Program-made: the position numbers and the translations under genes
Notes under the pieces: generated by a model
What the model saw: only the letters and a program-made list of their open reading frames with translations
Databases searched by the model: none
What the model was told of the DNA's origin: nothing
Part shown: in pieces, positions 1-64,000 of the stretch
Position numbering within the stretch: position 1 is the stretch's first letter
How the letters are laid out: each line of letters opens with the position of its first letter
From: an uncultured Planctomycetales bacterium
GTDB lineage: Bacteria > Omnitrophota > Gorgyraeia > Zapsychrales > JANLHA01
Assembly (NCBI GenBank): GCA_964489065.1
Contig: CAZAXH010000006.1
Location: 66,867-130,866 of the forward strand
Length of the DNA stretch: 64,000 nucleotides
Direction of reading: 5' to 3'

Positions 1-295
1 CGACTAAAGCCCCGGCGTCTTTCTGGTAAATTCTTTGAGAAAAGAAGATTTGAGCGGCCGTAATTTTTATCAGCGCGGCGTCGCAACACAGGATATCCCC
101 GTACTTAGCGGGGCTTTTATAGGAGATCGTGACTTTCCGGACCGCGTACACAAAACCCCGTTGATGAAACATGGTGACGCTTAACCCTTTCTTCTCCAGG
201 AATTCTGTCCGCGCTTCTTCAAGATATTTTAGATAATTCCCATAGTAAACAACGCCGCCGGAGTCGGTGTCATGATAAAAAATCCTTTTTTCCAT
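1..295 (-). CDS. Acyl-CoA thioesterase, 4HBT/YbgC hotdog family (partial; C-terminus lies beyond the window start)
   Basis: Minus-strand ATG at 295..293. Translation MEKRIFYHDTDSGGVVYYGNYLKYLEEARTEFL... matches the YbgC/4HBT thioesterase N-terminal signature (YxDTD..G.V.h..Y). The frame stays open to the window edge. Confidence 0.6.
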   Translation of the reverse strand, partial: MEKRIFYHDTDSGGVVYYGNYLKYLEEARTEFLEKKGLSVTMFHQRGFVYAVRKVTISYKSPAKYGDILCCDAALIKITAAQIFFSQRIYQKDAGALV

Positions 296-309
296 CTGTG
301 AGCTCCTTC

Positions 310-413
310 ATTCAATGAGCATTAAATTTATACGACCCAAGGGAGCGTAAATGAGAAATGCGAATTGATCCTTTAGCGCGAGTGAGCCAAGCGGACGAGT
401 CGAAGGATCTTGG
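310..413 (+). repeat. Copy B of a conserved ~105-nt structured intergenic element; the other copy is at 60881..60982 on the minus strand
   Basis: About 84% identity to RC(60881..60982). Shared inverted repeats: ATTTATAC-N11-CGTAAATG and TTGATCCT-N31-AGGATC. No conserved ORF. Confidence 0.5.
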
Positions 414-564
414 TTTAATACCCCGCAGCTTGCTGCGGTTCATTGAGTCCAGAGCTTGCTCTGGGGTTCATACTTTTGATTTTAAATTCTACTTTTAACA
501 TGCTTTATCTGAACTGTCAAGAAATAGGTCCGGGGATTGAATCGAATATTTTTTTTCCTTATTC

Positions 565-593
565 TTGCATCAAGATAAAAAAAATGGTACATT
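565..593 (+). promoter_or_regulatory. Putative sigma70 promoter for the PilZ-domain gene (TTGCAT-17 nt-TGgTACATT, extended -10)
   Basis: TTGCAT at 565-570, a 17-nt spacer, TG at 585-586 and TACATT at 588-593. It lies about 55 nt upstream of the ATG at 650. Confidence 0.4.
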
Positions 594-649
594 ATGGACG
601 GATTATATAAAAATAATATTTCTTATAAAATAATTAAAGTAAGTAAGTT

Positions 650-1105
650 ATGGAAAAAGCGCAACCAAACGTGCGTCAGGCGGCCTCGGGTTATTCTGGC
701 CCGGAGAAACGGTATTTGCCCCGTTGGGAGGTGAATAATCGTGTTTTGTGCCGTACGGACGAAGGCTTTGATTCTGCCGAGTGCCGGAGCATGGATCTGA
801 GCTGTGCCGGAGTGTGCCTGGTCATGCGTCAAAGACTGCAGCCGGCCCAGAAGGTTAAATTAACGATTTATCTCACCGAGGCGAAGGCCGTGGAAGTCGA
901 CGGACACGTGGCTTGGAGCCGGGTATCCGGTTATGGGAACTTGGCTGGAATCAGTTTTGAGAACACTGAATTGGAGATTCAGGATACGATTTTAAAGTAC
1001 GCGTTTGAATTCAAGAAGAACGCTCTTGTTCAGCACTGGTTCGAAGGATGGCAGGCCGGCGCGGAAACGGAGCCGTCCTCCTCCACCCCTCCCCCGCAAA
1101 ATTAA
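650..1105 (+). CDS. PilZ-domain protein (putative c-di-GMP receptor)
   Basis: Motifs RYLPR (RxxxR) and DLSCAG (DxSxxG) at PilZ-typical spacing, followed by a beta-barrel-like region and a short Pro/Ser-rich tail. Confidence 0.65.
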   Translation: MEKAQPNVRQAASGYSGPEKRYLPRWEVNNRVLCRTDEGFDSAECRSMDLSCAGVCLVMRQRLQPAQKVKLTIYLTEAKAVEVDGHVAWSRVSGYGNLAGISFENTELEIQDTILKYAFEFKKNALVQHWFEGWQAGAETEPSSSTPPPQN

Positions 1106-1114
1106 ATTTTGGGC

Positions 1115-1939
1115 TTATTTTATGATCGCGTTGATAAGACGGCAGTAATCCGTCAGGGACAGTGTTTCGGCTCTGGAAGAAGGATTAATTTTGAGCTGTT
1201 CCAAGGCCGTTAGGATTGTGGCTTTTTTCCACCCTCCCGCCAAAGCGTTGACAAGTGTTTTCCTCCTGTGTTGAAAAGCCGTCCGAATCAATTTAAAGAG
1301 AAGCTCCTCATCCGTGACTGGAATTTTTGTCTCCCGGAAGGATATGTGAAGGAAACACGAGGTGACTTTGGGGACCGGGTTGAAACACGACGGTGAGATC
1401 AGGAAATGAATTTGGGTCTGCGCGTAATATTGGATATAGCAGGATAGCGACCCATAGTCTTTGGAATGAGGCCGGGCCGTGAGTCTTTTTCCGAATTCGT
1501 GTTGCACGGTCAGAAAGGCTTCTGTGACGCAATGACGTTCGGAAATCAGTTTTTCAATAACGGGGGTGGAAATGCAATAGGGCAGGTTCCCTATAACTTT
1601 AACGGGGGCGGGAAGCCCGGACATCGGGAAATTCAGAAAGTCCGATTGAATCAGGTGAACGTGGTCTTCCGGAAAAAGTTCTTTCAGCAGGCCGCACAAG
1701 GCGGGGTCCGTTTCTATCGCGTAAAGCGATTTCACCCGCGGGGCTATGTGCCGGGTTAAGGCGCCTCGCCCGGGGCCTATTTCCAGCACAGGCTGATCAT
1801 CCTGCAGAGAGCACGCAGAGACAATTTTACGGATAATATTTTCGTCGGTCAAAAAATTTTGGCCGAGGTGTTTCTTGGCCCGGGGGAGAACAACTGAAGA
1901 CCGGGGCCGGGAACGGTGTTTGGGCATGACTTTAACCAT
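1115..1939 (-). CDS. rsmA: 16S rRNA (adenine1518/1519-N6)-dimethyltransferase
   Basis: LGQNFLTDENIIRKIV and LEIGPGRGALT SAM-binding motifs. Sits downstream of pdxA as in the E. coli surA-pdxA-ksgA block. Confidence 0.9.
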   Translation of the reverse strand: MVKVMPKHRSRPRSSVVLPRAKKHLGQNFLTDENIIRKIVSACSLQDDQPVLEIGPGRGALTRHIAPRVKSLYAIETDPALCGLLKELFPEDHVHLIQSDFLNFPMSGLPAPVKVIGNLPYCISTPVIEKLISERHCVTEAFLTVQHEFGKRLTARPHSKDYGSLSCYIQYYAQTQIHFLISPSCFNPVPKVTSCFLHISFRETKIPVTDEELLFKLIRTAFQHRRKTLVNALAGGWKKATILTALEQLKINPSSRAETLSLTDYCRLINAIIK

Positions 1940-2879
1940 TGGTTAGCCGATCGGCTAAGCGGATAGCGGCCGTCATGGATCCGGGGTGGGCTCTCCCCTT
2001 CCCGGCGATATCAAAAGCCGTGCCGTGGGCGGGAGAGGTCCGGATAAAAGGCAGCCCGGCCGTAAAGTTTACCAGATTGTTCAGGCAGAGGGCTTTGATT
2101 CCCGTCAGCCCCTGGTCATGGTACATCGCAATAATGAGGTCAAAGTGTTGTGCTTTGTGCGGGGTGAATAGGGTGTCGGCGGCAAACGGGCCCTCGGCGC
2201 GGATTTTCTTTTTTTTCGCCGCGGCAAGCGCCGGTATGATGACGCGGATTTCTTCCTCGCCGATATGCCCCCCTTCCCCGGCATGAGGGTTCAGTCCGCA
2301 GACCGCAATGCGCGGCTTGGGAATCCCGAACTGGGTACGCAGGGTTTTCTGGCCCCGTTGGAGCGTGGCCAGGAGAGTCTCGGCGGTGATTGAGCGGCTG
2401 ACGCACTTTAAAGGGATATGGCGGGTAAGCAGCATGACGCGTAAATCCCGGGCGACAAACATCATCTCGACATGCTCGCGATGAAACGCCCGGGCCAGGA
2501 ACTCCGTGTGCCCTTCAAAAAAGAGCCCTGATTTACAGATATTTTCCTTATGAACCGGTGCCGTCACCAGGGCAGATATTTTTTTCCGTTTCAGTAAATT
2601 GACGGCGGCCTGCAGGTAAACCAAAGAGGCTTGGGCGGAAACCACCGTGCCCTGCCCAGGCTTCACCGTGTCTTCGTTCAGCCGTTTGAGATCAAGCAGG
2701 TCACAGTTATCGGGCAACTTCGAGGCATAGCGTTTCAGGACAGCCTTATCCCCGATAATGCAGAAAGGCCCCCCTTTCCGGATGGCGGGGTGCTTGAGCG
2801 CCTTGGCGAGAACTTCCGGGCCAATGCCTGCGGGGTCGCCCATTGTGATTGCTATTATTTTTTTGTTTTTTAAATTCAT
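1932..2879 (-). CDS. pdxA: 4-hydroxythreonine-4-phosphate dehydrogenase
   Basis: IAITMGDPAGIGPEV and GLNPHAGEGG motifs. About 315 aa. Confidence 0.9.
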   Translation of the reverse strand: MNLKNKKIIAITMGDPAGIGPEVLAKALKHPAIRKGGPFCIIGDKAVLKRYASKLPDNCDLLDLKRLNEDTVKPGQGTVVSAQASLVYLQAAVNLLKRKKISALVTAPVHKENICKSGLFFEGHTEFLARAFHREHVEMMFVARDLRVMLLTRHIPLKCVSRSITAETLLATLQRGQKTLRTQFGIPKPRIAVCGLNPHAGEGGHIGEEEIRVIIPALAAAKKKKIRAEGPFAADTLFTPHKAQHFDLIIAMYHDQGLTGIKALCLNNLVNFTAGLPFIRTSPAHGTAFDIAGKGRAHPGSMTAAIRLADRLTNG

Positions 2880-2947
2880 GGAATAGAGCAGGTTTCCCGG
2901 ATTTCCGGTCCGGCTTCGGTTTCTCTACGGGTTATTTACGGGGCCGG

Positions 2948-3892
2948 TTAACTTTTAATGTCGATATAGGCTTGTTTTTTAAGTTCTTCAATCCAGATAT
3001 TGAATCGTTTCCGGAATTTGTCCTGAAAAATCTTTTCGGTGATGACATCTTTCACTTCATCCAGGGTAGCAATCTGATGGGGGATGTGTTTCACGACCTT
3101 AAAAATATAAAATCCTTCCTCAAGCTCGATGATTTTAGAAACCTCCCCTTCCTTCAGTCCGAAGACCGCGTTTTCAATGGCGGGCAATACCCGCCCTTTT
3201 TCAATAGTCCCGACCGGTGCCCCTTGCGAATAGGTATCCATGAGCCGTTTAAAATCTTGCCCTTCTATGATCTGCAGAAGGATATCTTTTGCCTGCTGGC
3301 GGGCCGCATCCGGGTCGTCTTTTTTGGGGAGATAGATCGAGAGCAATTCCACCTTGGCTGGCTGTTGAAAGGCCTCAAAGTTTTCTTTGTAATAGTCGGT
3401 GACTTCCTGGGGGTTCACGACCACTTTGGATTTTACTTCCTTTTCGACCATAAATTTTATTTTAAACTGGTCGTTCAGCTTTGTTTTGAGTTCCGAGACC
3501 GTGGCGCCTTCCGATAAAAGCGCCTTCAGGAAGTCCTGTTCTGATTTGTAATTTTGTTTTATTTCCGCGAGCCGCTGCTCAATGATCTCCGGCCGCACTG
3601 CAAGGCCTACGCGGTTGGCTTCGGTCAGGATCAATTTGTCTTCAATAAGGTGGCTGATTCCGTCCTGTTCCATCTCCTGCATGATGCGCTGTATTTCACT
3701 GTTGCTTCTCCCTTCCATTCTCAATTGTGTGAACAAGGAATGAACATAGTCCTTGAAATTTTTTAAGGTGATAATGTCATCGTTCACGACGGCTATAATA
3801 GCGTCCTCCACCGCATGCGCCATGGGGCAAGAGCTTAAAAGAAGGAGAAGGGCCACCACGCCTCCGCTAAGGCCTTTATTTTGTCTGCCCAT
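2948..3892 (-). CDS. surA: SurA-like periplasmic chaperone / parvulin-type peptidyl-prolyl isomerase
   Basis: Signal peptide, SurA N-terminal chaperone-like region and a single parvulin domain (EGFYIFKV...). Positioned upstream of pdxA. Confidence 0.7.
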   Translation of the reverse strand: MGRQNKGLSGGVVALLLLLSSCPMAHAVEDAIIAVVNDDIITLKNFKDYVHSLFTQLRMEGRSNSEIQRIMQEMEQDGISHLIEDKLILTEANRVGLAVRPEIIEQRLAEIKQNYKSEQDFLKALLSEGATVSELKTKLNDQFKIKFMVEKEVKSKVVVNPQEVTDYYKENFEAFQQPAKVELLSIYLPKKDDPDAARQQAKDILLQIIEGQDFKRLMDTYSQGAPVGTIEKGRVLPAIENAVFGLKEGEVSKIIELEEGFYIFKVVKHIPHQIATLDEVKDVITEKIFQDKFRKRFNIWIEELKKQAYIDIKS

Positions 3893-5777
3893 ATTCTAGG
3901 ATCTCCTGGCTGGTTTTTAAATGTTCAATAGATTCCTTCAAGAGCCGGCAGTATAAATCAAACCCGATGGCGGTAATATATCCGCTTTGCTCTTCTCCCA
4001 GCAGATTCCCGGCCCCCCTGATTTGCAGGTCCTCAAAAGCAATCTGAAATCCGGCTCCCAGTTCGCTGTGTTTTTCCAGGGCGCTGAGCCGGGCTTTGGA
4101 TATTTTGGAAAGCGCCAGCTCCGAAGGGATAAAGAAATACGCGTAAGCCTGGTTCGTAAACCGCCCCACGCGGCCCCGCAATTGGTGTAAATCCGCTAAT
4201 CCAAAATGGTGGGCATGATTCACCATGAGCGTGTTTGCGTTGGGAATATCAATCCCCGACTCGATGATCGTTGTGCAGACAAGGACATCAATTTCCCCTT
4301 TTAGAAATTGCAGCATGACGTGTTCCAGTTGCCTGGCCGGCATTTGCCCGTGTCCCACGGCGATTCTGGCTTTGGGGACCAGTCGTTGTATTATTTTAGC
4401 AATTTTTTCAATATCTTCAACTCGGTTATGCAGGAAAAAGACCTGGCCTTTCCGGCTCATTTCTCGTTCGATAGCGGTGCGCACGAGGTCTTCGTCAAAT
4501 TCCACAATGTGTGTCAAGACCGGAGTCCTGTTTTTGGGCGGGGTTGAGATGACGGACATATCTTTGACTCCGGCCATGGCCATGTAGAGCGTGCGCGGAA
4601 TCGGCGTTGCGGTTAAGGTCAGGACATCCACCAGGAGTTTGAGATGCTTGAGCTTCTCTTTGGCTTTCACGCCGAACCGCTGTTCTTCGTCAATCACCAC
4701 GAGGCCCAGGTCTTTGAAGCCGATGTCCTGGGACAACAGCCGATGGGTCCCAACGACGATATCAACATGCTTTTCGGCTAAATCCCGGATGGTGGCTTCT
4801 TGTTCGTGCCGGGTGCGGAACCGGCTGAGCATCGCGACCTCAACGGGATAATTTTTCATCCGTTCGCGGAAATTGTAGTAATGCTGTTCGGCCAGAATCG
4901 TGGTCGGGACGAGTACGGCCACCTGCTTGTTGTTCAGCACCGCTTTGAACATGGCCCGCAGGGCGACTTCGGTTTTCCCGAACCCGACGTCCCCGCAGAG
5001 CAGCCGGTCCATCGGCCAATCGGCTTCCATGTCCGCTTTCACTTCCAGCGTTGACTTCCTCTGATCCGGCGTTTCTGGAAAGGGGAAAGATTTCGCGAAT
5101 TCATTTTCCCATTCAGAATCCTTGTTGAAAGCGAACCCTTTCAAACTTGTGCGGAGCGCTTGCAGCCTTAAAAGCTCCGCTGCGAAGCGCTGCAGCTTTT
5201 TTTGGATATGAGCCTTAACCCGGGTCCATTCCTTGGACCCCAGTTTATAGAGACGGGGCGGTTTTTTGTGAAAGCTGATGTATTTTTGGATCAGATGCAT
5301 GTCATGCTGCGGGATGTACAGGCGGTCGCCGCCGGAATATTCAATGACCAGATGATCTTTATTCTGGTTGTTGACGGACATGGGTTTGATCCCGAGGAAT
5401 CTTCCGATGCCGTGATGATTATGAACGACGTAGTCTCCTTGATGGATGTCAACGAAATGGTTTAACGGGGTGTCGGCAGTGAAAGGGGTTTTCTCCGTTT
5501 TCTTCCGGGGAAGGATAAAGACGATATTGTGTTTCCAGATCGTCTGGGATGAACGGATGTTGTAGCTGGCGATAAACTGGATGCGGTCCTCGTTCAGGGC
5601 GATCCGAATCGGGCTGTCGAAATTCACCGGGAAAATATCGAGGACTTCTCCCCGGCAGGCGAAGTCCCCTTCCCCCTGGACGTCCCGAACCTTGCGGTAA
5701 TGAAAAAGCACCAATTCATCCAGGATTTCGTCTAGCTGGATGGTTTGATCGACATAAAGTTTGAGCGACCGGAACAT
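3876..5777 (-). CDS. mfd: Transcription-repair coupling factor, short form (lacks N-terminal D1a and C-terminal D7)
   Basis: UvrB-homology remnant RGEVLDIFP...PIRI, CarD/TRCF RNAP-interacting domain (GDYVVHNHHGIGRF), superfamily 2 helicase motifs (GDVGFGKTEVA, DEEQRFGV, QLRGRVGR) and TRG motif (RGAGNLLGEEQSG). Only 633 aa, against about 1150 for the canonical protein. Confidence 0.8.
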   Translation of the reverse strand: MFRSLKLYVDQTIQLDEILDELVLFHYRKVRDVQGEGDFACRGEVLDIFPVNFDSPIRIALNEDRIQFIASYNIRSSQTIWKHNIVFILPRKKTEKTPFTADTPLNHFVDIHQGDYVVHNHHGIGRFLGIKPMSVNNQNKDHLVIEYSGGDRLYIPQHDMHLIQKYISFHKKPPRLYKLGSKEWTRVKAHIQKKLQRFAAELLRLQALRTSLKGFAFNKDSEWENEFAKSFPFPETPDQRKSTLEVKADMEADWPMDRLLCGDVGFGKTEVALRAMFKAVLNNKQVAVLVPTTILAEQHYYNFRERMKNYPVEVAMLSRFRTRHEQEATIRDLAEKHVDIVVGTHRLLSQDIGFKDLGLVVIDEEQRFGVKAKEKLKHLKLLVDVLTLTATPIPRTLYMAMAGVKDMSVISTPPKNRTPVLTHIVEFDEDLVRTAIEREMSRKGQVFFLHNRVEDIEKIAKIIQRLVPKARIAVGHGQMPARQLEHVMLQFLKGEIDVLVCTTIIESGIDIPNANTLMVNHAHHFGLADLHQLRGRVGRFTNQAYAYFFIPSELALSKISKARLSALEKHSELGAGFQIAFEDLQIRGAGNLLGEEQSGYITAIGFDLYCRLLKESIEHLKTSQEILEYGQTK

Positions 5778-5778
5778 C

Positions 5779-7980
5779 CTAAATTTTGTTCTTTTGCCAG
5801 GTCAGGACCAGCGGCACGGCGATGAAAATCGTCGAATACGTACCGGCGACAAACCCGATAATCAGGCTGAGCGCGAACGTGTTCAAAGTTTCTCCCCCGA
5901 ACAAATAAATGGAGATGACGGTCATTAACGTGGTGGCTGTCGTCAAGATGGTTCGGCTCAATGTCTGGTTGATGCTCGTATTGAGGACGTCCCGGAATTT
6001 TGCTTTTTTAAGTTTCGGCATGTTTTCCCTGACCCGGTCGTAGATAACGATCGTGTCATTGATGGAGTACCCGGCGATGGTTAGCAGAGCCGTGATAACG
6101 AGCAGGTCGATTTGTCGGCCCAGGATGGCCAGGAACCCGACCGTAATTACAACGTCGTGTAGCAGGGCGATCACCCCGGTCGTGGCGAAATCAAAATGGT
6201 GGAAGCGGAATCCCACGTAAATCAGGATCCCGACCAGGGCGAACACAACCGCGGACACGGCCCGTTTTCTTAAGTCTTTCCCTACGACGGGGCCCACGGC
6301 TTCAATCCGCATGATTTCAAACGGATTGTCCGCCATTTGTTCTTTGAATACTTTGATGACTTCCTTGTCTGTATCTTTTGCCGACCGGATGATAATATCC
6401 TCCGGATGCTTGTCAAACCCCTGGATCACGAGATCATGGATGCCGTTGGCTTTGAAAATATCCCTTAGCGCCTGGGCTTGGACCGGTTTCTGAAAACGGT
6501 ATTCTTGAACCTGCCCGCCGGCGAAATCAATGCCATAAGCCGTGTCTTTTTTCTGGAAAAAGTTGAAAAGCCCGATGACGATCAGGATCACGGACAACGC
6601 TAGGGCGAAATAACGTTTGGAAACAAAGTCGATGTTGATATTGCGGAAAGTCTGAATCATGGGCAGTGTCTTCAGGAGTTTCATCTCGGAAAGGAGCTGG
6701 AACAGGGTCCGGTTGATGAAGATGGCGCTGAAAAGACTGGACAACAAGCCGATGGTCAAGGTCACGGCGAACCCTTTAATGGGGCCCGACCCGAATTGAA
6801 AGAGCATAAAGGCGGCGATCAGCGTGGTCAGGTTGGAATCCAGAATAGCGGAAAAGGCTTTGCCGAAGCCGCTGGATATGGCCGCGTGCATGGGCCGGCC
6901 GTTGACCAGCTCTTCCCGGATGCGTTCGTTGATCAGAATGTTGGCGTCGACCGCCATGCCCATGGTGAGGATGATCCCCGCGATACCGGGCAGCGTGAGG
7001 GTCACTTTAGAGCCTGGCAGTAAAAAGTTCAGCGCCCCCATGACCCCGACGATAATGACGAGATTGCACAAGAGCACGATATCGGAGATAATGCCTGCTT
7101 TTAAATAAAAGATCAGCATGAAGATCAGGACGGCAATGCCTCCGAAGACGCTGGCGGTCACCCCGGCGCGTATGGAATCCAGGCCCAGGAGCGGCCCGAT
7201 GGTGCGTTCCTCTTCCACGTGCATGGGCGCGGGCAAAGACCCGGAACGCAAGGCCAGGGCCAGCAGGGACGCTTCTTCCACGGTGAACTGTCCGGTGATG
7301 ACGCCCCGGCCGCTTAAAATCGGCTCGCTGATATTGGGGGCGGAAAGGACTTCCCCATCCAGCAGGATTGCCAGGCGGTCATTGACATGCGCGCGCGTCA
7401 GCCGGGCGAACGTTTTGGCCCCTTCGCCGTTTAAGGTGAAACTGATCTGGGGTTCCCCGAAGGCGGCGCTGTTAAAATCAACCATGGCGTTGGCGATGGT
7501 ATCCCCGGTCAAAGCAGGTTTTTCGGCGACCAGAATGAAATCCGGTTTGCCTTTGATTTGTTTCAGGAGATAACCCGGCGGGTTGGTCTCGGTCGACAGC
7601 GCCTCATTGAGAAGGTTGGGGTCTTCATTGACCAGGCAAAATTCCAACTGGGCCACAGTGCCGATGAGTTCCTTGGCCTTTTCACGGTCGGTGATGCCGG
7701 GCAGTTGAACGAGGATCTGGGTCTCCCCCTGCCGCTGGATAACCGGTTCGGCCACCCCCAACTGATCAATACGGTTCCTTAAAATTTCAATAGCCCGGGG
7801 CACCGCGTCTTTTTTGGCTTCCTCGTCCAGTTTTTCGGTGTCCACTTTCATGATCAGGTGAATACCGCCTTTCAGGTCAAGCCCGAGGTTGATTTTCTTG
7901 CCTAGGGGCAAAGCAAAGTACAAGGAGGCCGCAATCACGCCTATTGCGACCAGTAAACGTATTTTCAGATTTTTGCTCAT
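5779..7980 (-). CDS. secDF: Protein translocase subunit SecDF (fused)
   Basis: 733-aa polytopic membrane protein with SecD then SecF halves (GLDLKGG..., two 6-TM bundles). Confidence 0.9.
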   Translation of the reverse strand: MSKNLKIRLLVAIGVIAASLYFALPLGKKINLGLDLKGGIHLIMKVDTEKLDEEAKKDAVPRAIEILRNRIDQLGVAEPVIQRQGETQILVQLPGITDREKAKELIGTVAQLEFCLVNEDPNLLNEALSTETNPPGYLLKQIKGKPDFILVAEKPALTGDTIANAMVDFNSAAFGEPQISFTLNGEGAKTFARLTRAHVNDRLAILLDGEVLSAPNISEPILSGRGVITGQFTVEEASLLALALRSGSLPAPMHVEEERTIGPLLGLDSIRAGVTASVFGGIAVLIFMLIFYLKAGIISDIVLLCNLVIIVGVMGALNFLLPGSKVTLTLPGIAGIILTMGMAVDANILINERIREELVNGRPMHAAISSGFGKAFSAILDSNLTTLIAAFMLFQFGSGPIKGFAVTLTIGLLSSLFSAIFINRTLFQLLSEMKLLKTLPMIQTFRNINIDFVSKRYFALALSVILIVIGLFNFFQKKDTAYGIDFAGGQVQEYRFQKPVQAQALRDIFKANGIHDLVIQGFDKHPEDIIIRSAKDTDKEVIKVFKEQMADNPFEIMRIEAVGPVVGKDLRKRAVSAVVFALVGILIYVGFRFHHFDFATTGVIALLHDVVITVGFLAILGRQIDLLVITALLTIAGYSINDTIVIYDRVRENMPKLKKAKFRDVLNTSINQTLSRTILTTATTLMTVISIYLFGGETLNTFALSLIIGFVAGTYSTIFIAVPLVLTWQKNKI

Positions 7981-8007
7981 CGGTTTGTTTTCTCCTTTAT
8001 CGTAACG

Positions 8008-8289
8008 CTATGTTTCGCTGATGGTCGCGATAGCTTCTTTATCCACTTCGATTTTTACATTATCATCAACGCGCAATATGACCGTGGTCGTTTTGACGTT
8101 AACGACCGTTCCATGAATGCCGCCCGCGGTGACAACCTGATCGTTCTTCTTCAGCTTTTCCAGGAGTTCCTTCTTCTTTTTTTGCTTTTCCTTCTCTTCC
8201 GGCCTAAAGACGATGAAATAGAATATGAACGCGATCGCAATAAACGGGATCATTTGCGAGAATTGATTGGCTGTCGCTTCTGCTGGCAT
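8008..8289 (-). CDS. yajC: Preprotein translocase subunit YajC
   Basis: Single TM then QVVTAGGIHGTV motif. 93 aa. Adjacent to secDF. Confidence 0.85.
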   Translation of the reverse strand: MPAEATANQFSQMIPFIAIAFIFYFIVFRPEEKEKQKKKKELLEKLKKNDQVVTAGGIHGTVVNVKTTTVILRVDDNVKIEVDKEAIATISET

Positions 8290-8353
8290 ATAAGAGGACC
8301 CTTTCTTTAACCCGGTTAATAAAAAATATCCCAGTGAATGTCAGGCGCGGGAA

Positions 8354-8602
8354 TTAAGCCTTCGCGACTTTTTTAACCAGAGACCGCACGGTGTCGGTCA
8401 TCCTGGCCCCTTTTTGCAGCCATTTTTCAAGCTTCGCATTGTCTACCGAGATGACCGCGGGTTTCTTCGCCGGGTCATAATATCCCAGAATGTCCAAGGC
8501 CCGTCCCTGTTTGGGTGCGCTTTTGTTTAAAACGACAATCCTGTAGTTATATTTTTTGTTGGCTTTTGCTCCTGCTTTTTGCAGACGAATCCGTACTTCC
8601 AT
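8354..8602 (-). CDS. rpsP: 30S ribosomal protein S16
   Basis: [24 protein letters not shown]...LGYYDP matches the S16 N-terminal consensus. Confidence 0.9.
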   Translation of the reverse strand: MEVRIRLQKAGAKANKKYNYRIVVLNKSAPKQGRALDILGYYDPAKKPAVISVDNAKLEKWLQKGARMTDTVRSLVKKVAKA

Positions 8603-10217
8603 TTACTTTTCCTCCTTGTTCCTTTTTATAAGCAGCGTGTGTTTTTTTCTTGTTCAGGGGACGCGCGGTCCCGTTATCCCAAATATGATGGGCCTGTTCG
8701 ATCGCCAGCACCTGCGCCCGGGCCTTGTTCATGGTTTCCTGGTATTCACGGTGCGGCACGGAATCGGCTACGATTCCGGCGCCTGCCTGGATATAGGCTT
8801 TGCCTTTATGCGCGACAATGGTCCGGATTGTGATGCAGGAATCCAGATTTCCGGAAAAACTGAAATAACCAATGCATCCGGCGTAAGGCCCCCGGGAGAC
8901 GTTTTCCAGCGTGTCGATAATTTCCATCGCTCTGATTTTCGGGGCGCCGGACACGGTCCCGGCCGGGAAGGCCGCTTCCAGGACGTCCAGAGAGTCTTTC
9001 CCCGGGGCAAGCCGCCCTTTTACATTTGAAACGATATGCATGACATGAGAATATTTCTCAATCGCCATGAGTTCGGAAACCTCGACCGTGCCTTTTTGGC
9101 ATATCCGGCCAAGGTCGTTACGCCCCAAGTCGACCAGCATGATATGTTCGGCGATTTCCTTGGGGTCGCGCAGGAGGTCTGCCGCCAGTCTACGGTCCTC
9201 CTGTTCATCCTGGCCTCTCGGACGAGTCCCGGCGATGGGACGTGTTTCAACGATCCCGTCTTCGCAGCGGATCAGCAGTTCCGGGGAAGACCCGACAATA
9301 GCGATTCCGTTAAAATACAGATAGTACATGTACGGCGAGGGATTCAGCGCCCGCAGCATACGGTAAAGATAAAATGGAGAAACATGGATATCCACTTCGA
9401 ACCTCTGGGAGAGGACGATTTGAATAATTTCCCCCGACTGGATTTGCTTTTGGGCTTCTTTTACGATGGCTTCAAAACGTTCCTGGGACATGTTGGACCG
9501 TACCGCAAGCGCGTGCGGAGGGCCTTCCCAGCTCTGGGTTTCCGGTTTAAGCGGCCGTTGGAGTTTCTTGAGGATATCTTGTATGGTTTCCACGGCCAGG
9601 GAATACGCCTGGATACGGGCTTGGGTATCCATCTTTTCCGGGATGTGGACGCAGTAGACCACTTTGATTTTGTGGTTAAGGTGGTCAAAGATGACCAGGC
9701 TTTTGGCCAGCACCAGCATCATTTCCGGTAAATCCATATCCTTGGGGGGCTGGTTGGGGAGATACTCAAAGAACCGCACCATATCATACCCGAGGTACCC
9801 CACCAGCCCGCCGCAAAAGCGGGGGAGCCCCGGCAGGGGGACAAAACGGTATTCTTTCATGATGTCCCGGATGACTTTGAGCGGGGAATCCGGAGCCGGG
9901 ACCGTTTCTTGAACGGTTGTGCCTTGGGCGAGGTCGATAATATCGACCGTCCGTCCGCGGGCCCGGATCACTTTCTCGGGATTGGACGCCAGGAAAGAAA
10001 ATTGGGCTACTTTCTTCTCCCCTTCCACCGATTCCAGGAGGAAGGAATACCCTTTCTTATCGGCGAGCTTGTAATAAGCGGATACCGGGGTGTCCATGTC
10101 TCCGAGGACATCAGCAAAAACCGGGATGAGGGTCCCTTGTTCTGCCAGTTTTAAAAATTCGTTCAAATCCGGTTTTATCATGTCTTTTTTAAAGGTGTAA
10201 TTTCTCGGTAAAAGCAA
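8547..10217 (-). CDS. trpE: Anthranilate synthase component I / aminodeoxychorismate synthase component I family (chorismate-binding enzyme)
   Basis: LLESVEGE, chorismate-binding C-terminus ([15 protein letters not shown]...[10 protein letters not shown]...). No trpG/trpD nearby. The 3' end overlaps the rpsP start. Confidence 0.75.
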
Positions 10218-10543
10218 CTTTTTTTAAGAGTATGGCATGCGGCCCCGATCTGCTCAACGATGATCAGCAGGGTGTCGCAATCGCAGTCGTAGTAAATTTT
10301 TTTAACATATTGAAAGTGCCCCGAGGTCATGCCTTTCACCCAGTATTCCTGGCGGGACCGGGACCAGAAACAGGTTTTTCCTTTTTTTAAGGTCGCCTTG
10401 AGCGAGTCAATATTCATATACGCCATCATGAGGACCTCTTTTGTCTTATGGTCCTGGACGATCGCCGGGATAAGCCCGTTGGCGTCAAATTTCAATTTGT
10501 GCAGGGTACGCGGGGTAATCTGGATTGTTTCCATGTTTTTCAT
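10178..10543 (-). CDS. hisI: Phosphoribosyl-AMP cyclohydrolase
   Basis: GLIPAIVQD...[12 protein letters not shown]...CDCD zinc-binding motif. Confidence 0.85.
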
Positions 10544-11295
10544 AAGCGTATCGGTACACCTTTTCCTTTAAGATAGTTTTTAATATCTTGAATGGCCAGT
10601 TCCCCATAATGAAATACGGATGCGGCCAGGGCGGCGTCCGCTCCTGTTTGTGTCAGCGCATCTAAAAAATCCTCCGGTTTTCCCGCCCCACCGGAAGCGA
10701 TCACCGGGATATTGACCGCCTGGCACACGGCCTTGGTCAGCACCAGGTCATACCCGTCTTTGGTCCCGTCATGGTCCATGCTGGTTAAAAGAATTTCTCC
10801 GGCCCCCAGGTCTTCCCCCTGCTGGGCCCAGGCGACGGCGTCCCGGTTTGTGCGGATGCGGCCGCCGTTAATATAAACCGTCCAATGATCGCCTTCCCGT
10901 TTGGCATCAATGGCCAGGACAATGCACTGGCTCCCGAACCGGTCGGCCGCTTCCTTGAGCAGCCCGGGGGCACGGACCGCCGCTGAGTTGATGGACACTT
11001 TATCTGCGCCGGCGTTAAGCAATTGCCGTATATCCCGGATGTCCTGAATTCCCCCCCCTACTGTCAGGGGCATAAAGACTTTTTCCGCGGTTGAGCGCAC
11101 GACGTCAAGGATAATCGGCCTCGCTTCATGACTGGCGGTGATATCCAGAAAAACAATTTCATCCGCGCCCAGACGGTTATAATTTTCCGCGATTTCCGTG
11201 GGGTCTCCGGCGTCGCGTAATTGGACGAAATTAACGCCTTTGACGACGCGGCCGTTTTTAACATCCAGGCAGGGGATTATCCTCTTCGTGAGCAT
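10540..11295 (-). CDS. hisF: Imidazole glycerol phosphate synthase cyclase subunit
   Basis: [16 protein letters not shown], (beta/alpha)8 barrel. 251 aa. Confidence 0.9.
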
Positions 11296-12008
11296 AATTG
11301 AACCGCTTTTTTAAAATCCAGGGTTTCTTCATAGATGGCCCGGCCGGTAATCGCCCCGGCGATGCCGCGGGGTTCCATCTCCAGCAACTGTTTGATGTCC
11401 TCGATATCTTTAATGCCGCCGGAGGCGATTACCGGAATGCTGATTGCGTCAAGCAGATCTTGCAGGGCCGCGTAGTTCGGCCCGGTGAGCATCCCGTCGG
11501 TTTTGATATCCGTGTAAATCAGGCACGGGAGCCCCATGCCTTCCAAGTTCCGGGCGAAATCGGTGGCTTTGATACGCGTCACTTCCGTCCACCCTTTTGT
11601 CGTCACATAGCCGTCCTTGCAGTCCAGGCTGACAGCGATCCTCCCCGGCCAGCGTGCCAGGATGCCCCGGAGGAGTTCCCGGTTCCCGATGGCTTGAGTG
11701 CCTAAGACAACCCGTTTCACGCCGTTGTCAAGCAAGGCGGCGATGTCGGCCTCTGTGCGGAGCCCTCCCCCGCATTGGACCGGGACCTTAACAGCGCGGG
11801 CAATATCAAGGATCGTTCCCGTATTCTTGGGGGCGCCGGTCTGGGCCCCGTCCAAATCAATGACGTGCAGCCATTCTGCCCCGGCTTTTTCCCATTTCTG
11901 CGCCACCCGGACAGGGTCGTCCGCGTACCGCGTTGTGTCCTGAAAACGTCCCTGTTTAAGCCGGACAACCATTTTGTCCTGGATATCTATAGCGGCGTAA
12001 AGAATCAT
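11277..12008 (-). CDS. hisA: ProFAR isomerase
   Basis: ILYAAIDI...GRVV...GGGLR motifs. Confidence 0.9.
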
Positions 12009-12613
12009 ATGTTTTCCATAAAATTTTTTAGAATTCGCAAGCCAATATCCTGACTTTTTTCCGGGTGAAACTGCACTCCGAACACGTTTTTGTCCCAGAC
12101 CGAAGAGGCGAACGACACGCCGTATTCCGTTAGGCTGGCGCTGATTTGCGGTTTATCCGGTTTGACGTAATAGGAGTGGCAGAAATACACATAGGCTTCT
12201 GAAGGCAGCCCTTTCCATAAAGGGCAGTTATCTTGCGAGAAGCGAATGGTATTCCACCCCATATGGGGAACCTTGTTCCCGGGGGCGAACCGTTCGACTG
12301 TCCCGGCCAAAAGGTTTAATCCCGGAACCGCCCCCCCCTCTGTGCTTCGGCTGAACAGCAATTGAAAGCCAAGGCATATCCCCAGAAAAGGTTTTCCTTT
12401 TGCCACAAAATCCCGGATCGCGTCAATAAGCCCGAGTTCCCTCAACTTTTGCATGGCTGGAGCCATGGCCCCGACTCCCGGGAGGACGAGTTTTTCGGCT
12501 TGTCCGATCCGTCCCGGATCCTGGGTAATAATGGCCCGGGCACCGCTTTTTTCGAATGCTTTTTGAACGCTGCGTAAGTTGCCCATGCCATAGTCAATAA
12601 TCGTGATATCCAT
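12005..12613 (-). CDS. hisH: Imidazole glycerol phosphate synthase glutaminase subunit
   Basis: Class I GATase: IIDYGMGNLRS, GICLGFQ (catalytic Cys), HPE. Confidence 0.9.
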   Translation of the reverse strand: MDITIIDYGMGNLRSVQKAFEKSGARAIITQDPGRIGQAEKLVLPGVGAMAPAMQKLRELGLIDAIRDFVAKGKPFLGICLGFQLLFSRSTEGGAVPGLNLLAGTVERFAPGNKVPHMGWNTIRFSQDNCPLWKGLPSEAYVYFCHSYYVKPDKPQISASLTEYGVSFASSVWDKNVFGVQFHPEKSQDIGLRILKNFMENI

Positions 12614-12649
12614 TTTTACCTGCTTAAAGAATTCAGCGTATAAATTGTT

Positions 12650-13261
12650 TCAATCAATGACCCCTTTTGTCGAAGGGACCGCCGCAGCCCGGCGCGGGTC
12701 GATCTGTGTTGCCTGATCCAGCGCCAGACCTAGGGATTTAAAAACAGTCTCCAAATTGGTGTGCAGGTCGTTGCTCTGCCCGCTGACCTGGACGACCAGA
12801 GTGGCTCCCAGGCTGTGGGCGAACGATTCCAGCAGATGTTCCATGTAAGAGAGCGAATACTCTTCCTGGTCCTGCCCCTGGGTCAGGTTATGGCTGAAAT
12901 ACCCCCGCCCGCTGATATCAATAACCGTGTGCCCCAGGGTTGATTCCATGGGGGCGAAGCCGGACCCGAAGCGGCGTATCCCTTGTTTTTCATCCAGGGC
13001 TTTCTTAAAAGTTTTACCGAGTACGATCCCGATGTCTTCGTTCGTGTGATGAATATCGATCTGTAGATCCGCTTTCTGGACCAGCAGTTCCATGTCAAAG
13101 AAGCCGTGAAAGGCAAAGAGGGCAAGCATATGATCCAGAAACCCGATTTGTGTCTTGATCCGGGCTTCTCCTTTCCCGTCGATGTTCAGGGAACAGGAAA
13201 TTTCTGTCTCGCTGCTCTTGCGTACAAACTGGGTTTTTCTTTCCTGGTATGCCTGGCCCAT
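12650..13261 (-). CDS. hisB: Imidazoleglycerol-phosphate dehydratase
   Basis: IDIHHTNEDIG, HM..ALF motifs. Start taken at the internal Met (MGQAYQ...), because the longer ORF would overlap the hisD 3' end. Confidence 0.85.
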   Translation of the reverse strand: MGQAYQERKTQFVRKSSETEISCSLNIDGKGEARIKTQIGFLDHMLALFAFHGFFDMELLVQKADLQIDIHHTNEDIGIVLGKTFKKALDEKQGIRRFGSGFAPMESTLGHTVIDISGRGYFSHNLTQGQDQEEYSLSYMEHLLESFAHSLGATLVVQVSGQSNDLHTNLETVFKSLGLALDQATQIDPRRAAAVPSTKGVID

Positions 13262-13274
13262 GCTCACAATCCTT

Positions 13275-14525
13275 TCATCCCTTGGTTTCTGGTTTATGGT
13301 GCCCTGCGAAGCGGACATGAACAGAATCCGCGTGTTTGACAAGATTTTCCAGTTGCGCGATTTTAATGACGTTCGGATATACTTTTTCTAGGGCGCGCCG
13401 GGAGAAGGAAATCACGTGACTGGTTTTCATGAAATGGTGCACGCTCAAACCCGAAAAAAAGCGGGCGGTCCCCATGGTCGGTAACACATGGCTGGGGCCG
13501 GCGGCATAATCTCCTACGGCGGTGGGGCTGTAAGGCCCCAGGAATATCGCTCCTGCGTTGCGGATTTTTTTAGATATGCTTTTAGGATGATTCGTGAGTA
13601 TTTCCAGATGTTCCGGCGCTATTTTGTTGACAACGTCCACCGCTTCATCCATGTTCTGGACATAAATCCCGTATCCGTTTTTGAGGCGTCCCCGGACCTG
13701 TTTCAGGAGTTGCTTCGAGGTGGTGACCAGGATGGCCAGTCCCCCCAGGTGCTCCATCTGCGCCTCAAGATCGGCAATGACATAATCCGGGTTGCTGAAG
13801 CGGTTGGCGATAATCACGAGTTCCGAAGGTCCGGCCAGCATGTCGATATCCACAAATCCGAATAGTTGCCGTTTGGCTTCCGTGACATACATATTCCCGG
13901 GGCCGACAATCATGTCGACTCGGGGGATTGTTTTGGTGCCCAGGGCCAGGGCGGCCACGGCCTGCGCCCCGCCCATTTTATAAATCGCGTTGACTTTCAG
14001 CAAATTAGCCACTACGAGAATATGCGGGTTGATATGCCCCTGGGCCGTTGGGGGTGTGGCGATGACAATGTTTTTGACGCCGGCGACTTTAGCGGGGATC
14101 ACGGTCATATACACGGACGAGACCAACGGCGCTGTGCCGGCCGGGATGTAAATACCCACGGTGTCCAAAGGATGAATATGTTCCCCCAGTAAAACCCCTT
14201 CCTGATTTTTAATGCGGCAGGGTTTAGGGACCTGTTTTTTGTAAAAGAGCGTTACATTGTTAATAATCACCTTTAAATTGTTGATAAAATCGCTGGTGAT
14301 GTTCTGATACGCCGCGCTGATCTCATTTTCCGCGACGGATAAATCTTTAGGAGTCAGTTTGACCTTATCAAAACGGCGGGTGTATTTTACGACCGCATCA
14401 TCGCCGCACGCCTGCACCTCTTCGATAATCTTTTTGACTTTTTCTTCCGTATGCCGTCTGCGGATATTGTAATGACGGTTATAGATGTCCTGAAGCCCCG
14501 GACCGTTGAGTTTGAGGATTTTCAT
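13275..14525 (-). CDS. hisD: Histidinol dehydrogenase
   Basis: 416 aa. GPGNMYV, zinc-binding His/Asp motifs. The start overlaps the alaS stop (ATGA). Confidence 0.9.
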   Translation of the reverse strand: MKILKLNGPGLQDIYNRHYNIRRRHTEEKVKKIIEEVQACGDDAVVKYTRRFDKVKLTPKDLSVAENEISAAYQNITSDFINNLKVIINNVTLFYKKQVPKPCRIKNQEGVLLGEHIHPLDTVGIYIPAGTAPLVSSVYMTVIPAKVAGVKNIVIATPPTAQGHINPHILVVANLLKVNAIYKMGGAQAVAALALGTKTIPRVDMIVGPGNMYVTEAKRQLFGFVDIDMLAGPSELVIIANRFSNPDYVIADLEAQMEHLGGLAILVTTSKQLLKQVRGRLKNGYGIYVQNMDEAVDVVNKIAPEHLEILTNHPKSISKKIRNAGAIFLGPYSPTAVGDYAAGPSHVLPTMGTARFFSGLSVHHFMKTSHVISFSRRALEKVYPNVIKIAQLENLVKHADSVHVRFAGHHKPETKG

Positions 14526-17152
14526 GCGGTGGTGTCCCTTTTCTTAATATAATTCTCGGCCTGGCCTAGTGCGTCGGGCAACAAGTCCGGATTTTGGCTG
14601 CCGGCTTGGGCCATCGCATCGCGGCCCCCGCCGTTCCCCTGGATTTTTTCGGCAATGATTTGAATAATGTCCTTCGCGTTCCACCCCGCCTTGATCAGCG
14701 CGGGACCCACGGAAATCAGGACCTGAACATCGTTTTTACCGCGGGAAGCCAGGATCACGATCGCATCCATTTTCTGTTTTATAGCGTCGGCGAGTTTTCT
14801 TAAAACATTGCTGGTGACACCTTCAAACGTGTGCGTGATGACCCGCGTGCCGTTCAAGTCCTGCATCTCAGCGAGAATCTGCGGAAGCTCCCTGAGGACG
14901 GCTTCCGTTTGAAATTTTTCCAGGTCTTTCTCCATCTGCTTCATGCGCTGGGCCTGCAAAGCGGCACGGCTGTCGAGCTCCGCCACCGGGGATTTCATGA
15001 GTTGCGACAGGCGCTGGAGCATATCTTCCCGTTCATTGATCAGCTCCAGAGCTCCGGTGCCGGTTTTGGCTTCGATGCGGCGGATCCCTTGCGCGATGGC
15101 GGACTCGCTGACGATTTTAAAAACGCCAATCTGCCCGGTGGAATCCAAATGGGTGCCTCCGCACAGCTCAATCGAGAAATCATCAATCGCCACAACCCTG
15201 ACCGTGTCGGAATACTTTTCTGCGAAAAACGCCAGGGCGCCTTTATCTTTGGCCTGATCCAGAGGCATGCTTTCTTTGGACACCGCCCCGCAGGACAGGA
15301 TGCGGTCGTTGACATAAGTTTCCAGGGCCCGGATATCGTCGGTGCTTAGGGCTTTCGGGTGAGAGAAATCAAACCGCAGATGTTTTTCATCCACGAGGGA
15401 CCCCTGCTGTTGGACATGCTGTCCCAGGATCTCCCGTAAGCCGGCCTGCAGCAGATGGGTGGCGGTGTGGTTCCGCATAATTGCCAGGCGCCGCTTGGAG
15501 TCGATTTGCGCGGTCACGAGTTCATTCCCCTTAAGGCAGCCGCGTTCGACCTGCCCGGTATGAATAAAAATATCGGAAATCTTGTGCGTGTTCGTGACGC
15601 GGATTTGCCCGGCTGGTCCTTGGATGATGCCGGTGTCGCCGACCTGGCCTCCGGATTCCGCGTAAAAGGGGGTGGCGTCCAGCACGCATTGCACTTCTTC
15701 CCCTTCCTGCACGGTGGCGCGCTCTTCGGTGTTGACAAAAAGCTTAAGAATCCTCGCCTCGGCCGTATGGTGCTCATATCCCAGAAACCGTGTTTTACAC
15801 ACATTAAGATTCAGCTCTGTATCGGTGAAGACATCCCCGGCCATCTTGCTGGCCGCCCGGGAACGGCACTGCTGTTCCGTCATGAGGTGTTTGTAAACCG
15901 CCAGGTCCTGACAAAGGGTTTGTTCCGGAATCCCTTTCTTTCTCGCCGTTGTCAGGATTACGGAAAGCGGCAGCCCGTAGGTGTCCCGGAATTTAAAATA
16001 GGTTGTTCCCCGTTCCTGAGAGGACATGGCGGTTAAGTTCAGACTTTCCAGTTCCGGGATCCGTTGGGCCCGGACATGGATAAAAGCTTCCTCGGTCTTT
16101 TTCACGAAGTCGGAGATATCGGCGGATTTATCGGCCAATTCCGGGTACTGGTCCTGCATCGCCCGGATGACGTCCGGAACCAGCTGGTAGATGCAGGGTT
16201 GTTGCGGGCCATGGGATAAAGCGATGTTGGCGCTGTCATTGATCAGCCGTTTGACCACTGACCCCCGTTCTTTATTGGAAGGGATGATCCCGTCGCAGAT
16301 CGCAAAGACGATAGCCCGGATATGGTCGGCCACGACACACTCCTCTTCCCAGGAGAGTTCAATGGGAATCAGCCGCCGTATCGCCTGCCGGATCCCCGCA
16401 AACAAGTCTGTATCAAAATTATTCTTTTTACCCTGGATCACGGCCGTCAGGCGTTCTAATCCCATGCCGGTATCAATGTTTTTGGCCGGGAGCGGCTCCA
16501 GAATGCCGCCGTCTTTGCGCTCAAACTGGGTGAAAACCAGGTTCCAGATTTCCGCGAAACGCCCGCAGTCACAGTCCGGGTTGCAATGGGGATTGGAGCA
16601 TTTTGGATTTTGCCCGTAATCATAGAAAATTTCCGAGCAGGGTCCGCAGGGTCCGTTTGGCCCTTCCGTCCTGGCGTTGGACGGCCAAAAATTGCTTTTA
16701 TCCCCCAGCCGCACCAGCTGCCGGGGCGGAATTTTTATCGTATTCAGCCATATCGCGGCCGCCTCTTCATCGTCCTTATGCACGGAAACCCATAATTTTT
16801 CAGGCGGCAAGTTGACGGCTCCGGTCAGGAATTCCCAGGCCCAGGTGATGGCTTCTTTCTTGAAATAGTCGCCGAAGGAAAAGTTTCCCAGCATTTCAAA
16901 AAACGTGTGGTGAAAATTGGTCTTCCCCACCTGGTCCAAGTCATCCGTGCGCAGGCATTTCTGGGAGGATGTGGCCCGGGTGTATCCTTCGATGTGCCCG
17001 AGGAACTGGCGCTTGAATTGCTGCATTCCGGCGGTTGTGAAGAGAACCGTGGGGTCATTCTTGGGCACCAAAGAGTCGCTGCGGACCGGAGTGTGTCCTT
17101 TGGACACAAAAAAGTCCAGATATTTTTTTCTGATGGCAGAGGCGGTGAGCAT
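14522..17152 (-). CDS. alaS: Alanine--tRNA ligase
   Basis: 876 aa. Class II core (FTTAGMQQFK), editing-domain HxxxH...CGGTH, C-terminal DHHA1. Confidence 0.95.
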   Translation of the reverse strand: MLTASAIRKKYLDFFVSKGHTPVRSDSLVPKNDPTVLFTTAGMQQFKRQFLGHIEGYTRATSSQKCLRTDDLDQVGKTNFHHTFFEMLGNFSFGDYFKKEAITWAWEFLTGAVNLPPEKLWVSVHKDDEEAAAIWLNTIKIPPRQLVRLGDKSNFWPSNARTEGPNGPCGPCSEIFYDYGQNPKCSNPHCNPDCDCGRFAEIWNLVFTQFERKDGGILEPLPAKNIDTGMGLERLTAVIQGKKNNFDTDLFAGIRQAIRRLIPIELSWEEECVVADHIRAIVFAICDGIIPSNKERGSVVKRLINDSANIALSHGPQQPCIYQLVPDVIRAMQDQYPELADKSADISDFVKKTEEAFIHVRAQRIPELESLNLTAMSSQERGTTYFKFRDTYGLPLSVILTTARKKGIPEQTLCQDLAVYKHLMTEQQCRSRAASKMAGDVFTDTELNLNVCKTRFLGYEHHTAEARILKLFVNTEERATVQEGEEVQCVLDATPFYAESGGQVGDTGIIQGPAGQIRVTNTHKISDIFIHTGQVERGCLKGNELVTAQIDSKRRLAIMRNHTATHLLQAGLREILGQHVQQQGSLVDEKHLRFDFSHPKALSTDDIRALETYVNDRILSCGAVSKESMPLDQAKDKGALAFFAEKYSDTVRVVAIDDFSIELCGGTHLDSTGQIGVFKIVSESAIAQGIRRIEAKTGTGALELINEREDMLQRLSQLMKSPVAELDSRAALQAQRMKQMEKDLEKFQTEAVLRELPQILAEMQDLNGTRVITHTFEGVTSNVLRKLADAIKQKMDAIVILASRGKNDVQVLISVGPALIKAGWNAKDIIQIIAEKIQGNGGGRDAMAQAGSQNPDLLPDALGQAENYIKKRDTTA

Positions 17153-17156
17153 GGTT

Positions 17157-18608
17157 TTAGTTTCCTATAACAAAAAATCCCCGTAACGTTTGAATCAGGC
17201 AATTTCCCGATGTCCTTGAAATGGATTGGCGGAAGTCTCCGGTATTCTTAACCGCCTGGTTATTGATGGCAATGATGATATCCCCTTCCCGGATGCCCGC
17301 CTGATGGGCCGGACTGCCGGGATGGAGCCGGGTCACAATCACTCCGGAGATATTTTCCAGGCGGAACTGTTCGGCCACTTCTTCGGTTATATCCTGGATT
17401 TCCAACCCTTTCCAGACCGGGAAGCCGTCGGTTCCGGGCTGGGGAACAGCCGGTTTCGGAAGAAGGTCTTTAAAGGCGGGCCGTTCCGCGATCACCACAT
17501 TCAGGATTTTTTCTTCCCCTTTATGAAGAACCCGGACCTGGACGGTTTCCCCGATATCCCGGTTGGCAATGTATTTGCTCAACAGGGCGGATGTCCGCAT
17601 CTTAACGTCGTTAATCGATAAGATGATATCCCCGTCGGTCAGCCCCGCCTGTTGGGCTGGCGCGTCTTTCAGGACTTTTAAAACCAGCACGCCTTCAGCG
17701 GACGGCAGATTAAAATATTGGGCGAGGCGGTAGTCCAGGTCCTGGATACTGATCCCGATCCATCCCTGGCTCACTTTTTTGCCCTTGATAATCTGGTCAA
17801 CGATCGCCTTGGCATAATTAATCGGCACGGCGAACCCGATCCCCTGATAACCGCCGGAGGTGGAAAAAATGGCCACATTGATGCCAATGACTTCCCCGTT
17901 TAAATTAACTAGGGGGCCCCCGGAGTTCCCGGGGTTAATGGCCGCGTCGGTTTGAATTAAATCGGAATAATCCGTGTCCCTCCGTGAAGTTGCCGGAAGG
18001 GCCCGGTGAAGAGCGCTGATGACCCCGGTGGTGACTGTGGGCTGCGGGTCATTCAGCACGTGGCCGAACGGGTTTCCGATAGCCACGACCCATTGGCCGA
18101 TTTTTAAATCATCGGAGTTGCCTAAAGGGGGGATGGATATATCCAAGGCCGGAATTTTTACGACCGCCAGATCCGAGCGGGAATCGGTCCCTTTGAGTTC
18201 CCCTTCGAAAGACCGGCCGTCCGGGAGCATGACCGTGATCGTGTCCGCCCCCCGGACGACATGTTCGTTGGTCAGAATATAGCCTTTATCGTCAACGATG
18301 ACGCCGGATCCTAGTCCTTGCCGTCGCTGTTCATAGTGCGGGTATCCTCCAAAGAATTCTCCGAAGAACTGGTCAAAAATATCCCCCTCATAAGGGGATC
18401 GGCGTTGATAATATTGCAGCTGTTCTGTTTTGATGGATACCACGGACGGCCCGACTTTTTGGGCCACAGACTCTATCGCGTGGATCAAGGATGGTTCTTC
18501 CGCATGAATATCAACCGGCCAAGCCAATATGCTGGCTAGGGTTAGCCCCACGCCGAGACAGACGACGGCTTGCCGCATTTGCAAAGGGATATTTTTGTCT
18601 CTATTCAT
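17157..18608 (-). CDS. htrA: HtrA/DegP-family periplasmic serine protease with two PDZ domains
   Basis: N-terminal signal/TM, catalytic triad context (GNSGGPLVN), two PDZ repeats. Confidence 0.85.
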   Translation of the reverse strand: MNRDKNIPLQMRQAVVCLGVGLTLASILAWPVDIHAEEPSLIHAIESVAQKVGPSVVSIKTEQLQYYQRRSPYEGDIFDQFFGEFFGGYPHYEQRRQGLGSGVIVDDKGYILTNEHVVRGADTITVMLPDGRSFEGELKGTDSRSDLAVVKIPALDISIPPLGNSDDLKIGQWVVAIGNPFGHVLNDPQPTVTTGVISALHRALPATSRRDTDYSDLIQTDAAINPGNSGGPLVNLNGEVIGINVAIFSTSGGYQGIGFAVPINYAKAIVDQIIKGKKVSQGWIGISIQDLDYRLAQYFNLPSAEGVLVLKVLKDAPAQQAGLTDGDIILSINDVKMRTSALLSKYIANRDIGETVQVRVLHKGEEKILNVVIAERPAFKDLLPKPAVPQPGTDGFPVWKGLEIQDITEEVAEQFRLENISGVIVTRLHPGSPAHQAGIREGDIIIAINNQAVKNTGDFRQSISRTSGNCLIQTLRGFFVIGN

Positions 18609-18617
18609 AGAGGACCG

Positions 18618-19664
18618 TTATTTTTTTAATCCGCAGGATTCTAGGATTTTTTTCTCGATTTGGCTAAGGATTTTGGGATTATCCAGCAGGTATTTTCTGG
18701 CGCTATCCCTTCCCTGTCCGATTTTTTCCGTTTCGTAAGAAAACCACGATCCGGATTTAGAGATAATTTCAGTTTGGATGCCCAAATCCAGGATGTCGCT
18801 GCTCCGGGATATGCCTTCATCAAAATAAATTTCAAATTCCGCCGTGCGGAAAGGCGGCGCCACTTTATTTTTTACGATTTTGGCGCGAATCCTGTTCCCG
18901 ATAAAATCATCGCCTTTTTTAAGCGTTTCGATGCGCCGCAGGTCAATACGGATAGAGGCGTAAAATTTCAGAGCGTTGCCTCCGGTCGTGGTTTCCGGGT
19001 TGCCGAACATCACGCCGATCTTCATCCGGATTTGATTGATAAAGATAACAGTGGACTTGGATTTATTGATAGCGCCAGTTAATTTTCTTAGCGCCTGGGA
19101 CATGAGCCTTGCCTGCAGGCCCATATGAGAGTCCCCCATTTCCCCTTCAATTTCCGCTTTGGGGGTCAGGGCCGCGACGGAATCGATGACGATCAGATCG
19201 ACCGCGTTGGAACGGACCAGGGTCTCGGCAATTTCAAGGGCCTGTTCTCCAGTGTCAGGCTGGGAGATCAGGAGGTCTTCCAGTTTAATACCGATTTTGT
19301 TGGCATAACTGGAATCAAAGGCATGCTCGGCATCGATAAAAGCGGCCACACCTCCCTGTTTCTGAACTTCCCGGATAATGCTGAGGGTCAGAGTGGTTTT
19401 CCCGGAGGCCTCTGGGCCGTATATTTCCACGATTCTTCCTCTGGGGACGCCTCCCACTCCCAAGGCCAGATCTAATGCTAATGACCCGGTGGGAATAACC
19501 GGGACATCCAAGTGAGCGGTCCCGTCCATACGCATGATGGCCCCTTTGCCAAATTGTTTTTCAATCTGGGTTAAAGCCAGTTCCAACGCTTTACGTTTAT
19601 TTTCAGATTCTGCCATTTTTACGTCTGCCGTTTTCACATCTGCCGTTTTCTTCATTTCTGCCAT
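18618..19664 (-). CDS. recA: Recombinase A
   Basis: Walker [11 protein letters not shown]1/L2 loops. Strong RBS GGAGGG before the ATG at 19664. The canonical RecA N-terminus begins at the internal Met (19616), so the protein carries a 16-aa extension with a KTADV tandem repeat. Confidence 0.95.
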
Positions 19665-19930
19665 CTTACCCTCCGTTTGTTAGCCATGTTTACTTGGCAC
19701 CGTTCCTTGTGCTCTGACCTGTGGGGTAAAAATTTATCCACTTTCGCAGAAGACCGCAGGCCTGCCCGTGGATCAACGCAAGAGCTTAACGAGGTCTTCT
19801 GCTCCGGGAATGTTCACGCGTATGTTAAGAAGTCAGGTTATTCTGTGAAGCGAATTGTTCATAAGTCCCGCGCCTATGGACGTGGGACCTCATATATAAT
19901 TAATTAATATTATTTTAAAAATGAAAAACA

Positions 19931-19959
19931 ATTATACATGATGCCCCCGGGATTGTCAA
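19931..19959 (-). promoter_or_regulatory. Perfect consensus sigma70 promoter (TTGACA-17 nt-TATAAT) about 260 nt upstream of recA
   Basis: Minus-strand TTGACA at 19959..19954, a 17-nt spacer, TATAAT at 19936..19931. Confidence 0.45.
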
Positions 19960-20015
19960 TAGTTCCCCCGTCATAGGAGAAACAGCAACACAAGTTTTTG
20001 CAAGGGGTTAGGATT

Positions 20016-21827
20016 TCATGGGTTAAGGCATTCCTTGAGGTATGGCTTCAGGGCTTCGCTGAGGGCTGGATTTTGCTTCACGATTTGATGAAAATAATCA
20101 AGCGCCTGTTCGCATTCTCCTGCCTGTTGGTGTGCCTGGGTGAGTCGGAACAGCACGTCAGTGCTGCCGGGCTGATACTGAAGAACCTGTTGGTATAAAT
20201 CAACGGCCCGTTTTGTTTGCCCAGTTTGTTCAAACGTGTAGGCCAGGTTAAACAAGGCATCAACGTTATGCGAGCACAGGCGAAGCGATTTTTCAAAATA
20301 ATCCTGGGCCATGGAATAATTGCGGATTTGTAGGCAGGTGTTCCCTAGGTTATAAAGGGTGGTGCTGTCGTTAGGACGGATGTTGAGCGCATTCTGAAAA
20401 GCGACTTGGGCTTGAAAAGGATCGGACCGCTGCAGATAAATCATACCTGTTTTACTAAAGCGGATAAAATCAGTGTACGAACGGTCGGCCTGCTCCTTAG
20501 GGAAAGCTAAAATAAATAATAGAATAAAAAAAGCGGTTATCCCCAGGTGAGACCATTCTTTCTTTTTAAAGGAGTCCGCGGTCCAGAGCAGCGTGTAGGA
20601 TTCATAAAGCAGAAAGACAGGTAAGACAGTCGCTCGGTGCCGGGTTGTCAGGAAAAAAACAGTTGTCATAATCCATTGGCTGATTATTAACAGGTTTAGA
20701 AAGAGCGTGGCGGGGTGTTTTTTACGGGTAAAAAAAATACCAATGAGCGCCAGGGGGCAGATAATCCCGAAAGGGTTGATGTCAAGAATCCTTTGCCAGT
20801 TTTCCTGCAACAGCAGATCGGCATCATGGGCGTTTTCCGTGTCCGTAAAAAAAAGTCTGTTTTTCCGCAGGAAGAGTTTCAGGGATTTCGACGGATGCTC
20901 CCGGATAAACTGGAACGCCTTGTCCTGCCAGAATTGTGAAATTTGTCGCGGGGATAGCTTCCGGCGGGCGATCTTTTCAGCGATAATTTTTTGGTCCTCA
21001 TCCTGCCCTTGATGCGACGGCCTTAAAAACGCCGGGTGGTCATAGACGCCGGTGGCCAGAGGGTTGTTTCCGGTATAAAAACTGAGACCGCTTTGCGCGC
21101 TGATGACCGTCCAATCCCCGCCGACAATGCGGTTGCGCAGGGCCGCGGATGCCAGGATAAGGGCGGCACCCAACCCCAGGGGCAGCAGGATTTTTAAAAA
21201 TTTAACCCGCCAAAAGTAGGGCCATCGCGCCACAATACTTAGGGTTAAAAGACACAGGAAAAATGCGAACTTCCCGTCTCCCAGAATGGCGATCCCGGTG
21301 ATGACCCCGAAAAGGAACCACTCCCGGGGCCGGTCTTTCAGCAGATCGTTTGCCAGATAATAGAGGAGAAACAGCGATAAGGATATCAACAGGGTGACTG
21401 GCATCATCAGCCAGTCATAGTAAATTAGGAAAAAGTTGGTCGCGGCCAGAAGGGCTGCCAGGAAGCCCACTCGCCGGGAAAAGATTTTCCCCCCGATGGC
21501 GAAAAGCAGGACACAATTTAAAGATCCCAGAACCAAGTGGAAAAAACGAACGATTTCAATGTGCCCCAGGGCCAGACGGATGAGGACGGCCAGAAAATAA
21601 GGGTATAGCGGCAGCCCGAAGAAGGTCTGGTCTCCCAGCCAGTTCCCTCTCGCGATTTCTCTGGCCCAGTCCTGATAATAGGTGACATCGGAACTCGGGG
21701 ATCCGTAAAATAAATAATTTGCTTTGAGGAACTGCTGATATCCAAGCCTCAGACAGAACGCCAGGACAAAAATTCCGGCATAAAGCCAGCCGGATTTAAT
21801 TTTTGTTGAAGCCGGTTTATTTTGCAT
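20016..21827 (-). CDS. Polytopic membrane glycosyltransferase (GT39/PMT_2/ArnT-like) fused to C-terminal TPR repeats
   Basis: About 12 TM N-terminal region with the YYQDW..E loop typical of GT-C transferases. The C-terminal ~150 aa form 3-4 TPR units (AxxxFxxAL...P). Confidence 0.6.
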   Translation of the reverse strand: MQNKPASTKIKSGWLYAGIFVLAFCLRLGYQQFLKANYLFYGSPSSDVTYYQDWAREIARGNWLGDQTFFGLPLYPYFLAVLIRLALGHIEIVRFFHLVLGSLNCVLLFAIGGKIFSRRVGFLAALLAATNFFLIYYDWLMMPVTLLISLSLFLLYYLANDLLKDRPREWFLFGVITGIAILGDGKFAFFLCLLTLSIVARWPYFWRVKFLKILLPLGLGAALILASAALRNRIVGGDWTVISAQSGLSFYTGNNPLATGVYDHPAFLRPSHQGQDEDQKIIAEKIARRKLSPRQISQFWQDKAFQFIREHPSKSLKLFLRKNRLFFTDTENAHDADLLLQENWQRILDINPFGIICPLALIGIFFTRKKHPATLFLNLLIISQWIMTTVFFLTTRHRATVLPVFLLYESYTLLWTADSFKKKEWSHLGITAFFILLFILAFPKEQADRSYTDFIRFSKTGMIYLQRSDPFQAQVAFQNALNIRPNDSTTLYNLGNTCLQIRNYSMAQDYFEKSLRLCSHNVDALFNLAYTFEQTGQTKRAVDLYQQVLQYQPGSTDVLFRLTQAHQQAGECEQALDYFHQIVKQNPALSEALKPYLKECLNP

Positions 21828-22557
21828 GGCAACAATAAAAGCGGATTAACGCTACGCTGACAAGAGCGGCGGTGTCAACTTTCAGCACGTTTTTGCCTAA
21901 CGAAACCGGAATCGCGCCGGCTTCCACCGCCTCTTTGACCTCGCCGGGGGTAAAATCCCCTTCCGGCCCGATAAAAACCATAACGGAAGTATCTGGGCGG
22001 CATGACATTAAAACCTCCGGCAGTGGTTTTTTGTCTTCTCCTAGCCAGGGGATGACACATACCCCGGCTCCGGCAATCCGGTTGACGGCGTCCCTGAACG
22101 TCTGGCAGGGATGAATGACCGGGACCGTATTTCTTTGAGATTGTTTTGCGGCGTTAACGGCTATTTTTTCATAGCGGAACAGCTTTTTCCCGGCGCGATC
22201 GTCGTTGAGCCTGATTTCAGTCCGTTGGGTTATGATGGGAATAATGTCCGTCACCCCGATTTCGGTGGTTTTTTCCACAATAAGTTCAAATTTGGTTTTT
22301 TTAGGGATAGCGCAGGCTAAAATGATTCCGGGGACGGTCCTCGGGTTTGCGGGGAGAAAACGGTCGACCCTGGCACAGACTTTTTGAGAAGTAACGGACA
22401 TGAGGGTTGCATAGGCTTCATCGCCGTTTTTGTTAAAGAGACAGATGGCGTCGCCTTTATTCAGCCGCAGGACGGTTCGGATATGATGTATTTCTTCCGG
22501 AGAGGTTATTTCGACAGAAAGATTTTGCAGGTTTATATCAGAGAAAAAACGGCGCAT
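21817..22557 (-). CDS. rsmE: 16S rRNA (uracil1498-N3)-methyltransferase
   Basis: RsmE PUA-like N-terminus (RFF...HHIRTVLRL..GD) and SPOUT C-terminus. Confidence 0.8.
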   Translation of the reverse strand: MRRFFSDINLQNLSVEITSPEEIHHIRTVLRLNKGDAICLFNKNGDEAYATLMSVTSQKVCARVDRFLPANPRTVPGIILACAIPKKTKFELIVEKTTEIGVTDIIPIITQRTEIRLNDDRAGKKLFRYEKIAVNAAKQSQRNTVPVIHPCQTFRDAVNRIAGAGVCVIPWLGEDKKPLPEVLMSCRPDTSVMVFIGPEGDFTPGEVKEAVEAGAIPVSLGKNVLKVDTAALVSVALIRFYCCHAK

Positions 22558-22618
22558 AAGAAAACGTATTGTTTGGCAACGTGTTTGAAATTCAGGAATT
22601 GATCTGCGGGAGAAAAAG

Positions 22619-22691
22619 TGGACCGAGGGGGATTCGAACCCCCGACTTCATGATTGCGAACCATGCGTTCTCCCAACTGAACTATCGGCCC
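22619..22691 (-). tRNA. tRNA-Ala (anticodon CGC)
   Basis: 73-nt cloverleaf: GGGCCGA acceptor with the G3:U70 Ala identity pair, D-loop GG, anticodon loop UUCGCAA, T-loop GGTTCGAATCC. CCA not encoded. Confidence 0.85.
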
Positions 22692-22917
22692 AGTGAAAAG
22701 GTCATTTATCCCCAGCCGCCCCCTCTTCCCCTGTGCAGCTTTTATAAGACTGGTTAGGTCAGAAGAGTGGTGTCTGACTTTACTTTGAAAACCTTTATAC
22801 CAGATTTTTCGGAAGCTGTACAGAAAGATTTATATAAATCGAATTCCTCCTTCCTTAGCTCAAATGGCTCTCCCGGCGGTTTGGGCGATGGTCATAGGGA
22901 CGAAAAAAATATTGGAT

Positions 22918-22951
22918 TTGATTAGGGCGACTGAAATAGCTGGTGTATAAT
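22918..22951 (+). promoter_or_regulatory. Putative sigma70 promoter for the pseudo-receiver gene (TTGATT ... TGTATAAT)
   Basis: TTGATT at 22918-22923 and TATAAT at 22946-22951 with TG immediately upstream. GGAG RBS at 22963-22966. ATG at 22975. The 22-nt spacer is longer than optimal. Confidence 0.35.
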
Positions 22952-22974
22952 AGTGCCAAAATGGAGAATTTTTT

Positions 22975-23538
22975 ATGCTAACCCGTTCTATGGTTTTCGC
23001 TCAAAAGGCCGGAGCCGCAACAGACGGCCTCATCAAGGGGTTTCAGAACCAGGGATACACTGTCCTGGCGGCCTGCAATGGCCAGGAAACCTTGCAGGTA
23101 CTCAACGCCAATAAACCCCCGATGGTGATTATCCTTAATTCTTTGTTGGAAGGCCCCGGTGCGCTTGACCTCTGTCGGCATATTCGCCAGAAACAAAAGT
23201 TTTCAAAAACATTGATACTTGTTCTCGCAGAAACCCCTGTGGATAAAAAGCTGTACCGTGATCTGGGGGTTCATGAAATTATTGCCAAACCGTTTTCTTC
23301 CTATGAAATTCACCAGCTTATTTCATCTTTGATTCCGGCTGTTGGATCCCAGCGGAGTGGGGGGCTCAACTTGAACCGGCAAGTCACCGGAGCTACGGTT
23401 GTTATCACAATATTTATTGCGGTCATCGTATATTTCGTAATCATCCCTATGATGTTGAGTTCTAAGTCCAAATCCTCCAAGAAAGAGTTGAACCGTTTCC
23501 AGAAAAGCATGTCGACCCTTTCTGATGAATCAGAATGA
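22975..23538 (+). CDS. Aspartate-less (pseudo-)receiver domain protein with C-terminal transmembrane anchor
   Basis: REC-fold conservation (GYTVLAACNGQETLQVL, LCRHIR, LILVLAE, KPFS), but the phospho-acceptor Asp is Asn (MVIILNSLL) and the acidic pair is QK. One hydrophobic helix (ATVVITIFIAVIVYFVIIPMML) near the C-terminus. Confidence 0.6.
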   Translation: MLTRSMVFAQKAGAATDGLIKGFQNQGYTVLAACNGQETLQVLNANKPPMVIILNSLLEGPGALDLCRHIRQKQKFSKTLILVLAETPVDKKLYRDLGVHEIIAKPFSSYEIHQLISSLIPAVGSQRSGGLNLNRQVTGATVVITIFIAVIVYFVIIPMMLSSKSKSSKKELNRFQKSMSTLSDESE

Positions 23539-23663
23539 CGCGGTTTTTCCCCCCCCTCTTTTTTCCCCGTTTTGCAACAGGTTCTCCGTTCGCCTTTTTG
23601 TATGTTCATCCGACCTTAAGGGAGCATCCTTAACGGCCCCGTTGGAGTGGGTTGATAGGCTTT

Positions 23664-24281
23664 TTAGTAATAACTTTGCCCTTCAGGGAAAATGCGGGTC
23701 TGCAGTGAATAATTTGGATTATCCATCGGATCAGAAGGCGTCGCAGGGCTTGAACGGTTTGTCAGGGAAATATCAAGGTAAAATTTTTGCAAGGATGAGT
23801 TCTGGACTAGGGTGTAGGTGAATAAATCGCAATTGACGCTGCAGCTGTCAGCCACGGCGTATGTCCCGATAATTTCATCTGCGCTGCTACATGCTGAAGC
23901 GCCAGCCGCGGAGGTCTTCGTGCAGGTGTGGATGTTATTTGAGAATTTGGAGTAGCAGCGCCAGACGTCGTCCGTGTAATCATTCGGGGTGCTGCTTGTA
24001 TCTTGGCGGAAGCAGAGATAATTGCTTCCCGAAGAAGCGATAATCCCCGGGCTGTTGATGTCTCCTACCGCGAGTTTGGCGTTTTTAGTGATATGCTCCA
24101 TAGTGGCCCAGGTTTTCATCGCTAGGATGGAATCATCGGATGCCGCGGCCCGGGAACCGCGTAAAGCGTAATCAACGGAAAAAATACCCAAGCTTACGAT
24201 GCCTACGAGGATCGAAGCAATAACGAGTTCCGTTAATGTCAGCCCGGTCTGTCCATGGATTTTAAAATGAATGTTCATCAT
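23664..24281 (-). CDS. Prepilin-type minor pilin/pseudopilin, Cys-rich C-terminal domain
   Basis: Class III signal: leader MMNIHFKIHGQTG then LTLTELVIASILVGIV (G-1, E+5). 205 aa. Eight Cys in the C-terminal half. Confidence 0.55.
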   Translation of the reverse strand: MMNIHFKIHGQTGLTLTELVIASILVGIVSLGIFSVDYALRGSRAAASDDSILAMKTWATMEHITKNAKLAVGDINSPGIIASSGSNYLCFRQDTSSTPNDYTDDVWRCYSKFSNNIHTCTKTSAAGASACSSADEIIGTYAVADSCSVNCDLFTYTLVQNSSLQKFYLDISLTNRSSPATPSDPMDNPNYSLQTRIFPEGQSYY

Positions 24282-24284
24282 ATC

Positions 24285-24662
24285 TTACCAATCGATAGTT
24301 AACGTGACCTTCCGGGCCCCGGTTAACGTGTCATTTTCCACCTGATAGGACGGGGTGTACGTGATCCCGTCAATGACCACCGCATTTAAGTTATTATAGA
24401 GCCCATCGCCCCCTGGTCCGCCGTTCGGATTGAGCCCCCCGGTGTTCCATGTTCCTGCATGGACATCGCAACGGAGCTCCTCGAGGATTTGTTTCGCCAG
24501 ATACGCAGCGGTTACGTCTTCTTTGGATGCGTACGCTGGTTTTCTCAACGCTGAAACTGCGGTGATGGACCCCGCTACCACCATGGAAAAAATGACCGTC
24601 GCGATGATAACTTCGGTTATGGAAAAGCCTTCCTTAAGAAGATTTTGCTTTATACAAAACAT
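24285..24662 (-). CDS. Prepilin-type minor pseudopilin
   Basis: Leader MFCIKQNLLKEG then FSITEVIIATVIF (canonical G-1/F+1/E+5). 125 aa. Confidence 0.6.
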   Translation of the reverse strand: MFCIKQNLLKEGFSITEVIIATVIFSMVVAGSITAVSALRKPAYASKEDVTAAYLAKQILEELRCDVHAGTWNTGGLNPNGGPGGDGLYNNLNAVVIDGITYTPSYQVENDTLTGARKVTLTIDW

Positions 24663-24700
24663 TTACCGTCCTCTCTCTTTCCCGCAGAAGAGCCTTCCGT

Positions 24701-25135
24701 TTATGGACAATTTCCAGTACAACTCGGGTTGGAACCGGACAGCGCGGCCTGGTCCACCGTTAGTGTGAAGGAAGATCCGTCCCTTTCAGCCTGGCAGGAA
24801 AACCCAGTGGCCGGGTCCGAACTGGCGCACGTGAAGGTAATCCCGTCTTCAATTAAATTCAGGTTTAAATCGTTATTCATGTCATAAGCATAGTGGGTGC
24901 TGCCGTCTGTGGGCCAGTATTGCCCGGAACGGGCTTTATAAATTTGTTGAGCCGAGTGAATCGCTTTTAACTGCAGGACCGCGTCCTGATAGTGGGCGTT
25001 TTCAACGGAACGCGTATAGTTGGGGATGGCGAATCCCGCGATCGCTCCCATAACAATAACGACGACGATCAGCTCCACAATTGTGAAAGCTTTGTTTTCC
25101 GTCAGGCGAATTATGTTAATAGAGTCCGAGTTCAT
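24701..25135 (-). CDS. Prepilin-type minor pseudopilin with Ala at the -1 cleavage position
   Basis: Start taken at MNSDSINIIRLTENKA then FTIVELIVVVIVMG. The longer ORF reaching 25174 overlaps the preceding gene. E+5 present, -1 is Ala. Confidence 0.5.
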   Translation of the reverse strand: MNSDSINIIRLTENKAFTIVELIVVVIVMGAIAGFAIPNYTRSVENAHYQDAVLQLKAIHSAQQIYKARSGQYWPTDGSTHYAYDMNNDLNLNLIEDGITFTCASSDPATGFSCQAERDGSSFTLTVDQAALSGSNPSCTGNCP

Positions 25136-25517
25136 AACACATGGTCCCCATGCAATAGATATTTCCCATTTCATTGATTGTTAACGTGTAGGCCCCGGTT
25201 GTCCGGTCCATTTGCACCAGGGGGAATCCGGACGAATTCAACTGAATATTCTCGAAATTGCTGTTTGGCCGAATTTCAATATCCAGGGCGTCAAGGTCAT
25301 CTGTATAGGTATGCGCGTTTTCCTGCCAATAACGCTTCTGGGCGGCATAAATGGCCATCAGCATCTGCTTCCCTTCTTCCGCCCGCATCCGCTCGACCGT
25401 GTTTCCCAACCGGGGGATCGCTACCATGGAGAACACGCCCAACACCACCGCAACCACGGTCAGCTCAGCCAGCGTAAAGGCCTGTCTTGTTCTAATATTG
25501 GGGCATCTTGTTATCAT
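25116..25517 (-). CDS. Prepilin-type minor pseudopilin with Ala at the -1 cleavage position
   Basis: MITRCPNIRTRQA then FTLAELTVVAVVLGV, verified by reverse-complementing 25441..25517. 133 aa. No SD; the start directly follows the upstream terminator U-tract. Confidence 0.5.
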   Translation of the reverse strand: MITRCPNIRTRQAFTLAELTVVAVVLGVFSMVAIPRLGNTVERMRAEEGKQMLMAIYAAQKRYWQENAHTYTDDLDALDIEIRPNSNFENIQLNSSGFPLVQMDRTTGAYTLTINEMGNIYCMGTMCYELGLY

Positions 25518-25521
25518 AGCT

Positions 25522-25565
25522 TATAGAAAAATAAGGGAGCAACATTGGAACCCAATGTTGCTCCC
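25522..25565 (-). terminator. Intrinsic terminator immediately downstream of the major pseudopilin gene
   Basis: Perfect 12-bp stem GGGAGCAACATT / AATGTTGCTCCC (plus-strand 25535-25546 and 25554-25565) with a 7-nt loop. It is followed on the minus strand by CTTATTTTTCT. Confidence 0.6.
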
Positions 25566-25598
25566 AAGTTTCATGTGCGTCTTATCAGCCGTTCTCTA

Positions 25599-26021
25599 TT
25601 ATTGAATGCCTGCAAACGCGCCTGTACCAGAACGGGTCACACTGGTCGCATCCTGGGTTATCACGATCGTAGAAGAACCGTCACCATTATCACGCGTGTT
25701 TCGGGTCGCCGTCACCGTATAACCGGTCGCGCTGGTACCGCCGATGCCGTATGTGAAATGGTTGTTCGGAGAGTTGCCCGGGTCTTCGATATCCAGCACG
25801 TTAAATCCGGTACAGCTGGTATAATCACCGTTCCTCTGTAAATAGCATCTTTCCAAAGCCTGGCGGATGGCTGTCGCTGCGGCCAAAGCCTCTGTACTTC
25901 TGGAATATTCAACCGTCGCGAAGAATCGCGGTAAAGCCAAACTAGCTAAAACACCAACGATGATAATGACAATGATGATTTCCAATAAGGTAAAACCGCT
26001 TTTATTATTCATTTTCTTCAT
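25599..26021 (-). CDS. Major pseudopilin / type IV pilin-like protein (GspG-like)
   Basis: MKKMNNKSG then FTLLEIIIVIIIVGVLASLALP class III signal, GspG-like alpha1 (EALAAATAIRQALE). Strong AGGAG RBS. Own terminator downstream. 140 aa. Confidence 0.7.
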   Translation of the reverse strand: MKKMNNKSGFTLLEIIIVIIIVGVLASLALPRFFATVEYSRSTEALAAATAIRQALERCYLQRNGDYTSCTGFNVLDIEDPGNSPNNHFTYGIGGTSATGYTVTATRNTRDNGDGSSTIVITQDATSVTRSGTGAFAGIQ

Positions 26022-26138
26022 CTTATATCTCCTTTATACTTACGATATCTCAATTAATTTTTTCCTCAACCATTTTCCAATCTATTTTTCCTGGCCTTTG
26101 ACATCACTCCTTTCAGGGTTGTTGGGTTCAACAAAAAG

Positions 26139-26166
26139 GCCTATTTCACCGGTGAGTGAAATAGGC
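26139..26166. promoter_or_regulatory. 11-bp perfect inverted repeat (GCCTATTTCAC-N6-GTGAAATAGGC) 120 nt upstream of the major pseudopilin gene; operator or attenuator-like hairpin
   Basis: Arms at 26139-26149 and 26156-26166. On the minus strand the hairpin is followed by CTTTTTGTT. Confidence 0.35.
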
Positions 26167-26333
26167 ACATTCTTTTCCGTTTATCGGCAACTGGCTGTCG
26201 AGGGAGTTATCCCTGGACCCTATAGTTTTGTGCCCTACCCTCACGGGTAGTTTACCTTGATCGATAACAGCTATGTCGAAATCTAGTTAAGGTATAACAT
26301 ACGGGGTTGTAAAAGTCAATTCAGCGGGGGATA

Positions 26334-26363
26334 TTTTTTTTAAAAAAAAGGAAGCGTTTCCTT
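26334..26363 (-). terminator. Intrinsic terminator at the 3' end of the gspF-like gene
   Basis: Stem AAGGAA-GCGT-TTCCTT (26348-26363) overlapping the stop codon. On the minus strand it is followed by T8 then A6 (plus-strand tttttt aaaaaaaa at 26335-26349). Confidence 0.55.
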
Positions 26364-27612
26364 ATTTCGCGCCGCCCAGTTGGGCTATATTAAACATAGG
26401 AAGGAACATGGCGAGGACTATCACGCCGATCACCGCACCCATAAAAACCAGCATAAACGGCTCAATGAGCGTGGCGAAACGTTTCATCGCGGTTTCAACG
26501 GTTTCCTGGTAAAAGGTCGCGACATGGCGGAGCATTTTACTGAGTTCTCCCGATTCTTCCCCGACTGAAATCATCTGAAGGCACATGACGGGAAAAAATT
26601 GGCTCCGTTCCATAGGGCCGACCAGAAGTTCTCCCTGGCGCACGGCTTCTTTAATGCTGTTGACGACCGCGGCACAAGTCAGATTATCCACAAGGCGTTC
26701 CGATATATCGAGGGCGTGCAGGATGGGGACCCCGCTTTCGACTAAAATCGCCATTTGTGAAGTAAATCGTTCCACGATGGTAAGTTTGTAAATCCCGCCA
26801 AAAGTCGGCAAGGAATACATGAATTGCTCCATCCTTTTCCGTCCAAGATTGGTTTTAGTCCATTTTTTAAAAAGAAAAACCGCCACCCAAGCCGCCATGA
26901 CGATCTTAATGAAATTGACCTTAATAAAACGGAAAGTATTCAACAATATTTTGGTGATACCCGGCAGTTCGACTCCCATGCTCTCGAAGACGTTTTCGAA
27001 CCGGGGTCCGATAAAAAGCGCGAAGATGCTGATCGCCCCCAGGCAGATCATAAAAAGCACCGCCGGATACAGGATGGCAGACATGATGGTGGCCCGGAAA
27101 CGTTCGGCCTGCTCCAGATAAAAGGCCAGCCGGTTTAAAACTGTGGGAAGCGTCCCGGAGGCCTCCCCTACTTCCACCAGCGTCACCCAGAATTGGTTAA
27201 AAACTTTCGGATGCTGACCGAGAGCCTGGGACAAGGAACTCCCTTGTTCAACGTCTGCTTTGATCTTCGTCAGGACTTTGTAAAAGTTGGCGCTTCCCGT
27301 CTGGTCGGTAATGACGTCAATGCTCCGCAGCAGGGAAACCCCGGCTTCAAGCATTGTCGTGAGCTGGCGGGCGAAGGAGAGCAGATCGGTTAACTTGATT
27401 TTGGAGTAGGCAAATTTGCGGTCGCCCGACTTTTGTTTAAGCGCTCTTTCTTGGCCTCTTTTTTGCTCGGCGCTTAGCCCCTCCTCGATCTTAATGATAA
27501 AATACCCCTGCCTTTGAAGCTTTTGGATCAGGCTGTTTTTGTCATAAGCTTCGGTATCAACCTCAATGGTTTTCCCTTGGGCGTCTTTAACTATATAATG
27601 AAAATTCGGCAC
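26362..27612 (-). CDS. gspF: Type II secretion / type IV pilus inner-membrane platform protein (GspF/PilC family)
   Basis: 416 aa, two GspF repeats (T2SSF domains), three TM segments. Confidence 0.85.
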   Translation of the reverse strand: MPNFHYIVKDAQGKTIEVDTEAYDKNSLIQKLQRQGYFIIKIEEGLSAEQKRGQERALKQKSGDRKFAYSKIKLTDLLSFARQLTTMLEAGVSLLRSIDVITDQTGSANFYKVLTKIKADVEQGSSLSQALGQHPKVFNQFWVTLVEVGEASGTLPTVLNRLAFYLEQAERFRATIMSAILYPAVLFMICLGAISIFALFIGPRFENVFESMGVELPGITKILLNTFRFIKVNFIKIVMAAWVAVFLFKKWTKTNLGRKRMEQFMYSLPTFGGIYKLTIVERFTSQMAILVESGVPILHALDISERLVDNLTCAAVVNSIKEAVRQGELLVGPMERSQFFPVMCLQMISVGEESGELSKMLRHVATFYQETVETAMKRFATLIEPFMLVFMGAVIGVIVLAMFLPMFNIAQLGGAK

Positions 27613-27664
27613 ACATAAACCTTTCGAATAGATATTTCCTCAATCATGAACCGGGCAGGGACTT

Positions 27665-29395
27665 TTAATAGACGGTGGTGACGCTAATGACTTCATCCAC
27701 GCTGGTGATCCCTGCCTCCACTTTTTTAAGTCCGTCTTCAAAAAGGGTGACCATCCCGTTTTTGCGGGCCATGTCATGTATTTCCGTATAGTTAGAGCGT
27801 TTGGCAATGAGAGCTCGGATATCATCATCGATCAGCATGGTCTCAGTTAATACAATTCTTCCTCGATAGCCTGTTTGGTTGCATTCGTCGCAGCCAACGG
27901 CTTTATAAAGCAAATCGCTTTTAAGATTCAGATCGGCAAATTGTCCTGGAAGGGGCTCAAAGGCTTCTTTGCATTTGACGCAAAGACGTCTCGCTAACCG
28001 CTGGGCGACGACCATAACCAGGGAGGGCGTTAATAAATATGGTTCAATGCCGATGTCGGTAAGACGCGTGATAGCCGATGCCGCGTCGTTGGTGTGAATG
28101 GTGCTTAAAACAAAATGCCCCGTTAGAGCCGCGCGTACACAAATTTGCGCGGTTTCCAGGTCGCGGACTTCCCCGACCATAATGACATCCGGGTCTTGCC
28201 GGAGGAAAGAACGCAGGGCCGCCGCGAACGTCAGCCCGATATCAGCCCGGACACCCACCTGATTAATACCCTCAATTTTAAATTCGACCGGGTCCTCTGC
28301 GGTGAGAACGTTTTTGTGAGGGTCGATAGTTTCATTCAAGATGGCATAAAGGGTTGTGGATTTCCCGCTACCGGTGGGGCCGGTGACAAAGAAAAGCCCA
28401 TAAGGAGATTTCAAGGCCTGCTTGACTTTTTCATATTGGACTTTATCAAATCCGAGATTCTCCAGTTGCAGAGGGACAGAGGATTTATCCAGGATACGCA
28501 AAACCACTTTTTCTCCCCAGATGGTGGGAACCGTCGAAACACGTAAGTCGACATACCGGTCGTTATATTTAAAGCTGATGGCGCCGTCCTGGGGCAGTCG
28601 TTTTTCCGCGATGTCGAGTTTGGCCAGAATTTTGAGCCTGGAAACAATCGGGAGCATGAGGTGCCGGTTCGGGGGGGGGATTTGGTAGAGGAGCCCGTCG
28701 ATCCGGTACCGCAGACTGATTTTGTCTTTGAACGGTTCGATATGGATGTCACTGGCCCGCTGTTCAATAGCCTGCTGGATCATCAGATCCACGAGTTTAA
28801 TGACCGGCGCCTCTTCTGCCTTCTCAATCAATTCATCGACATTCGTATCAGCGGAGCCCGGGGGAGTGAATTCCTCGTTCTCAATTTCGACCCTGGGGGT
28901 TTCCTCGTCTCCGGCGATCACGTTATCCCCTGGGTCGGCACGGGCGGTGCGGCATAAAGAATAGAATTCTTGGATAGCCGGAAGGAGGCTCTTACGGGTC
29001 GCCAGCAAGAGACGGATTTCACAATCCTTGGCGAGCATTTTTAAATTATCAAGGACAACCAGATCCAGGGGGTCTTCCAATGCCACGGTTATGACGTTGC
29101 CTTGTCGGGCAATGGGTAGGACGATGTTCCTTTTGGCGAAATCATAAGGAATCACTTTATCTAAATCCTGGGATACATCCGGGTTTAATAACTCGTTTTC
29201 AGGGGTGGCATAGGGGAGATCCAGTTGGGCGGCCAGCGCGGAAACAATGTCTTCTTCTGTGAGGTAGCCGAGTTTTATGAGGTTCTCCCCCACTCTCCCT
29301 CCGTCCCTTTTTTGCATGGCAATGGCGTCCTGCAACTGATCTTCGGTGATCAATTTTTGCTGCAATAAGATTTCGCCAATTTTATAGTGCATCAT
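27665..29395 (-). CDS. gspE: Type II secretion / type IV pilus assembly ATPase (GspE/PilB family) with N-terminal MshEN-type domain
   Basis: Walker A GPTGSGKST, Asp/His boxes, tetracysteine Zn motif (CVKCKEAF...CDECNQTG). The N-terminus carries tandem 24-residue motifs KIGEILLQQKLITEDQLQDAIAMQ and RVGENLIKLGYLTEEDIVSALAAQ separated by 5 residues. Confidence 0.9.
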   Translation of the reverse strand: MMHYKIGEILLQQKLITEDQLQDAIAMQKRDGGRVGENLIKLGYLTEEDIVSALAAQLDLPYATPENELLNPDVSQDLDKVIPYDFAKRNIVLPIARQGNVITVALEDPLDLVVLDNLKMLAKDCEIRLLLATRKSLLPAIQEFYSLCRTARADPGDNVIAGDEETPRVEIENEEFTPPGSADTNVDELIEKAEEAPVIKLVDLMIQQAIEQRASDIHIEPFKDKISLRYRIDGLLYQIPPPNRHLMLPIVSRLKILAKLDIAEKRLPQDGAISFKYNDRYVDLRVSTVPTIWGEKVVLRILDKSSVPLQLENLGFDKVQYEKVKQALKSPYGLFFVTGPTGSGKSTTLYAILNETIDPHKNVLTAEDPVEFKIEGINQVGVRADIGLTFAAALRSFLRQDPDVIMVGEVRDLETAQICVRAALTGHFVLSTIHTNDAASAITRLTDIGIEPYLLTPSLVMVVAQRLARRLCVKCKEAFEPLPGQFADLNLKSDLLYKAVGCDECNQTGYRGRIVLTETMLIDDDIRALIAKRSNYTEIHDMARKNGMVTLFEDGLKKVEAGITSVDEVISVTTVY

Positions 29396-29428
29396 AGGTC
29401 GATTTCCTTAAACGGCGCGAGGGGTTGG

Positions 29429-30952
29429 TTATTTGTTTTCAAGTTCCCGGAGTTCTTTTTCGATTTGATCGAATCGGCTTGAAGGAAAATCCTGTTCGCG
29501 GATAATGGACCGTGTTATGATTTCTTGCGATTCGATTCTTTCTGTTTCTTTGATGATACGGGGGGTGATAAAAATAATTAATTCGCGTTCCTGATGGGAT
29601 TCATCTTTATGCCGGAAGGCCTGCCCGAGGACCGGTATGTCTCCCAAGAGCGGCACTTTCGTGATGGTATCTGATTTTTCTTCCCGCATCAATCCCCCAA
29701 TAATAATGGTTTCTCCGCTTAGGACGCGCAAGATGGACTGTGTCCCCCGCTCTTCCGGGTCGCGGAACGTTTGCCCGCTGAAGGTCTGCCCCTCGCGCGC
29801 CAGGATGACCTTAGGGACCAGTGCCATGGTGATTTCTTCGGTTTCCACGTTGGCCTGGGGCGTCACGGTCAGGAAAACGCCTGTTTCGGCCCTCTCTGCT
29901 TCCAGAGACTGTGTGGCGATACTTTGCGAGGATTCCGTTTGGGTCGAAACGCCGATGGTTTCATCGGCCGCGATTTTGATTTGAGCGGTTTCATTGTTTA
30001 ATGTCATAATAGACGGTCGTGCCAGAGTTTTTGTGCCGCTCTGTGTCTTCAGAAATTGCAGGGTCGCGGTCAACCCGCTGGCATCAATGATGCCTGTATA
30101 ATACTGGGCTCCCTCATCATCGAACTCGTTACTTTGAAAGGACTGCCCTTTCTTCAAGAGTTTGTTTTGGTCCCAGGGGTAAACGTGTGCTCGTTTCCCG
30201 CCGGTAAAACTCAGTGGGGTGTCTCCGATTTTAACGCCGATTTTTTCAGTCGTCCCTTGGGACACTTCCAACATTTCCACCTCGATCATAATTTGGGGGA
30301 TCGGGACATCCAAACGGGCGATTGTATTTTCAATCAAAGAAAAGTTTGTCGCGATGTCCGTGATGATAAAACTATTCGTGCGGGGGTCTTCGGTGATTTT
30401 CCCTTTGGGGGAGAGGATCGCCATGACGGCCCCTTTAATCCCGGTCTCATCATTTGTGTCGCTGGAGTTTATTGAAAGCCCTTCCACCAGGCTGATATTT
30501 AAAGTTTTTTTCAGTTTTGACTGGCTGACGGTAGCATGTTTGAGAGGATAAACACGGGTTATGAGTTCCGTGTCCGGCTGGGACAACGGCTTAACAATAT
30601 AAATATTAGTGTCGGGCTGTATCTCATAGGTTAAATCATTGGCTTTGAGCAACTGTTCCAGGGCCTGCTCAATAGGTACATTATCCAGAAAAATTGTTAT
30701 CCGTTTCGAGGCGATGTTTTCCGCTGTGATCAGGTTCAGGTTCGTCTGTTTGGAGAAAATTTTCAGGACATCCACCAGCGCTGCGCTTTGGAAGTCCATT
30801 GATATTTTTTTTGAGTATTCAGGATAGACAAAAGGACTTCCCGTGCCTGATGTCGCCGCCGGCTCGCTCCCTATGTCCGCCCATCCTGCCAAGATGAGCA
30901 GGACAGTGGCAAGAAATAGCCTGCCCTTTTGATCCATATATAACTCCTTCAA
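29429..30952 (-). CDS. gspD: Secretin (GspD/PilQ family), compact form
   Basis: Signal peptide, N-domains, C-terminal secretin domain (VPLLGDIPVLGQAFRH...ERELIIFITPRII). Only 507 aa. Confidence 0.8.
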   Translation of the reverse strand: MKELYMDQKGRLFLATVLLILAGWADIGSEPAATSGTGSPFVYPEYSKKISMDFQSAALVDVLKIFSKQTNLNLITAENIASKRITIFLDNVPIEQALEQLLKANDLTYEIQPDTNIYIVKPLSQPDTELITRVYPLKHATVSQSKLKKTLNISLVEGLSINSSDTNDETGIKGAVMAILSPKGKITEDPRTNSFIITDIATNFSLIENTIARLDVPIPQIMIEVEMLEVSQGTTEKIGVKIGDTPLSFTGGKRAHVYPWDQNKLLKKGQSFQSNEFDDEGAQYYTGIIDASGLTATLQFLKTQSGTKTLARPSIMTLNNETAQIKIAADETIGVSTQTESSQSIATQSLEAERAETGVFLTVTPQANVETEEITMALVPKVILAREGQTFSGQTFRDPEERGTQSILRVLSGETIIIGGLMREEKSDTITKVPLLGDIPVLGQAFRHKDESHQERELIIFITPRIIKETERIESQEIITRSIIREQDFPSSRFDQIEKELRELENK

Positions 30953-31537
30953 TTAAGGTTCGATAAGGAATTTTTGATTTTTAAATGAAATTTCAACTCC
31001 ACCGCGGGATATCCCTATGATGCGCCATTGTTCGATGGAGTCCCCGACATCAAGAATCCTTCCTTCCATGATAGCTTGAGGGCGGTCTGTGTTCCAGACA
31101 ATTCCGGAAATTTTATAATCCGGTTTCGGAAGCAAGACCTCTTCCACCGCCTGAGTTTGCTGGGAAACGATAACGGGGGTTTCCGCCGCGCCTGTTTGAA
31201 TATCCGGTTGAATCGGAGATGCCGCCTCCGGCGTTTTTTCCACGATCTCTGGTTCCTCTTGGGGGGGGTCGTCCGGAAGTCGGGGAACAAACGGGTTTCG
31301 CAGGGCGCGTAGCATTTTGGCCGTTTCCTCGTCAATCTGCAACTGATCCAGATGAAACTGCTGTTCAAGCTGGCTGGCCTGCTCGGTTATATTATCCTTG
31401 GTGAGCCGGTTCGCATAAAATTCGGTGAATTCTTTGGCTTTGTCGACTAAGGCTTCTTCGGTAAAGCCTGTTGTCCCTCCCATCTCTCTGGAGGCCAATA
31501 CGAGTAGGCCCAATATAAGAATTTTATTTCGTTTCAT
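30953..31537 (-). CDS. PilP/GspC-like periplasmic protein (secretin-interacting beta-domain)
   Basis: Signal peptide, Pro/Glu-rich linker. C-terminal beta-domain ISGIVWNTDRPQAIMEGRILDVGDSIEQWRIIGISRGGVEISF resembles PilP/GspC HR domains. Sits between the PilO-like gene and the secretin gene. Confidence 0.45.
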   Translation of the reverse strand: MKRNKILILGLLVLASREMGGTTGFTEEALVDKAKEFTEFYANRLTKDNITEQASQLEQQFHLDQLQIDEETAKMLRALRNPFVPRLPDDPPQEEPEIVEKTPEAASPIQPDIQTGAAETPVIVSQQTQAVEEVLLPKPDYKISGIVWNTDRPQAIMEGRILDVGDSIEQWRIIGISRGGVEISFKNQKFLIEP

Positions 31538-32156
31538 TTTTAAAAATGATAGAAGCGATTTCCATCTGTATCCTGATTTCCGGGTTTTCTTCTTTGGCCT
31601 CCCCGACCGGTTGTTGGGGGTAGCGTCGTTTGCTGATGAATGAGTCTAAAACCGTGCTTTGAAAATCTTCGATCCTCAAATTGTATTGAGAACTTTCAAT
31701 GTCATGAATGAATAAAAAAATGTTGTCATATTCTTTTGAAGTAATGACCAGGTTAATACTTGTGAGTTCATACAGCGGTTCATCTATTTTTTTAGCCGGG
31801 GAAAACGATTCTAGCCGGACGCCCCGGTGGATGGCCATGGTTGTGAGGGTGTTGGCCAACGCGTCCGCGGATAACCCCTGCGGCAAATTGTTGAGCAAGT
31901 CATCATGGCTTTTTTTCGCGTCGTTATATTCAGTCATGGCGACTTTTTTCTTGAGCAGCTCATTGATCTGGATCGTGACCCGGTGCAGTTCCATTCTTTT
32001 ATTGATATAAAAATGGGCGCTAAACACAATGGCCCCGATGATGATTAGGGCGGTGAGAAGTTGTTCGGGGTTTTTCTTGAATTGTTCCCCCACCTTCCCA
32101 TAATCAATTTTATTTAAATCCTTGATATCCAGTTTGCTGAGTTCTTTTAGGTTCAT
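31524..32156 (-). CDS. PilO/GspM-like bitopic inner-membrane protein
   Basis: Short cytoplasmic N-terminus, a single TM (LLTALIIIGAIVFSAHFY), a coiled-coil and a C-terminal alpha/beta domain. Position matches pilO/gspM. Confidence 0.45.
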   Translation of the reverse strand: MNLKELSKLDIKDLNKIDYGKVGEQFKKNPEQLLTALIIIGAIVFSAHFYINKRMELHRVTIQINELLKKKVAMTEYNDAKKSHDDLLNNLPQGLSADALANTLTTMAIHRGVRLESFSPAKKIDEPLYELTSINLVITSKEYDNIFLFIHDIESSQYNLRIEDFQSTVLDSFISKRRYPQQPVGEAKEENPEIRIQMEIASIIFKNETK

Positions 32157-32174
32157 GTTTTCGTGATATCCGTT

Positions 32175-33713
32175 TTAACTGCAAGTGATCACAAAGAAAG
32201 ATACCTGGAATTTTTGGAGTTCTTCTTGCCGTGTTTTGAGTTCAATGTTTTTGAACGAGTCTTTAAATCCGTCCTGCTCTTTGATGGCGGAATAGAACTG
32301 GTTAATGAGCTTAAACTGGTCATTGATGCTGTCCTGATACACGTATCCCTGCAGTTCAATGTATCTTCGCGTTTCGGGTTGGGAAGTGTCCAGGCTGCCC
32401 GTCGAAGCCGCATTTTTATTAGCCTCATAGCGGATTTTCATGGATTTGAGCCACATGCCGTAGGGCATGAGCGAAGGAATTTTATATAAATAATACTTTA
32501 AATCGCTGGTGACCCGGACATTTTTGTATTTGCTGAGTTTTCCGGATATGTCTTCGGACATTTTTTCAATGTCTTTTTTTTCCAGACTTTTATAGGGGCC
32601 CAATTCTTTGTTCAGGCTCTCCATGCGGTTATACTGTTTTTGGGCCATGCTATTAGAGGAGTGAATCACCGCGAAGATCACCAGGGCGGATAAAGCCGCG
32701 CTGACCAATAATGGTTTGTATTTTTCGATGTTGAAGTGCAGGGATGTTTCCGCTGAAACGATTTGTGCGGGATCCTGCCCGAGGTTGAAATCTTTTGTCG
32801 TCAGCTTCGGGGGCTTGAGCGCCGCCCCTAAGGCGCTCAAAAGCCCTAGGGAGGGGATTTCTTGGGGGCCCTTAATCAAATCGGAAGCCAGGATTTCGAG
32901 AACAGGGATTTTAAAATCTTCCGTAATGGCTTTGCCGGCGTCCGGCATCAGCTCCTGGGAGATGAGCACGATTCTTTTGACCTTGGCCGTAGCGTTTTGA
33001 CGCGTGAAAAAATTAATCGACACCCGCAAGTCGGTAAAAAGACGGGACACAAACTGATCCTGTTGTTTAACATCGAAGGAAAACGGGGATTCCCGGACAA
33101 ACTGAACGACATCATTATCGATCATAATAATGTGGATAGAATTGTTTTCGATCAGGACGATAGCCGAAGCGTGATCGTGCGGGATGATTTTTTGCTTTCT
33201 AAGAAGCCGGAAGAGCGAAACCGCTCCCGGCTCGATGCCGGCGATTTTGATATCGGTGTGCTGCAGAACTTCCGTATATTTCTCCAGCGTTTTTTTTCTG
33301 ATCGCGACAAAAATAACCCGGAGATTTTTAAGTTTATCTTTCTCAAAAGGGATGCTGTGAAATGTATAAACCAGTTCTTCGACTTTTATAGGGACGTATT
33401 TTGTGACCTCGAATTCCACCACCCCGCGGATTTCATTCGGGGCCATCCAGGGGATCACGAATGACCGGAAAATCAGGTCTTGGGTGGGTATGCTCAGAAT
33501 AATTTTCCGTTGAGAAAAGGCGGCTTGGGAAAATGCTTTTTGAAGAATGTCTGTGAATAAAAGGCCTTCCGGGACGTTCTCAGTTTGCTGGCTTAAGACT
33601 TCTTCAAAAGGGGCGAAGCTCGAGTGAATCATGGCTCCCCCCTTCCCCGCTTCCGCCAAAGAGAGAGATTTTTTGCCCCAGTAAAGCCCGATATGTGTTT
33701 GAAAATCTGCCAT
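32175..33713 (-). CDS. PilM-PilN fusion (GspL-like): cytoplasmic actin-like ATPase-fold domain + TM + periplasmic domain
   Basis: N-terminal PilM-like segment (HIGLYWGKKSLSLA... actin-fold repeats), a central TM (LLVSAALSALVIFAVI) and a C-terminal PilN/GspL-periplasmic-like coiled-coil region. 512 aa. Confidence 0.6.
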   Translation of the reverse strand: MADFQTHIGLYWGKKSLSLAEAGKGGAMIHSSFAPFEEVLSQQTENVPEGLLFTDILQKAFSQAAFSQRKIILSIPTQDLIFRSFVIPWMAPNEIRGVVEFEVTKYVPIKVEELVYTFHSIPFEKDKLKNLRVIFVAIRKKTLEKYTEVLQHTDIKIAGIEPGAVSLFRLLRKQKIIPHDHASAIVLIENNSIHIIMIDNDVVQFVRESPFSFDVKQQDQFVSRLFTDLRVSINFFTRQNATAKVKRIVLISQELMPDAGKAITEDFKIPVLEILASDLIKGPQEIPSLGLLSALGAALKPPKLTTKDFNLGQDPAQIVSAETSLHFNIEKYKPLLVSAALSALVIFAVIHSSNSMAQKQYNRMESLNKELGPYKSLEKKDIEKMSEDISGKLSKYKNVRVTSDLKYYLYKIPSLMPYGMWLKSMKIRYEANKNAASTGSLDTSQPETRRYIELQGYVYQDSINDQFKLINQFYSAIKEQDGFKDSFKNIELKTRQEELQKFQVSFFVITCS

Positions 33714-33814
33714 TATATAATAAGTTTATAAATATTATAAATTGTTATTCTCATTAAACACTATCGTTTATTCTTTGTCAATTAAGTTCCCCAAAAAAAA
33801 GCCGTTTTTAAATC

Positions 33815-33849
33815 ATGGTTTATTGAAACCATATGAGGGTTTATGGTTT
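33815..33849. promoter_or_regulatory. Three alternating heptamer sites ATGGTTT / AAACCAT / ATGGTTT (overlapping palindromes) upstream of the gspL-like operon
   Basis: ATGGTTT at 33815-33821, AAACCAT at 33826-33832, ATGGTTT at 33843-33849. They lie 100-135 nt upstream of the ATG at 33713 and upstream of the putative TTGACA-17-TTTAAT promoter (about 33753-33781). Confidence 0.35.
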
Positions 33850-33905
33850 TTCGAAATGATGTTTGGGGAATAGGGAAATGGCAAGGGTTGGCTTCTGAAT
33901 TTTGG

Positions 33906-34277
33906 TTAATAGTTAATCTGAACTTGAATGCGATTCACCAGGACAGGGGTTAAGCCCGTGGGCGCGATATTGATATTCCCTTGGTCCTGAATAGTGTAGG
34001 CATAATTTTTTCCGGAGATGATCTCCGCATTGGCGAGGGGGATCGTGGCTTTTTCCATTTGAGCCTGGTGATAGCGGTAGAATGTCCCGATAGCGAACTG
34101 CTCGGACTTAATTTGATCAACGACATCCTGTCCGGATTTCTGGTGAGTCACCAACAGGCTCATGACGCTGACGACCACAATGGAAAGAATAATGCTCAGA
34201 ATAAGGACAGTCAGAAAAATGATGCCTTGGTTTCTACCCAACTGGCGCGGGTGTCTCAAAAAAAATTTATGTTTCAT
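33906..34277 (-). CDS. PilX/GspK-like minor pseudopilin (N-terminal hydrophobic segment lacking Glu5)
   Basis: Start taken at MKHKFF. ...GRNQG then IIFLTVLILSIILSIVVV resembles the PilX_N/GspK prepilin-like N-terminus without E+5. 124 aa, which is short for GspK. Confidence 0.3.
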   Translation of the reverse strand: MKHKFFLRHPRQLGRNQGIIFLTVLILSIILSIVVVSVMSLLVTHQKSGQDVVDQIKSEQFAIGTFYRYHQAQMEKATIPLANAEIISGKNYAYTIQDQGNINIAPTGLTPVLVNRIQVQINY

Positions 34278-34509
34278 TGTCCCCTGCCTTTTCAAGAAGA
34301 CTATTGCATCGCGGGCATTTCCAGATAGACTTGGGATTATAAGCAATAAAAATATACAGGCAATAAGGGCACTGCTGGACATGCTCCGCTAATGGTTCCG
34401 ATTTATCGTTGTTGCTTTTAGTATAAAATAACCACAGATAATAAACAAGAATAACCACGAAAGATAAAAAGACCGCCATCGTTTGTGTAAATTCTATTTT
34501 GATTTGCAT
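34267..34509 (-). CDS. Small membrane protein with C-terminal zinc-ribbon (CPYC...CPRC)
   Basis: 80 aa. One TM (MAVFLSFVVILVYYLWLFY), then CPYC-x15-CPRC. Confidence 0.35.
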   Translation of the reverse strand: MQIKIEFTQTMAVFLSFVVILVYYLWLFYTKSNNDKSEPLAEHVQQCPYCLYIFIAYNPKSIWKCPRCNSLLEKAGDNET

Positions 34510-34530
34510 AATGTAGTGATAAGGATGAAA

Positions 34531-34995
34531 TTAATGACTCAGACGGAGCGGAACCCACCTGGGAATATCGGGGTCGATTCCCAGTTTCAAGAGCTCATCC
34601 CGTTCGATCTGGATACGGCTTTTTTCCTTCATAAAAGGATTTTTGACGTATGTCTTATCCCCCCCTGAGGGCTCCTCCGCTATAAAAAGAGTTTTCTCTG
34701 GAAGTGTTTTGTGAACGGAGTACGCCGATGGCCGGATGGGCTGTACCCGGAGATTTATGCTGTTGCCCAGAACCGGCCCCGGGCCATCCGGGCCGTCCTG
34801 TTTTCTAAAATTTTGAATTTCTTCATATCCTAGAATAGGGCCCAAGAAAACAAAAGCCGGTTTCGGCGCCCGTTTAAAGTTATAAAAAATAAAGGATACG
34901 GATGTAAAGATAAAAACATGAATCAGGATCGAAAACAGGAACGCTTCCAGGTCACGTTCCTGCCGATAGAATTTTTTAGAGAAAACAAATTTCAT
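34531..34995 (-). CDS. TonB/TolA-like membrane anchor protein (N-terminal TM + short Pro/Gly linker; no canonical TonB C-terminal domain)
   Basis: N-terminal TM with conserved His (ILIHVFIFTSV), KRAPKP/GPDGPGP linker. Positioned immediately downstream of the exbB/exbD-like pair. Confidence 0.35.
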   Translation of the reverse strand: MKFVFSKKFYRQERDLEAFLFSILIHVFIFTSVSFIFYNFKRAPKPAFVFLGPILGYEEIQNFRKQDGPDGPGPVLGNSINLRVQPIRPSAYSVHKTLPEKTLFIAEEPSGGDKTYVKNPFMKEKSRIQIERDELLKLGIDPDIPRWVPLRLSH

Positions 34996-35021
34996 GGCAC
35001 AATAAAAACCCCCGTGGGGCT

Positions 35022-35432
35022 TCAGCGGTCTTGTGTCGTTGCAATGTTAATGCGCTCTATCCCGTATTTACGGCAAATATCCCACACGTCCACCATCCGG
35101 CCTAACGAGGCTCTGCGATCCGCTTTGATCAGCACGGGGATGTCTTGTCCCCGAAGTTCCTGGAGCTGTTGATTTAGTTCTTCAAGAGTCAAAACGGCGT
35201 CATTGTGATAAATGACATTTTCGCTGCTGATGATAATAATAAAATTATCTTCGGTGATCGAGTCGCTGGTGACCGCTTTGGGCAGCTTGACGTTAATCCC
35301 CGACTGGGACGTAAAGGATGATGAAAGCAGGAAAAATATGAGCAGGAGGAAAATGATGTCAATCATCGGCGCAAGATTGATTTGTTCCACTCCCTGCTCT
35401 AATTTAACATGACGCTTGAATTTCATATTCAC
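35022..35432 (-). CDS. exbD: ExbD/TolR-family biopolymer transport protein
   Basis: INLAPMIDIIFLLLIFFLL TM with the conserved Asp. 136 aa. Confidence 0.8.
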   Translation of the reverse strand: MNMKFKRHVKLEQGVEQINLAPMIDIIFLLLIFFLLSSSFTSQSGINVKLPKAVTSDSITEDNFIIIISSENVIYHNDAVLTLEELNQQLQELRGQDIPVLIKADRRASLGRMVDVWDICRKYGIERINIATTQDR

Positions 35433-35444
35433 CTCGTAACGGCG

Positions 35445-36134
35445 TTAAGAATGTGTGCTGGAAGTCGATGTTTCGTTGATATGGCATAATAAATTAACTA
35501 ATTCCGTGGCTCCGCGTTCCATGTCCAGGATAAAGGTGTTCACGCGGCTCACCAGATAGTTATAGACCACGAACGTGGGGATCGCTACGGTAAGGCCGGC
35601 CACCGTTGTCAGGAGCGCTTCCCCGATCCCTCCGGCCAGCTCTCCGGGGGTGACGGGGTTCATGGTTTCGGCCAACCCTTTGATCGTATAGAAACATCGG
35701 GTCATTCCCGTTACCGTCCCGAATAGCCCGAGCAGAGGCGCGATGTGGGCTATCGTGGCGAGCGCGGTAAAACGTTTTTCCAGCTTGGGGATTTCAAAAA
35801 GGCTGACATCTTCCATGGCTTCTTTAATCGTTTCCCGGGAGGCCCCGTACTGCAGAATACCGGCTTTCAATATTTGGGCTAACGGCGAAGGGTCCTGGTC
35901 GCACTGTGCGATGGCATCTTTTATCTTGTTGTTTTTAATGAGCGTGAAAACTGTGTGTTTCAGTTTATTAGGGTTGGAACTGATGCTGGCAAAATAGATT
36001 AATTTTCCTAAAATGATTCCTACCGCTATAATCGAGCATATGCCAATAGGTATCATGATCGGGCCCCCGGCCAGTATCAGTTCTCCCGCGTTGATTTCCC
36101 ATGCTCCTCCCATGCGATCCCTCCTTTGTGTCAA
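35445..36134 (-). CDS. exbB: ExbB/TolQ/MotA-family proton channel protein
   Basis: Three TM segments, LATIAHIAPLLGLFGTVTGM signature. Confidence 0.8.
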   Translation of the reverse strand: MTQRRDRMGGAWEINAGELILAGGPIMIPIGICSIIAVGIILGKLIYFASISSNPNKLKHTVFTLIKNNKIKDAIAQCDQDPSPLAQILKAGILQYGASRETIKEAMEDVSLFEIPKLEKRFTALATIAHIAPLLGLFGTVTGMTRCFYTIKGLAETMNPVTPGELAGGIGEALLTTVAGLTVAIPTFVVYNYLVSRVNTFILDMERGATELVNLLCHINETSTSSTHS

Positions 36135-36167
36135 CTTCTTTTTGGTTCTGTGAGGGGAATAGGGTTT

Positions 36168-38693
36168 TTAGTCTGTCCCCTGTTGATTGGTCACGTTCTT
36201 TTTGATCCACTCCAGGCGCTCTTGCGCGTATTTGGTTTCCTCTGTGTTGTGCTCAAGCACTCTGGAATAGACGCGTTTCGCTTCCGTCCAGTTTTCCTGA
36301 TCTTCAAAAATGCGCCCAATGCGCAGATAGGCCTTGATCATCCAGCCTGTTTCATGGGCGTAAAGGTAAGGAATTTTAAAGTATTCTTCCACGGCTTTGT
36401 CCGGCCTATTCAACAGCTCATATGTGTCGGCGATAGAAAATTGCAATTCGGCTGGTGAATATTCACATCGGGATGTGTAATGTTCTCTCGCGGTCTGAAA
36501 CGCATCAATGGCCGCGGGATAATTTTCCTGTTTCATATAGATCCCGGCCACTTTGATGAACGTATCACATTTAAAGTCGGGGGCGGCCTGGCCGATTTTT
36601 TGATATGTCTCCAGGGCCTCTTCCGGCGGCATGTCTCGAGAAAAAATATCCGCAATCGCGAGCTGGGCCTTACCGTATATTTCGGGAGAGGCGTCTTGGG
36701 GAATTTCCTGATAGTGGCGTATGGCTTGATCATACTCGCCTAAAGCGGTATACGATTGGCCGAGTTCGAAATATATGATATTAATTTTAGGCGACGACGG
36801 AAATTGTTCAAGAGCTTTTTCATAGTATTGTATGGCGGTTTTCAGTTCCTTGTGTTCCAGGTTATAATTCCCCAGCCAAAGAAGGGCTTCTTGTGCGGAT
36901 TCCGTTTGAGGATATTTCTGAATAATTTTTTCGAACTGGTCGATGGCCGCGGCGGTCTGGCCCATTTGATAAAGGCATTTTGCGATATTGAGCTCGCTGG
37001 CCTGGATTGTGGCCTTTTCACCCGGGAACAAGCCCTCCATGGCCAGGAAAGTTTCCATGGCTTTTTGATAGTCCTTCAACTGAAACAGGGCCAGCCCTTT
37101 CAGGAAATACCCGTCCCGCATGACGCCTTTATCCGAAGGATTGGTGGCAAGGTATTGCGAAAGGAAATCGACCGCCTGGGGCATGTCATTTTTTTTAAAA
37201 TAAGCGGCCCCGAGGTAATACAGGGCTTCGTGGCTATATTGGGAATCCGGGAAATTATTGAGGAGGCTTTTGAACGATAAAATAGCCACCTCCGGGCGCT
37301 GGGACTGGATTAGCGCTATGCCTAGGCGGAACTGAATGTAGTCTGTGTAGACACTGTCAGGATATTCTTTTAAAATTTTATCATAAATGTTAATGGCTTC
37401 TTTAACATAACCGCTGTCAAGATGGGCGTCTCCCATTTGGGTCAGAGCGCTGACCTTTACGATGTTGCTGTCGCTTTGGGCGATAATAGTCTGGAACGTG
37501 CTGATGGATTTATCAAGGGCGCCGGATTTGAGATAGGTCCAGGCCAGCCCGTAATAGGCCTTCTCCCGGAGGTCTCCTTGACTTTTCATTGTCTCCCGGT
37601 CGAGGACCGTTTGATATTCGCGGAGAGCGGCCGGATAATCCTGCGTTGTGTAATAAATATTGGCCCGCCCAAGCACCGCCTCCATGGTTTTGCTGTCTTC
37701 CGGAAAAAGTTTGATGATATTGGTGTAGGCTTCCAAAGCCGCAGGGTAGTCTTCTCCATGCGTATAAAGATTCGCCAGCCCCCAGTAGACATCATCTGAC
37801 AGAACATTATGGCTAATCGCGAAATCTTCCGCTTCCAGGAAATGGCGTTTTGATAAATCGAATTTTTCAAGTTTCAGGTAACACCACCCCATGCTGACAC
37901 GGGCGATGTAAATGATTTTCGGGTCTGTCGCAATATCCGCGGCTTTGGCATAGTAGGTCATGGCGGTGAGATAATCCTGTTTATAGAAGGTGGCTTCCGC
38001 CAGATAAAAAAGCGCCTCGGATTTATGGGGCGCATCGGGAAAGCGTTCCAGGTACTTTTGAAACAGGGAGATAGCTGTGTCATAATTTCCCTGATTGTGT
38101 TGACATTCCCCGGTCTTAAAGAAAGCGTCTTCCGACAGGGGATGGTCGGGAAACCGTGTGATAAGTTCTTGAAATTGCTGATGGGCCTTGTCATAATTCT
38201 TTTTCTCAAAGAACGTCCAGCCTAAAGAATAGAGCGCTTGGGGAATAAAATCGGATTGCGGATAGTTGTCCAGGACCTGCTGATAATAATGGGTGGCCTG
38301 GTTATAATCGGACGCTTTAAAATAGGTTTCCCCCAGCCAGAAATAGGTGGCGTCTTTGAGAACGTCGAAGGCCAGCAATTCTTTAAAGACGGAATATGAT
38401 TTTAGATATTGATTTTTAAAAAAATAACACTGGCCTAATAAGAGTTTGGCCTGGACCAGTTTTTCCGGTTCCGGGTTGAGTTCCAGGAATTGTTCGATAT
38501 AGCGGACGGCGACATCGTAAAAGCCGTCATCAAAGGCCCTCTGTGCGACCCAAAAAAGTTCCTGCGTCGAACCGTCCTCTTCAGACGCAACAAAAGACGG
38601 CATCCCGGTCAGCAGGACCGCGGTCATGAGGATAACAGCTAAAGCTTTCGCCTGGTATTTAAGATGGTTCATGGGTCTTGTGTTGTATCCCAA
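36168..38693 (-). CDS. Large secreted TPR-repeat protein (>15 TPR units)
   Basis: Signal peptide, then repeated Wxx[LG]xxYxxxxxYxxAxxxFxx motifs throughout the 841 aa. Confidence 0.7.
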   Translation of the reverse strand: MGYNTRPMNHLKYQAKALAVILMTAVLLTGMPSFVASEEDGSTQELFWVAQRAFDDGFYDVAVRYIEQFLELNPEPEKLVQAKLLLGQCYFFKNQYLKSYSVFKELLAFDVLKDATYFWLGETYFKASDYNQATHYYQQVLDNYPQSDFIPQALYSLGWTFFEKKNYDKAHQQFQELITRFPDHPLSEDAFFKTGECQHNQGNYDTAISLFQKYLERFPDAPHKSEALFYLAEATFYKQDYLTAMTYYAKAADIATDPKIIYIARVSMGWCYLKLEKFDLSKRHFLEAEDFAISHNVLSDDVYWGLANLYTHGEDYPAALEAYTNIIKLFPEDSKTMEAVLGRANIYYTTQDYPAALREYQTVLDRETMKSQGDLREKAYYGLAWTYLKSGALDKSISTFQTIIAQSDSNIVKVSALTQMGDAHLDSGYVKEAINIYDKILKEYPDSVYTDYIQFRLGIALIQSQRPEVAILSFKSLLNNFPDSQYSHEALYYLGAAYFKKNDMPQAVDFLSQYLATNPSDKGVMRDGYFLKGLALFQLKDYQKAMETFLAMEGLFPGEKATIQASELNIAKCLYQMGQTAAAIDQFEKIIQKYPQTESAQEALLWLGNYNLEHKELKTAIQYYEKALEQFPSSPKINIIYFELGQSYTALGEYDQAIRHYQEIPQDASPEIYGKAQLAIADIFSRDMPPEEALETYQKIGQAAPDFKCDTFIKVAGIYMKQENYPAAIDAFQTAREHYTSRCEYSPAELQFSIADTYELLNRPDKAVEEYFKIPYLYAHETGWMIKAYLRIGRIFEDQENWTEAKRVYSRVLEHNTEETKYAQERLEWIKKNVTNQQGTD

Positions 38694-38702
38694 GGTTCGT
38701 GC

Positions 38703-41495
38703 TTAAGAAGGCAGTGCATCCGCAAGATATTTCCCCGTGTGGGATTGCGGATAGTTTAAAATGTCTTCCGGAGCCCCGGCGAAAACCAGCTCGCCTCCTT
38801 TATCGCCTCCGTCGGGGCCAAGGTCGATGATATAATCCGCGTTTTTAATAACTTCCAGATTATGCTCAATGACAAGGACGGTATTCCCTTTATTAACGAG
38901 CCGTTGTAAGACGTTCAGCAACTTGTCGACGTCTGCGAAATGCAGGCCTGTCGTAGGTTCATCCAGAAGATACAACGTCTTCCCTGTGGCGTTCTTGCAT
39001 AGCTCGGTTGCCAGCTTAACGCGCTGGGCTTCGCCTCCGGATAAGGTGGTAGCCGGCTGACCGAGTTTGATATAGCCCAGCCCAACGTCACATAAAGTTT
39101 GTAAAACATTTTTAATCCGCGGGATATCCTCGAAAAACAGGAGCGCTTCATCAACGGCCGTATTCAGGACATCCGCGATATTTTTGTCCCGGTAATAAAC
39201 ATCCAGGGTCTGGGTATTGAAGCGGTTCCCTTTGCAGACTTCGCATTCCACATAGACGTCCGGCAGAAAATGCATTTCAATTTTTTTGATGCCGTCTCCG
39301 CTGCAGGCTTCGCAACGCCCCCCTTTGACGTTGAAGCTGAACCGCCCCGGTTTGAATCCGCGTTTTTTAGACGTCGGTAGCTGGCTGTAAAGTTCGCGGA
39401 TGAGGCTAAAGACACCGGTGTATGTGGCCGGGTTGGAGCGGGGCGTCCGGCCAATCGGAGTCTGGTCTACTTCAATCACCTTATCGATGTGTTCGACCCC
39501 CTTTATTTGACGGAATTGTCCGGGTTTGTCGCGGGCCTGATATAGTTTTTGGGCGAGGGCTTTATACAGGATATCATTGATCAGGGTTGATTTCCCTGAT
39601 CCGGAAACTCCGGTGACGCAGGCAAAGACACCCAGGGGGATGGAAATGTTGAGGTCTTTAAGGTTGTTTTCCCTGGCGCCGATAATCGTCAGATGTTTTG
39701 TCCCTTCAATGGCCCTTCGTTGGGGCGGAACCGGAATGCGCTTCTCCCCGCGCAGGTACTGCCCGGTCAACGACTCGGATGATTTTAATAGCCCGGGAAC
39801 GTCCCCGGCATAAATCACCTGCCCTCCGAATTCCCCGGCGCCGGGGCCTAGGTCAACCACGTAGTCCGCCGCGCGGATGGTGGCTTCATCGTGTTCGACC
39901 ACGATCAAAGTGTTTCCCATATTCCTTAAAGATTGCAGGGTCGATAAAAGGCGCTCATTGTCTTTCTGGTGCAGGCCGATGCTGGGCTCGTCCAGGATAT
40001 AGACGACTCCGACCAACCCGGACCCCACCTGGGTGGCCAAACGGATGCGTTCCGCCTCCCCTCCGGAGAGTGTGCCGCTTTTCCGGTCTAAGGTGAGATA
40101 CTCCAGCCCCACATTAATGCAGAAATCAATGCGCCGGATGATCTCCTTGATCACCGGTTCACTGATGTGCCGGTGTGTCTCATTTAATTCCAGATGGCTG
40201 AAATAGTCTTTAGCGTCCTTGATAGACATTGCGCAGACTTGGGCGATGTTCAACCCGTTGATCTTGACCGCCAGGGATTCTTTTTTTAGGCGGTTGCCGT
40301 GACATGTCGGGCACGGGAGGATGGACATGTAACGGGATATCTCGTCTTTAAGCCAGTCGCTGTCTGTTTCCTCAAACAGCCGTTTGAGGTATTTTTGCAG
40401 GCCTTCAAACGGTCTGTCCCAGATAATATCATCGGATCCTTCGAAAATAATTTTTTTGAATTTCGGAGATAATTTGCGAAAGGGGAGGGTCGTGTCGACG
40501 TCATAGAGGTGGGCGATTTCCCGCAAGACGGCCCGGTAATACATCAAATAATTCCTCCGTCCTTTGCGCCAGGAGGCGATGGCATTGACCCATGGCTTGG
40601 AGGGGTCCTCCACGAGGAACTCCGGATCGATTTCCATCTTGGTACCCAGGCCGTTGCAATCCGGGCAGGCTCCGTAAGGCGCGTTGAATGAGAAGATGCG
40701 CGGTTCAATTTCGGCCAGGTTGATGCCGCAGTCGATACAGGAATAATTTTCGCTGAATATTTTTTCAGGGTACTTTTGATTAAAGTTTACCATGACGATC
40801 CCCTGGCCGATTTTCAGGGCTGTTTCCAGGGAGTCGGTCAGGCGTTGGCGGATTGAGGGTTTCAAAGAGAGGCGGTCAACAACAATTTCGATGTGGTGGA
40901 TTTTATATCGGTCCAGTTTGATTGTATCCGTGACTTCGTAGATCTCCCCGTCAATGCGCATGCGGATAAATCCCGCTTTGCTGACCTGTTTCTGGACGTC
41001 TTTGTATTCCCCCTTTTTCCCCCGGATGAATGGCGCGAGGATGATCAGGGGGGTTCCTTCCGGCAGAGCCATCAGTTGTTTCACCATTTCCTCGTTGGAC
41101 TGCTGTGTGATTTCTTTGCCGCACCGGTGGCAGTAAGGCGTGCCGACCCTGGCGAACAAAACTCTTAAATAGTCGTAAATCTCAGTCTGGGTCGCAACGG
41201 TTGAGCGGGGATTATGGCTTATGGTTTTTTGTTCAATCGAAATGGTTGGGGAAAGCCCGCTGATCGATTCGACGTTCGGTTTTTGTAATTGTTCAAGGAA
41301 CTGGCGGGCGTAGGCGGATAGACTCTCTACGTAGCGGCGTTGCCCCTCTGCATAAATTGTGTCAAAGGCTAGGGAGGATTTCCCGGATCCGCTTAACCCG
41401 GTGATAACGATAAATTGATTCCGGGGGAGCGCGAGGTTAACGTTTTTTAAGTTGTGCTCATTGGCATTTTTGATAAATATGAATTCCGTCTGCAT
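38703..41495 (-). CDS. uvrA: Excinuclease ABC subunit A
   Basis: 930 aa. Two ABC ATPase modules (GLSGSGKSSLAF, GVSGSGKSTL) and zinc-finger Cys clusters. Confidence 0.95.
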   Translation of the reverse strand: MQTEFIFIKNANEHNLKNVNLALPRNQFIVITGLSGSGKSSLAFDTIYAEGQRRYVESLSAYARQFLEQLQKPNVESISGLSPTISIEQKTISHNPRSTVATQTEIYDYLRVLFARVGTPYCHRCGKEITQQSNEEMVKQLMALPEGTPLIILAPFIRGKKGEYKDVQKQVSKAGFIRMRIDGEIYEVTDTIKLDRYKIHHIEIVVDRLSLKPSIRQRLTDSLETALKIGQGIVMVNFNQKYPEKIFSENYSCIDCGINLAEIEPRIFSFNAPYGACPDCNGLGTKMEIDPEFLVEDPSKPWVNAIASWRKGRRNYLMYYRAVLREIAHLYDVDTTLPFRKLSPKFKKIIFEGSDDIIWDRPFEGLQKYLKRLFEETDSDWLKDEISRYMSILPCPTCHGNRLKKESLAVKINGLNIAQVCAMSIKDAKDYFSHLELNETHRHISEPVIKEIIRRIDFCINVGLEYLTLDRKSGTLSGGEAERIRLATQVGSGLVGVVYILDEPSIGLHQKDNERLLSTLQSLRNMGNTLIVVEHDEATIRAADYVVDLGPGAGEFGGQVIYAGDVPGLLKSSESLTGQYLRGEKRIPVPPQRRAIEGTKHLTIIGARENNLKDLNISIPLGVFACVTGVSGSGKSTLINDILYKALAQKLYQARDKPGQFRQIKGVEHIDKVIEVDQTPIGRTPRSNPATYTGVFSLIRELYSQLPTSKKRGFKPGRFSFNVKGGRCEACSGDGIKKIEMHFLPDVYVECEVCKGNRFNTQTLDVYYRDKNIADVLNTAVDEALLFFEDIPRIKNVLQTLCDVGLGYIKLGQPATTLSGGEAQRVKLATELCKNATGKTLYLLDEPTTGLHFADVDKLLNVLQRLVNKGNTVLVIEHNLEVIKNADYIIDLGPDGGDKGGELVFAGAPEDILNYPQSHTGKYLADALPS

Positions 41496-41580
41496 AAATA
41501 TTATCCCGGAGGGTTTGAGCCTGTTGTTTTATAAAATTAATATTATACAATCGACTGCTGATTAGGGAAAGTGTAATCTA

Positions 41581-41621
41581 AAATAGCCCCTGTTATAAAC
41601 TATAACAGGGGCTATTTTTTT
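41581..41621. terminator. Bidirectional intrinsic terminator (17-bp perfect stem, 3-nt loop, T7 tract)
   Basis: AAATAGCCCCTGTTATA-AAC-TATAACAGGGGCTATTT followed by TTTTTTT on the plus strand and A-rich flank on the other side. Lies between the basic repeat-protein gene and uvrA. Confidence 0.6.
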
Positions 41622-41634
41622 CACGTCAACGCTG

Positions 41635-41937
41635 CTATTTTCTTTTTGCGGTTTTCTTGGCAGGTTTACTTTTCTTCGCTGAGGTTTTCTTTGCCGCTTT
41701 CTTTTTCTTCTTGGAGCCGCCCCGGACCATCTTGGCGCAGGCGATATCCCCGTCTTTGTCGATAAAATACAGATTACCGACTTCTTTCTTGACTCCGACT
41801 TTTGCGACTTTTTTCGGTTTTCCACCCTTTTTGCTGCCTCGAGCCATGATCGCGCAAGAAACATCACCGTCTTTGTCTACAAAGTAAAGGTATCCCTTTT
41901 CTTTCTTGACTCCGACTTTAGCTACCTTTTTAGCCAT
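41635..41937 (-). CDS. Small lysine-rich protein with internal tandem duplication and histone H1-like C-terminal tail
   Basis: Two ~43-aa repeats (VAKVGVKKEkGyLYFvDKDGDvsCAiMaRG...) followed by KKKKKAAKKTSAKKSKPAKKTAKRK. The repeat is visible at DNA level (ttctttcttgactccgacttt twice). Strong RBS AAGGAGGTGAAACT. Terminator downstream. Confidence 0.5.
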   Translation of the reverse strand: MAKKVAKVGVKKEKGYLYFVDKDGDVSCAIMARGSKKGGKPKKVAKVGVKKEVGNLYFIDKDGDIACAKMVRGGSKKKKKAAKKTSAKKSKPAKKTAKRK

Positions 41938-41969
41938 AGTTTCACCTCCTTTCTAATAAATAGTTGAAA

Positions 41970-42866
41970 CTACGTGCCGACACGAACCCCACTGCAAAAT
42001 TCTTTAAGTGTCTGGACAGCCGACAGCACCGCCAGATAACTCGTTTTCGGGTTATCCGGGCAAACCACATTTTCGGTGCGGCTTATCATATGACCAAAAT
42101 CTCCTTGGATGTCTATTTCATGGGAGTTTATTGTATATTCCGGTGATGTCAGGAGGCGGATGACGATTTTCGATTTTGCATGTGAGGCGAGCGCCAGCGT
42201 AGCAGCGACATTGATGTTTCTTGGAAAATACCGCACGGCGTCATCGACGGTTCCCTCGAAAATGCAGGTTTCGCCTGTGATATCCTCGAGGTTGATCCCC
42301 CGGTCTTCAATATAGCGGTTATGGGAGAACCCGGCGATTGGCTTACGGGTGGTCAACGTAATTTTTGATATCGAAGCCAAGGACGCTGATTTTACGGCAT
42401 CGATCCCGGCAATCGCGCCCGATGGGATTAGGAGGGCGCAGCCGTTTTTAATCGATAAAGCCAACAGGTCTTCAGCGTTGAGCAGCCTCCCAACGCTGAC
42501 CGAAAGAACATCTTTCTTGGCTTCCAAAGCCATTTGTATGAAGTCATGGGTATCGGAGTTTATCGCTTCGACAAGGATATCACAATCCTGCAACAGGGCA
42601 GAAAAGGAATCCCTGATAAGATTGTCTTCGGAGAGAGCTTGTTCCAATTTGGCGGTTTTAGACGGGTCAATATCGTAGATACCGCTTAAAGCGCATAAGG
42701 ACTGCAGGTCTTTTTTTATGGCATGCGCGATTCTCGAGCCAATAGCCCCGCAGCCGAGAATGGCGACCCTTTTAATTTTTCTGGTGCTCCCTGCGTCTAC
42801 AGAATTTAATTCCATAGGATGAACGACCCTGGGGGTTGTTTTAGGCTCGCACGAATATATTGTCAA
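41970..42866 (-). CDS. nadX: L-aspartate dehydrogenase family protein
   Basis: NAD-binding VAILGCGAIGS, family motifs PSGAIAGIDAV, FPRNINVAATLALAS, DNPKTSYLAVLS (compare Thermotoga TM1643). The true start may be the internal Met (MELNSV). Confidence 0.7.
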   Translation of the reverse strand: MTIYSCEPKTTPRVVHPMELNSVDAGSTRKIKRVAILGCGAIGSRIAHAIKKDLQSLCALSGIYDIDPSKTAKLEQALSEDNLIRDSFSALLQDCDILVEAINSDTHDFIQMALEAKKDVLSVSVGRLLNAEDLLALSIKNGCALLIPSGAIAGIDAVKSASLASISKITLTTRKPIAGFSHNRYIEDRGINLEDITGETCIFEGTVDDAVRYFPRNINVAATLALASHAKSKIVIRLLTSPEYTINSHEIDIQGDFGHMISRTENVVCPDNPKTSYLAVLSAVQTLKEFCSGVRVGT

Positions 42867-43689
42867 TCAGCCGGGCCTTCCCAAGACGGACAGCCAAGGC
42901 CAGTAATATTGATCCCTGAATGATTTTGACCGGTTCTAACGTTTCCGCTTTGACGCACGCGACGTATTCGATTCTCCCGTGACGGCAGCGGTTGTTGAGG
43001 ACATCCTTCATGTTTTGGATTAATCGGCTTGAATCTTTTTCCCCCCGGCGAACTTCTTCTTGCGCCATCTTGAGCGCTTGATATAACGCCGGGGCCTCCT
43101 GCCGTTCCGCTGCCGTTAAATAGGCATTACGTGAACTGAGGGCCAATCCATCTTTTTCTCTGATTGTCGGCAACACTCGAACCTGCACCGGGAAATTTAA
43201 ATCTCTCACCATTTGCCGGATCACCACGCATTGCTGGGCATCTTTTTGCCCGAGATAAATTTTATGTGGCTGGACGATGTTTAATAATTTTCCGACGACA
43301 GTGGCCACTCCCCGGAAGTGCCCCGGGCGCGACGCTCCGCAAAGCGTCGCAGTAATTTTTTCTGCATTGATGTATGTCAAATACCGTCCAGGGTACATCA
43401 TTTTTTCCGACGGATAAAATATTATATCAACATTTTCTTTTTTTGCCAATAAAACATCTTTTTTTTTGTCTCGAGGGTAAGATTGAAAATCTTCTCGTGG
43501 CCCGAATTGTGCGGGGTTGACAAAGATGCTTAAAACGGAAATGTCATTTTGTCGGTGACAGGCTTTCAGCAAGGAACGATGCCCGTTATGAAGGTATCCC
43601 ATGGTTGGGACAAAGCCAATCGTTTTTCCTTCTCGACGGAATTTTTGGCTGAGTTCCTGCATCGTTTTAATCTGTGTGATGATTTTCAT
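42841..43689 (-). CDS. panC: Pantoate--beta-alanine ligase
   Basis: GFVPTMGYLHNGHRSLL (HIGH-like), ...PGHFRGV, KMSKS-like region. Confidence 0.9.
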   Translation of the reverse strand: MKIITQIKTMQELSQKFRREGKTIGFVPTMGYLHNGHRSLLKACHRQNDISVLSIFVNPAQFGPREDFQSYPRDKKKDVLLAKKENVDIIFYPSEKMMYPGRYLTYINAEKITATLCGASRPGHFRGVATVVGKLLNIVQPHKIYLGQKDAQQCVVIRQMVRDLNFPVQVRVLPTIREKDGLALSSRNAYLTAAERQEAPALYQALKMAQEEVRRGEKDSSRLIQNMKDVLNNRCRHGRIEYVACVKAETLEPVKIIQGSILLALAVRLGKARLIDNIFVRA

Positions 43690-44107
43690 GGCCTAGCCTC
43701 CTTGCTAAGTCCGGGGCGATCTCCGCCAAAGGGGTCATGACGAAAGGCCGGGACTTCATCCTCGGATGAGGAATATCCAGCCGTTGGGAATGCCATTCGA
43801 TATCATCGTAAAGAAGAATATCGATATCAATAACCCGCGGCCCGTTGCGTACCGATGGCGTTCTCCCCAGAGCCTGTTCGATTGTTTTAATGCGTACCAG
43901 AAGCTCTTCGGGAAGAAGCCCGGTTTCGACCCGGATGACGTTGTTGAGAAATTTTCCTTGCGGCGGCCCCCCTTCCGGTTCGGTTTCAATGATGGAAGAA
44001 ACCTGGACGATATTCATGCCTTCTGCCTCAAGGGCCTGAAGGGCCTGCCGAATAGCTTTACGTCGGTCCCCGATATTGGATCCCAGAGCTAAAAATACGG
44101 TGGCCAT
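43667..44107 (-). CDS. folK: 2-amino-4-hydroxy-6-hydroxymethyldihydropteridine pyrophosphokinase
   Basis: Start set at the MATVFLALGSNIGD Met (ATG at 44107..44105). The longer ORF would overlap the dapL 3' end. GPRVIDIDILLY and PHPRM motifs. Confidence 0.85.
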   Translation of the reverse strand: MATVFLALGSNIGDRRKAIRQALQALEAEGMNIVQVSSIIETEPEGGPPQGKFLNNVIRVETGLLPEELLVRIKTIEQALGRTPSVRNGPRVIDIDILLYDDIEWHSQRLDIPHPRMKSRPFVMTPLAEIAPDLARRLGHENHHTD

Positions 44108-44139
44108 GCTGTTCCCTCTTGACGATACGGCGGCGCGCG

Positions 44140-45306
44140 TTAAAGAATTTTTTGGATTCTGCTGACAGCTTCCGCCAGGCGGTCCTTCGGAACCGTCAGG
44201 GCCATGCGGATATACCCTTCTCCCGCAGGCCCAAACCCCACTCCAGGTGTCGCGACGATGTCTGCCCGGTCCAGAAACGCTTGAGCCGCTTGCATGGAAT
44301 CCTGGAAACATTTTGGGATTTTCGCCCAGACGTAGAAAGCGGCCGCGGGGGGTTGGATTTTCCATCCGACGCTGCGCAGACCGTTAATTAGACAGTCCCT
44401 CCGCTCTTCGTATAAACGCCGTAAATCGTCGATTTCTTCGGGCGGGGTTTTGAGGGCCGAGATGCCGGTGACCTGGATCGCCTGGAATATTCCGGAATCA
44501 TAGTTGGATTTCACCTTGGCCAGAGCTGCGATGAGCCTGGGGTTCCCGCAGGCCCAGCCTATGCGCCATCCGGTCATATTGTAGGTTTTTGACAGGGAAT
44601 GGAACTCAATGGCGATATCCCTCGCTCCCTTCACTTCGAGGATGCTGACCGGTTTCACGCCGTCGTAGTAAATTTCTGAATAGGCCATATCGGAGATGAG
44701 GATGATATTGTTGGCGAGGGCGAATTCAACCAGCTGTTGATAAAATTGTTTCGTGGCGCAGGTCGCGGTGGGGTTATTGGGATAATTGACGAACATCGCT
44801 TTGACGCCCTTGGCTGAAGGGAGTTTGGAGATGTCCGGCATGAAATTTTGGCCCTCTTTGAGCGGGATACGGGTGATTTTTCCCCCTGCAAACAGGACGG
44901 ACGCCTGGTAGGCCGGATAGGCCGGGTCGGTGATCCATACTTTATCATTCGGGTTGATAATCCCCAGCGGTAAATGGGCCAGCCCTTCCTTGGATCCGAT
45001 CAGTGGATAAATTTCCGTGTCCCGGTCTAGGCTGACTTGAAAGCGGGTCTGAAACCATTCGGCGATGGCCTGGCGCAGGTCGGGAAGCCCGGCATCGAGG
45101 GCGTAATGATGGTTTCCCGGGTTGTCCAAGGCGGATTTCATGGCTGCAATGATGTGCGGGAAAGGCGGCAGGTCCGGATCCCCGATCCCGAGGTTGATGA
45201 CGTCGCGGCCTTCGGCGATGGCTTTGCGTTTGGCTTTATCGATATCAACAAAAAGATAGGGCGGCAGCTCTTTAAGCCGGTCTGCCCATTCAATGGTGTT
45301 TGTCAT
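44140..45306 (-). CDS. dapL: LL-diaminopimelate aminotransferase
   Basis: Class I aminotransferase with DapL-specific motifs: INLGIGDPD (compare INLSIGDTT), DPAYPAY, YPNNPTA, SLSKTYNMTGWRIGW, VATPGVGFG. Clusters with dapB/dapA/dapF/lysA. Confidence 0.75.
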   Translation of the reverse strand: MTNTIEWADRLKELPPYLFVDIDKAKRKAIAEGRDVINLGIGDPDLPPFPHIIAAMKSALDNPGNHHYALDAGLPDLRQAIAEWFQTRFQVSLDRDTEIYPLIGSKEGLAHLPLGIINPNDKVWITDPAYPAYQASVLFAGGKITRIPLKEGQNFMPDISKLPSAKGVKAMFVNYPNNPTATCATKQFYQQLVEFALANNIILISDMAYSEIYYDGVKPVSILEVKGARDIAIEFHSLSKTYNMTGWRIGWACGNPRLIAALAKVKSNYDSGIFQAIQVTGISALKTPPEEIDDLRRLYEERRDCLINGLRSVGWKIQPPAAAFYVWAKIPKCFQDSMQAAQAFLDRADIVATPGVGFGPAGEGYIRMALTVPKDRLAEAVSRIQKIL

Positions 45307-45372
45307 TTTTACTCCTTTACGTGGCTATTCTTTAGGGAAAAATTTTTTCAGTCGGGAGGCTGCGACAGAGGT

Positions 45373-46092
45373 TCAGCGGATGTTTAAGACGTCCTGCATG
45401 TCAAACAGTCCTTTGGCCTGGGTTGAAAGAAATTTAGCGGCAACCAGGGCCCCTTTGGCAAAAATGTCCCGGGTTTTGGCGTGATGTTCAATCACGATGC
45501 GGTCTTCGGGCGATTCGAAAATGATTGTATGGTCTCCGACAATTTCCCCTTCCCGGATGGATTGAATGTCTTGGACGCGGTGCCCAGAGTTTTCTTCAAT
45601 AAGACGGCCCAGGCTTTTGGCCGTTCCCGAAGGGGCGTCTTTCTTGTGGATATGATGCGCTTCCATGATTTTCACCTGGTAATGTCCCGGGGCGGCCGCC
45701 GCGAGTGTTTGCGTGAGTTTAAAGAGAATGTTGACCCCGATGGACATGTTGGAGGAAAGCACAATCGCAATCCGGCTGGAGGCCGCCTGGATCGCCTTCA
45801 GGTGAGAATCATTCAGGCCGGTGGTCCCGATGACGCAATTAATCCCGTATTCCTCGCAAATCTTTAAATAGGTCATGGTCGACTCCGGGGAGGTGAAATC
45901 AATAAGGACTTTGCTTTTCCCGATGGCTGCGGGTTCGCCGGAGATCAATGTCCCTTCGTATACTTTGTTTATGAGGGGATGATCCGGATGCTCCATGAGG
46001 GCGACGATCTGGAAATCTTTATCTTGTAAGGCGAGCTGGGTGATGCGTTGTCCCATGCGCCCCTGACAGCCGTTAATCGCTATGGGTATCAT
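45373..46092 (-). CDS. dapB: 4-hydroxy-tetrahydrodipicolinate reductase
   Basis: MIPIAINGCQGRMGQ NAD(P)-binding, EAHHIHKKDAPSGTA motif. Confidence 0.9.
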   Translation of the reverse strand: MIPIAINGCQGRMGQRITQLALQDKDFQIVALMEHPDHPLINKVYEGTLISGEPAAIGKSKVLIDFTSPESTMTYLKICEEYGINCVIGTTGLNDSHLKAIQAASSRIAIVLSSNMSIGVNILFKLTQTLAAAAPGHYQVKIMEAHHIHKKDAPSGTAKSLGRLIEENSGHRVQDIQSIREGEIVGDHTIIFESPEDRIVIEHHAKTRDIFAKGALVAAKFLSTQAKGLFDMQDVLNIR

Positions 46093-46112
46093 GGTTTCCT
46101 TTCCGCTTTCTG

Positions 46113-46994
46113 TTATGATTTGATAAGATTAAAGTCTTTGAGTACATTTTTCAGTTTGTCCCTGTTGCTCTCCGACATGGGAGACAGCGGCAAGCGCAGC
46201 TCGTCCGGGCAAAGTCTCATCAGCCCCATTGCGGTCTTGACCGGGATGGGATTAGTTTCCAAAAACAGGGCCTGCACCAAAGGCAGCAGCCGGTAGTACC
46301 TGTCCTGGGCCTTTTTAACGTGTCCGTCAGCATAAGCGGTGATAATCTGGACGATGTCCTGTGGCACGATGTTGGCGGCCACCGAGATGACCCCTTTCCC
46401 TCCGATGCTTAAGACGGGTAGGAGAAGCGCGTCATCACCGGAGAGCAGTAAGAATTCTTCAGGGCAAAGCCGCTTGATGTCCTGCATCTGGGCCAGGGAC
46501 CCGGATGCCTCTTTGACCCCGATGATTGTTTTACAGTCTTGTGCCAGCTGCGCTATGGTGGCGGGCTCAATGTTGCAGGCGGTCCGGCCAGGAATATTAT
46601 AAAGGATAATCGGGATATCTACAGCCGTCGCGATGGCTTTAAAATGGGCGTAGAGGCCTTTTTGCGTGGGTTTATTGTAATATGGGCTCACGATCAACAC
46701 GGCATCCGCGCCTGCTTCGGCGGCGTGCCGGGTTAATTCCACGGCTTCGGCGGTTGAATTGGACCCGGTCCCTGCGATCACCGGAACCCGCCCTTCAGCG
46801 GCTTTGATGCATATCTCAATGACCCGGTTATGCTCTTCGTAGGACAAGGTCGGGGATTCCCCGGTCGTCCCACACGGGACGATTCCATTCGTGCCGTTAT
46901 GGATTTGAAAATCAACCAGTTCGGTTAATTTTTTTTCGTCAACTTTCCCGTTCTTGAAAGGCGTTACAAGTGCGACAATGGAACCACTGATCAT
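46113..46994 (-). CDS. dapA: 4-hydroxy-tetrahydrodipicolinate synthase
   Basis: GSIVALVTPF, GTTGE, catalytic Lys region (GVKEASG). Confidence 0.9.
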   Translation of the reverse strand: MISGSIVALVTPFKNGKVDEKKLTELVDFQIHNGTNGIVPCGTTGESPTLSYEEHNRVIEICIKAAEGRVPVIAGTGSNSTAEAVELTRHAAEAGADAVLIVSPYYNKPTQKGLYAHFKAIATAVDIPIILYNIPGRTACNIEPATIAQLAQDCKTIIGVKEASGSLAQMQDIKRLCPEEFLLLSGDDALLLPVLSIGGKGVISVAANIVPQDIVQIITAYADGHVKKAQDRYYRLLPLVQALFLETNPIPVKTAMGLMRLCPDELRLPLSPMSESNRDKLKNVLKDFNLIKS

Positions 46995-47041
46995 TTCACG
47001 TTTCCCCTGTTCGTTAATTTTTCGGATTTCGCTCCGAGCGG

Positions 47042-47875
47042 TTAAATAAAAAATTGACCTTGTGCGATAAAATGGGCGCTGCCTTTCAGATGGACATTTT
47101 TTAATTGGCCGTGGGCCACGTCAAAAATGACTTTCAGGACTTCGCCGCTTTGTGTTAAGACATCCATGCTGGCCCCGGTGACGGTATCTTCGCCAGGGTG
47201 CGTTTTCATAAACGTGACCAACGCGGCGGCGACGCTGCCGGTCCCGCACGCTTTGGTTTCGGCCTCGACCCCCCGTTCGTATGTTCTTATGCCCACCAGA
47301 CCGGGTTTGAGCTGTTCCACAAAATTCACGTTGGTGCCCCGCGGCATGAATTTTTTATGATAACGAAACGCAGGCGCGATCCGGTTGACATCGATATCTT
47401 TTAAACGGTCCACGTAGATAATGATATGCGGAACGCCCGTGTCAATGTATTGGACGGTCACGCGGCGCTTGTTGACCGTGAGGGCAATGTCCGGCCGGTA
47501 ATCGGTCGGCGGGCTTAACCTCACGCGCGCCTGTTCCTCCCGGGCTTCGGCGTCAAGAATGCCCGCCAGGGTTTCGATGGTAAACGTGGCCTGTCCGTGC
47601 CCTTCCCTTTTATAACGGGCGATATAAGCCGCCAGGCACCGTGCCCCGTTGCCGCACATTTCAGCTTCCGATCCGTCGGCATTGATGATTCTCATCCGGT
47701 ACTCTGCTTTACGGGATTGTCCCAGGATGAGCAAACCGTCCGCCCCGATGCCGTTTGTGCGGTCGCACATGGCCGGGGCCAGTTTTTTAAGCGGCAGCCC
47801 TTTCACGTCTTCAAGCACAAGGAAGTCATTCCCCGCGCCTGACATTTTAATAAAATTAATGGTTTTTTGCTTCAT
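47042..47875 (-). CDS. dapF: Diaminopimelate epimerase
   Basis: FIKMSGAGNDFLVL, two catalytic Cys (MCGNGARC, KACGTGS). Confidence 0.9.
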   Translation of the reverse strand: MKQKTINFIKMSGAGNDFLVLEDVKGLPLKKLAPAMCDRTNGIGADGLLILGQSRKAEYRMRIINADGSEAEMCGNGARCLAAYIARYKREGHGQATFTIETLAGILDAEAREEQARVRLSPPTDYRPDIALTVNKRRVTVQYIDTGVPHIIIYVDRLKDIDVNRIAPAFRYHKKFMPRGTNVNFVEQLKPGLVGIRTYERGVEAETKACGTGSVAAALVTFMKTHPGEDTVTGASMDVLTQSGEVLKVIFDVAHGQLKNVHLKGSAHFIAQGQFFI

Positions 47876-47902
47876 TTTAAGTCACCTGGTTATGGCCTGG
47901 GC

Positions 47903-49156
47903 TTACAGGAATTCCGGGATTTTTTCTCCCCGGATCAGGTCTTCAAACGTTTCCCTCTCCCGGACAACCGCGTATTGGTTGCCCTTGACCATGACTTCCG
48001 GGACCCGGCAACGGGCGTTGTAATTGCTGGACATCGCAAATCCATAAGCCCCGGCGCTCATGACCGCGAGCAGTTCCCCCGGCGGTAAAACCGGAAGTTG
48101 CCTGGCTTTTCCCAGAAAGTCTCCGCTTTCACAGATCGGGCCCACAACGTCTAATTGGACGGCGGGACCCGGAGTTTCTTTCACGGGCACGATTTCATGA
48201 TAAGCGCCGTAAAAAGAAGGGCGGATGAGGTCGTTCATCCCGCCGTCAACGATAAGAAATTTTTTATAACCGTTGTCCTTAAAATACAGGACTCTGGTGA
48301 CGAGGATCCCGGCATTGCCCGCGATAAAACGTCCCGGTTCCATAACGATCTTCAGCCCGCTTTTTTTAAGGCACGGCAACACGGCCTCAGCGAACTCCTG
48401 GGCGGTCTGCGGTTTTTCGTCTTTGTAGATGATGCCTAGGCCTCCGCCGATATCGAGGTATTCAATGGTCATGCCTTCTGTTTTAAGCTCTTCAATAAAT
48501 TCGGTCACGCGCGTGATGGCCTTGATAAAGGGAGCGCTGTTCACGATTTGCGATCCGATGTGGATATGCAGGCCGATGATCTGGATATGGGTATGCCTGT
48601 TGGACTCTTTTAAGAGTTGCTTGGCTGACGTCAGATCGATCCCGAATTTGTTTTTTAAGGTCCCGGTGGTGATGAATTCATGTGTTGTGGCCTCCACGTC
48701 CGGGTTGATGCGGATCGCGACCGGAGCGGTCATGCCTCCTTTTTCAGCGATGTGGTTGATCCTCTCCAATTCGGCGGATGATTCAACGTTGAAGAATAAA
48801 ATTCCTGTTTCCAGTGCGGCCAGGATTTCCTCATCGGTTTTCCCGACCGAGGCATAGACTATTTTTTGGGGATCCGCCTGGATCTTCCGGGATTTTTTTA
48901 GTTCCCCGCCGGATACAATGTCCAGGCCCGCTCCGGCCTTAACGAGGGCCTTCAGGACCGCGAGGTTCCCGTTGGCCTTCATGGCAAAACAGATGACTGG
49001 CTTCACGGCCGCAAACGCCGTTTGGATTTTGAGGAAATGGTCCAGCAGGGTCTTGTGACTGTAAAGATAAAAAGGCGTCCCCACGGCTTGAGCGATATCG
49101 GCCACAGGAATATGTTCGCAATATAATTCTTTATTTTTAAAATGGAAGTCATGCAT
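47903..49156 (-). CDS. lysA: Diaminopimelate decarboxylase
   Basis: PLP fold III: FAMKAN, LDIGGG, EPGR, ESGD motifs. Confidence 0.9.
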   Translation of the reverse strand: MHDFHFKNKELYCEHIPVADIAQAVGTPFYLYSHKTLLDHFLKIQTAFAAVKPVICFAMKANGNLAVLKALVKAGAGLDIVSGGELKKSRKIQADPQKIVYASVGKTDEEILAALETGILFFNVESSAELERINHIAEKGGMTAPVAIRINPDVEATTHEFITTGTLKNKFGIDLTSAKQLLKESNRHTHIQIIGLHIHIGSQIVNSAPFIKAITRVTEFIEELKTEGMTIEYLDIGGGLGIIYKDEKPQTAQEFAEAVLPCLKKSGLKIVMEPGRFIAGNAGILVTRVLYFKDNGYKKFLIVDGGMNDLIRPSFYGAYHEIVPVKETPGPAVQLDVVGPICESGDFLGKARQLPVLPPGELLAVMSAGAYGFAMSSNYNARCRVPEVMVKGNQYAVVRERETFEDLIRGEKIPEFL

Positions 49157-50504
49157 GGGAAGTTCTTTTCCTTCTTTTTAGGGATTTCTTCGCCTTGACG
49201 GATTTCTCCGGGTTTATAATTTCCTGGACAACTTGTGTGTTTAATAAAGGATGAATTTGTTGCAAGGTTTTATCATCCATTGCTTTGATGTCCGTGCCGG
49301 AGGTGTTTTTCATCTGGATCAGCTGCCCGATCAAATGATGGGCTTGTTTGAAAGGCACCTTATTTTGCACCAGATAATCAGCCAGGTCTGTCGCATACAA
49401 GGATTCGTCGTCTAGGTGTTTCCGGATCCGATCTTCTTTCAGTTGAAGATGATCCAGCAATGACGCTAGAATCTGCAGACTTTCCTGGACAATACGGAAT
49501 GAATCAAACAACGGCTCTTTATCCAGCTGCATGTCGCGGTTGTAGGTCATGGGGAGCCCTTTCATAACGACCAGAACGCTGATTAGGTTTCCGTAGAGTC
49601 GACCGGTGTACCCTCGGATGAGCTCCAGCACATCGGGATTTTTTTTCTGTGGCATAAGCGAGCTGCCGGTGCAGAACGCGTCGGATAATTCCGCGAAACC
49701 GAATTCTGTGGTGGCCCATAGAATGAGGTCTTCCGATAACCTGGATAAATGCATGCCCGTAATGGCCAGGCTGGACAAAATATCAATAATGAAATCACGG
49801 TCACTGACGGTGTCCAGGGAATTTGTGGCCGGCGAAATGTCTTTGTCCCAGTCCGGGTTGATCGGCTGGCTGTAAAACGCCGCCGGCAGGAATGTCCCGG
49901 CAAGCGCCCCGGAGCCCATGGTTAATTGGATATTATTATAAATCCTCAGCAACCGGCTTTCGTCCCGCTCCGCCATTTGAATGAAGGCGTCGCAGTACAT
50001 GGGAAACGCCACGGGAATCGCGTGTTGTAAGTGAGTGAAGCCGGGCATGATGACGCGGGCGTGCCTTTGCCCTAACTGGGACAGGCTTTTCATGTAGGTC
50101 AGGAGCTTCCGTTCCGTCACGAGAAGCTGTTCCAGGCAGTACCATTTTGTGTCCAGCACGACCTGGTCATTGCGGGAGCGGCAGGTGTGCAGTTTTAAAG
50201 CCGCACTCCCGGCGTACCCTGGTTTTTCCAGCAGGCTCTGGATGTAAGAATGGATATCCTCAACCCCCGGGTCAGGCTTGAATGTCCCTTTTTCGATTGT
50301 GTCGAGGATTTTATTAAGCCCGGTTTGCAGTTGGTGAAATTCCTGCTGTCTTAACAGGCCGGCCTGCTTTAAAACATGAATATGCGCGAGGGAGCCCCAA
50401 CAGTCAAATTTGGCTAACCGCTGGTCATAATGAATGGATCGCGTGAAATTTTCTACGGCCGTGTCTGTCTCCTGAGAAAAGCGTCCGCCCCACAATTTGC
50501 TCAT
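49149..50504 (-). CDS. argH: Argininosuccinate lyase
   Basis: Start taken at MSKLWGGRF (ATG at 50504..50502). Fumarate-lyase signature GSSLMPQKKNPD. Confidence 0.9.
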   Translation of the reverse strand: MSKLWGGRFSQETDTAVENFTRSIHYDQRLAKFDCWGSLAHIHVLKQAGLLRQQEFHQLQTGLNKILDTIEKGTFKPDPGVEDIHSYIQSLLEKPGYAGSAALKLHTCRSRNDQVVLDTKWYCLEQLLVTERKLLTYMKSLSQLGQRHARVIMPGFTHLQHAIPVAFPMYCDAFIQMAERDESRLLRIYNNIQLTMGSGALAGTFLPAAFYSQPINPDWDKDISPATNSLDTVSDRDFIIDILSSLAITGMHLSRLSEDLILWATTEFGFAELSDAFCTGSSLMPQKKNPDVLELIRGYTGRLYGNLISVLVVMKGLPMTYNRDMQLDKEPLFDSFRIVQESLQILASLLDHLQLKEDRIRKHLDDESLYATDLADYLVQNKVPFKQAHHLIGQLIQMKNTSGTDIKAMDDKTLQQIHPLLNTQVVQEIINPEKSVKAKKSLKRRKRTSHA

Positions 50505-50550
50505 GTGAACCTCTCTGGCTTTGCGATGCCTGCGTAGAATCCCGGGATGG

Positions 50551-51723
50551 TTATAAGCGCTGGTACGGCAGACTCCATAGCCGGTTAAAACCTTCCGCGA
50601 GTTTCTGGTTGAATACGTCTTTATCCCCGTAAGTCGCCAGTTCAAGTTTATAGCGCGAAAACGGGGACTTTCTTCCTGTTACTATGCAGCTTCCTTTATA
50701 TAGTTTCAAGCGGACCGTGCCGGTTAATTCTTCCTGGGTCTGAGCGATCAGGGCGTCAAGCTGTTTTTTCATCGGGGTTTCCCATAGCCCGTAGTAAACC
50801 ATTTCAGCGTATTTATAAGCCAGCACATGCTTGAAGTGAACCGTTTCCCTGTCCAGGACCAGATATTCCAGTTCCTGGTGGGCCAGATGCAGGATTGTGC
50901 CCGCGGGATTTTCATAAATTTCCCGTGACTTAATTCCGACCAGCCGGTTTTCAACCGCATCCACCCGACCTATCCCGTGGCGGCCGCCGATGTCATTCAA
51001 GGTCTGGATCATGACCACAGGGTTAAGTGATTTTCCGTTCAGTTTGGCCGGGATCCCTTTTATAAAACTGATTTCTATGTTTTCCGGCTTTTGCGGCGCG
51101 GTTTGCGGGTTTTTGGTCATCTGGTAGATCTCTTCCGGCGGTTCGGTCCAGGGATCTTCTAAAACCCCGCATTCAATGCTGCGGCCGTAAAGGTTTTTAT
51201 CGATGCTATACGGGCTCTTCTTGGTGACATCCACGGGAATGCGGTGCTGGCGCGCGTATTCGATTTCTTCTTCCCGCGTTTTGAATTCCCATATGCGCAC
51301 GGGCGCGATTTGCTCCAGTTTTGGGTTTAGGATCGACACGGTGGTTTCAAATCGGACTTGGTCATTGCCTTTTCCGGTGCAGCCGTGGGCCACGGCCGCG
51401 GCGTCTTCTTTTTTTGCGATCTCAACGAGGTGCCTGGCTATAAGCGGCCGGGATAGGGCTGTCGCCAACAGGTATTTATTTTCATAGATCGCGCCGGCTT
51501 TTAGGGCGGGAAAGACGTAGTCCTGCACGAATTCTTTCTGGAGGTTTAAGACGTAAACCTTGGCCGCGCCTGTTCTCATCGCCCGTTGCCGGATTGTTTT
51601 AAAATCTTCATTTTGCCCTACGTCGGCGATGAAAGCGATGACTTGATAATCGCGGTCCGTCAGCCATTTGATCGCACAGGACGTGTCCAGGCCGCCTGAA
51701 TAGGCCAAAACAACTTTTTTCAT
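50551..51723 (-). CDS. argG: Argininosuccinate synthase
   Basis: VVLAYSGGLDTS PP-loop, 390 aa. Confidence 0.9.
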   Translation of the reverse strand: MKKVVLAYSGGLDTSCAIKWLTDRDYQVIAFIADVGQNEDFKTIRQRAMRTGAAKVYVLNLQKEFVQDYVFPALKAGAIYENKYLLATALSRPLIARHLVEIAKKEDAAAVAHGCTGKGNDQVRFETTVSILNPKLEQIAPVRIWEFKTREEEIEYARQHRIPVDVTKKSPYSIDKNLYGRSIECGVLEDPWTEPPEEIYQMTKNPQTAPQKPENIEISFIKGIPAKLNGKSLNPVVMIQTLNDIGGRHGIGRVDAVENRLVGIKSREIYENPAGTILHLAHQELEYLVLDRETVHFKHVLAYKYAEMVYYGLWETPMKKQLDALIAQTQEELTGTVRLKLYKGSCIVTGRKSPFSRYKLELATYGDKDVFNQKLAEGFNRLWSLPYQRL

Positions 51724-51746
51724 TTTTATTTTCTCCTGAAGGTAGA

Positions 51747-52661
51747 TTAAGAAAAAAGAAACAGTAAAATCGCTTTTTGTATATGCAGCCTGTTTTCCGC
51801 TTGGTCGAAGACGATGGAATGGGCCCCGTCAATCACTCCAGCTGTCACTTCCTCTCCTCGGTGCGCCGGAAGACAATGCATAAAAATACAATTGTTGTGC
51901 GCCTGGGACAACAGCGCGGTGTTAATCTGATAATCCCGGAATATTTTTACCCGGCTGTCGTGTTCTTCTTCCTGCCCCATGCTGGCCCAAACATCCGTGT
52001 AAATCACATGGGCGTCACGGGCCGCTTCCCACGGGTCATGGGTCAGGGACACGGCGGCGTTAAACGGCTTGGCTTCTTCCTGAGCCGTTTTAAGGATTTC
52101 CAAATTAGGCTCATAGCCCGGCGGGGTCGCAACAGCGACATTCATGCCGACTTTGGCGCCCCCCAGCATCAGGGAATGACACACGTTATTGCCGTCGCCT
52201 ATGTATGCCAGCTTCAGACCTTTGAGTTCCGAAAATTTTTCTTGAATCGACATGAGGTCCGCTAAGGCCTGACACGGGTGATATAAATCCGATAATCCGT
52301 TGATAACAGGGATGCTTGCCGTCCGGCTTAACTCTACGATATCGTCATGCTTGAACGTCCTGGCCACGATCCCGTCCAGGTACCGGGACAGCGTTGCGGC
52401 GACATCCGCGGTGGATTCTCTTTTTCCCAAGTTGATCTCCCCCGGCCCCAGGTAAAGGCATTTTCCTCCAAGTTGATGAATCCCCACTTCAAAAGAAACA
52501 CGGGTGCGGTTGGATGGCTTTTGAAAAATAAGGACGATGGTCTTGTCTTTCAGAACCGACGAAGCGCCATGCCGGTCGGCTTTCAGCCGGCCGGCTTCCT
52601 TGAGCAGATAATGGATTTCAACGCTGGTGAGGTCTTTTAAACTTAAGAGATCTTTCTTCAT
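51747..52661 (-). CDS. argF: Ornithine carbamoyltransferase
   Basis: STRTRVSFE carbamoyl-phosphate motif, HCLP. Confidence 0.85.
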   Translation of the reverse strand: MKKDLLSLKDLTSVEIHYLLKEAGRLKADRHGASSVLKDKTIVLIFQKPSNRTRVSFEVGIHQLGGKCLYLGPGEINLGKRESTADVAATLSRYLDGIVARTFKHDDIVELSRTASIPVINGLSDLYHPCQALADLMSIQEKFSELKGLKLAYIGDGNNVCHSLMLGGAKVGMNVAVATPPGYEPNLEILKTAQEEAKPFNAAVSLTHDPWEAARDAHVIYTDVWASMGQEEEHDSRVKIFRDYQINTALLSQAHNNCIFMHCLPAHRGEEVTAGVIDGAHSIVFDQAENRLHIQKAILLFLFS

Positions 52662-53851
52662 GATATCTTCCCGCTGAGTTCTCGGAAGGCTTTATCCAGA
52701 ATGCCCATCGCTTTTTGAGCCTGTTTTTCCGTGACATTCAGGGCCGGCATGAGCCGCAGAACCTTCTGATGGGTACAGTTGATCAGAAGCCCTTTTTCAA
52801 AACATGACTGGACAATAGGTTGCCCCGGGATAGAAAGTTCCACCCCGATCATCAACCCGAGGCCCCGTACGTCGGTGATAACGGCGTGTTTTTCTTTAAG
52901 CCGGGATAATTCTTGCAATATGAATTTTCCCATTTTTTTCGTGTTTTGCAACATTTTTTGTGAATAAATGGCTTTAAATACGCCCAAAGCAGCTTTGCAT
53001 ACGAGAGGGCTGCCCCCGAATGTGGAAGCGTGCATTCCGGGTTTAAAGGTGTCTGTAATGCCGTCTCTGATGACGAGCACGCCGATCGGCAGCCCTCCTC
53101 CCAGGGCTTTGGCCAACATCATGCCGTCCGGCCGCACGTTGTAATGCTTCAAGGCGAACATCTCGCCTGTCCGTCCCATACCTGTCTGGACTTCATCAAA
53201 AAAAAGGAGAATGTCTTTTTCATCACAGAGTTTCCGGAGTCCTTGAACATAATCTTTGCGGGCGATGTTAATCCCGCCTTCTCCCTGGACTAATTCAAGG
53301 ATAACGGCGACGGTTTTGTCCGTGACGGCGTCGGCGACAGCCTGCAGATTATTAAACGGAACCGTTTTAAACCCTTCTGGCAACGGGGCGAACCCGTCCT
53401 GATATTTTGCCTGTCCGGTTGCGGTTAAGGCTCCCAGGGTGCGCCCGTGAAAAGAATTTTCCATGGTGATGATTTCAAAGCGTTTTTTCTTCCCGTAAGC
53501 CCGGGCGAATTTAATGGCGCTTTCGCATGCCTCCGCCCCGGAATTACAAAAAAACACTTTCCCCGGGAACGATGCGCGGATGATTTCTTTCGCGCACTGG
53601 GCCTGACCGGGATGGTAAAGGTTGTTGGGGATATGAATCAGTTTCCCGATTTGGTCCCGGACCGCGGCCATCACTTTGGGATGGCAGTGCCCCACACTGT
53701 TGACCCCCCAGCCGGGGAAGAAATCAAGATATTTTTTACCGGAAATATCTTCCAGTGTCATCCCTTTCCCTTTGACAAAGATGACCGGCAGCCGGGTGTA
53801 CGTGTTGAGGATGTAGTGTTCGTAGCCCTGAAAAATTTCATTTTTTTTCAT
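52658..53851 (-). CDS. argD: Acetylornithine aminotransferase
   Basis: Class III aminotransferase: DEVQTGMGRTG, PLP Lys context. Confidence 0.85.
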   Translation of the reverse strand: MKKNEIFQGYEHYILNTYTRLPVIFVKGKGMTLEDISGKKYLDFFPGWGVNSVGHCHPKVMAAVRDQIGKLIHIPNNLYHPGQAQCAKEIIRASFPGKVFFCNSGAEACESAIKFARAYGKKKRFEIITMENSFHGRTLGALTATGQAKYQDGFAPLPEGFKTVPFNNLQAVADAVTDKTVAVILELVQGEGGINIARKDYVQGLRKLCDEKDILLFFDEVQTGMGRTGEMFALKHYNVRPDGMMLAKALGGGLPIGVLVIRDGITDTFKPGMHASTFGGSPLVCKAALGVFKAIYSQKMLQNTKKMGKFILQELSRLKEKHAVITDVRGLGLMIGVELSIPGQPIVQSCFEKGLLINCTHQKVLRLMPALNVTEKQAQKAMGILDKAFRELSGKIS

Positions 53852-53860
53852 CGCGTGCCT

Positions 53861-54715
53861 TTATTTCTTTATAATTTGGGTTCCAATACCACGGTCGGTA
53901 AAAATTTCCAGCAGCAGCGCATGCCGCATCCGTGCGTCAATAATGTGTGTCTTTTTGACACCCCCTAGGAGCGCCTTCATGCAGGATTCCACTTTTGGGA
54001 TCATCCCGCCTTCAATGATTTTTTCCCTGATCAAATTCTCAATTTCATCGGCCTGCAGGGTGGAGATGAGGGAGTTCGGGTCATCGGCTTTCCGCATCAC
54101 CCCAGTCACGTTCGTCAGGAGAACAAGTTTTTCCGCCTTCATGGAAGACGCGATCGCGCTGGCGACTTCATCCGCGTTCACGTTGTGGGTTTGGCGCTCC
54201 ACGCTGACCCCCATCGGGGAAATCACGGTGATTCGTCCGCGGCGGAGATGTTCCTGGATCGCCTGTTTTTCGATGTTTTTGATCGTCCCCACAAAGCCGA
54301 GTTCCTGCGCCGCACGCTTCTTCTCGACATGAATAATATTTTCCTGGCCTTTCAGCCCGGTGGCATCCCCTTTTAACTCCTTGATTTCCGAAACAATTTT
54401 TTTGTTGAGCTTGTCGAGTTCTTCAGAAACGATGTCAAGAGTGTAGCGGTCGGTGACGCGGATCCCGTTATGAAATACCGGCTTGATCCCGCTTTCTTTC
54501 AGCCGAGTACTGATAAAAGGTCCGCCTCCGTGCACCAGGATAATGCGGATGCCAACGTAGCTCAGAAAGACGATGTCTTCCAGTACGTATTTCCGGATCG
54601 CGTCATTGTCAAGGATGCTGCCGCCGTATTTAATGACAAATATTTTCCGGCGGAAGGAGTGGATATAAGGGATGGCTTCGACCAGAACTCCGGCTTTTTT
54701 AATAATGGATTCCAT
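53861..54715 (-). CDS. argB: Acetylglutamate kinase
   Basis: Amino-acid kinase fold: VIKYGGS, VHGGGP. Confidence 0.9.
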   Translation of the reverse strand: MESIIKKAGVLVEAIPYIHSFRRKIFVIKYGGSILDNDAIRKYVLEDIVFLSYVGIRIILVHGGGPFISTRLKESGIKPVFHNGIRVTDRYTLDIVSEELDKLNKKIVSEIKELKGDATGLKGQENIIHVEKKRAAQELGFVGTIKNIEKQAIQEHLRRGRITVISPMGVSVERQTHNVNADEVASAIASSMKAEKLVLLTNVTGVMRKADDPNSLISTLQADEIENLIREKIIEGGMIPKVESCMKALLGGVKKTHIIDARMRHALLLEIFTDRGIGTQIIKK

Positions 54716-54738
54716 GGTTTTTTCCAGGGTTGATTGGT

Positions 54739-55878
54739 TTAGGTGTAGTCCCCATTTATGCGGACGTACTCATATGACAAGTCAGACGTGTAGACAGTCG
54801 CTGAATGCTTGCCTAGTTGGAGGTCGACAGAAATGCGGATATCTTTTTTATCAAAAGGGCTGAACTTTATTTTTAGGGTTTGTTCGGTCAGCGGAAGGCC
54901 CAGCGAACCCACCGCGGCGGCGACACGCCCCCAGTTAGGGTTGCTCCCGAAGGCCGCGGTCTTGACGAGGTTGGAATTGGCGATTTTCATGGCAACCGTT
55001 TTCGCCATCCGATCGTCCCGGGCTCCGGTGACCGTGATCTCAATAAATTTGGTGGCCCCTTCTCCGTCTTTGACAATCATTTTTGCCAGTTGAAGGCATA
55101 TGTAATTCAGCGCTTGGGAAAACACCCTGAAATCTTTTTGCCCTTCTGAAATCGGGCGGTTCCCGGCCAACCCGTTGGCGAGAACCAGGCACATGTCATT
55201 GGTGCTCATGCATCCGTCCACGGTGATGGAATTGAAGCTTATGTCCGCGGCGTTTTTCAGCGCGGCTTTTAAGCTTTGCGGCTTAATCGCCGCGTCCGTT
55301 GTAATAAAGGCCAGCATCGTAGCCATATTCGGTTCAATCATGCCGGATCCTTTAGCGCAGGCGCCGATGGTCACGGTCTTCCCGCCGATGGAGAGAGAGA
55401 CGGCGGTTTCTTTCGTGAACGTATCCGTTGTGAGAATGCTTTGCGCCGCTAAAGTGCCGTTCCGGACGGATAATTTTTCGGCCAGAGCGGGAATGGCGGT
55501 CAGGATTTTTTTTATGGGCAAAGGTTTCCCGATAATACCGGTAGACGCGACAAGCACATCGGTGTCCGAGAGCCCCAGCTTTCTCGCCGTGAATTCGGCC
55601 ATTTGCTGGGCGTAGACATAGCCGAGATGCCCGGTAAAGCAGTTGGCATTACCGCTGTTGATAATAACCGCCTGGGCTTTGGCGTTCCGCAAATGGTTCT
55701 TCGTGACAACAAGAGGCGCGGCTATAATGGAATTCCGGGTGTAGATGCCGGCGGCGGTGCAGGGCACTTCGCTGGCGATGAGCGCCAGGTCCGGCTTGCC
55801 GGAGCGTTTGAGCCCGCAGTTCATCCCATTGGCTTTAAAGCCTTGAGGTTTCGTTACGCCACCTTTCAGTATTTTCAT
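54739..55878 (-). CDS. argJ: Bifunctional glutamate N-acetyltransferase / amino-acid acetyltransferase
   Basis: ArgJ family: ATML autoproteolysis site (MATMLAFITTDA). Confidence 0.9.
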   Translation of the reverse strand: MKILKGGVTKPQGFKANGMNCGLKRSGKPDLALIASEVPCTAAGIYTRNSIIAAPLVVTKNHLRNAKAQAVIINSGNANCFTGHLGYVYAQQMAEFTARKLGLSDTDVLVASTGIIGKPLPIKKILTAIPALAEKLSVRNGTLAAQSILTTDTFTKETAVSLSIGGKTVTIGACAKGSGMIEPNMATMLAFITTDAAIKPQSLKAALKNAADISFNSITVDGCMSTNDMCLVLANGLAGNRPISEGQKDFRVFSQALNYICLQLAKMIVKDGEGATKFIEITVTGARDDRMAKTVAMKIANSNLVKTAAFGSNPNWGRVAAAVGSLGLPLTEQTLKIKFSPFDKKDIRISVDLQLGKHSATVYTSDLSYEYVRINGDYT

Positions 55879-55895
55879 GATTGATCCTTTTGTCG

Positions 55896-56927
55896 TTATA
55901 TTAAAGAAATCTCTTCTTCAAAATCACACATGATATTCATGTTTTGCACGGCCTGGCCCGCTGCGCCTTTGATCAGATTGTCAATCGCGCTGGTGATGAT
56001 GAGGGTGTCCTTCTTTTGGTTCATAGCCAGGCTGATATCGCAGAAATTTGTTCCGCGGACATGCTGGGTTTCCGCTTGGGTTTCTAAGGGGAGAACCCGG
56101 ATAAAAGGTTCGGTTTTATAAAAACGCTGATAGAGAGCATGAATTTCAGTTAAAGAAATTTCCGCCGTTAACTTCACGTAGATGGTTTCCAGAATGCCGC
56201 GGTCGATGGGCAGTAAATGCGGCACGAATGTGATATTCATGGTCTTGCCGGCGATTTTAGACAGAAACTGTTCAATTTCCGGCGTATGCTGATGCCGGGT
56301 GACTTTGTAAGCCCGGAAATTCTCATGAATTTCTTTAAACATCATGGCCGGACTTAATTTTTTCCCGGCCCCACTGACGCCGGATTTCGCGTCGATGATG
56401 ATGTGTTCTATGCGGTCGGTATGAATAGCCGCCATCGGGGCCAGGCTTAATATGGCCGCCGTCGGATAGCATCCGGGGTTGGACACGAGGTCTGCATCTC
56501 TGATGGTGACCCGGAACAGTTCCGGAAGGCCATAGACGGCTTTCTTTAAATTGAGTTTGTCTTTATGCGCGGTTCCATACCAGGCCTTGTACTCCGCGGC
56601 CGAGTTCAGGCGGTAATCTCCGCTTAAATCAATAACGCGGATGCCGGCTTTTAACAACGGCGGGACAAGGGTGAAGGCCACGGTGTGGGGGACAGCCAGA
56701 AAAATCAGGTCGCAATTTTCCGCCGCTTCATCATAATCATATTTATGGCAATAGAGCTTGGTCCGCTGCCGGAAATGAGGCCAGAGATCGGCCACTTTCC
56801 CTTCCGTATTGTTTGCCGAAACGTATGTGATCCGGACAAAAGAGTGCTTCAGCAGGATTTCAAGAACAGAGCATCCGGAATACCCGCTGACCCCCACAAT
56901 TCCTGCCCGTATCATATGGTTTTCCAT
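55896..56927 (-). CDS. argC: N-acetyl-gamma-glutamyl-phosphate reductase
   Basis: AGIVGVSGYSG NAD(P) motif, catalytic Cys (SNPGCYPT). Confidence 0.9.
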   Translation of the reverse strand: MENHMIRAGIVGVSGYSGCSVLEILLKHSFVRITYVSANNTEGKVADLWPHFRQRTKLYCHKYDYDEAAENCDLIFLAVPHTVAFTLVPPLLKAGIRVIDLSGDYRLNSAAEYKAWYGTAHKDKLNLKKAVYGLPELFRVTIRDADLVSNPGCYPTAAILSLAPMAAIHTDRIEHIIIDAKSGVSGAGKKLSPAMMFKEIHENFRAYKVTRHQHTPEIEQFLSKIAGKTMNITFVPHLLPIDRGILETIYVKLTAEISLTEIHALYQRFYKTEPFIRVLPLETQAETQHVRGTNFCDISLAMNQKKDTLIITSAIDNLIKGAAGQAVQNMNIMCDFEEEISLI

Positions 56928-56990
56928 TGATTCCTCTCCTTCAGAAAAATGATAATATATTGGAGAATAATGGCTTATATTAAAATAAAA

Positions 56991-57029
56991 AACCTATCTC
57001 GTCAACTCTTTTCTCGAGGGAGATAGGTT
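56991..57029. terminator. Bidirectional intrinsic terminator downstream of rpsI
   Basis: AACCTATCTCG ... CGAGGGAGATAGGTT stem flanked by an A-tract on the plus side before it and TTTTTT after it. The U-tract is present on both strands. Confidence 0.6.
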
Positions 57030-57054
57030 TTTTGGGCACATCTTTTTGATGAAA

Positions 57055-57450
57055 TTAACGCTTAACCCATTGGAACTTTTTCCTTGCCCCCTTCTGTCCG
57101 GGTTTCTTTCTTTCCTTCATCCTGGGGTCGCGTCTCAAGCAGTCGGCTTTCTTTAAAATACTTTTATTTTCCTGATCGAATTTAACCAAGGCGCGGGATA
57201 AGCCGAGGCGGAAAGCCCCTGCTTGGCCGGTCGTCCCGCCACCCACAATTTTGGCTGCGATATCGAATTTCTTCAGCGTGTTGGTCAATTTAAGAGGTCC
57301 AATAACCATCAAGCGGTCTGTTTCCCGCTTAAAGTAAGTGCTGAATTCTTTATCATTGACTTGAATAGCTCCCTGTCCAGGGGAAAGTTCAACACGGGCA
57401 ACAGAACTTTTGCGCCTTCCCGTCGCGCCGTATTTCACTAACTCGACCAT
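57055..57450 (-). CDS. rpsI: 30S ribosomal protein S9
   Basis: GGGTTGQAGAFRLGLSRAL and C-terminal KKFQWVKR. Confidence 0.95.
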   Translation of the reverse strand: MVELVKYGATGRRKSSVARVELSPGQGAIQVNDKEFSTYFKRETDRLMVIGPLKLTNTLKKFDIAAKIVGGGTTGQAGAFRLGLSRALVKFDQENKSILKKADCLRRDPRMKERKKPGQKGARKKFQWVKR

Positions 57451-57467
57451 AGATCATTCCTCCGCTG

Positions 57468-57899
57468 TTAAATCTCGATTGATATCGGTTTCTGTGCCTG
57501 GTGACAATGCTTATCACCGGCGTAAATGCGTAAATGGGTCCGGACTTTGTTGCCCAGCGCGCCTTTGGGGATCATCCTGTTGATGGCCAGACGCAAAACC
57601 TGGGTCGGTTTTTTTTGCAACATTTTTTCCAGTGTAACACTTTTTTGTCCCGAAGGATATCCAGAATAGCGCTGATAGACTTTCTGGGCCGCTTTCTTGC
57701 CGGTAAATTTAACCTTGTCCGCATTGATGACCACGACAAAATCACCTGTGTCAAGGTGCGGGGTAAAAATTGTTTTGTGTTTTCCCCGCAAGAGGATAGC
57801 CGCTTTGGTCGCCACCCGTCCGAGGATTTTATCCTTGGCATCGATCACATAGCACTTTTTTTGTAACTGTTCCGTCTTCGGAAAAAATGTTTTATTCAT
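57468..57899 (-). CDS. rplM: 50S ribosomal protein L13
   Basis: Start taken at MNKTFFPK (ATG at 57899..57897). L13 signature VIDAKDKILGRVAT. Confidence 0.95.
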   Translation of the reverse strand: MNKTFFPKTEQLQKKCYVIDAKDKILGRVATKAAILLRGKHKTIFTPHLDTGDFVVVINADKVKFTGKKAAQKVYQRYSGYPSGQKSVTLEKMLQKKPTQVLRLAINRMIPKGALGNKVRTHLRIYAGDKHCHQAQKPISIEI

Positions 57900-57937
57900 A
57901 ATGTCACTCCAGAGGCCTTCCAAGATTTAGAAAATAA

Positions 57938-57965
57938 AGTATATCACTTTATTATCTGTTGTCAA
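57938..57965 (-). promoter_or_regulatory. Putative sigma70 promoter for rplM-rpsI (TTGACA-16 nt-TATACT)
   Basis: Minus-strand TTGACA at 57965..57960, a 16-nt spacer, TATACT at 57943..57938. About 40 nt upstream of the rplM start. Confidence 0.35.
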
Positions 57966-57977
57966 TAAATTCTTTTT

Positions 57978-58739
57978 TTAATCATAATTCACCCGGACCA
58001 GGGTTAACCCCTGCGGAGGGGCAGTTTGACCGGCGAAATTGCGGTCGGCCCGTTTCAGCAGGGTTTTTATGCCACCCTCTTCAAAGCGCCCGCTTCCGAT
58101 TTCCACCAGAGTCCCAACGATATTACGGACCATTTTATAAAGGAACCCGTCCGCTTCAAAATCGCAGGTGATCATGCCTCCTGCCTTTTTTAGACTCACC
58201 TGGTACATGGTGCGGCGGGTGTCGTAGGCATGGGGCCCACGATCCCGCGCGGGATCTGAAGCCATGAATGAGCGGAAATCATGTCGGCCCAATAGCTCCT
58301 CCCCGGCCGCTTTCATGGATTTAAGATGCAGGGGATACGGGTAATGCCAGACGCGTTTTCGTTCCAGCGCCGGCCGGACAGGCCGGTTAAAAATCCGGTA
58401 ACGGTACAGTTTGCTTTTTGCTCCGTATTGAGCGTGGAAGCTGTCCGGAACGTCCTGTGCATCTATAATGGAAATATCCCGGGGGAGGTTTCCGTTTAAC
58501 GCCCTTAGAATCTCCGGAGCCGGCATGTGGCAATTGGTCTTAAAGTGGGCCACCTGCCCCTCGGCGTGTACTCCGGCGTCCGTCCTGCCGGCTCCCCGCA
58601 CAGGGATATGTTTGTTAAAAATTCGTGTCAGGGCTTTTTCCATCTCCCCTTGCACGGTCCGGCTGGCATGGTTTTTTTGCACCTGCCAACCGTTCAACTC
58701 GGTTCCATCATATTCGATCGTGAGTTTGACCGTTCTCAT
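57978..58739 (-). CDS. truA: tRNA pseudouridine(38-40) synthase
   Basis: TIEYDGT..GWQ, catalytic Asp (RTDAGVHA). Confidence 0.9.
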   Translation of the reverse strand: MRTVKLTIEYDGTELNGWQVQKNHASRTVQGEMEKALTRIFNKHIPVRGAGRTDAGVHAEGQVAHFKTNCHMPAPEILRALNGNLPRDISIIDAQDVPDSFHAQYGAKSKLYRYRIFNRPVRPALERKRVWHYPYPLHLKSMKAAGEELLGRHDFRSFMASDPARDRGPHAYDTRRTMYQVSLKKAGGMITCDFEADGFLYKMVRNIVGTLVEIGSGRFEEGGIKTLLKRADRNFAGQTAPPQGLTLVRVNYD

Positions 58740-58770
58740 GACACGCTTCGCGCCAGCCCCGGCTTTGGGG

Positions 58771-59766
58771 TCACGTTTTCGTTTTAATCAATTCTTCAGC
58801 GATTTGAATGGCGTTCAGGGCCGCTCCTTTGCGCAGATTGTCCGAGATAATCCACAGATTGAGCCCGAACTGCACGGTGTCGTCCTCCCGGATTCGGCCG
58901 ACAAACGTGTCATCCTTCCCTTCCGCTATCAACGGCACGGGATAGATGTTGTTGGGCAGGTCATCCATAACCTGGACGCCGGGGGCCTTTTTCAGCAATT
59001 CAATGGCTTTCTCCCGGGTGATCTTCTTCTCGGTCTCGATGTTGACTGATTCCGAATGCGCCCGGACGACAGGCACGCGCACGCAGGTTGCGGTGACCTT
59101 GATCGTGGCATCCCCCATAATTTTTTTCGTTTCCAGAGACATTTTCATCTCTTCTTTGGTATAGAGTTTATCCTGGGGGATATCAATATGGGGAATAAGG
59201 TTGTGGAATATCTGGTAGGGGAACTTTTGAATGACCATTTTCCCCTGTTCCTGGCTTTCCAGTTCCGTCATGGCTTCAGACCCCGCCCCGGAGACGGCCT
59301 GGTATGTGGACACGACAATCCTTTTAATGCGCGCGAAATCGTGCAGGGGTTTCAGGGCCACCACCATCTGGATCGTGGAGCAGTTGGGGTTGGCGATAAT
59401 GCCGTGATGTTTGAAAATGTCCTGGGGGTTCACTTCCGGGACGACTAAAGGCACATCAGGATCCATGCGGAACTGGCTGGTATTGTCGATAACGACGGCG
59501 CCGGCCTTGACCGCGGACGGGGCATAGTCTTTGCTGACCGCCGCCCCCGGTGAAAATAACCCAATTTCAATTCCTTTAAAAGCGTCGTGTGTAAGTTCCG
59601 TTGCCTTGATTTTGCGGCCCATAAAGTCATATTCCGGGCATTCCGCCGGATGAAACGACATCACGCGCAGTTCATTGACAGGAAACTGGCGCTGTTCCAG
59701 AATTTTGAGCATTTCCTGCCCCACGGCCCCCCGGATTCCCACAATTGCGACATTATATTTTTTCAT
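58771..59766 (-). CDS. asd: Aspartate-semialdehyde dehydrogenase
   Basis: VAIVGIRGAVGQ NADP motif, catalytic Cys (NPNCSTI), 331 aa. Confidence 0.9.
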   Translation of the reverse strand: MKKYNVAIVGIRGAVGQEMLKILEQRQFPVNELRVMSFHPAECPEYDFMGRKIKATELTHDAFKGIEIGLFSPGAAVSKDYAPSAVKAGAVVIDNTSQFRMDPDVPLVVPEVNPQDIFKHHGIIANPNCSTIQMVVALKPLHDFARIKRIVVSTYQAVSGAGSEAMTELESQEQGKMVIQKFPYQIFHNLIPHIDIPQDKLYTKEEMKMSLETKKIMGDATIKVTATCVRVPVVRAHSESVNIETEKKITREKAIELLKKAPGVQVMDDLPNNIYPVPLIAEGKDDTFVGRIREDDTVQFGLNLWIISDNLRKGAALNAIQIAEELIKTKT

Positions 59767-59794
59767 GCCCCAGGTCCTTTTTTATCATTGAGTG

Positions 59795-60850
59795 TTAAAG
59801 ATGTTTGACCACAATATCCCCGACTTCGGAGGTGGAATACCCCATTTTCCCCGCAGCGAGGTCTTTGAGTTTGGTTTTGACGACCGTGATGACGGCGTCT
59901 TCAATCATGCGCGCGGCTTTTTCTTCCTTAAGCTCCTTCAGCAGCATTGCAGCCGCGCAGATAGCTGCCAGCGGGTTGATGATGTTCTTCCCCGTGTATT
60001 TAGGCGCCGACCCGCCGATGGGCTCAAACATGGAAACCCCTTTCGGATTAATGTTGCCGCCGGCAGCGATCCCCATGCCGCCCTGGATCATGGCTCCCAA
60101 GTCGGTGATGATGTCCCCAAACATGTTATCCGTCACGATCACGTCAAACCATTCCGGGTTTTTGATGAACCACATGGTCGTGGCGTCAACGTGCGCGTAA
60201 TCCGTCTGGATGTCTGGATAGTCCCGAGCCACATCATAAAATGTCCTCTCCCAGAGGTCAAAGGCGTAGGTTAACACGTTTGTTTTGCCGCAGAGCGTGA
60301 GCCGTTTCTTTTTGCCGTGTTGTCGCGTATATTCAAAGGCGTAGCGGATACAGCGCTCTACTCCTTTGCGCGAATTGTGAGAAATCTGTATGGCTATTTC
60401 ATCCGCGGTATCTTTTTTTTCAAAAGACCCCAAGCCTTTATAGAGCCCTTCGGAATTCTCCCGGACGACAACAAAATCAATGTCTTCGGGTTTTTTGTTT
60501 TTTATAGGGCAAAACCGGTCGTCATACAGTTGGACCGGCCGCAGGTTGATATACTGGTCCAGGTCAAAGCGCAGTCTCAGGAGAATCCCTTTCTCGAGAA
60601 TGCCTGGTTTAACGTCCGGATGCCCGATGGCCCCCAGATAAATTGCGTTAAAAGTCTTTAATTCCGCGACCGCGGAATCCGGCAGCACTTCCCTCGTGCG
60701 CAGGTAGCGCGCCCCGCCAAAGTCGTAATGAACGGTTTCAAATTTGAACTCACACACCTGAGCCGCCGCGTTAAGAACTTTTAACCCTTCTGCCACGACT
60801 TCAGGGCCGGTTCCGTCTCCTGGAATGACAGCAATTTTGTATGTTTTCAT
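59795..60850 (-). CDS. 3-isopropylmalate / tartrate dehydrogenase family (beta-decarboxylating dehydrogenase, LeuB-like)
   Basis: MKTYKIAVIPGDGTGPEV, GAIGHPDV, DQYINLRP, NMFGDIITD. This subfamily is closest to TtuC/LeuB-like enzymes. No leuCD adjacent. Confidence 0.65.
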   Translation of the reverse strand: MKTYKIAVIPGDGTGPEVVAEGLKVLNAAAQVCEFKFETVHYDFGGARYLRTREVLPDSAVAELKTFNAIYLGAIGHPDVKPGILEKGILLRLRFDLDQYINLRPVQLYDDRFCPIKNKKPEDIDFVVVRENSEGLYKGLGSFEKKDTADEIAIQISHNSRKGVERCIRYAFEYTRQHGKKKRLTLCGKTNVLTYAFDLWERTFYDVARDYPDIQTDYAHVDATTMWFIKNPEWFDVIVTDNMFGDIITDLGAMIQGGMGIAAGGNINPKGVSMFEPIGGSAPKYTGKNIINPLAAICAAAMLLKELKEEKAARMIEDAVITVVKTKLKDLAAGKMGYSTSEVGDIVVKHL

Positions 60851-60880
60851 GGAACACCCTTCCTTTTATACAGCTTTTAC

Positions 60881-60982
60881 CTTGATCCTCCGGCTCGTTC
60901 GCTTTAGCTCTCTCGCTGAAGGATCAATTCGCATTTCTAGTTTACACTCCCTTTGGTCGTGTAAACTAAATGCTCATTGAAT
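60881..60982 (-). repeat. Copy A of the conserved ~105-nt structured intergenic element (see 310..413), in the 5' region of the leuB-like gene
   Basis: Minus-strand attcaatgagcatttagtttacacgaccaaagggagtgtaaac...gaattgatcc-N30-ggaggatcaagg. IR1 is GTTTACAC-N11-GTGTAAAC (plus-strand 60940-60947 and 60959-60966). IR2 is TTGATCCT-N30-AGGATCAA (60882-60889 and 60920-60927). Confidence 0.5.
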
Positions 60983-60995
60983 AAACAAGCCCACA

Positions 60996-61004
60996 TTATA
61001 TCAT
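60996..61004 (-). promoter_or_regulatory. Extended -10 promoter element (TGaTATAAT) just upstream of element copy A / leuB-like gene
   Basis: Minus-strand tgaTATAATgtgggc. The -35 is poor (tgttcc), so TG-dependence is likely. A transcript would start within about 10 nt of the element's 5' end. Confidence 0.35.
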
Positions 61005-61036
61005 AATTTTTTCACAGGGGAACAGAAATTTAGGGG

Positions 61037-62281
61037 CTAATCCAGAAATCTCCGGAGGATGAGCGAAGCATTATGTCCGCCAAAACCCAGGGAGTTGGAC
61101 ATGGCGACATCAACCGGGGTTTTCCTGGCGTGGTTCGGGACGTAATCCAAGTCACAGTCCGGGTCAGGGGTTTCATAATTGATTGTGGGAGGAATGATGT
61201 TATCTCTGATCGCAAGCACAGAGGCGGCGAATTCTATACCCCCCGCAGCTCCAAGCAGATGTCCTGTCATTGATTTTGTGGAAGAAACCGGGATTTTATA
61301 GGCATATTCGCCCAACGCTGTCTTAATCGCCAGGGTTTCCACTTTATCATTTAGCTTTGTGGATGTGCCGTGGGCGTTGATATAGGAAATATCCTGTGGG
61401 CTGACGCCGGCATCCTGCATGGCTAAGATCATGGATTTCGCGGCTCCGATTCCGCTCGGCTCAGGAGCCGTGACATGATAGGCGTCTGATGTCCGGCCGT
61501 ATCCAACGAGTTCCGCCAGGATCGGGGCTTTTCTGGCTTTGGCGTGTTCCAGGGTTTCCAAGAGTGCCACCCCCGCCCCTTCCGCCATAACAAAGCCGTC
61601 GCGATTTAAATCGAACGGACGGCTGGCCCCGGCCGGGTTATCATTATTTTTAGTCAGGGCTTTCACCGCGCAGAACCCGCCGACCCCCAGGATTGTTGTC
61701 GCGCTTTCGGTCCCTCCGGCTACCATAATATCCGCGTCGCCGTATTGAATCATGCGGAAAGCGTCCCCGATGGCGTTGGTGGCTGTGGCGCAGGCCGTGA
61801 CAATACAGGTCGCCGGCCCCCTGGCTCCGGTATCGATGGAAACCTGCCCGGCCGCTTCGTTAATGATAATGCGGGGGATAAAGAAAGGGGAAATCTTCGA
61901 CGGGCCGCGTTCAATGAATTTCTGATACTCCACTTCCATGGTCCTCATGCTGCCGATCCCGGAGCCGATGAGGATGCCCATCCTGTCTAAATCGATATTT
62001 TTTAGATCCAGGCGCGCCTGGGCGATGGCTTCGCGCGTTGAAACAACCGCGAATTGAGTAAAGCTGGCCAGGTGCCGGGATTCTTTTGAGGAAAAATAAT
62101 TGAGAGGGTCATAATCCGTTACTTTGCCACATATCCGACAGTCAAATTCCGAGGCGTCGAAATGCGTGATCGGGGCGATCCCGCTTTTGCCGTTTACCAG
62201 GGATTCCCAGAATTTATTAATTCCCGTCCCGACCGGGGACACGACTCCAAGCCCCGTTACAACAACTCTCCGTTTATTCAT
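61037..62281 (-). CDS. fabF: 3-oxoacyl-[acyl-carrier-protein] synthase II
   Basis: Cys-His-His triad contexts ([21 protein letters not shown]). 414 aa. Confidence 0.9.
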
Positions 62282-62320
62282 GACATTGTTCCAAATATTT
62301 TATGGATTTACACAGGCATT

Positions 62321-62360
62321 ATACTGGATTGCCCCGATAGCGGTCGGGGCAATCCAGTAT
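62321..62360. other. 17-bp perfect inverted repeat (hairpin) in the acpP-fabF intergenic region
   Basis: ATACTGGATTGCCCCGA-TAGCGG-TCGGGGCAATCCAGTAT. No adjacent U-tract on the minus strand. Confidence 0.5.
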
Positions 62361-62383
62361 TGAATTGAAATGATGAATTTTTC

Positions 62384-62623
62384 TTATTTTTTCGTGGATT
62401 TTTCTTCTATATACTTGATCGCATCGCCGACCGTTGTCATTTTTTCGGCATCTTCATCCGGGATTTCAACGCTGAATTCTTCTTCCAAGGCCATGATCAA
62501 CTCAACGGTATCCAGAGAATCGGCCCCCAAATCATCAATAAAAGACGCTTGAGGAGTGACTTCATCAACCTTGACGCCTAACTGTTCAGCAATGATCGAC
62601 CTTATTTTTTCTTCAACAGCCAT
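62384..62623 (-). CDS. acpP: Acyl carrier protein
   Basis: [20 protein letters not shown] with the phosphopantetheine Ser. 79 aa. Confidence 0.95.
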
Positions 62624-62657
62624 GAATAACCTCCTTTTTAACCTAACTTAAATCTAG

Positions 62658-63398
62658 CTATATCGCCATCCCCCCATCGACCACGATGGTTTGTCCGGTG
62701 ATGTAGTCCGCATCACTGGATGCTAAAAATAAACACACTTGCGCTACATCATGAGGTGTTCCTAATTTTCCAAGGGGAATTTGTTTGTGGATTGCTTCGC
62801 GGGCTTTTTCACTCAGTTTTTCAGTCATTTCAGTCTGAATAAAGCCGGGAGCCACGGCGTTGGCCGTGATTCCTCTGGACGCTAACTCTCGGGCCACAGA
62901 TTTCGTAAGCCCAATGACACCGGCTTTGCTGGCAGCGTAATTGGCCTGCCCGGCATTTCCCATGATCCCGATAATAGAAGCGATGCTGATAATTTTCCCT
63001 TTTTTGGCTTTCAACATGGATTTGCTGACAACCTTTGTGCAGACGAAAGCCCCTTTAAGGTTGGTGTTAATGACCGCATCCCAGTCGGCGACGCTCATCC
63101 GAAGCAGCAGATTGTCCCGGGTAATGCCGGCATTGTTAACTAATATATCAATGCGGGTATATTTGTCAAGAATTTTGTTCACCATGTCATCGACATCATC
63201 GGAATTTGTGACGTCGCAGGAGAAACTGACGGCTTCATGCCCCAGCGATCGGAATTCCTCGGCTGTCGCGCCAGCGGCTGCCTTGTTAATGTCGGAAATG
63301 ACGACCTTGGCCCCCTCTTGAGCGAAGGTCAGGGCGATTTCTTTCCCTATGCCGCGGGCTGAGCCGGTAATTAATGCTATCTGTCCTTTTAATCGCAT
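62658..63398 (-). CDS. fabG: 3-oxoacyl-[acyl-carrier-protein] reductase
   Basis: SDR: TGSARGIG, NAG, YxxxK (YAASKAG). Confidence 0.9.
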   Translation of the reverse strand: MRLKGQIALITGSARGIGKEIALTFAQEGAKVVISDINKAAAGATAEEFRSLGHEAVSFSCDVTNSDDVDDMVNKILDKYTRIDILVNNAGITRDNLLLRMSVADWDAVINTNLKGAFVCTKVVSKSMLKAKKGKIISIASIIGIMGNAGQANYAASKAGVIGLTKSVARELASRGITANAVAPGFIQTEMTEKLSEKAREAIHKQIPLGKLGTPHDVAQVCLFLASSDADYITGQTIVVDGGMAI

Positions 63399-63584
63399 AA
63401 AATGAACTCCCCAAAATGACTATGTTTGAAAATAATCGCCTTCATCATAGCAATATTCGAAATGATTGCAAGAAAAAAAATAAAATTGTTGTGATAAAAG
63501 CGGGAAAAGATTTATATGGGGAAAGTTGGTGGGGAGAACGCTGATACTGGAGAAACAGGAGGCTAATATATAAAGGAAGGGAAT

Positions 63585-63995
63585 TTAGATGAATTCAAGG
63601 GCGACGTCAATGAGTCCGAGTTTCAGGTCGTCCAGTTCGGCGAATGCGCTTTTAGTCAGGTCTATCACGCGCCCTTTGCGGACGAAACGCTTGTGCGGCC
63701 CGCGGTCGTTGACCCGGACGATGATGGATTTTCCGTTGGCCAAGTTTGTGACTTTGATTCTTTGGTTGAACTTGACGCCCCAGATCGCGCAGGTGTAATT
63801 CCGGTCATCGAATATTTCGTTGTTTGCCGTGTGCTTGTTGATTCCAGGAGACTGTTTCGAATACCAGGAGGCCTGCCCAACGATATATTTTCGTCTGGGT
63901 GGAGGCCGCAGGGCTTCGTCAATCTTCGCGTCAGCCAAAGTCACCGTGAAAACCATCGTCAGGAATATCGTGATTATCTTTAGGGTTTCTCGCAT
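63585..63995 (-). CDS. rlpA: RlpA-like double-psi beta-barrel (DPBB) lipoprotein/septal lytic transglycosylase family protein
   Basis: Signal peptide, GQASWYS...VTNLANGKSIIVRVNDRGP...IDLTKSAFAEL matches RlpA/expansin-like DPBB. Confidence 0.6.
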   Translation of the reverse strand: MRETLKIITIFLTMVFTVTLADAKIDEALRPPPRRKYIVGQASWYSKQSPGINKHTANNEIFDDRNYTCAIWGVKFNQRIKVTNLANGKSIIVRVNDRGPHKRFVRKGRVIDLTKSAFAELDDLKLGLIDVALEFI

Positions 63996-64000
63996 AATGC

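Follow-up and report, generated by a model that had tools for sequence, protein, structure and literature searches.

The closest described analogue of the element examined here is the BOX element of Streptococcus pneumoniae, a composite repeat with the arrangement boxA-(boxB)n-boxC (PMC3049150). BOX copies are predicted to form stable stem-loops when co-transcribed, and possible effects on co-transcribed genes have been raised; they have terminal inverted repeats resembling ISSpn2 and are over-represented between convergent genes (PMC3049150). Like BOX, the element of this study is a small composite repeat interspersed over dozens of intergenic loci. A variable number of tandem internal units is enclosed by fixed 5′ and 3′ modules (in BOX, unit number varies between strains), the internal unit is predicted to fold largely alone, proliferation was apparently slow and lies mostly in the past, and any effects on neighbouring genes would be by-products of insertion. 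In contrast to BOX, the units are ~90 nt long rather than the 45 nt of boxB, terminal inverted repeats are absent, most copies lie upstream of co-oriented genes, and the helices are unusually rich in tandem G.A pairs. The likeness is one of analogy and not of homology: the phyla are unrelated, and BOX was compared by its published description.

The REP and BIME elements of enterobacteria and the miniature elements derived from IS200/IS605 are substrates of HUH/Y1 transposases. They share with the present family the form of imperfect intergenic palindromes, sometimes in tandem mosaic clusters, the lack of terminal inverted repeats and target-site duplications, a strand-biased orientation, and a short conserved flank. 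However, our element is much longer than the ~35-nt REP, its arrays repeat a 90-nt two-hairpin unit directly, where REPs alternate in inverted orientation, and no Y1/RAYT gene was found in the ~850 kb searched with approximate queries.

Mycobacterial MIRUs are likewise tandem repeats of 40–100 bp, found at many intergenic loci in operons, co-oriented with genes, and variable in copy number. MIRUs carry short open reading frames coupled to the flanking genes. In the present family the period is 89–92 nt (95 in one array) and varies within arrays, so that no reading frame is kept, unlike in MIRUs, and there are distinct head and tail modules.

A final point of comparison is the Clostridiales-1 RNA (RF01699), which is not known as a dispersed tandem repeat and whose function is unknown (PMC2864571). 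Its point of likeness to our element is a ...AUGAGCAU...AAUGCGAAU... helix containing a symmetric tandem G.A loop, with a second GA-rich hairpin directly after it. In contrast, our element has neither the closing stem nor the 5′ third of Clostridiales-1.

Here, we describe two copies of this element in a 64,000-nt stretch of DNA (the window), together with the wider family to which they belong.

Two copies in the window

A BLASTN search of the first 1200 positions of the window against the rest aligned positions 297-409 (+) with 60995-60884 (-), with 94 of 114 positions identical (82%), two gap openings comprising 3 gap positions, and E=8e-26. The runner-up match between the first 1.2 kb and the remaining window had E=0.22. 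A sequence-only reading had reported two similar non-coding stretches of ~105 nt, 60 kb apart, and had held that they were no chance match; both statements are borne out, the second also by dozens of additional copies elsewhere. When wider regions were aligned with MAFFT, the likeness between the two copies (A and B) stopped at both flanks and did not extend into flanking coding sequence, and the pair is therefore not a segmental duplication. No third copy is present in the window: a covariance model of the family, run over its whole length with filters off, recovered copies A (117 bits) and B (139 bits), and the best unrelated match scored 12 bits.

The features of the two copies and their surroundings are as follows; hairpins are predicted.

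Copy A
307-481 (+), complete head-unit-tail element
307..312 (+), T-rich 5′ junction TTCATT (family consensus TTTATT), from conservation in 43 non-redundant 5′ flanks
313..367 (+), hairpin 1: P1 CAAU/AUUG, tandem G.A, P2 GCAUU/AAUGC, 2-nt bulge, P3, tandem G.A, P4 CC/GG
368..408 (+), hairpin 2: lower stem AUCCUUU/(G)AAGGAU and, above it, GC-GA-G-W-GA-GC with GC-GA-A-C-GA-GC, giving stacked tandem G.A pairs
409..420 (+), linker CTTGGTTTAATA, where the next 90-nt unit begins in multi-unit arrays (register from L006, L011, L012 and L022)
421-438 (+), tail hairpin T1 CCCCGCAGCTTGCTGCGG, 6-bp stem and CUUG loop
between T1 and T2 (+), tail linker TTCATTGAGT
449-466 (+), tail hairpin T2 CCAGAGCTTGCTCTGGGG, 6-bp stem and CUUG loop
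467..481 (+), 3′ terminus TTCATACTTTTGATT, end of family conservation

Copy B
60873..60985 (-), head-unit element without T1/T2 tail; insertion boundaries from alignment with empty orthologous sites
60985-60980 (-), TTTATT junction
60979-60925 (-), hairpin 1
60924-60885 (-), hairpin 2, extended to 60927-60882 in copy B only
to ~60873 (-), short 3′ remnant

Surroundings of copy B
61037-62281 (-), fabF
60995..61003 (-), extended -10 promoter element TGATATAAT of the leuB-like gene, read from the sequence; host DNA, outside the element
~60866-60857 (-), ribosome-binding site (RBS) of the leuB-like gene, AAGGAAGGG
59795..60850 (-), leuB-like gene (Iso_dh; Pfam PF00180, E=7.5e-94), with copy B in its 5′ UTR

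The stretch noticed in the sequence-only reading is thus one module of a composite element with head, tandem units and tail; copy A continues past it, through two further hairpins that copy B lacks, to position 481. The T-rich junction (TTCATT/TTTATT) either belongs to the element, as its first bases, or is a target sequence preferred for insertion. Copy A is a complete but decaying element. Its P3 helix is partly decayed, and when folded alone it is weakly structured and no better than shuffled sequences (z=-0.44). Its position is 168 nt upstream of a PilZ gene and 15 nt past the start codon of a divergently oriented 4HBT thioesterase gene; it occupies a divergent promoter region, points toward the PilZ gene and is antisense within the probable leader of the thioesterase gene. 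The minimum-energy fold of copy A pairs UCAAUGA of the head with UCAUUGA of the tail; this long-range pairing was not adopted, because the tail linker varies among members, as judged by eye, without compensating changes in the head. A small leader peptide was also rejected, as the frame following the start codons at 358 and 60933 is not conserved between the copies.

Copy B is an intact 5′-UTR insertion. It lies between fabF and the leuB-like gene, whose orthologues are named 3-isopropylmalate dehydrogenase in their source records, and is in the sense orientation to both.

Architecture and distribution of the family

The family is multi-copy and modular. A full element comprises the T-rich junction TTTATT, the head CAATGAGCATTTAGTTT, a series of tandem units, an optional tail, and the 3′ end TTTATACCTTTGATT. 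The unit has the form ACACGACCnAAGGGAGTGTAAACTAGAAATGCGAATTGATCCT...GCGAGWGAGCCCAAGCGAACGAG...AGGATGYTGRTTTTAAT, and there are from 1 to ~9 units per element. Among 36 complete loci, single units predominate (21 loci), and arrays of 2 (5 loci), 3 (3), 4 (2), 5 (3), 6 (1) and 8 (1) units make up the remainder. The tail, which closes 26 of these 36 loci, comprises two CUUG-loop hairpins (T1 and T2, 6 bp each, at a spacing of 28 nt) and then ...TTTGATT; it is regarded as optional because one element (L024) has the terminal 15 nt and neither T1 nor T2. At the 5′ side, conservation in the 43 non-redundant flanks begins at position -6, with ~1.0–1.4 bits per position, and there is none further upstream. 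At the 3′ side (30 non-redundant ends), information content drops to background past ...TTTGATT.

Unit number differs between arrays. Units are near-identical within an array and differ between arrays. The arrays do not resemble those of CRISPR systems, as whole 90-nt units are near-identical within an array and there is no variable spacer. Two assemblies of the same locus, with identical flanks, have 4 units (L022) and 3 units (L073), a difference that could be an assembly artefact. Internal units are without the 5′ strand of P1–P3, and can form only the top of hairpin 1 together with hairpin 2.

A scan of 185,579 species genomes with a two-box pattern returned 25 loci. Eighteen of them, with 21 exact-pattern matches, are in a single metagenome-assembled genome (MAG) of Candidatus Omnitrophota, Go_SlDig_bin_317; a second Omnitrophota MAG has 3, and 4 are singletons in other taxa. 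When metagenomes were scanned for the unit core, 62 loci were returned, of which ~45 come from a single activated-sludge population (~7x) and have flanks identical to those of the first MAG, and 12 are chance matches in unrelated sequence. Segmentation by motif yielded 80 elements, which were reduced to 49 unique loci by de-duplication. At least 22 elements are found in one MAG (JAGOJP01), and the 49 loci lie in a narrow Candidatus Omnitrophota lineage. The window is 92–94% identical to the first MAG, in which both copies A and B are present at orthologous sites.

Several apparent matches beyond this lineage were rejected. One from Paceibacterota (L004) has a covariance-model score of 31.6 bits that is inflated by the manner of its selection, since its box 1 overlaps the stop codon of a gene. 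Two-box matches in viral contigs represent one protein-coding phage gene with third-position variation, no hairpin and no Rfam match; no family member was found in viral contigs or in plasmid and phage collections. Many metagenome contigs (UPTA01) terminate in elements, as expected for a multi-copy repeat, and in public assemblies of the window's own genome the contigs break off within copy B or shortly past it, 70 and 39 nt upstream of leuB. No description of an Omnitrophota repeat was found in the literature searched.

The predicted fold of the sense strand

A structure was derived from a weak alignment to Clostridiales-1 combined with folding. In this model, the sense strand can fold into two long, abutting hairpins. 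Family-wide, hairpin 1 would consist of P1 (CAAU/AUUG), a tandem G.A, P2 (GCAUU/AAUGC), a 2-nt bulge, a 10-bp P3, a second tandem G.A, and P4 (CC/GG). Hairpin 2 would have an AUCCUnn/nnAGGAU stem followed by the same opposed G.A-rich strands as in copy A. In thermodynamic folding, copy B (z=-7.0) and a 4-unit array (z=-7.8) fold strongly, both far better than shuffled sequences.

Pairing in the model is maintained across the family. Among 40 non-redundant head-plus-unit sequences, standard pairs occupy 95.0% of 1311 pair cells, vs 27–37% when the partners are slid, and the helix of hairpin 1 is 95.7% paired. Six pairs are changed on both sides, and two positions show recurrent compensatory change: columns 22/52 (GC 26, AU 11, GU 2) and columns 73/104 (UA 23, GC 7, GU 2, AU 1, UG 1). 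The observed pairing measures were reached by none of 500 shuffles, a control that does not amount to a probability because the 40 sequences are closely related. The four tandem G.A/A.G positions are retained in 35–39 of the 40 copies. On the opposite strand they would be C.U/U.C, and the structure therefore belongs to the strand as given. Cells with G.U outnumber those with A.C (34 vs 18). The pairing evidence fits RNA and single-stranded DNA alike. The four non-Watson-Crick tandems are nearly invariant, as are single-stranded stretches such as AGAAAUGCGAAUUGAUCC, and this could be a sign of function rather than of recent common ancestry.

The model also revises what had been read from the two copies alone. 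Both of the inverted repeats described there, IR1 and IR2, are present, but the description was incomplete and four details needed correction. The IR1 version GTTTACAC/GTGTAAAC is that of the copy at 60.9 kb, and the degraded version ATTTATAC/GCGTAAAT that of the copy at 310, the reverse of the earlier assignment. IR1 is real, yet it is merely the inner portion of a much longer hairpin, CAAU-GA-GCAUU-...-AAUGC-GA-AUUG. As for IR2, its AUCCU/AGGAU pairing and two inner pairs extend family-wide, but the outer UUGA/UCAA pairing is private to copy B and its orthologue. For this last reason, a riboswitch-like toggle, with mutually exclusive pairing of AUUGA in hairpin 1 and UUGAUCC in IR2, was rejected. 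What had been taken for direct repeats (AGCGnGAG/AGCGnACGAG) are instead the two strands of a G.A-rich helix (GCGAGWGAGC/GCGAACGAGC).

No Rfam family was found in the whole window at gathering thresholds. Permissive Rfam scans of both loci, three arrays and the canonical member (L022) gave only a weak, partial and non-recurrent match to Clostridiales-1: copy B reached 16.8 of the 48 bits set as gathering score (E=0.25), in an alignment limited to model positions 75-120, and neither copy A nor L022 matched. A genuine Clostridiales-1 RNA, L016 (105.9 bits), shares both boxes and has a GA-rich hairpin after it. The resemblance extends to one helix motif only and falls short of membership in the Clostridiales-1 family.

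Signals for transcription were also sought within the element. Candidates for an outward or internal sigma-70 promoter (TTTACA-N15-TAAACT, and others in the tail) had, as judged from the sequence, poor spacing or a poor -10 box, and received no scanner call. A promoter belonging to the element itself is not apparent in the 43 non-redundant 5′ flanks, given the absence of conservation upstream of -6. The tail was not called as an intrinsic terminator, and often lies 7–28 nt ahead of a start codon.

Insertion, orientation and competing explanations

Copy B is an insertion between the -10 box and the RBS of the leuB-like gene. The fabF-leuB spacers of four Omnitrophota genomes at greater distance (L090, L091, L092 and L095), with LeuB orthologues at 91%, 86%, 85% and 83% identity, are 87, 90, 30 and 36 nt long, vs 186 nt in the window, and are without the element; the family covariance model found no match at these empty loci. 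The closest two, L090 and L091, keep TGnTATAAT, GTTTA and the RBS AAAGGAAGG, without the ~110-nt element. The TGnTATAAT box is at the same place in L007, L090 and L091; the promoter scanner made no call at TGATATAAT because there is no -35 box. By parsimony, the absence of the element from the more distant spacers places the insertion of copy B in an ancestor shared by the window genome and the 92–94% identical MAG. The mRNA of the leuB-like gene should start within a few bases of hairpin 1 of copy B.

The features of the insertion are not those of a classical MITE. In 14 complete elements, comparison of the first 30 nt with the reverse complement of the last 30 gave scores of 4–7, against a shuffled mean of ~5, and the 10-nt flanks on either side are unrelated, so that neither terminal inverted repeats nor target-site duplications are present and a classical MITE is excluded. 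The ends are direct-repeat-like (TTTATT...TTT(G/T)ATT) and borne by the element. Presence/absence polymorphism of the MITE type does occur, with copy B absent at the junctions in L090, L091, L092 and L095. TTTAT(T) precedes the head as a conserved sequence and is found in empty sites as well, those of copy B already bearing GTTTATTTT or GTTTAATTT; this comparison of filled with empty sites covers one site, that of copy B. The combination of features resembles elements mobilised by HUH/Y1 enzymes. In ~850 kb searched by tblastn, no Y1 transposase was matched, which is a weak negative, as the queries only approximate TnpA/RAYT and the ~850 kb are a minor part of the genome. The same ~850 kb contain no multi-copy transposase-like open reading frame, the sole paralogue group being response-regulator receivers.

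The genes downstream of the elements are functionally unrelated, and include those for a cupin, a TPP enzyme, response regulators, LpxI, an M23 peptidase, an acyltransferase, an epimerase, a PRTase and a Rex-like protein. Orientation relative to these genes is strongly biased. At unique loci, elements in co-directional gaps are sense in 19 cases and antisense in 3 (p=0.0009), and the downstream gene is co-oriented at a ratio of 32:7 (p=7e-5), with 17 of 28 co-oriented genes starting no more than 30 nt from the end of the element. Divergent and convergent gaps (4:3) are uninformative. The element strand is also the majority gene strand of the locus at a ratio of 31:7. Since ~89% of coding sequence is on one strand in these genomes (54 of the 56 long open reading frames of the window are on the - strand), transcription-linked and replication-linked orientation are inseparable. 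The orientation bias is real, and replication strand explains it as well as transcription does. Copies A and B are on opposite strands with no switch in GC skew between them, so a strict replication rule does not hold.

Once inserted, copies drift at a roughly neutral rate, with no special constraint. Copy A is 91.4% identical to its orthologues (in genomes of 92–94% DNA identity) over head plus unit and 88.7% over the tail, with 91.7% in the adjacent spacer and 86–88% in the flanking genes. For copy B, the element is 94.9% identical to its orthologue, fabF 94.1% and the spacers ~96%. Copy A and its orthologue have different uncompensated changes in P3 and T1.

Taken together, both loci are most probably copies of one composite small interspersed repeat family, which were inserted and are decaying, and not a dedicated regulator; we assign this reading a probability of about 0.75. 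It sustains, except for the MITE part, the earlier suggestion of a dispersed structured-RNA or REP/MITE-like repeat family: unique loci number 49, and pairing is maintained through recurrent compensatory changes. New copies would be inserted beside T-rich, TTTAT-like sequences, by machinery other than a classical cut-and-paste transposase acting on inverted-repeat ends, and arrays may grow and shrink by slippage or unequal recombination among units. As most copies are sense and lie from a few to ~30 nt upstream of a start codon, most would be co-transcribed as 5′-UTR or intercistronic RNA and would fold there. Effects on neighbouring genes, such as stabilisation by a 5′-terminal hairpin, attenuation or processing, would then be a by-product of insertion. 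The family is previously undescribed and, as a composite repeat of the BOX type, nothing unusual in kind; what stands out is the stacking of its G.A helices, the length of its arrays (up to ~9 units) and its strong sense bias.

The main alternatives concern the function of the element and its mode of spread. If the family were a functional structured RNA (a cis-acting leader, or an sRNA in many copies), it would employ its predicted G.A-rich helices as a protein-binding platform and its tandem arrays as multivalent scaffolds or sponges, and might be distant kin of Clostridiales-1. The near-invariance of four G.A/A.G tandems on the sense strand only, pairing kept with compensatory changes, the strong sense bias, the stability of copy B and of the 4-unit array, the weak alignment of hairpin 1 to hairpin B of Clostridiales-1, and the occurrence of both boxes, with a GA-rich hairpin to follow, in a genuine Clostridiales-1 RNA (L016) all point in this direction. 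Yet conservation starts 6 nt before the head with no conserved promoter, copy B entered downstream of a promoter that already existed and is missing in orthologues, stem changes in orthologous copies are uncompensated and accrue at a neutral rate, contexts are unrelated, internal units are without the 5′ strand of the long hairpin, and the Clostridiales-1 match falls far under the gathering score and does not recur in the canonical member. A functional structured RNA is consequently improbable, and a dedicated RNA function is not favoured. A shared operator or riboswitch-like module co-regulating the leuB-like and PilZ/thioesterase genes, which the sequence-only reading had also entertained, would agree with the sense placement of copy B between promoter and RBS and with the retention of both copies in orthologues at 92–94% DNA identity. 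Empty sites in orthologues, together with contexts that are unrelated, in effect refute this reading: the element is missing from the same promoter-RBS interval at 91% and 86% LeuB identity, the 49 loci precede unrelated genes and vary in unit number, no Rfam riboswitch matches, and copy A is structurally decayed. We therefore regard co-regulation as very improbable. Still less credible is a chance match or a local segmental duplication, which would suit the presence of only two copies in the window but is at odds with E=8e-26, dozens of copies elsewhere and dissimilar flanks.

Spread through single-stranded DNA is a tentative alternative that we consider possible but not likely. The hairpins would be recognised as single-stranded DNA by an HUH/Y1 transposase resembling IS200/IS605 TnpA or RAYT and provided in trans, with insertion 3′ of a TTTAT-like target on the lagging-strand template. 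Being a proposal about mode of spread, it is compatible with the best explanation, that of a decaying interspersed repeat, and it would produce strand bias. Terminal inverted repeats and target-site duplications are both lacking, the short conserved 5′ flank is also in empty sites, imperfect subterminal hairpins are at both ends, and the element strand follows the majority gene strand (31:7) in a genome with ~89% strand bias. A lack of terminal inverted repeats and target-site duplications, a conserved flank, subterminal hairpins and strand bias are hallmarks of IS200/IS605 and REP/RAYT systems. However, the ~850 kb searched yielded neither a Y1 transposase nor a multi-copy transposase-like open reading frame (a weak negative with approximate queries), the head hairpin is 0–2 nt from the junction, unlike the spacing in IS608, the strand rule is not strict, since the two window copies occupy opposite strands although GC skew does not switch between them, and tandem internal units are atypical of such elements. 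It is also unlikely, to about the degree given above for a functional RNA, that the family represents something new in kind: either a structured-RNA module whose G.A helices and AGAAAUGCGAAUUGAUCC bind a protein, with leader arrays as multivalent platforms, or an element moved as single-stranded DNA by an unrecognised enzyme. In the former case, arrays of up to nine units in 5′ leaders would tune the stability or translation of many unrelated mRNAs.

As judged by Rfam 15 and the searched literature, this is the first interspersed repeat family described for this uncultivated Omnitrophota lineage. It accounts for the fragmentation of assemblies of these genomes at particular intergenic sites. 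Annotators should be aware that long arrays yield spurious open reading frames of 100–220 aa, and those searching for RNA motifs that the conserved hairpin upstream of leuB is an insertion and not a riboswitch. The variable unit number would provide ready-made markers for strain typing. If the sense bias is linked to transcription, the family would constitute a natural experiment on hairpin arrays in 5′ UTRs and gene expression.

Tail–element tandems and a duplicated locus

At two loci outside the window, a T1–T2 tail lies immediately 5' of a complete head-unit-tail element:

L023, 3259–3484: tail followed directly by a complete element
L012, 6485–6838: the same arrangement, with orthologues at L033 and L059

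The end of the first tail in L023 (...CCTTTTATT) doubles as the TTTATT junction of the head that follows. This arrangement suggests either tandem insertion of an element into the 3' end of another or duplication of a whole element. Two versions of one locus also occur within a single Omnitrophota MAG (USDV_maxbin.135_sub; L014 at 5765 and L015 at 198). In both, a head-unit element precedes a radical-SAM-like gene, and the flanks share about 90–93% identity. The two loci are either paralogues or the product of two strains sharing one bin.

Genomic surroundings and a possible outlier

Gene-strand bias is unusually strong in the window and in related loci. The minus strand carries 54 of the 56 window ORFs of at least 120 aa, and among related loci one strand holds on average ~89% of the coding sequence. 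Analyses of strand orientation in this lineage are confounded by this extreme bias. Structured RNAs identified in the window include:

22619–22691, minus strand: tRNA gene (Rfam tRNA model, 67.4 bits)
26183–26266, minus strand: c-di-GMP-I riboswitch aptamer (RF01051, 62.2 bits; gathering score 35)

A 140-aa ORF (25599–26021, minus strand) lies ~160 nt downstream of the aptamer. The gene neighbouring copy A, the family member near the window's start, encodes a PilZ-domain protein (650–1105, plus strand); PilZ-domain proteins are known c-di-GMP receptors. At locus L011, a family element starts a few bases past the 3' end of an apparent tRNA gene (GGTTCGAATCC...).

One candidate comes from a Candidatus Paceibacterota MAG:

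L004, 4045–4177, plus strand: two-box hairpin region (31.6 bits with the family covariance model)

Here, both conserved boxes and the ATCC that comes after them flank a perfect 10-bp hairpin, and another long hairpin lies beyond. Box 1 and the stop codon of a zinc-finger gene overlap. The region may represent a chance match, part of a terminator or a distant relative.

Effects on assembly and annotation

Two Logan contigs from the window's genome (L001 and L002) encode a LeuB-like protein identical to that of the window, and end 70 and 39 nt, respectively, upstream of the leuB-like ATG, within or just past copy B. Many activated-sludge metagenome contigs (UPTA01) likewise have an element at a contig end. 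The repeat family therefore breaks assemblies of these genomes systematically.

The antisense strand of multi-unit arrays contains long spurious ORFs of about 100–220 aa:

L011, 6303–6962, minus strand: array-derived spurious ORF
L010, 1991–2332 and 2564–3025, minus strand: array-derived spurious ORFs
L028, 51–512, minus strand: array-derived spurious ORF
L055, 986–1282, minus strand: array-derived spurious ORF

Clustering groups these ORFs together as a false 'protein family', and they could be mis-annotated as repeat proteins.
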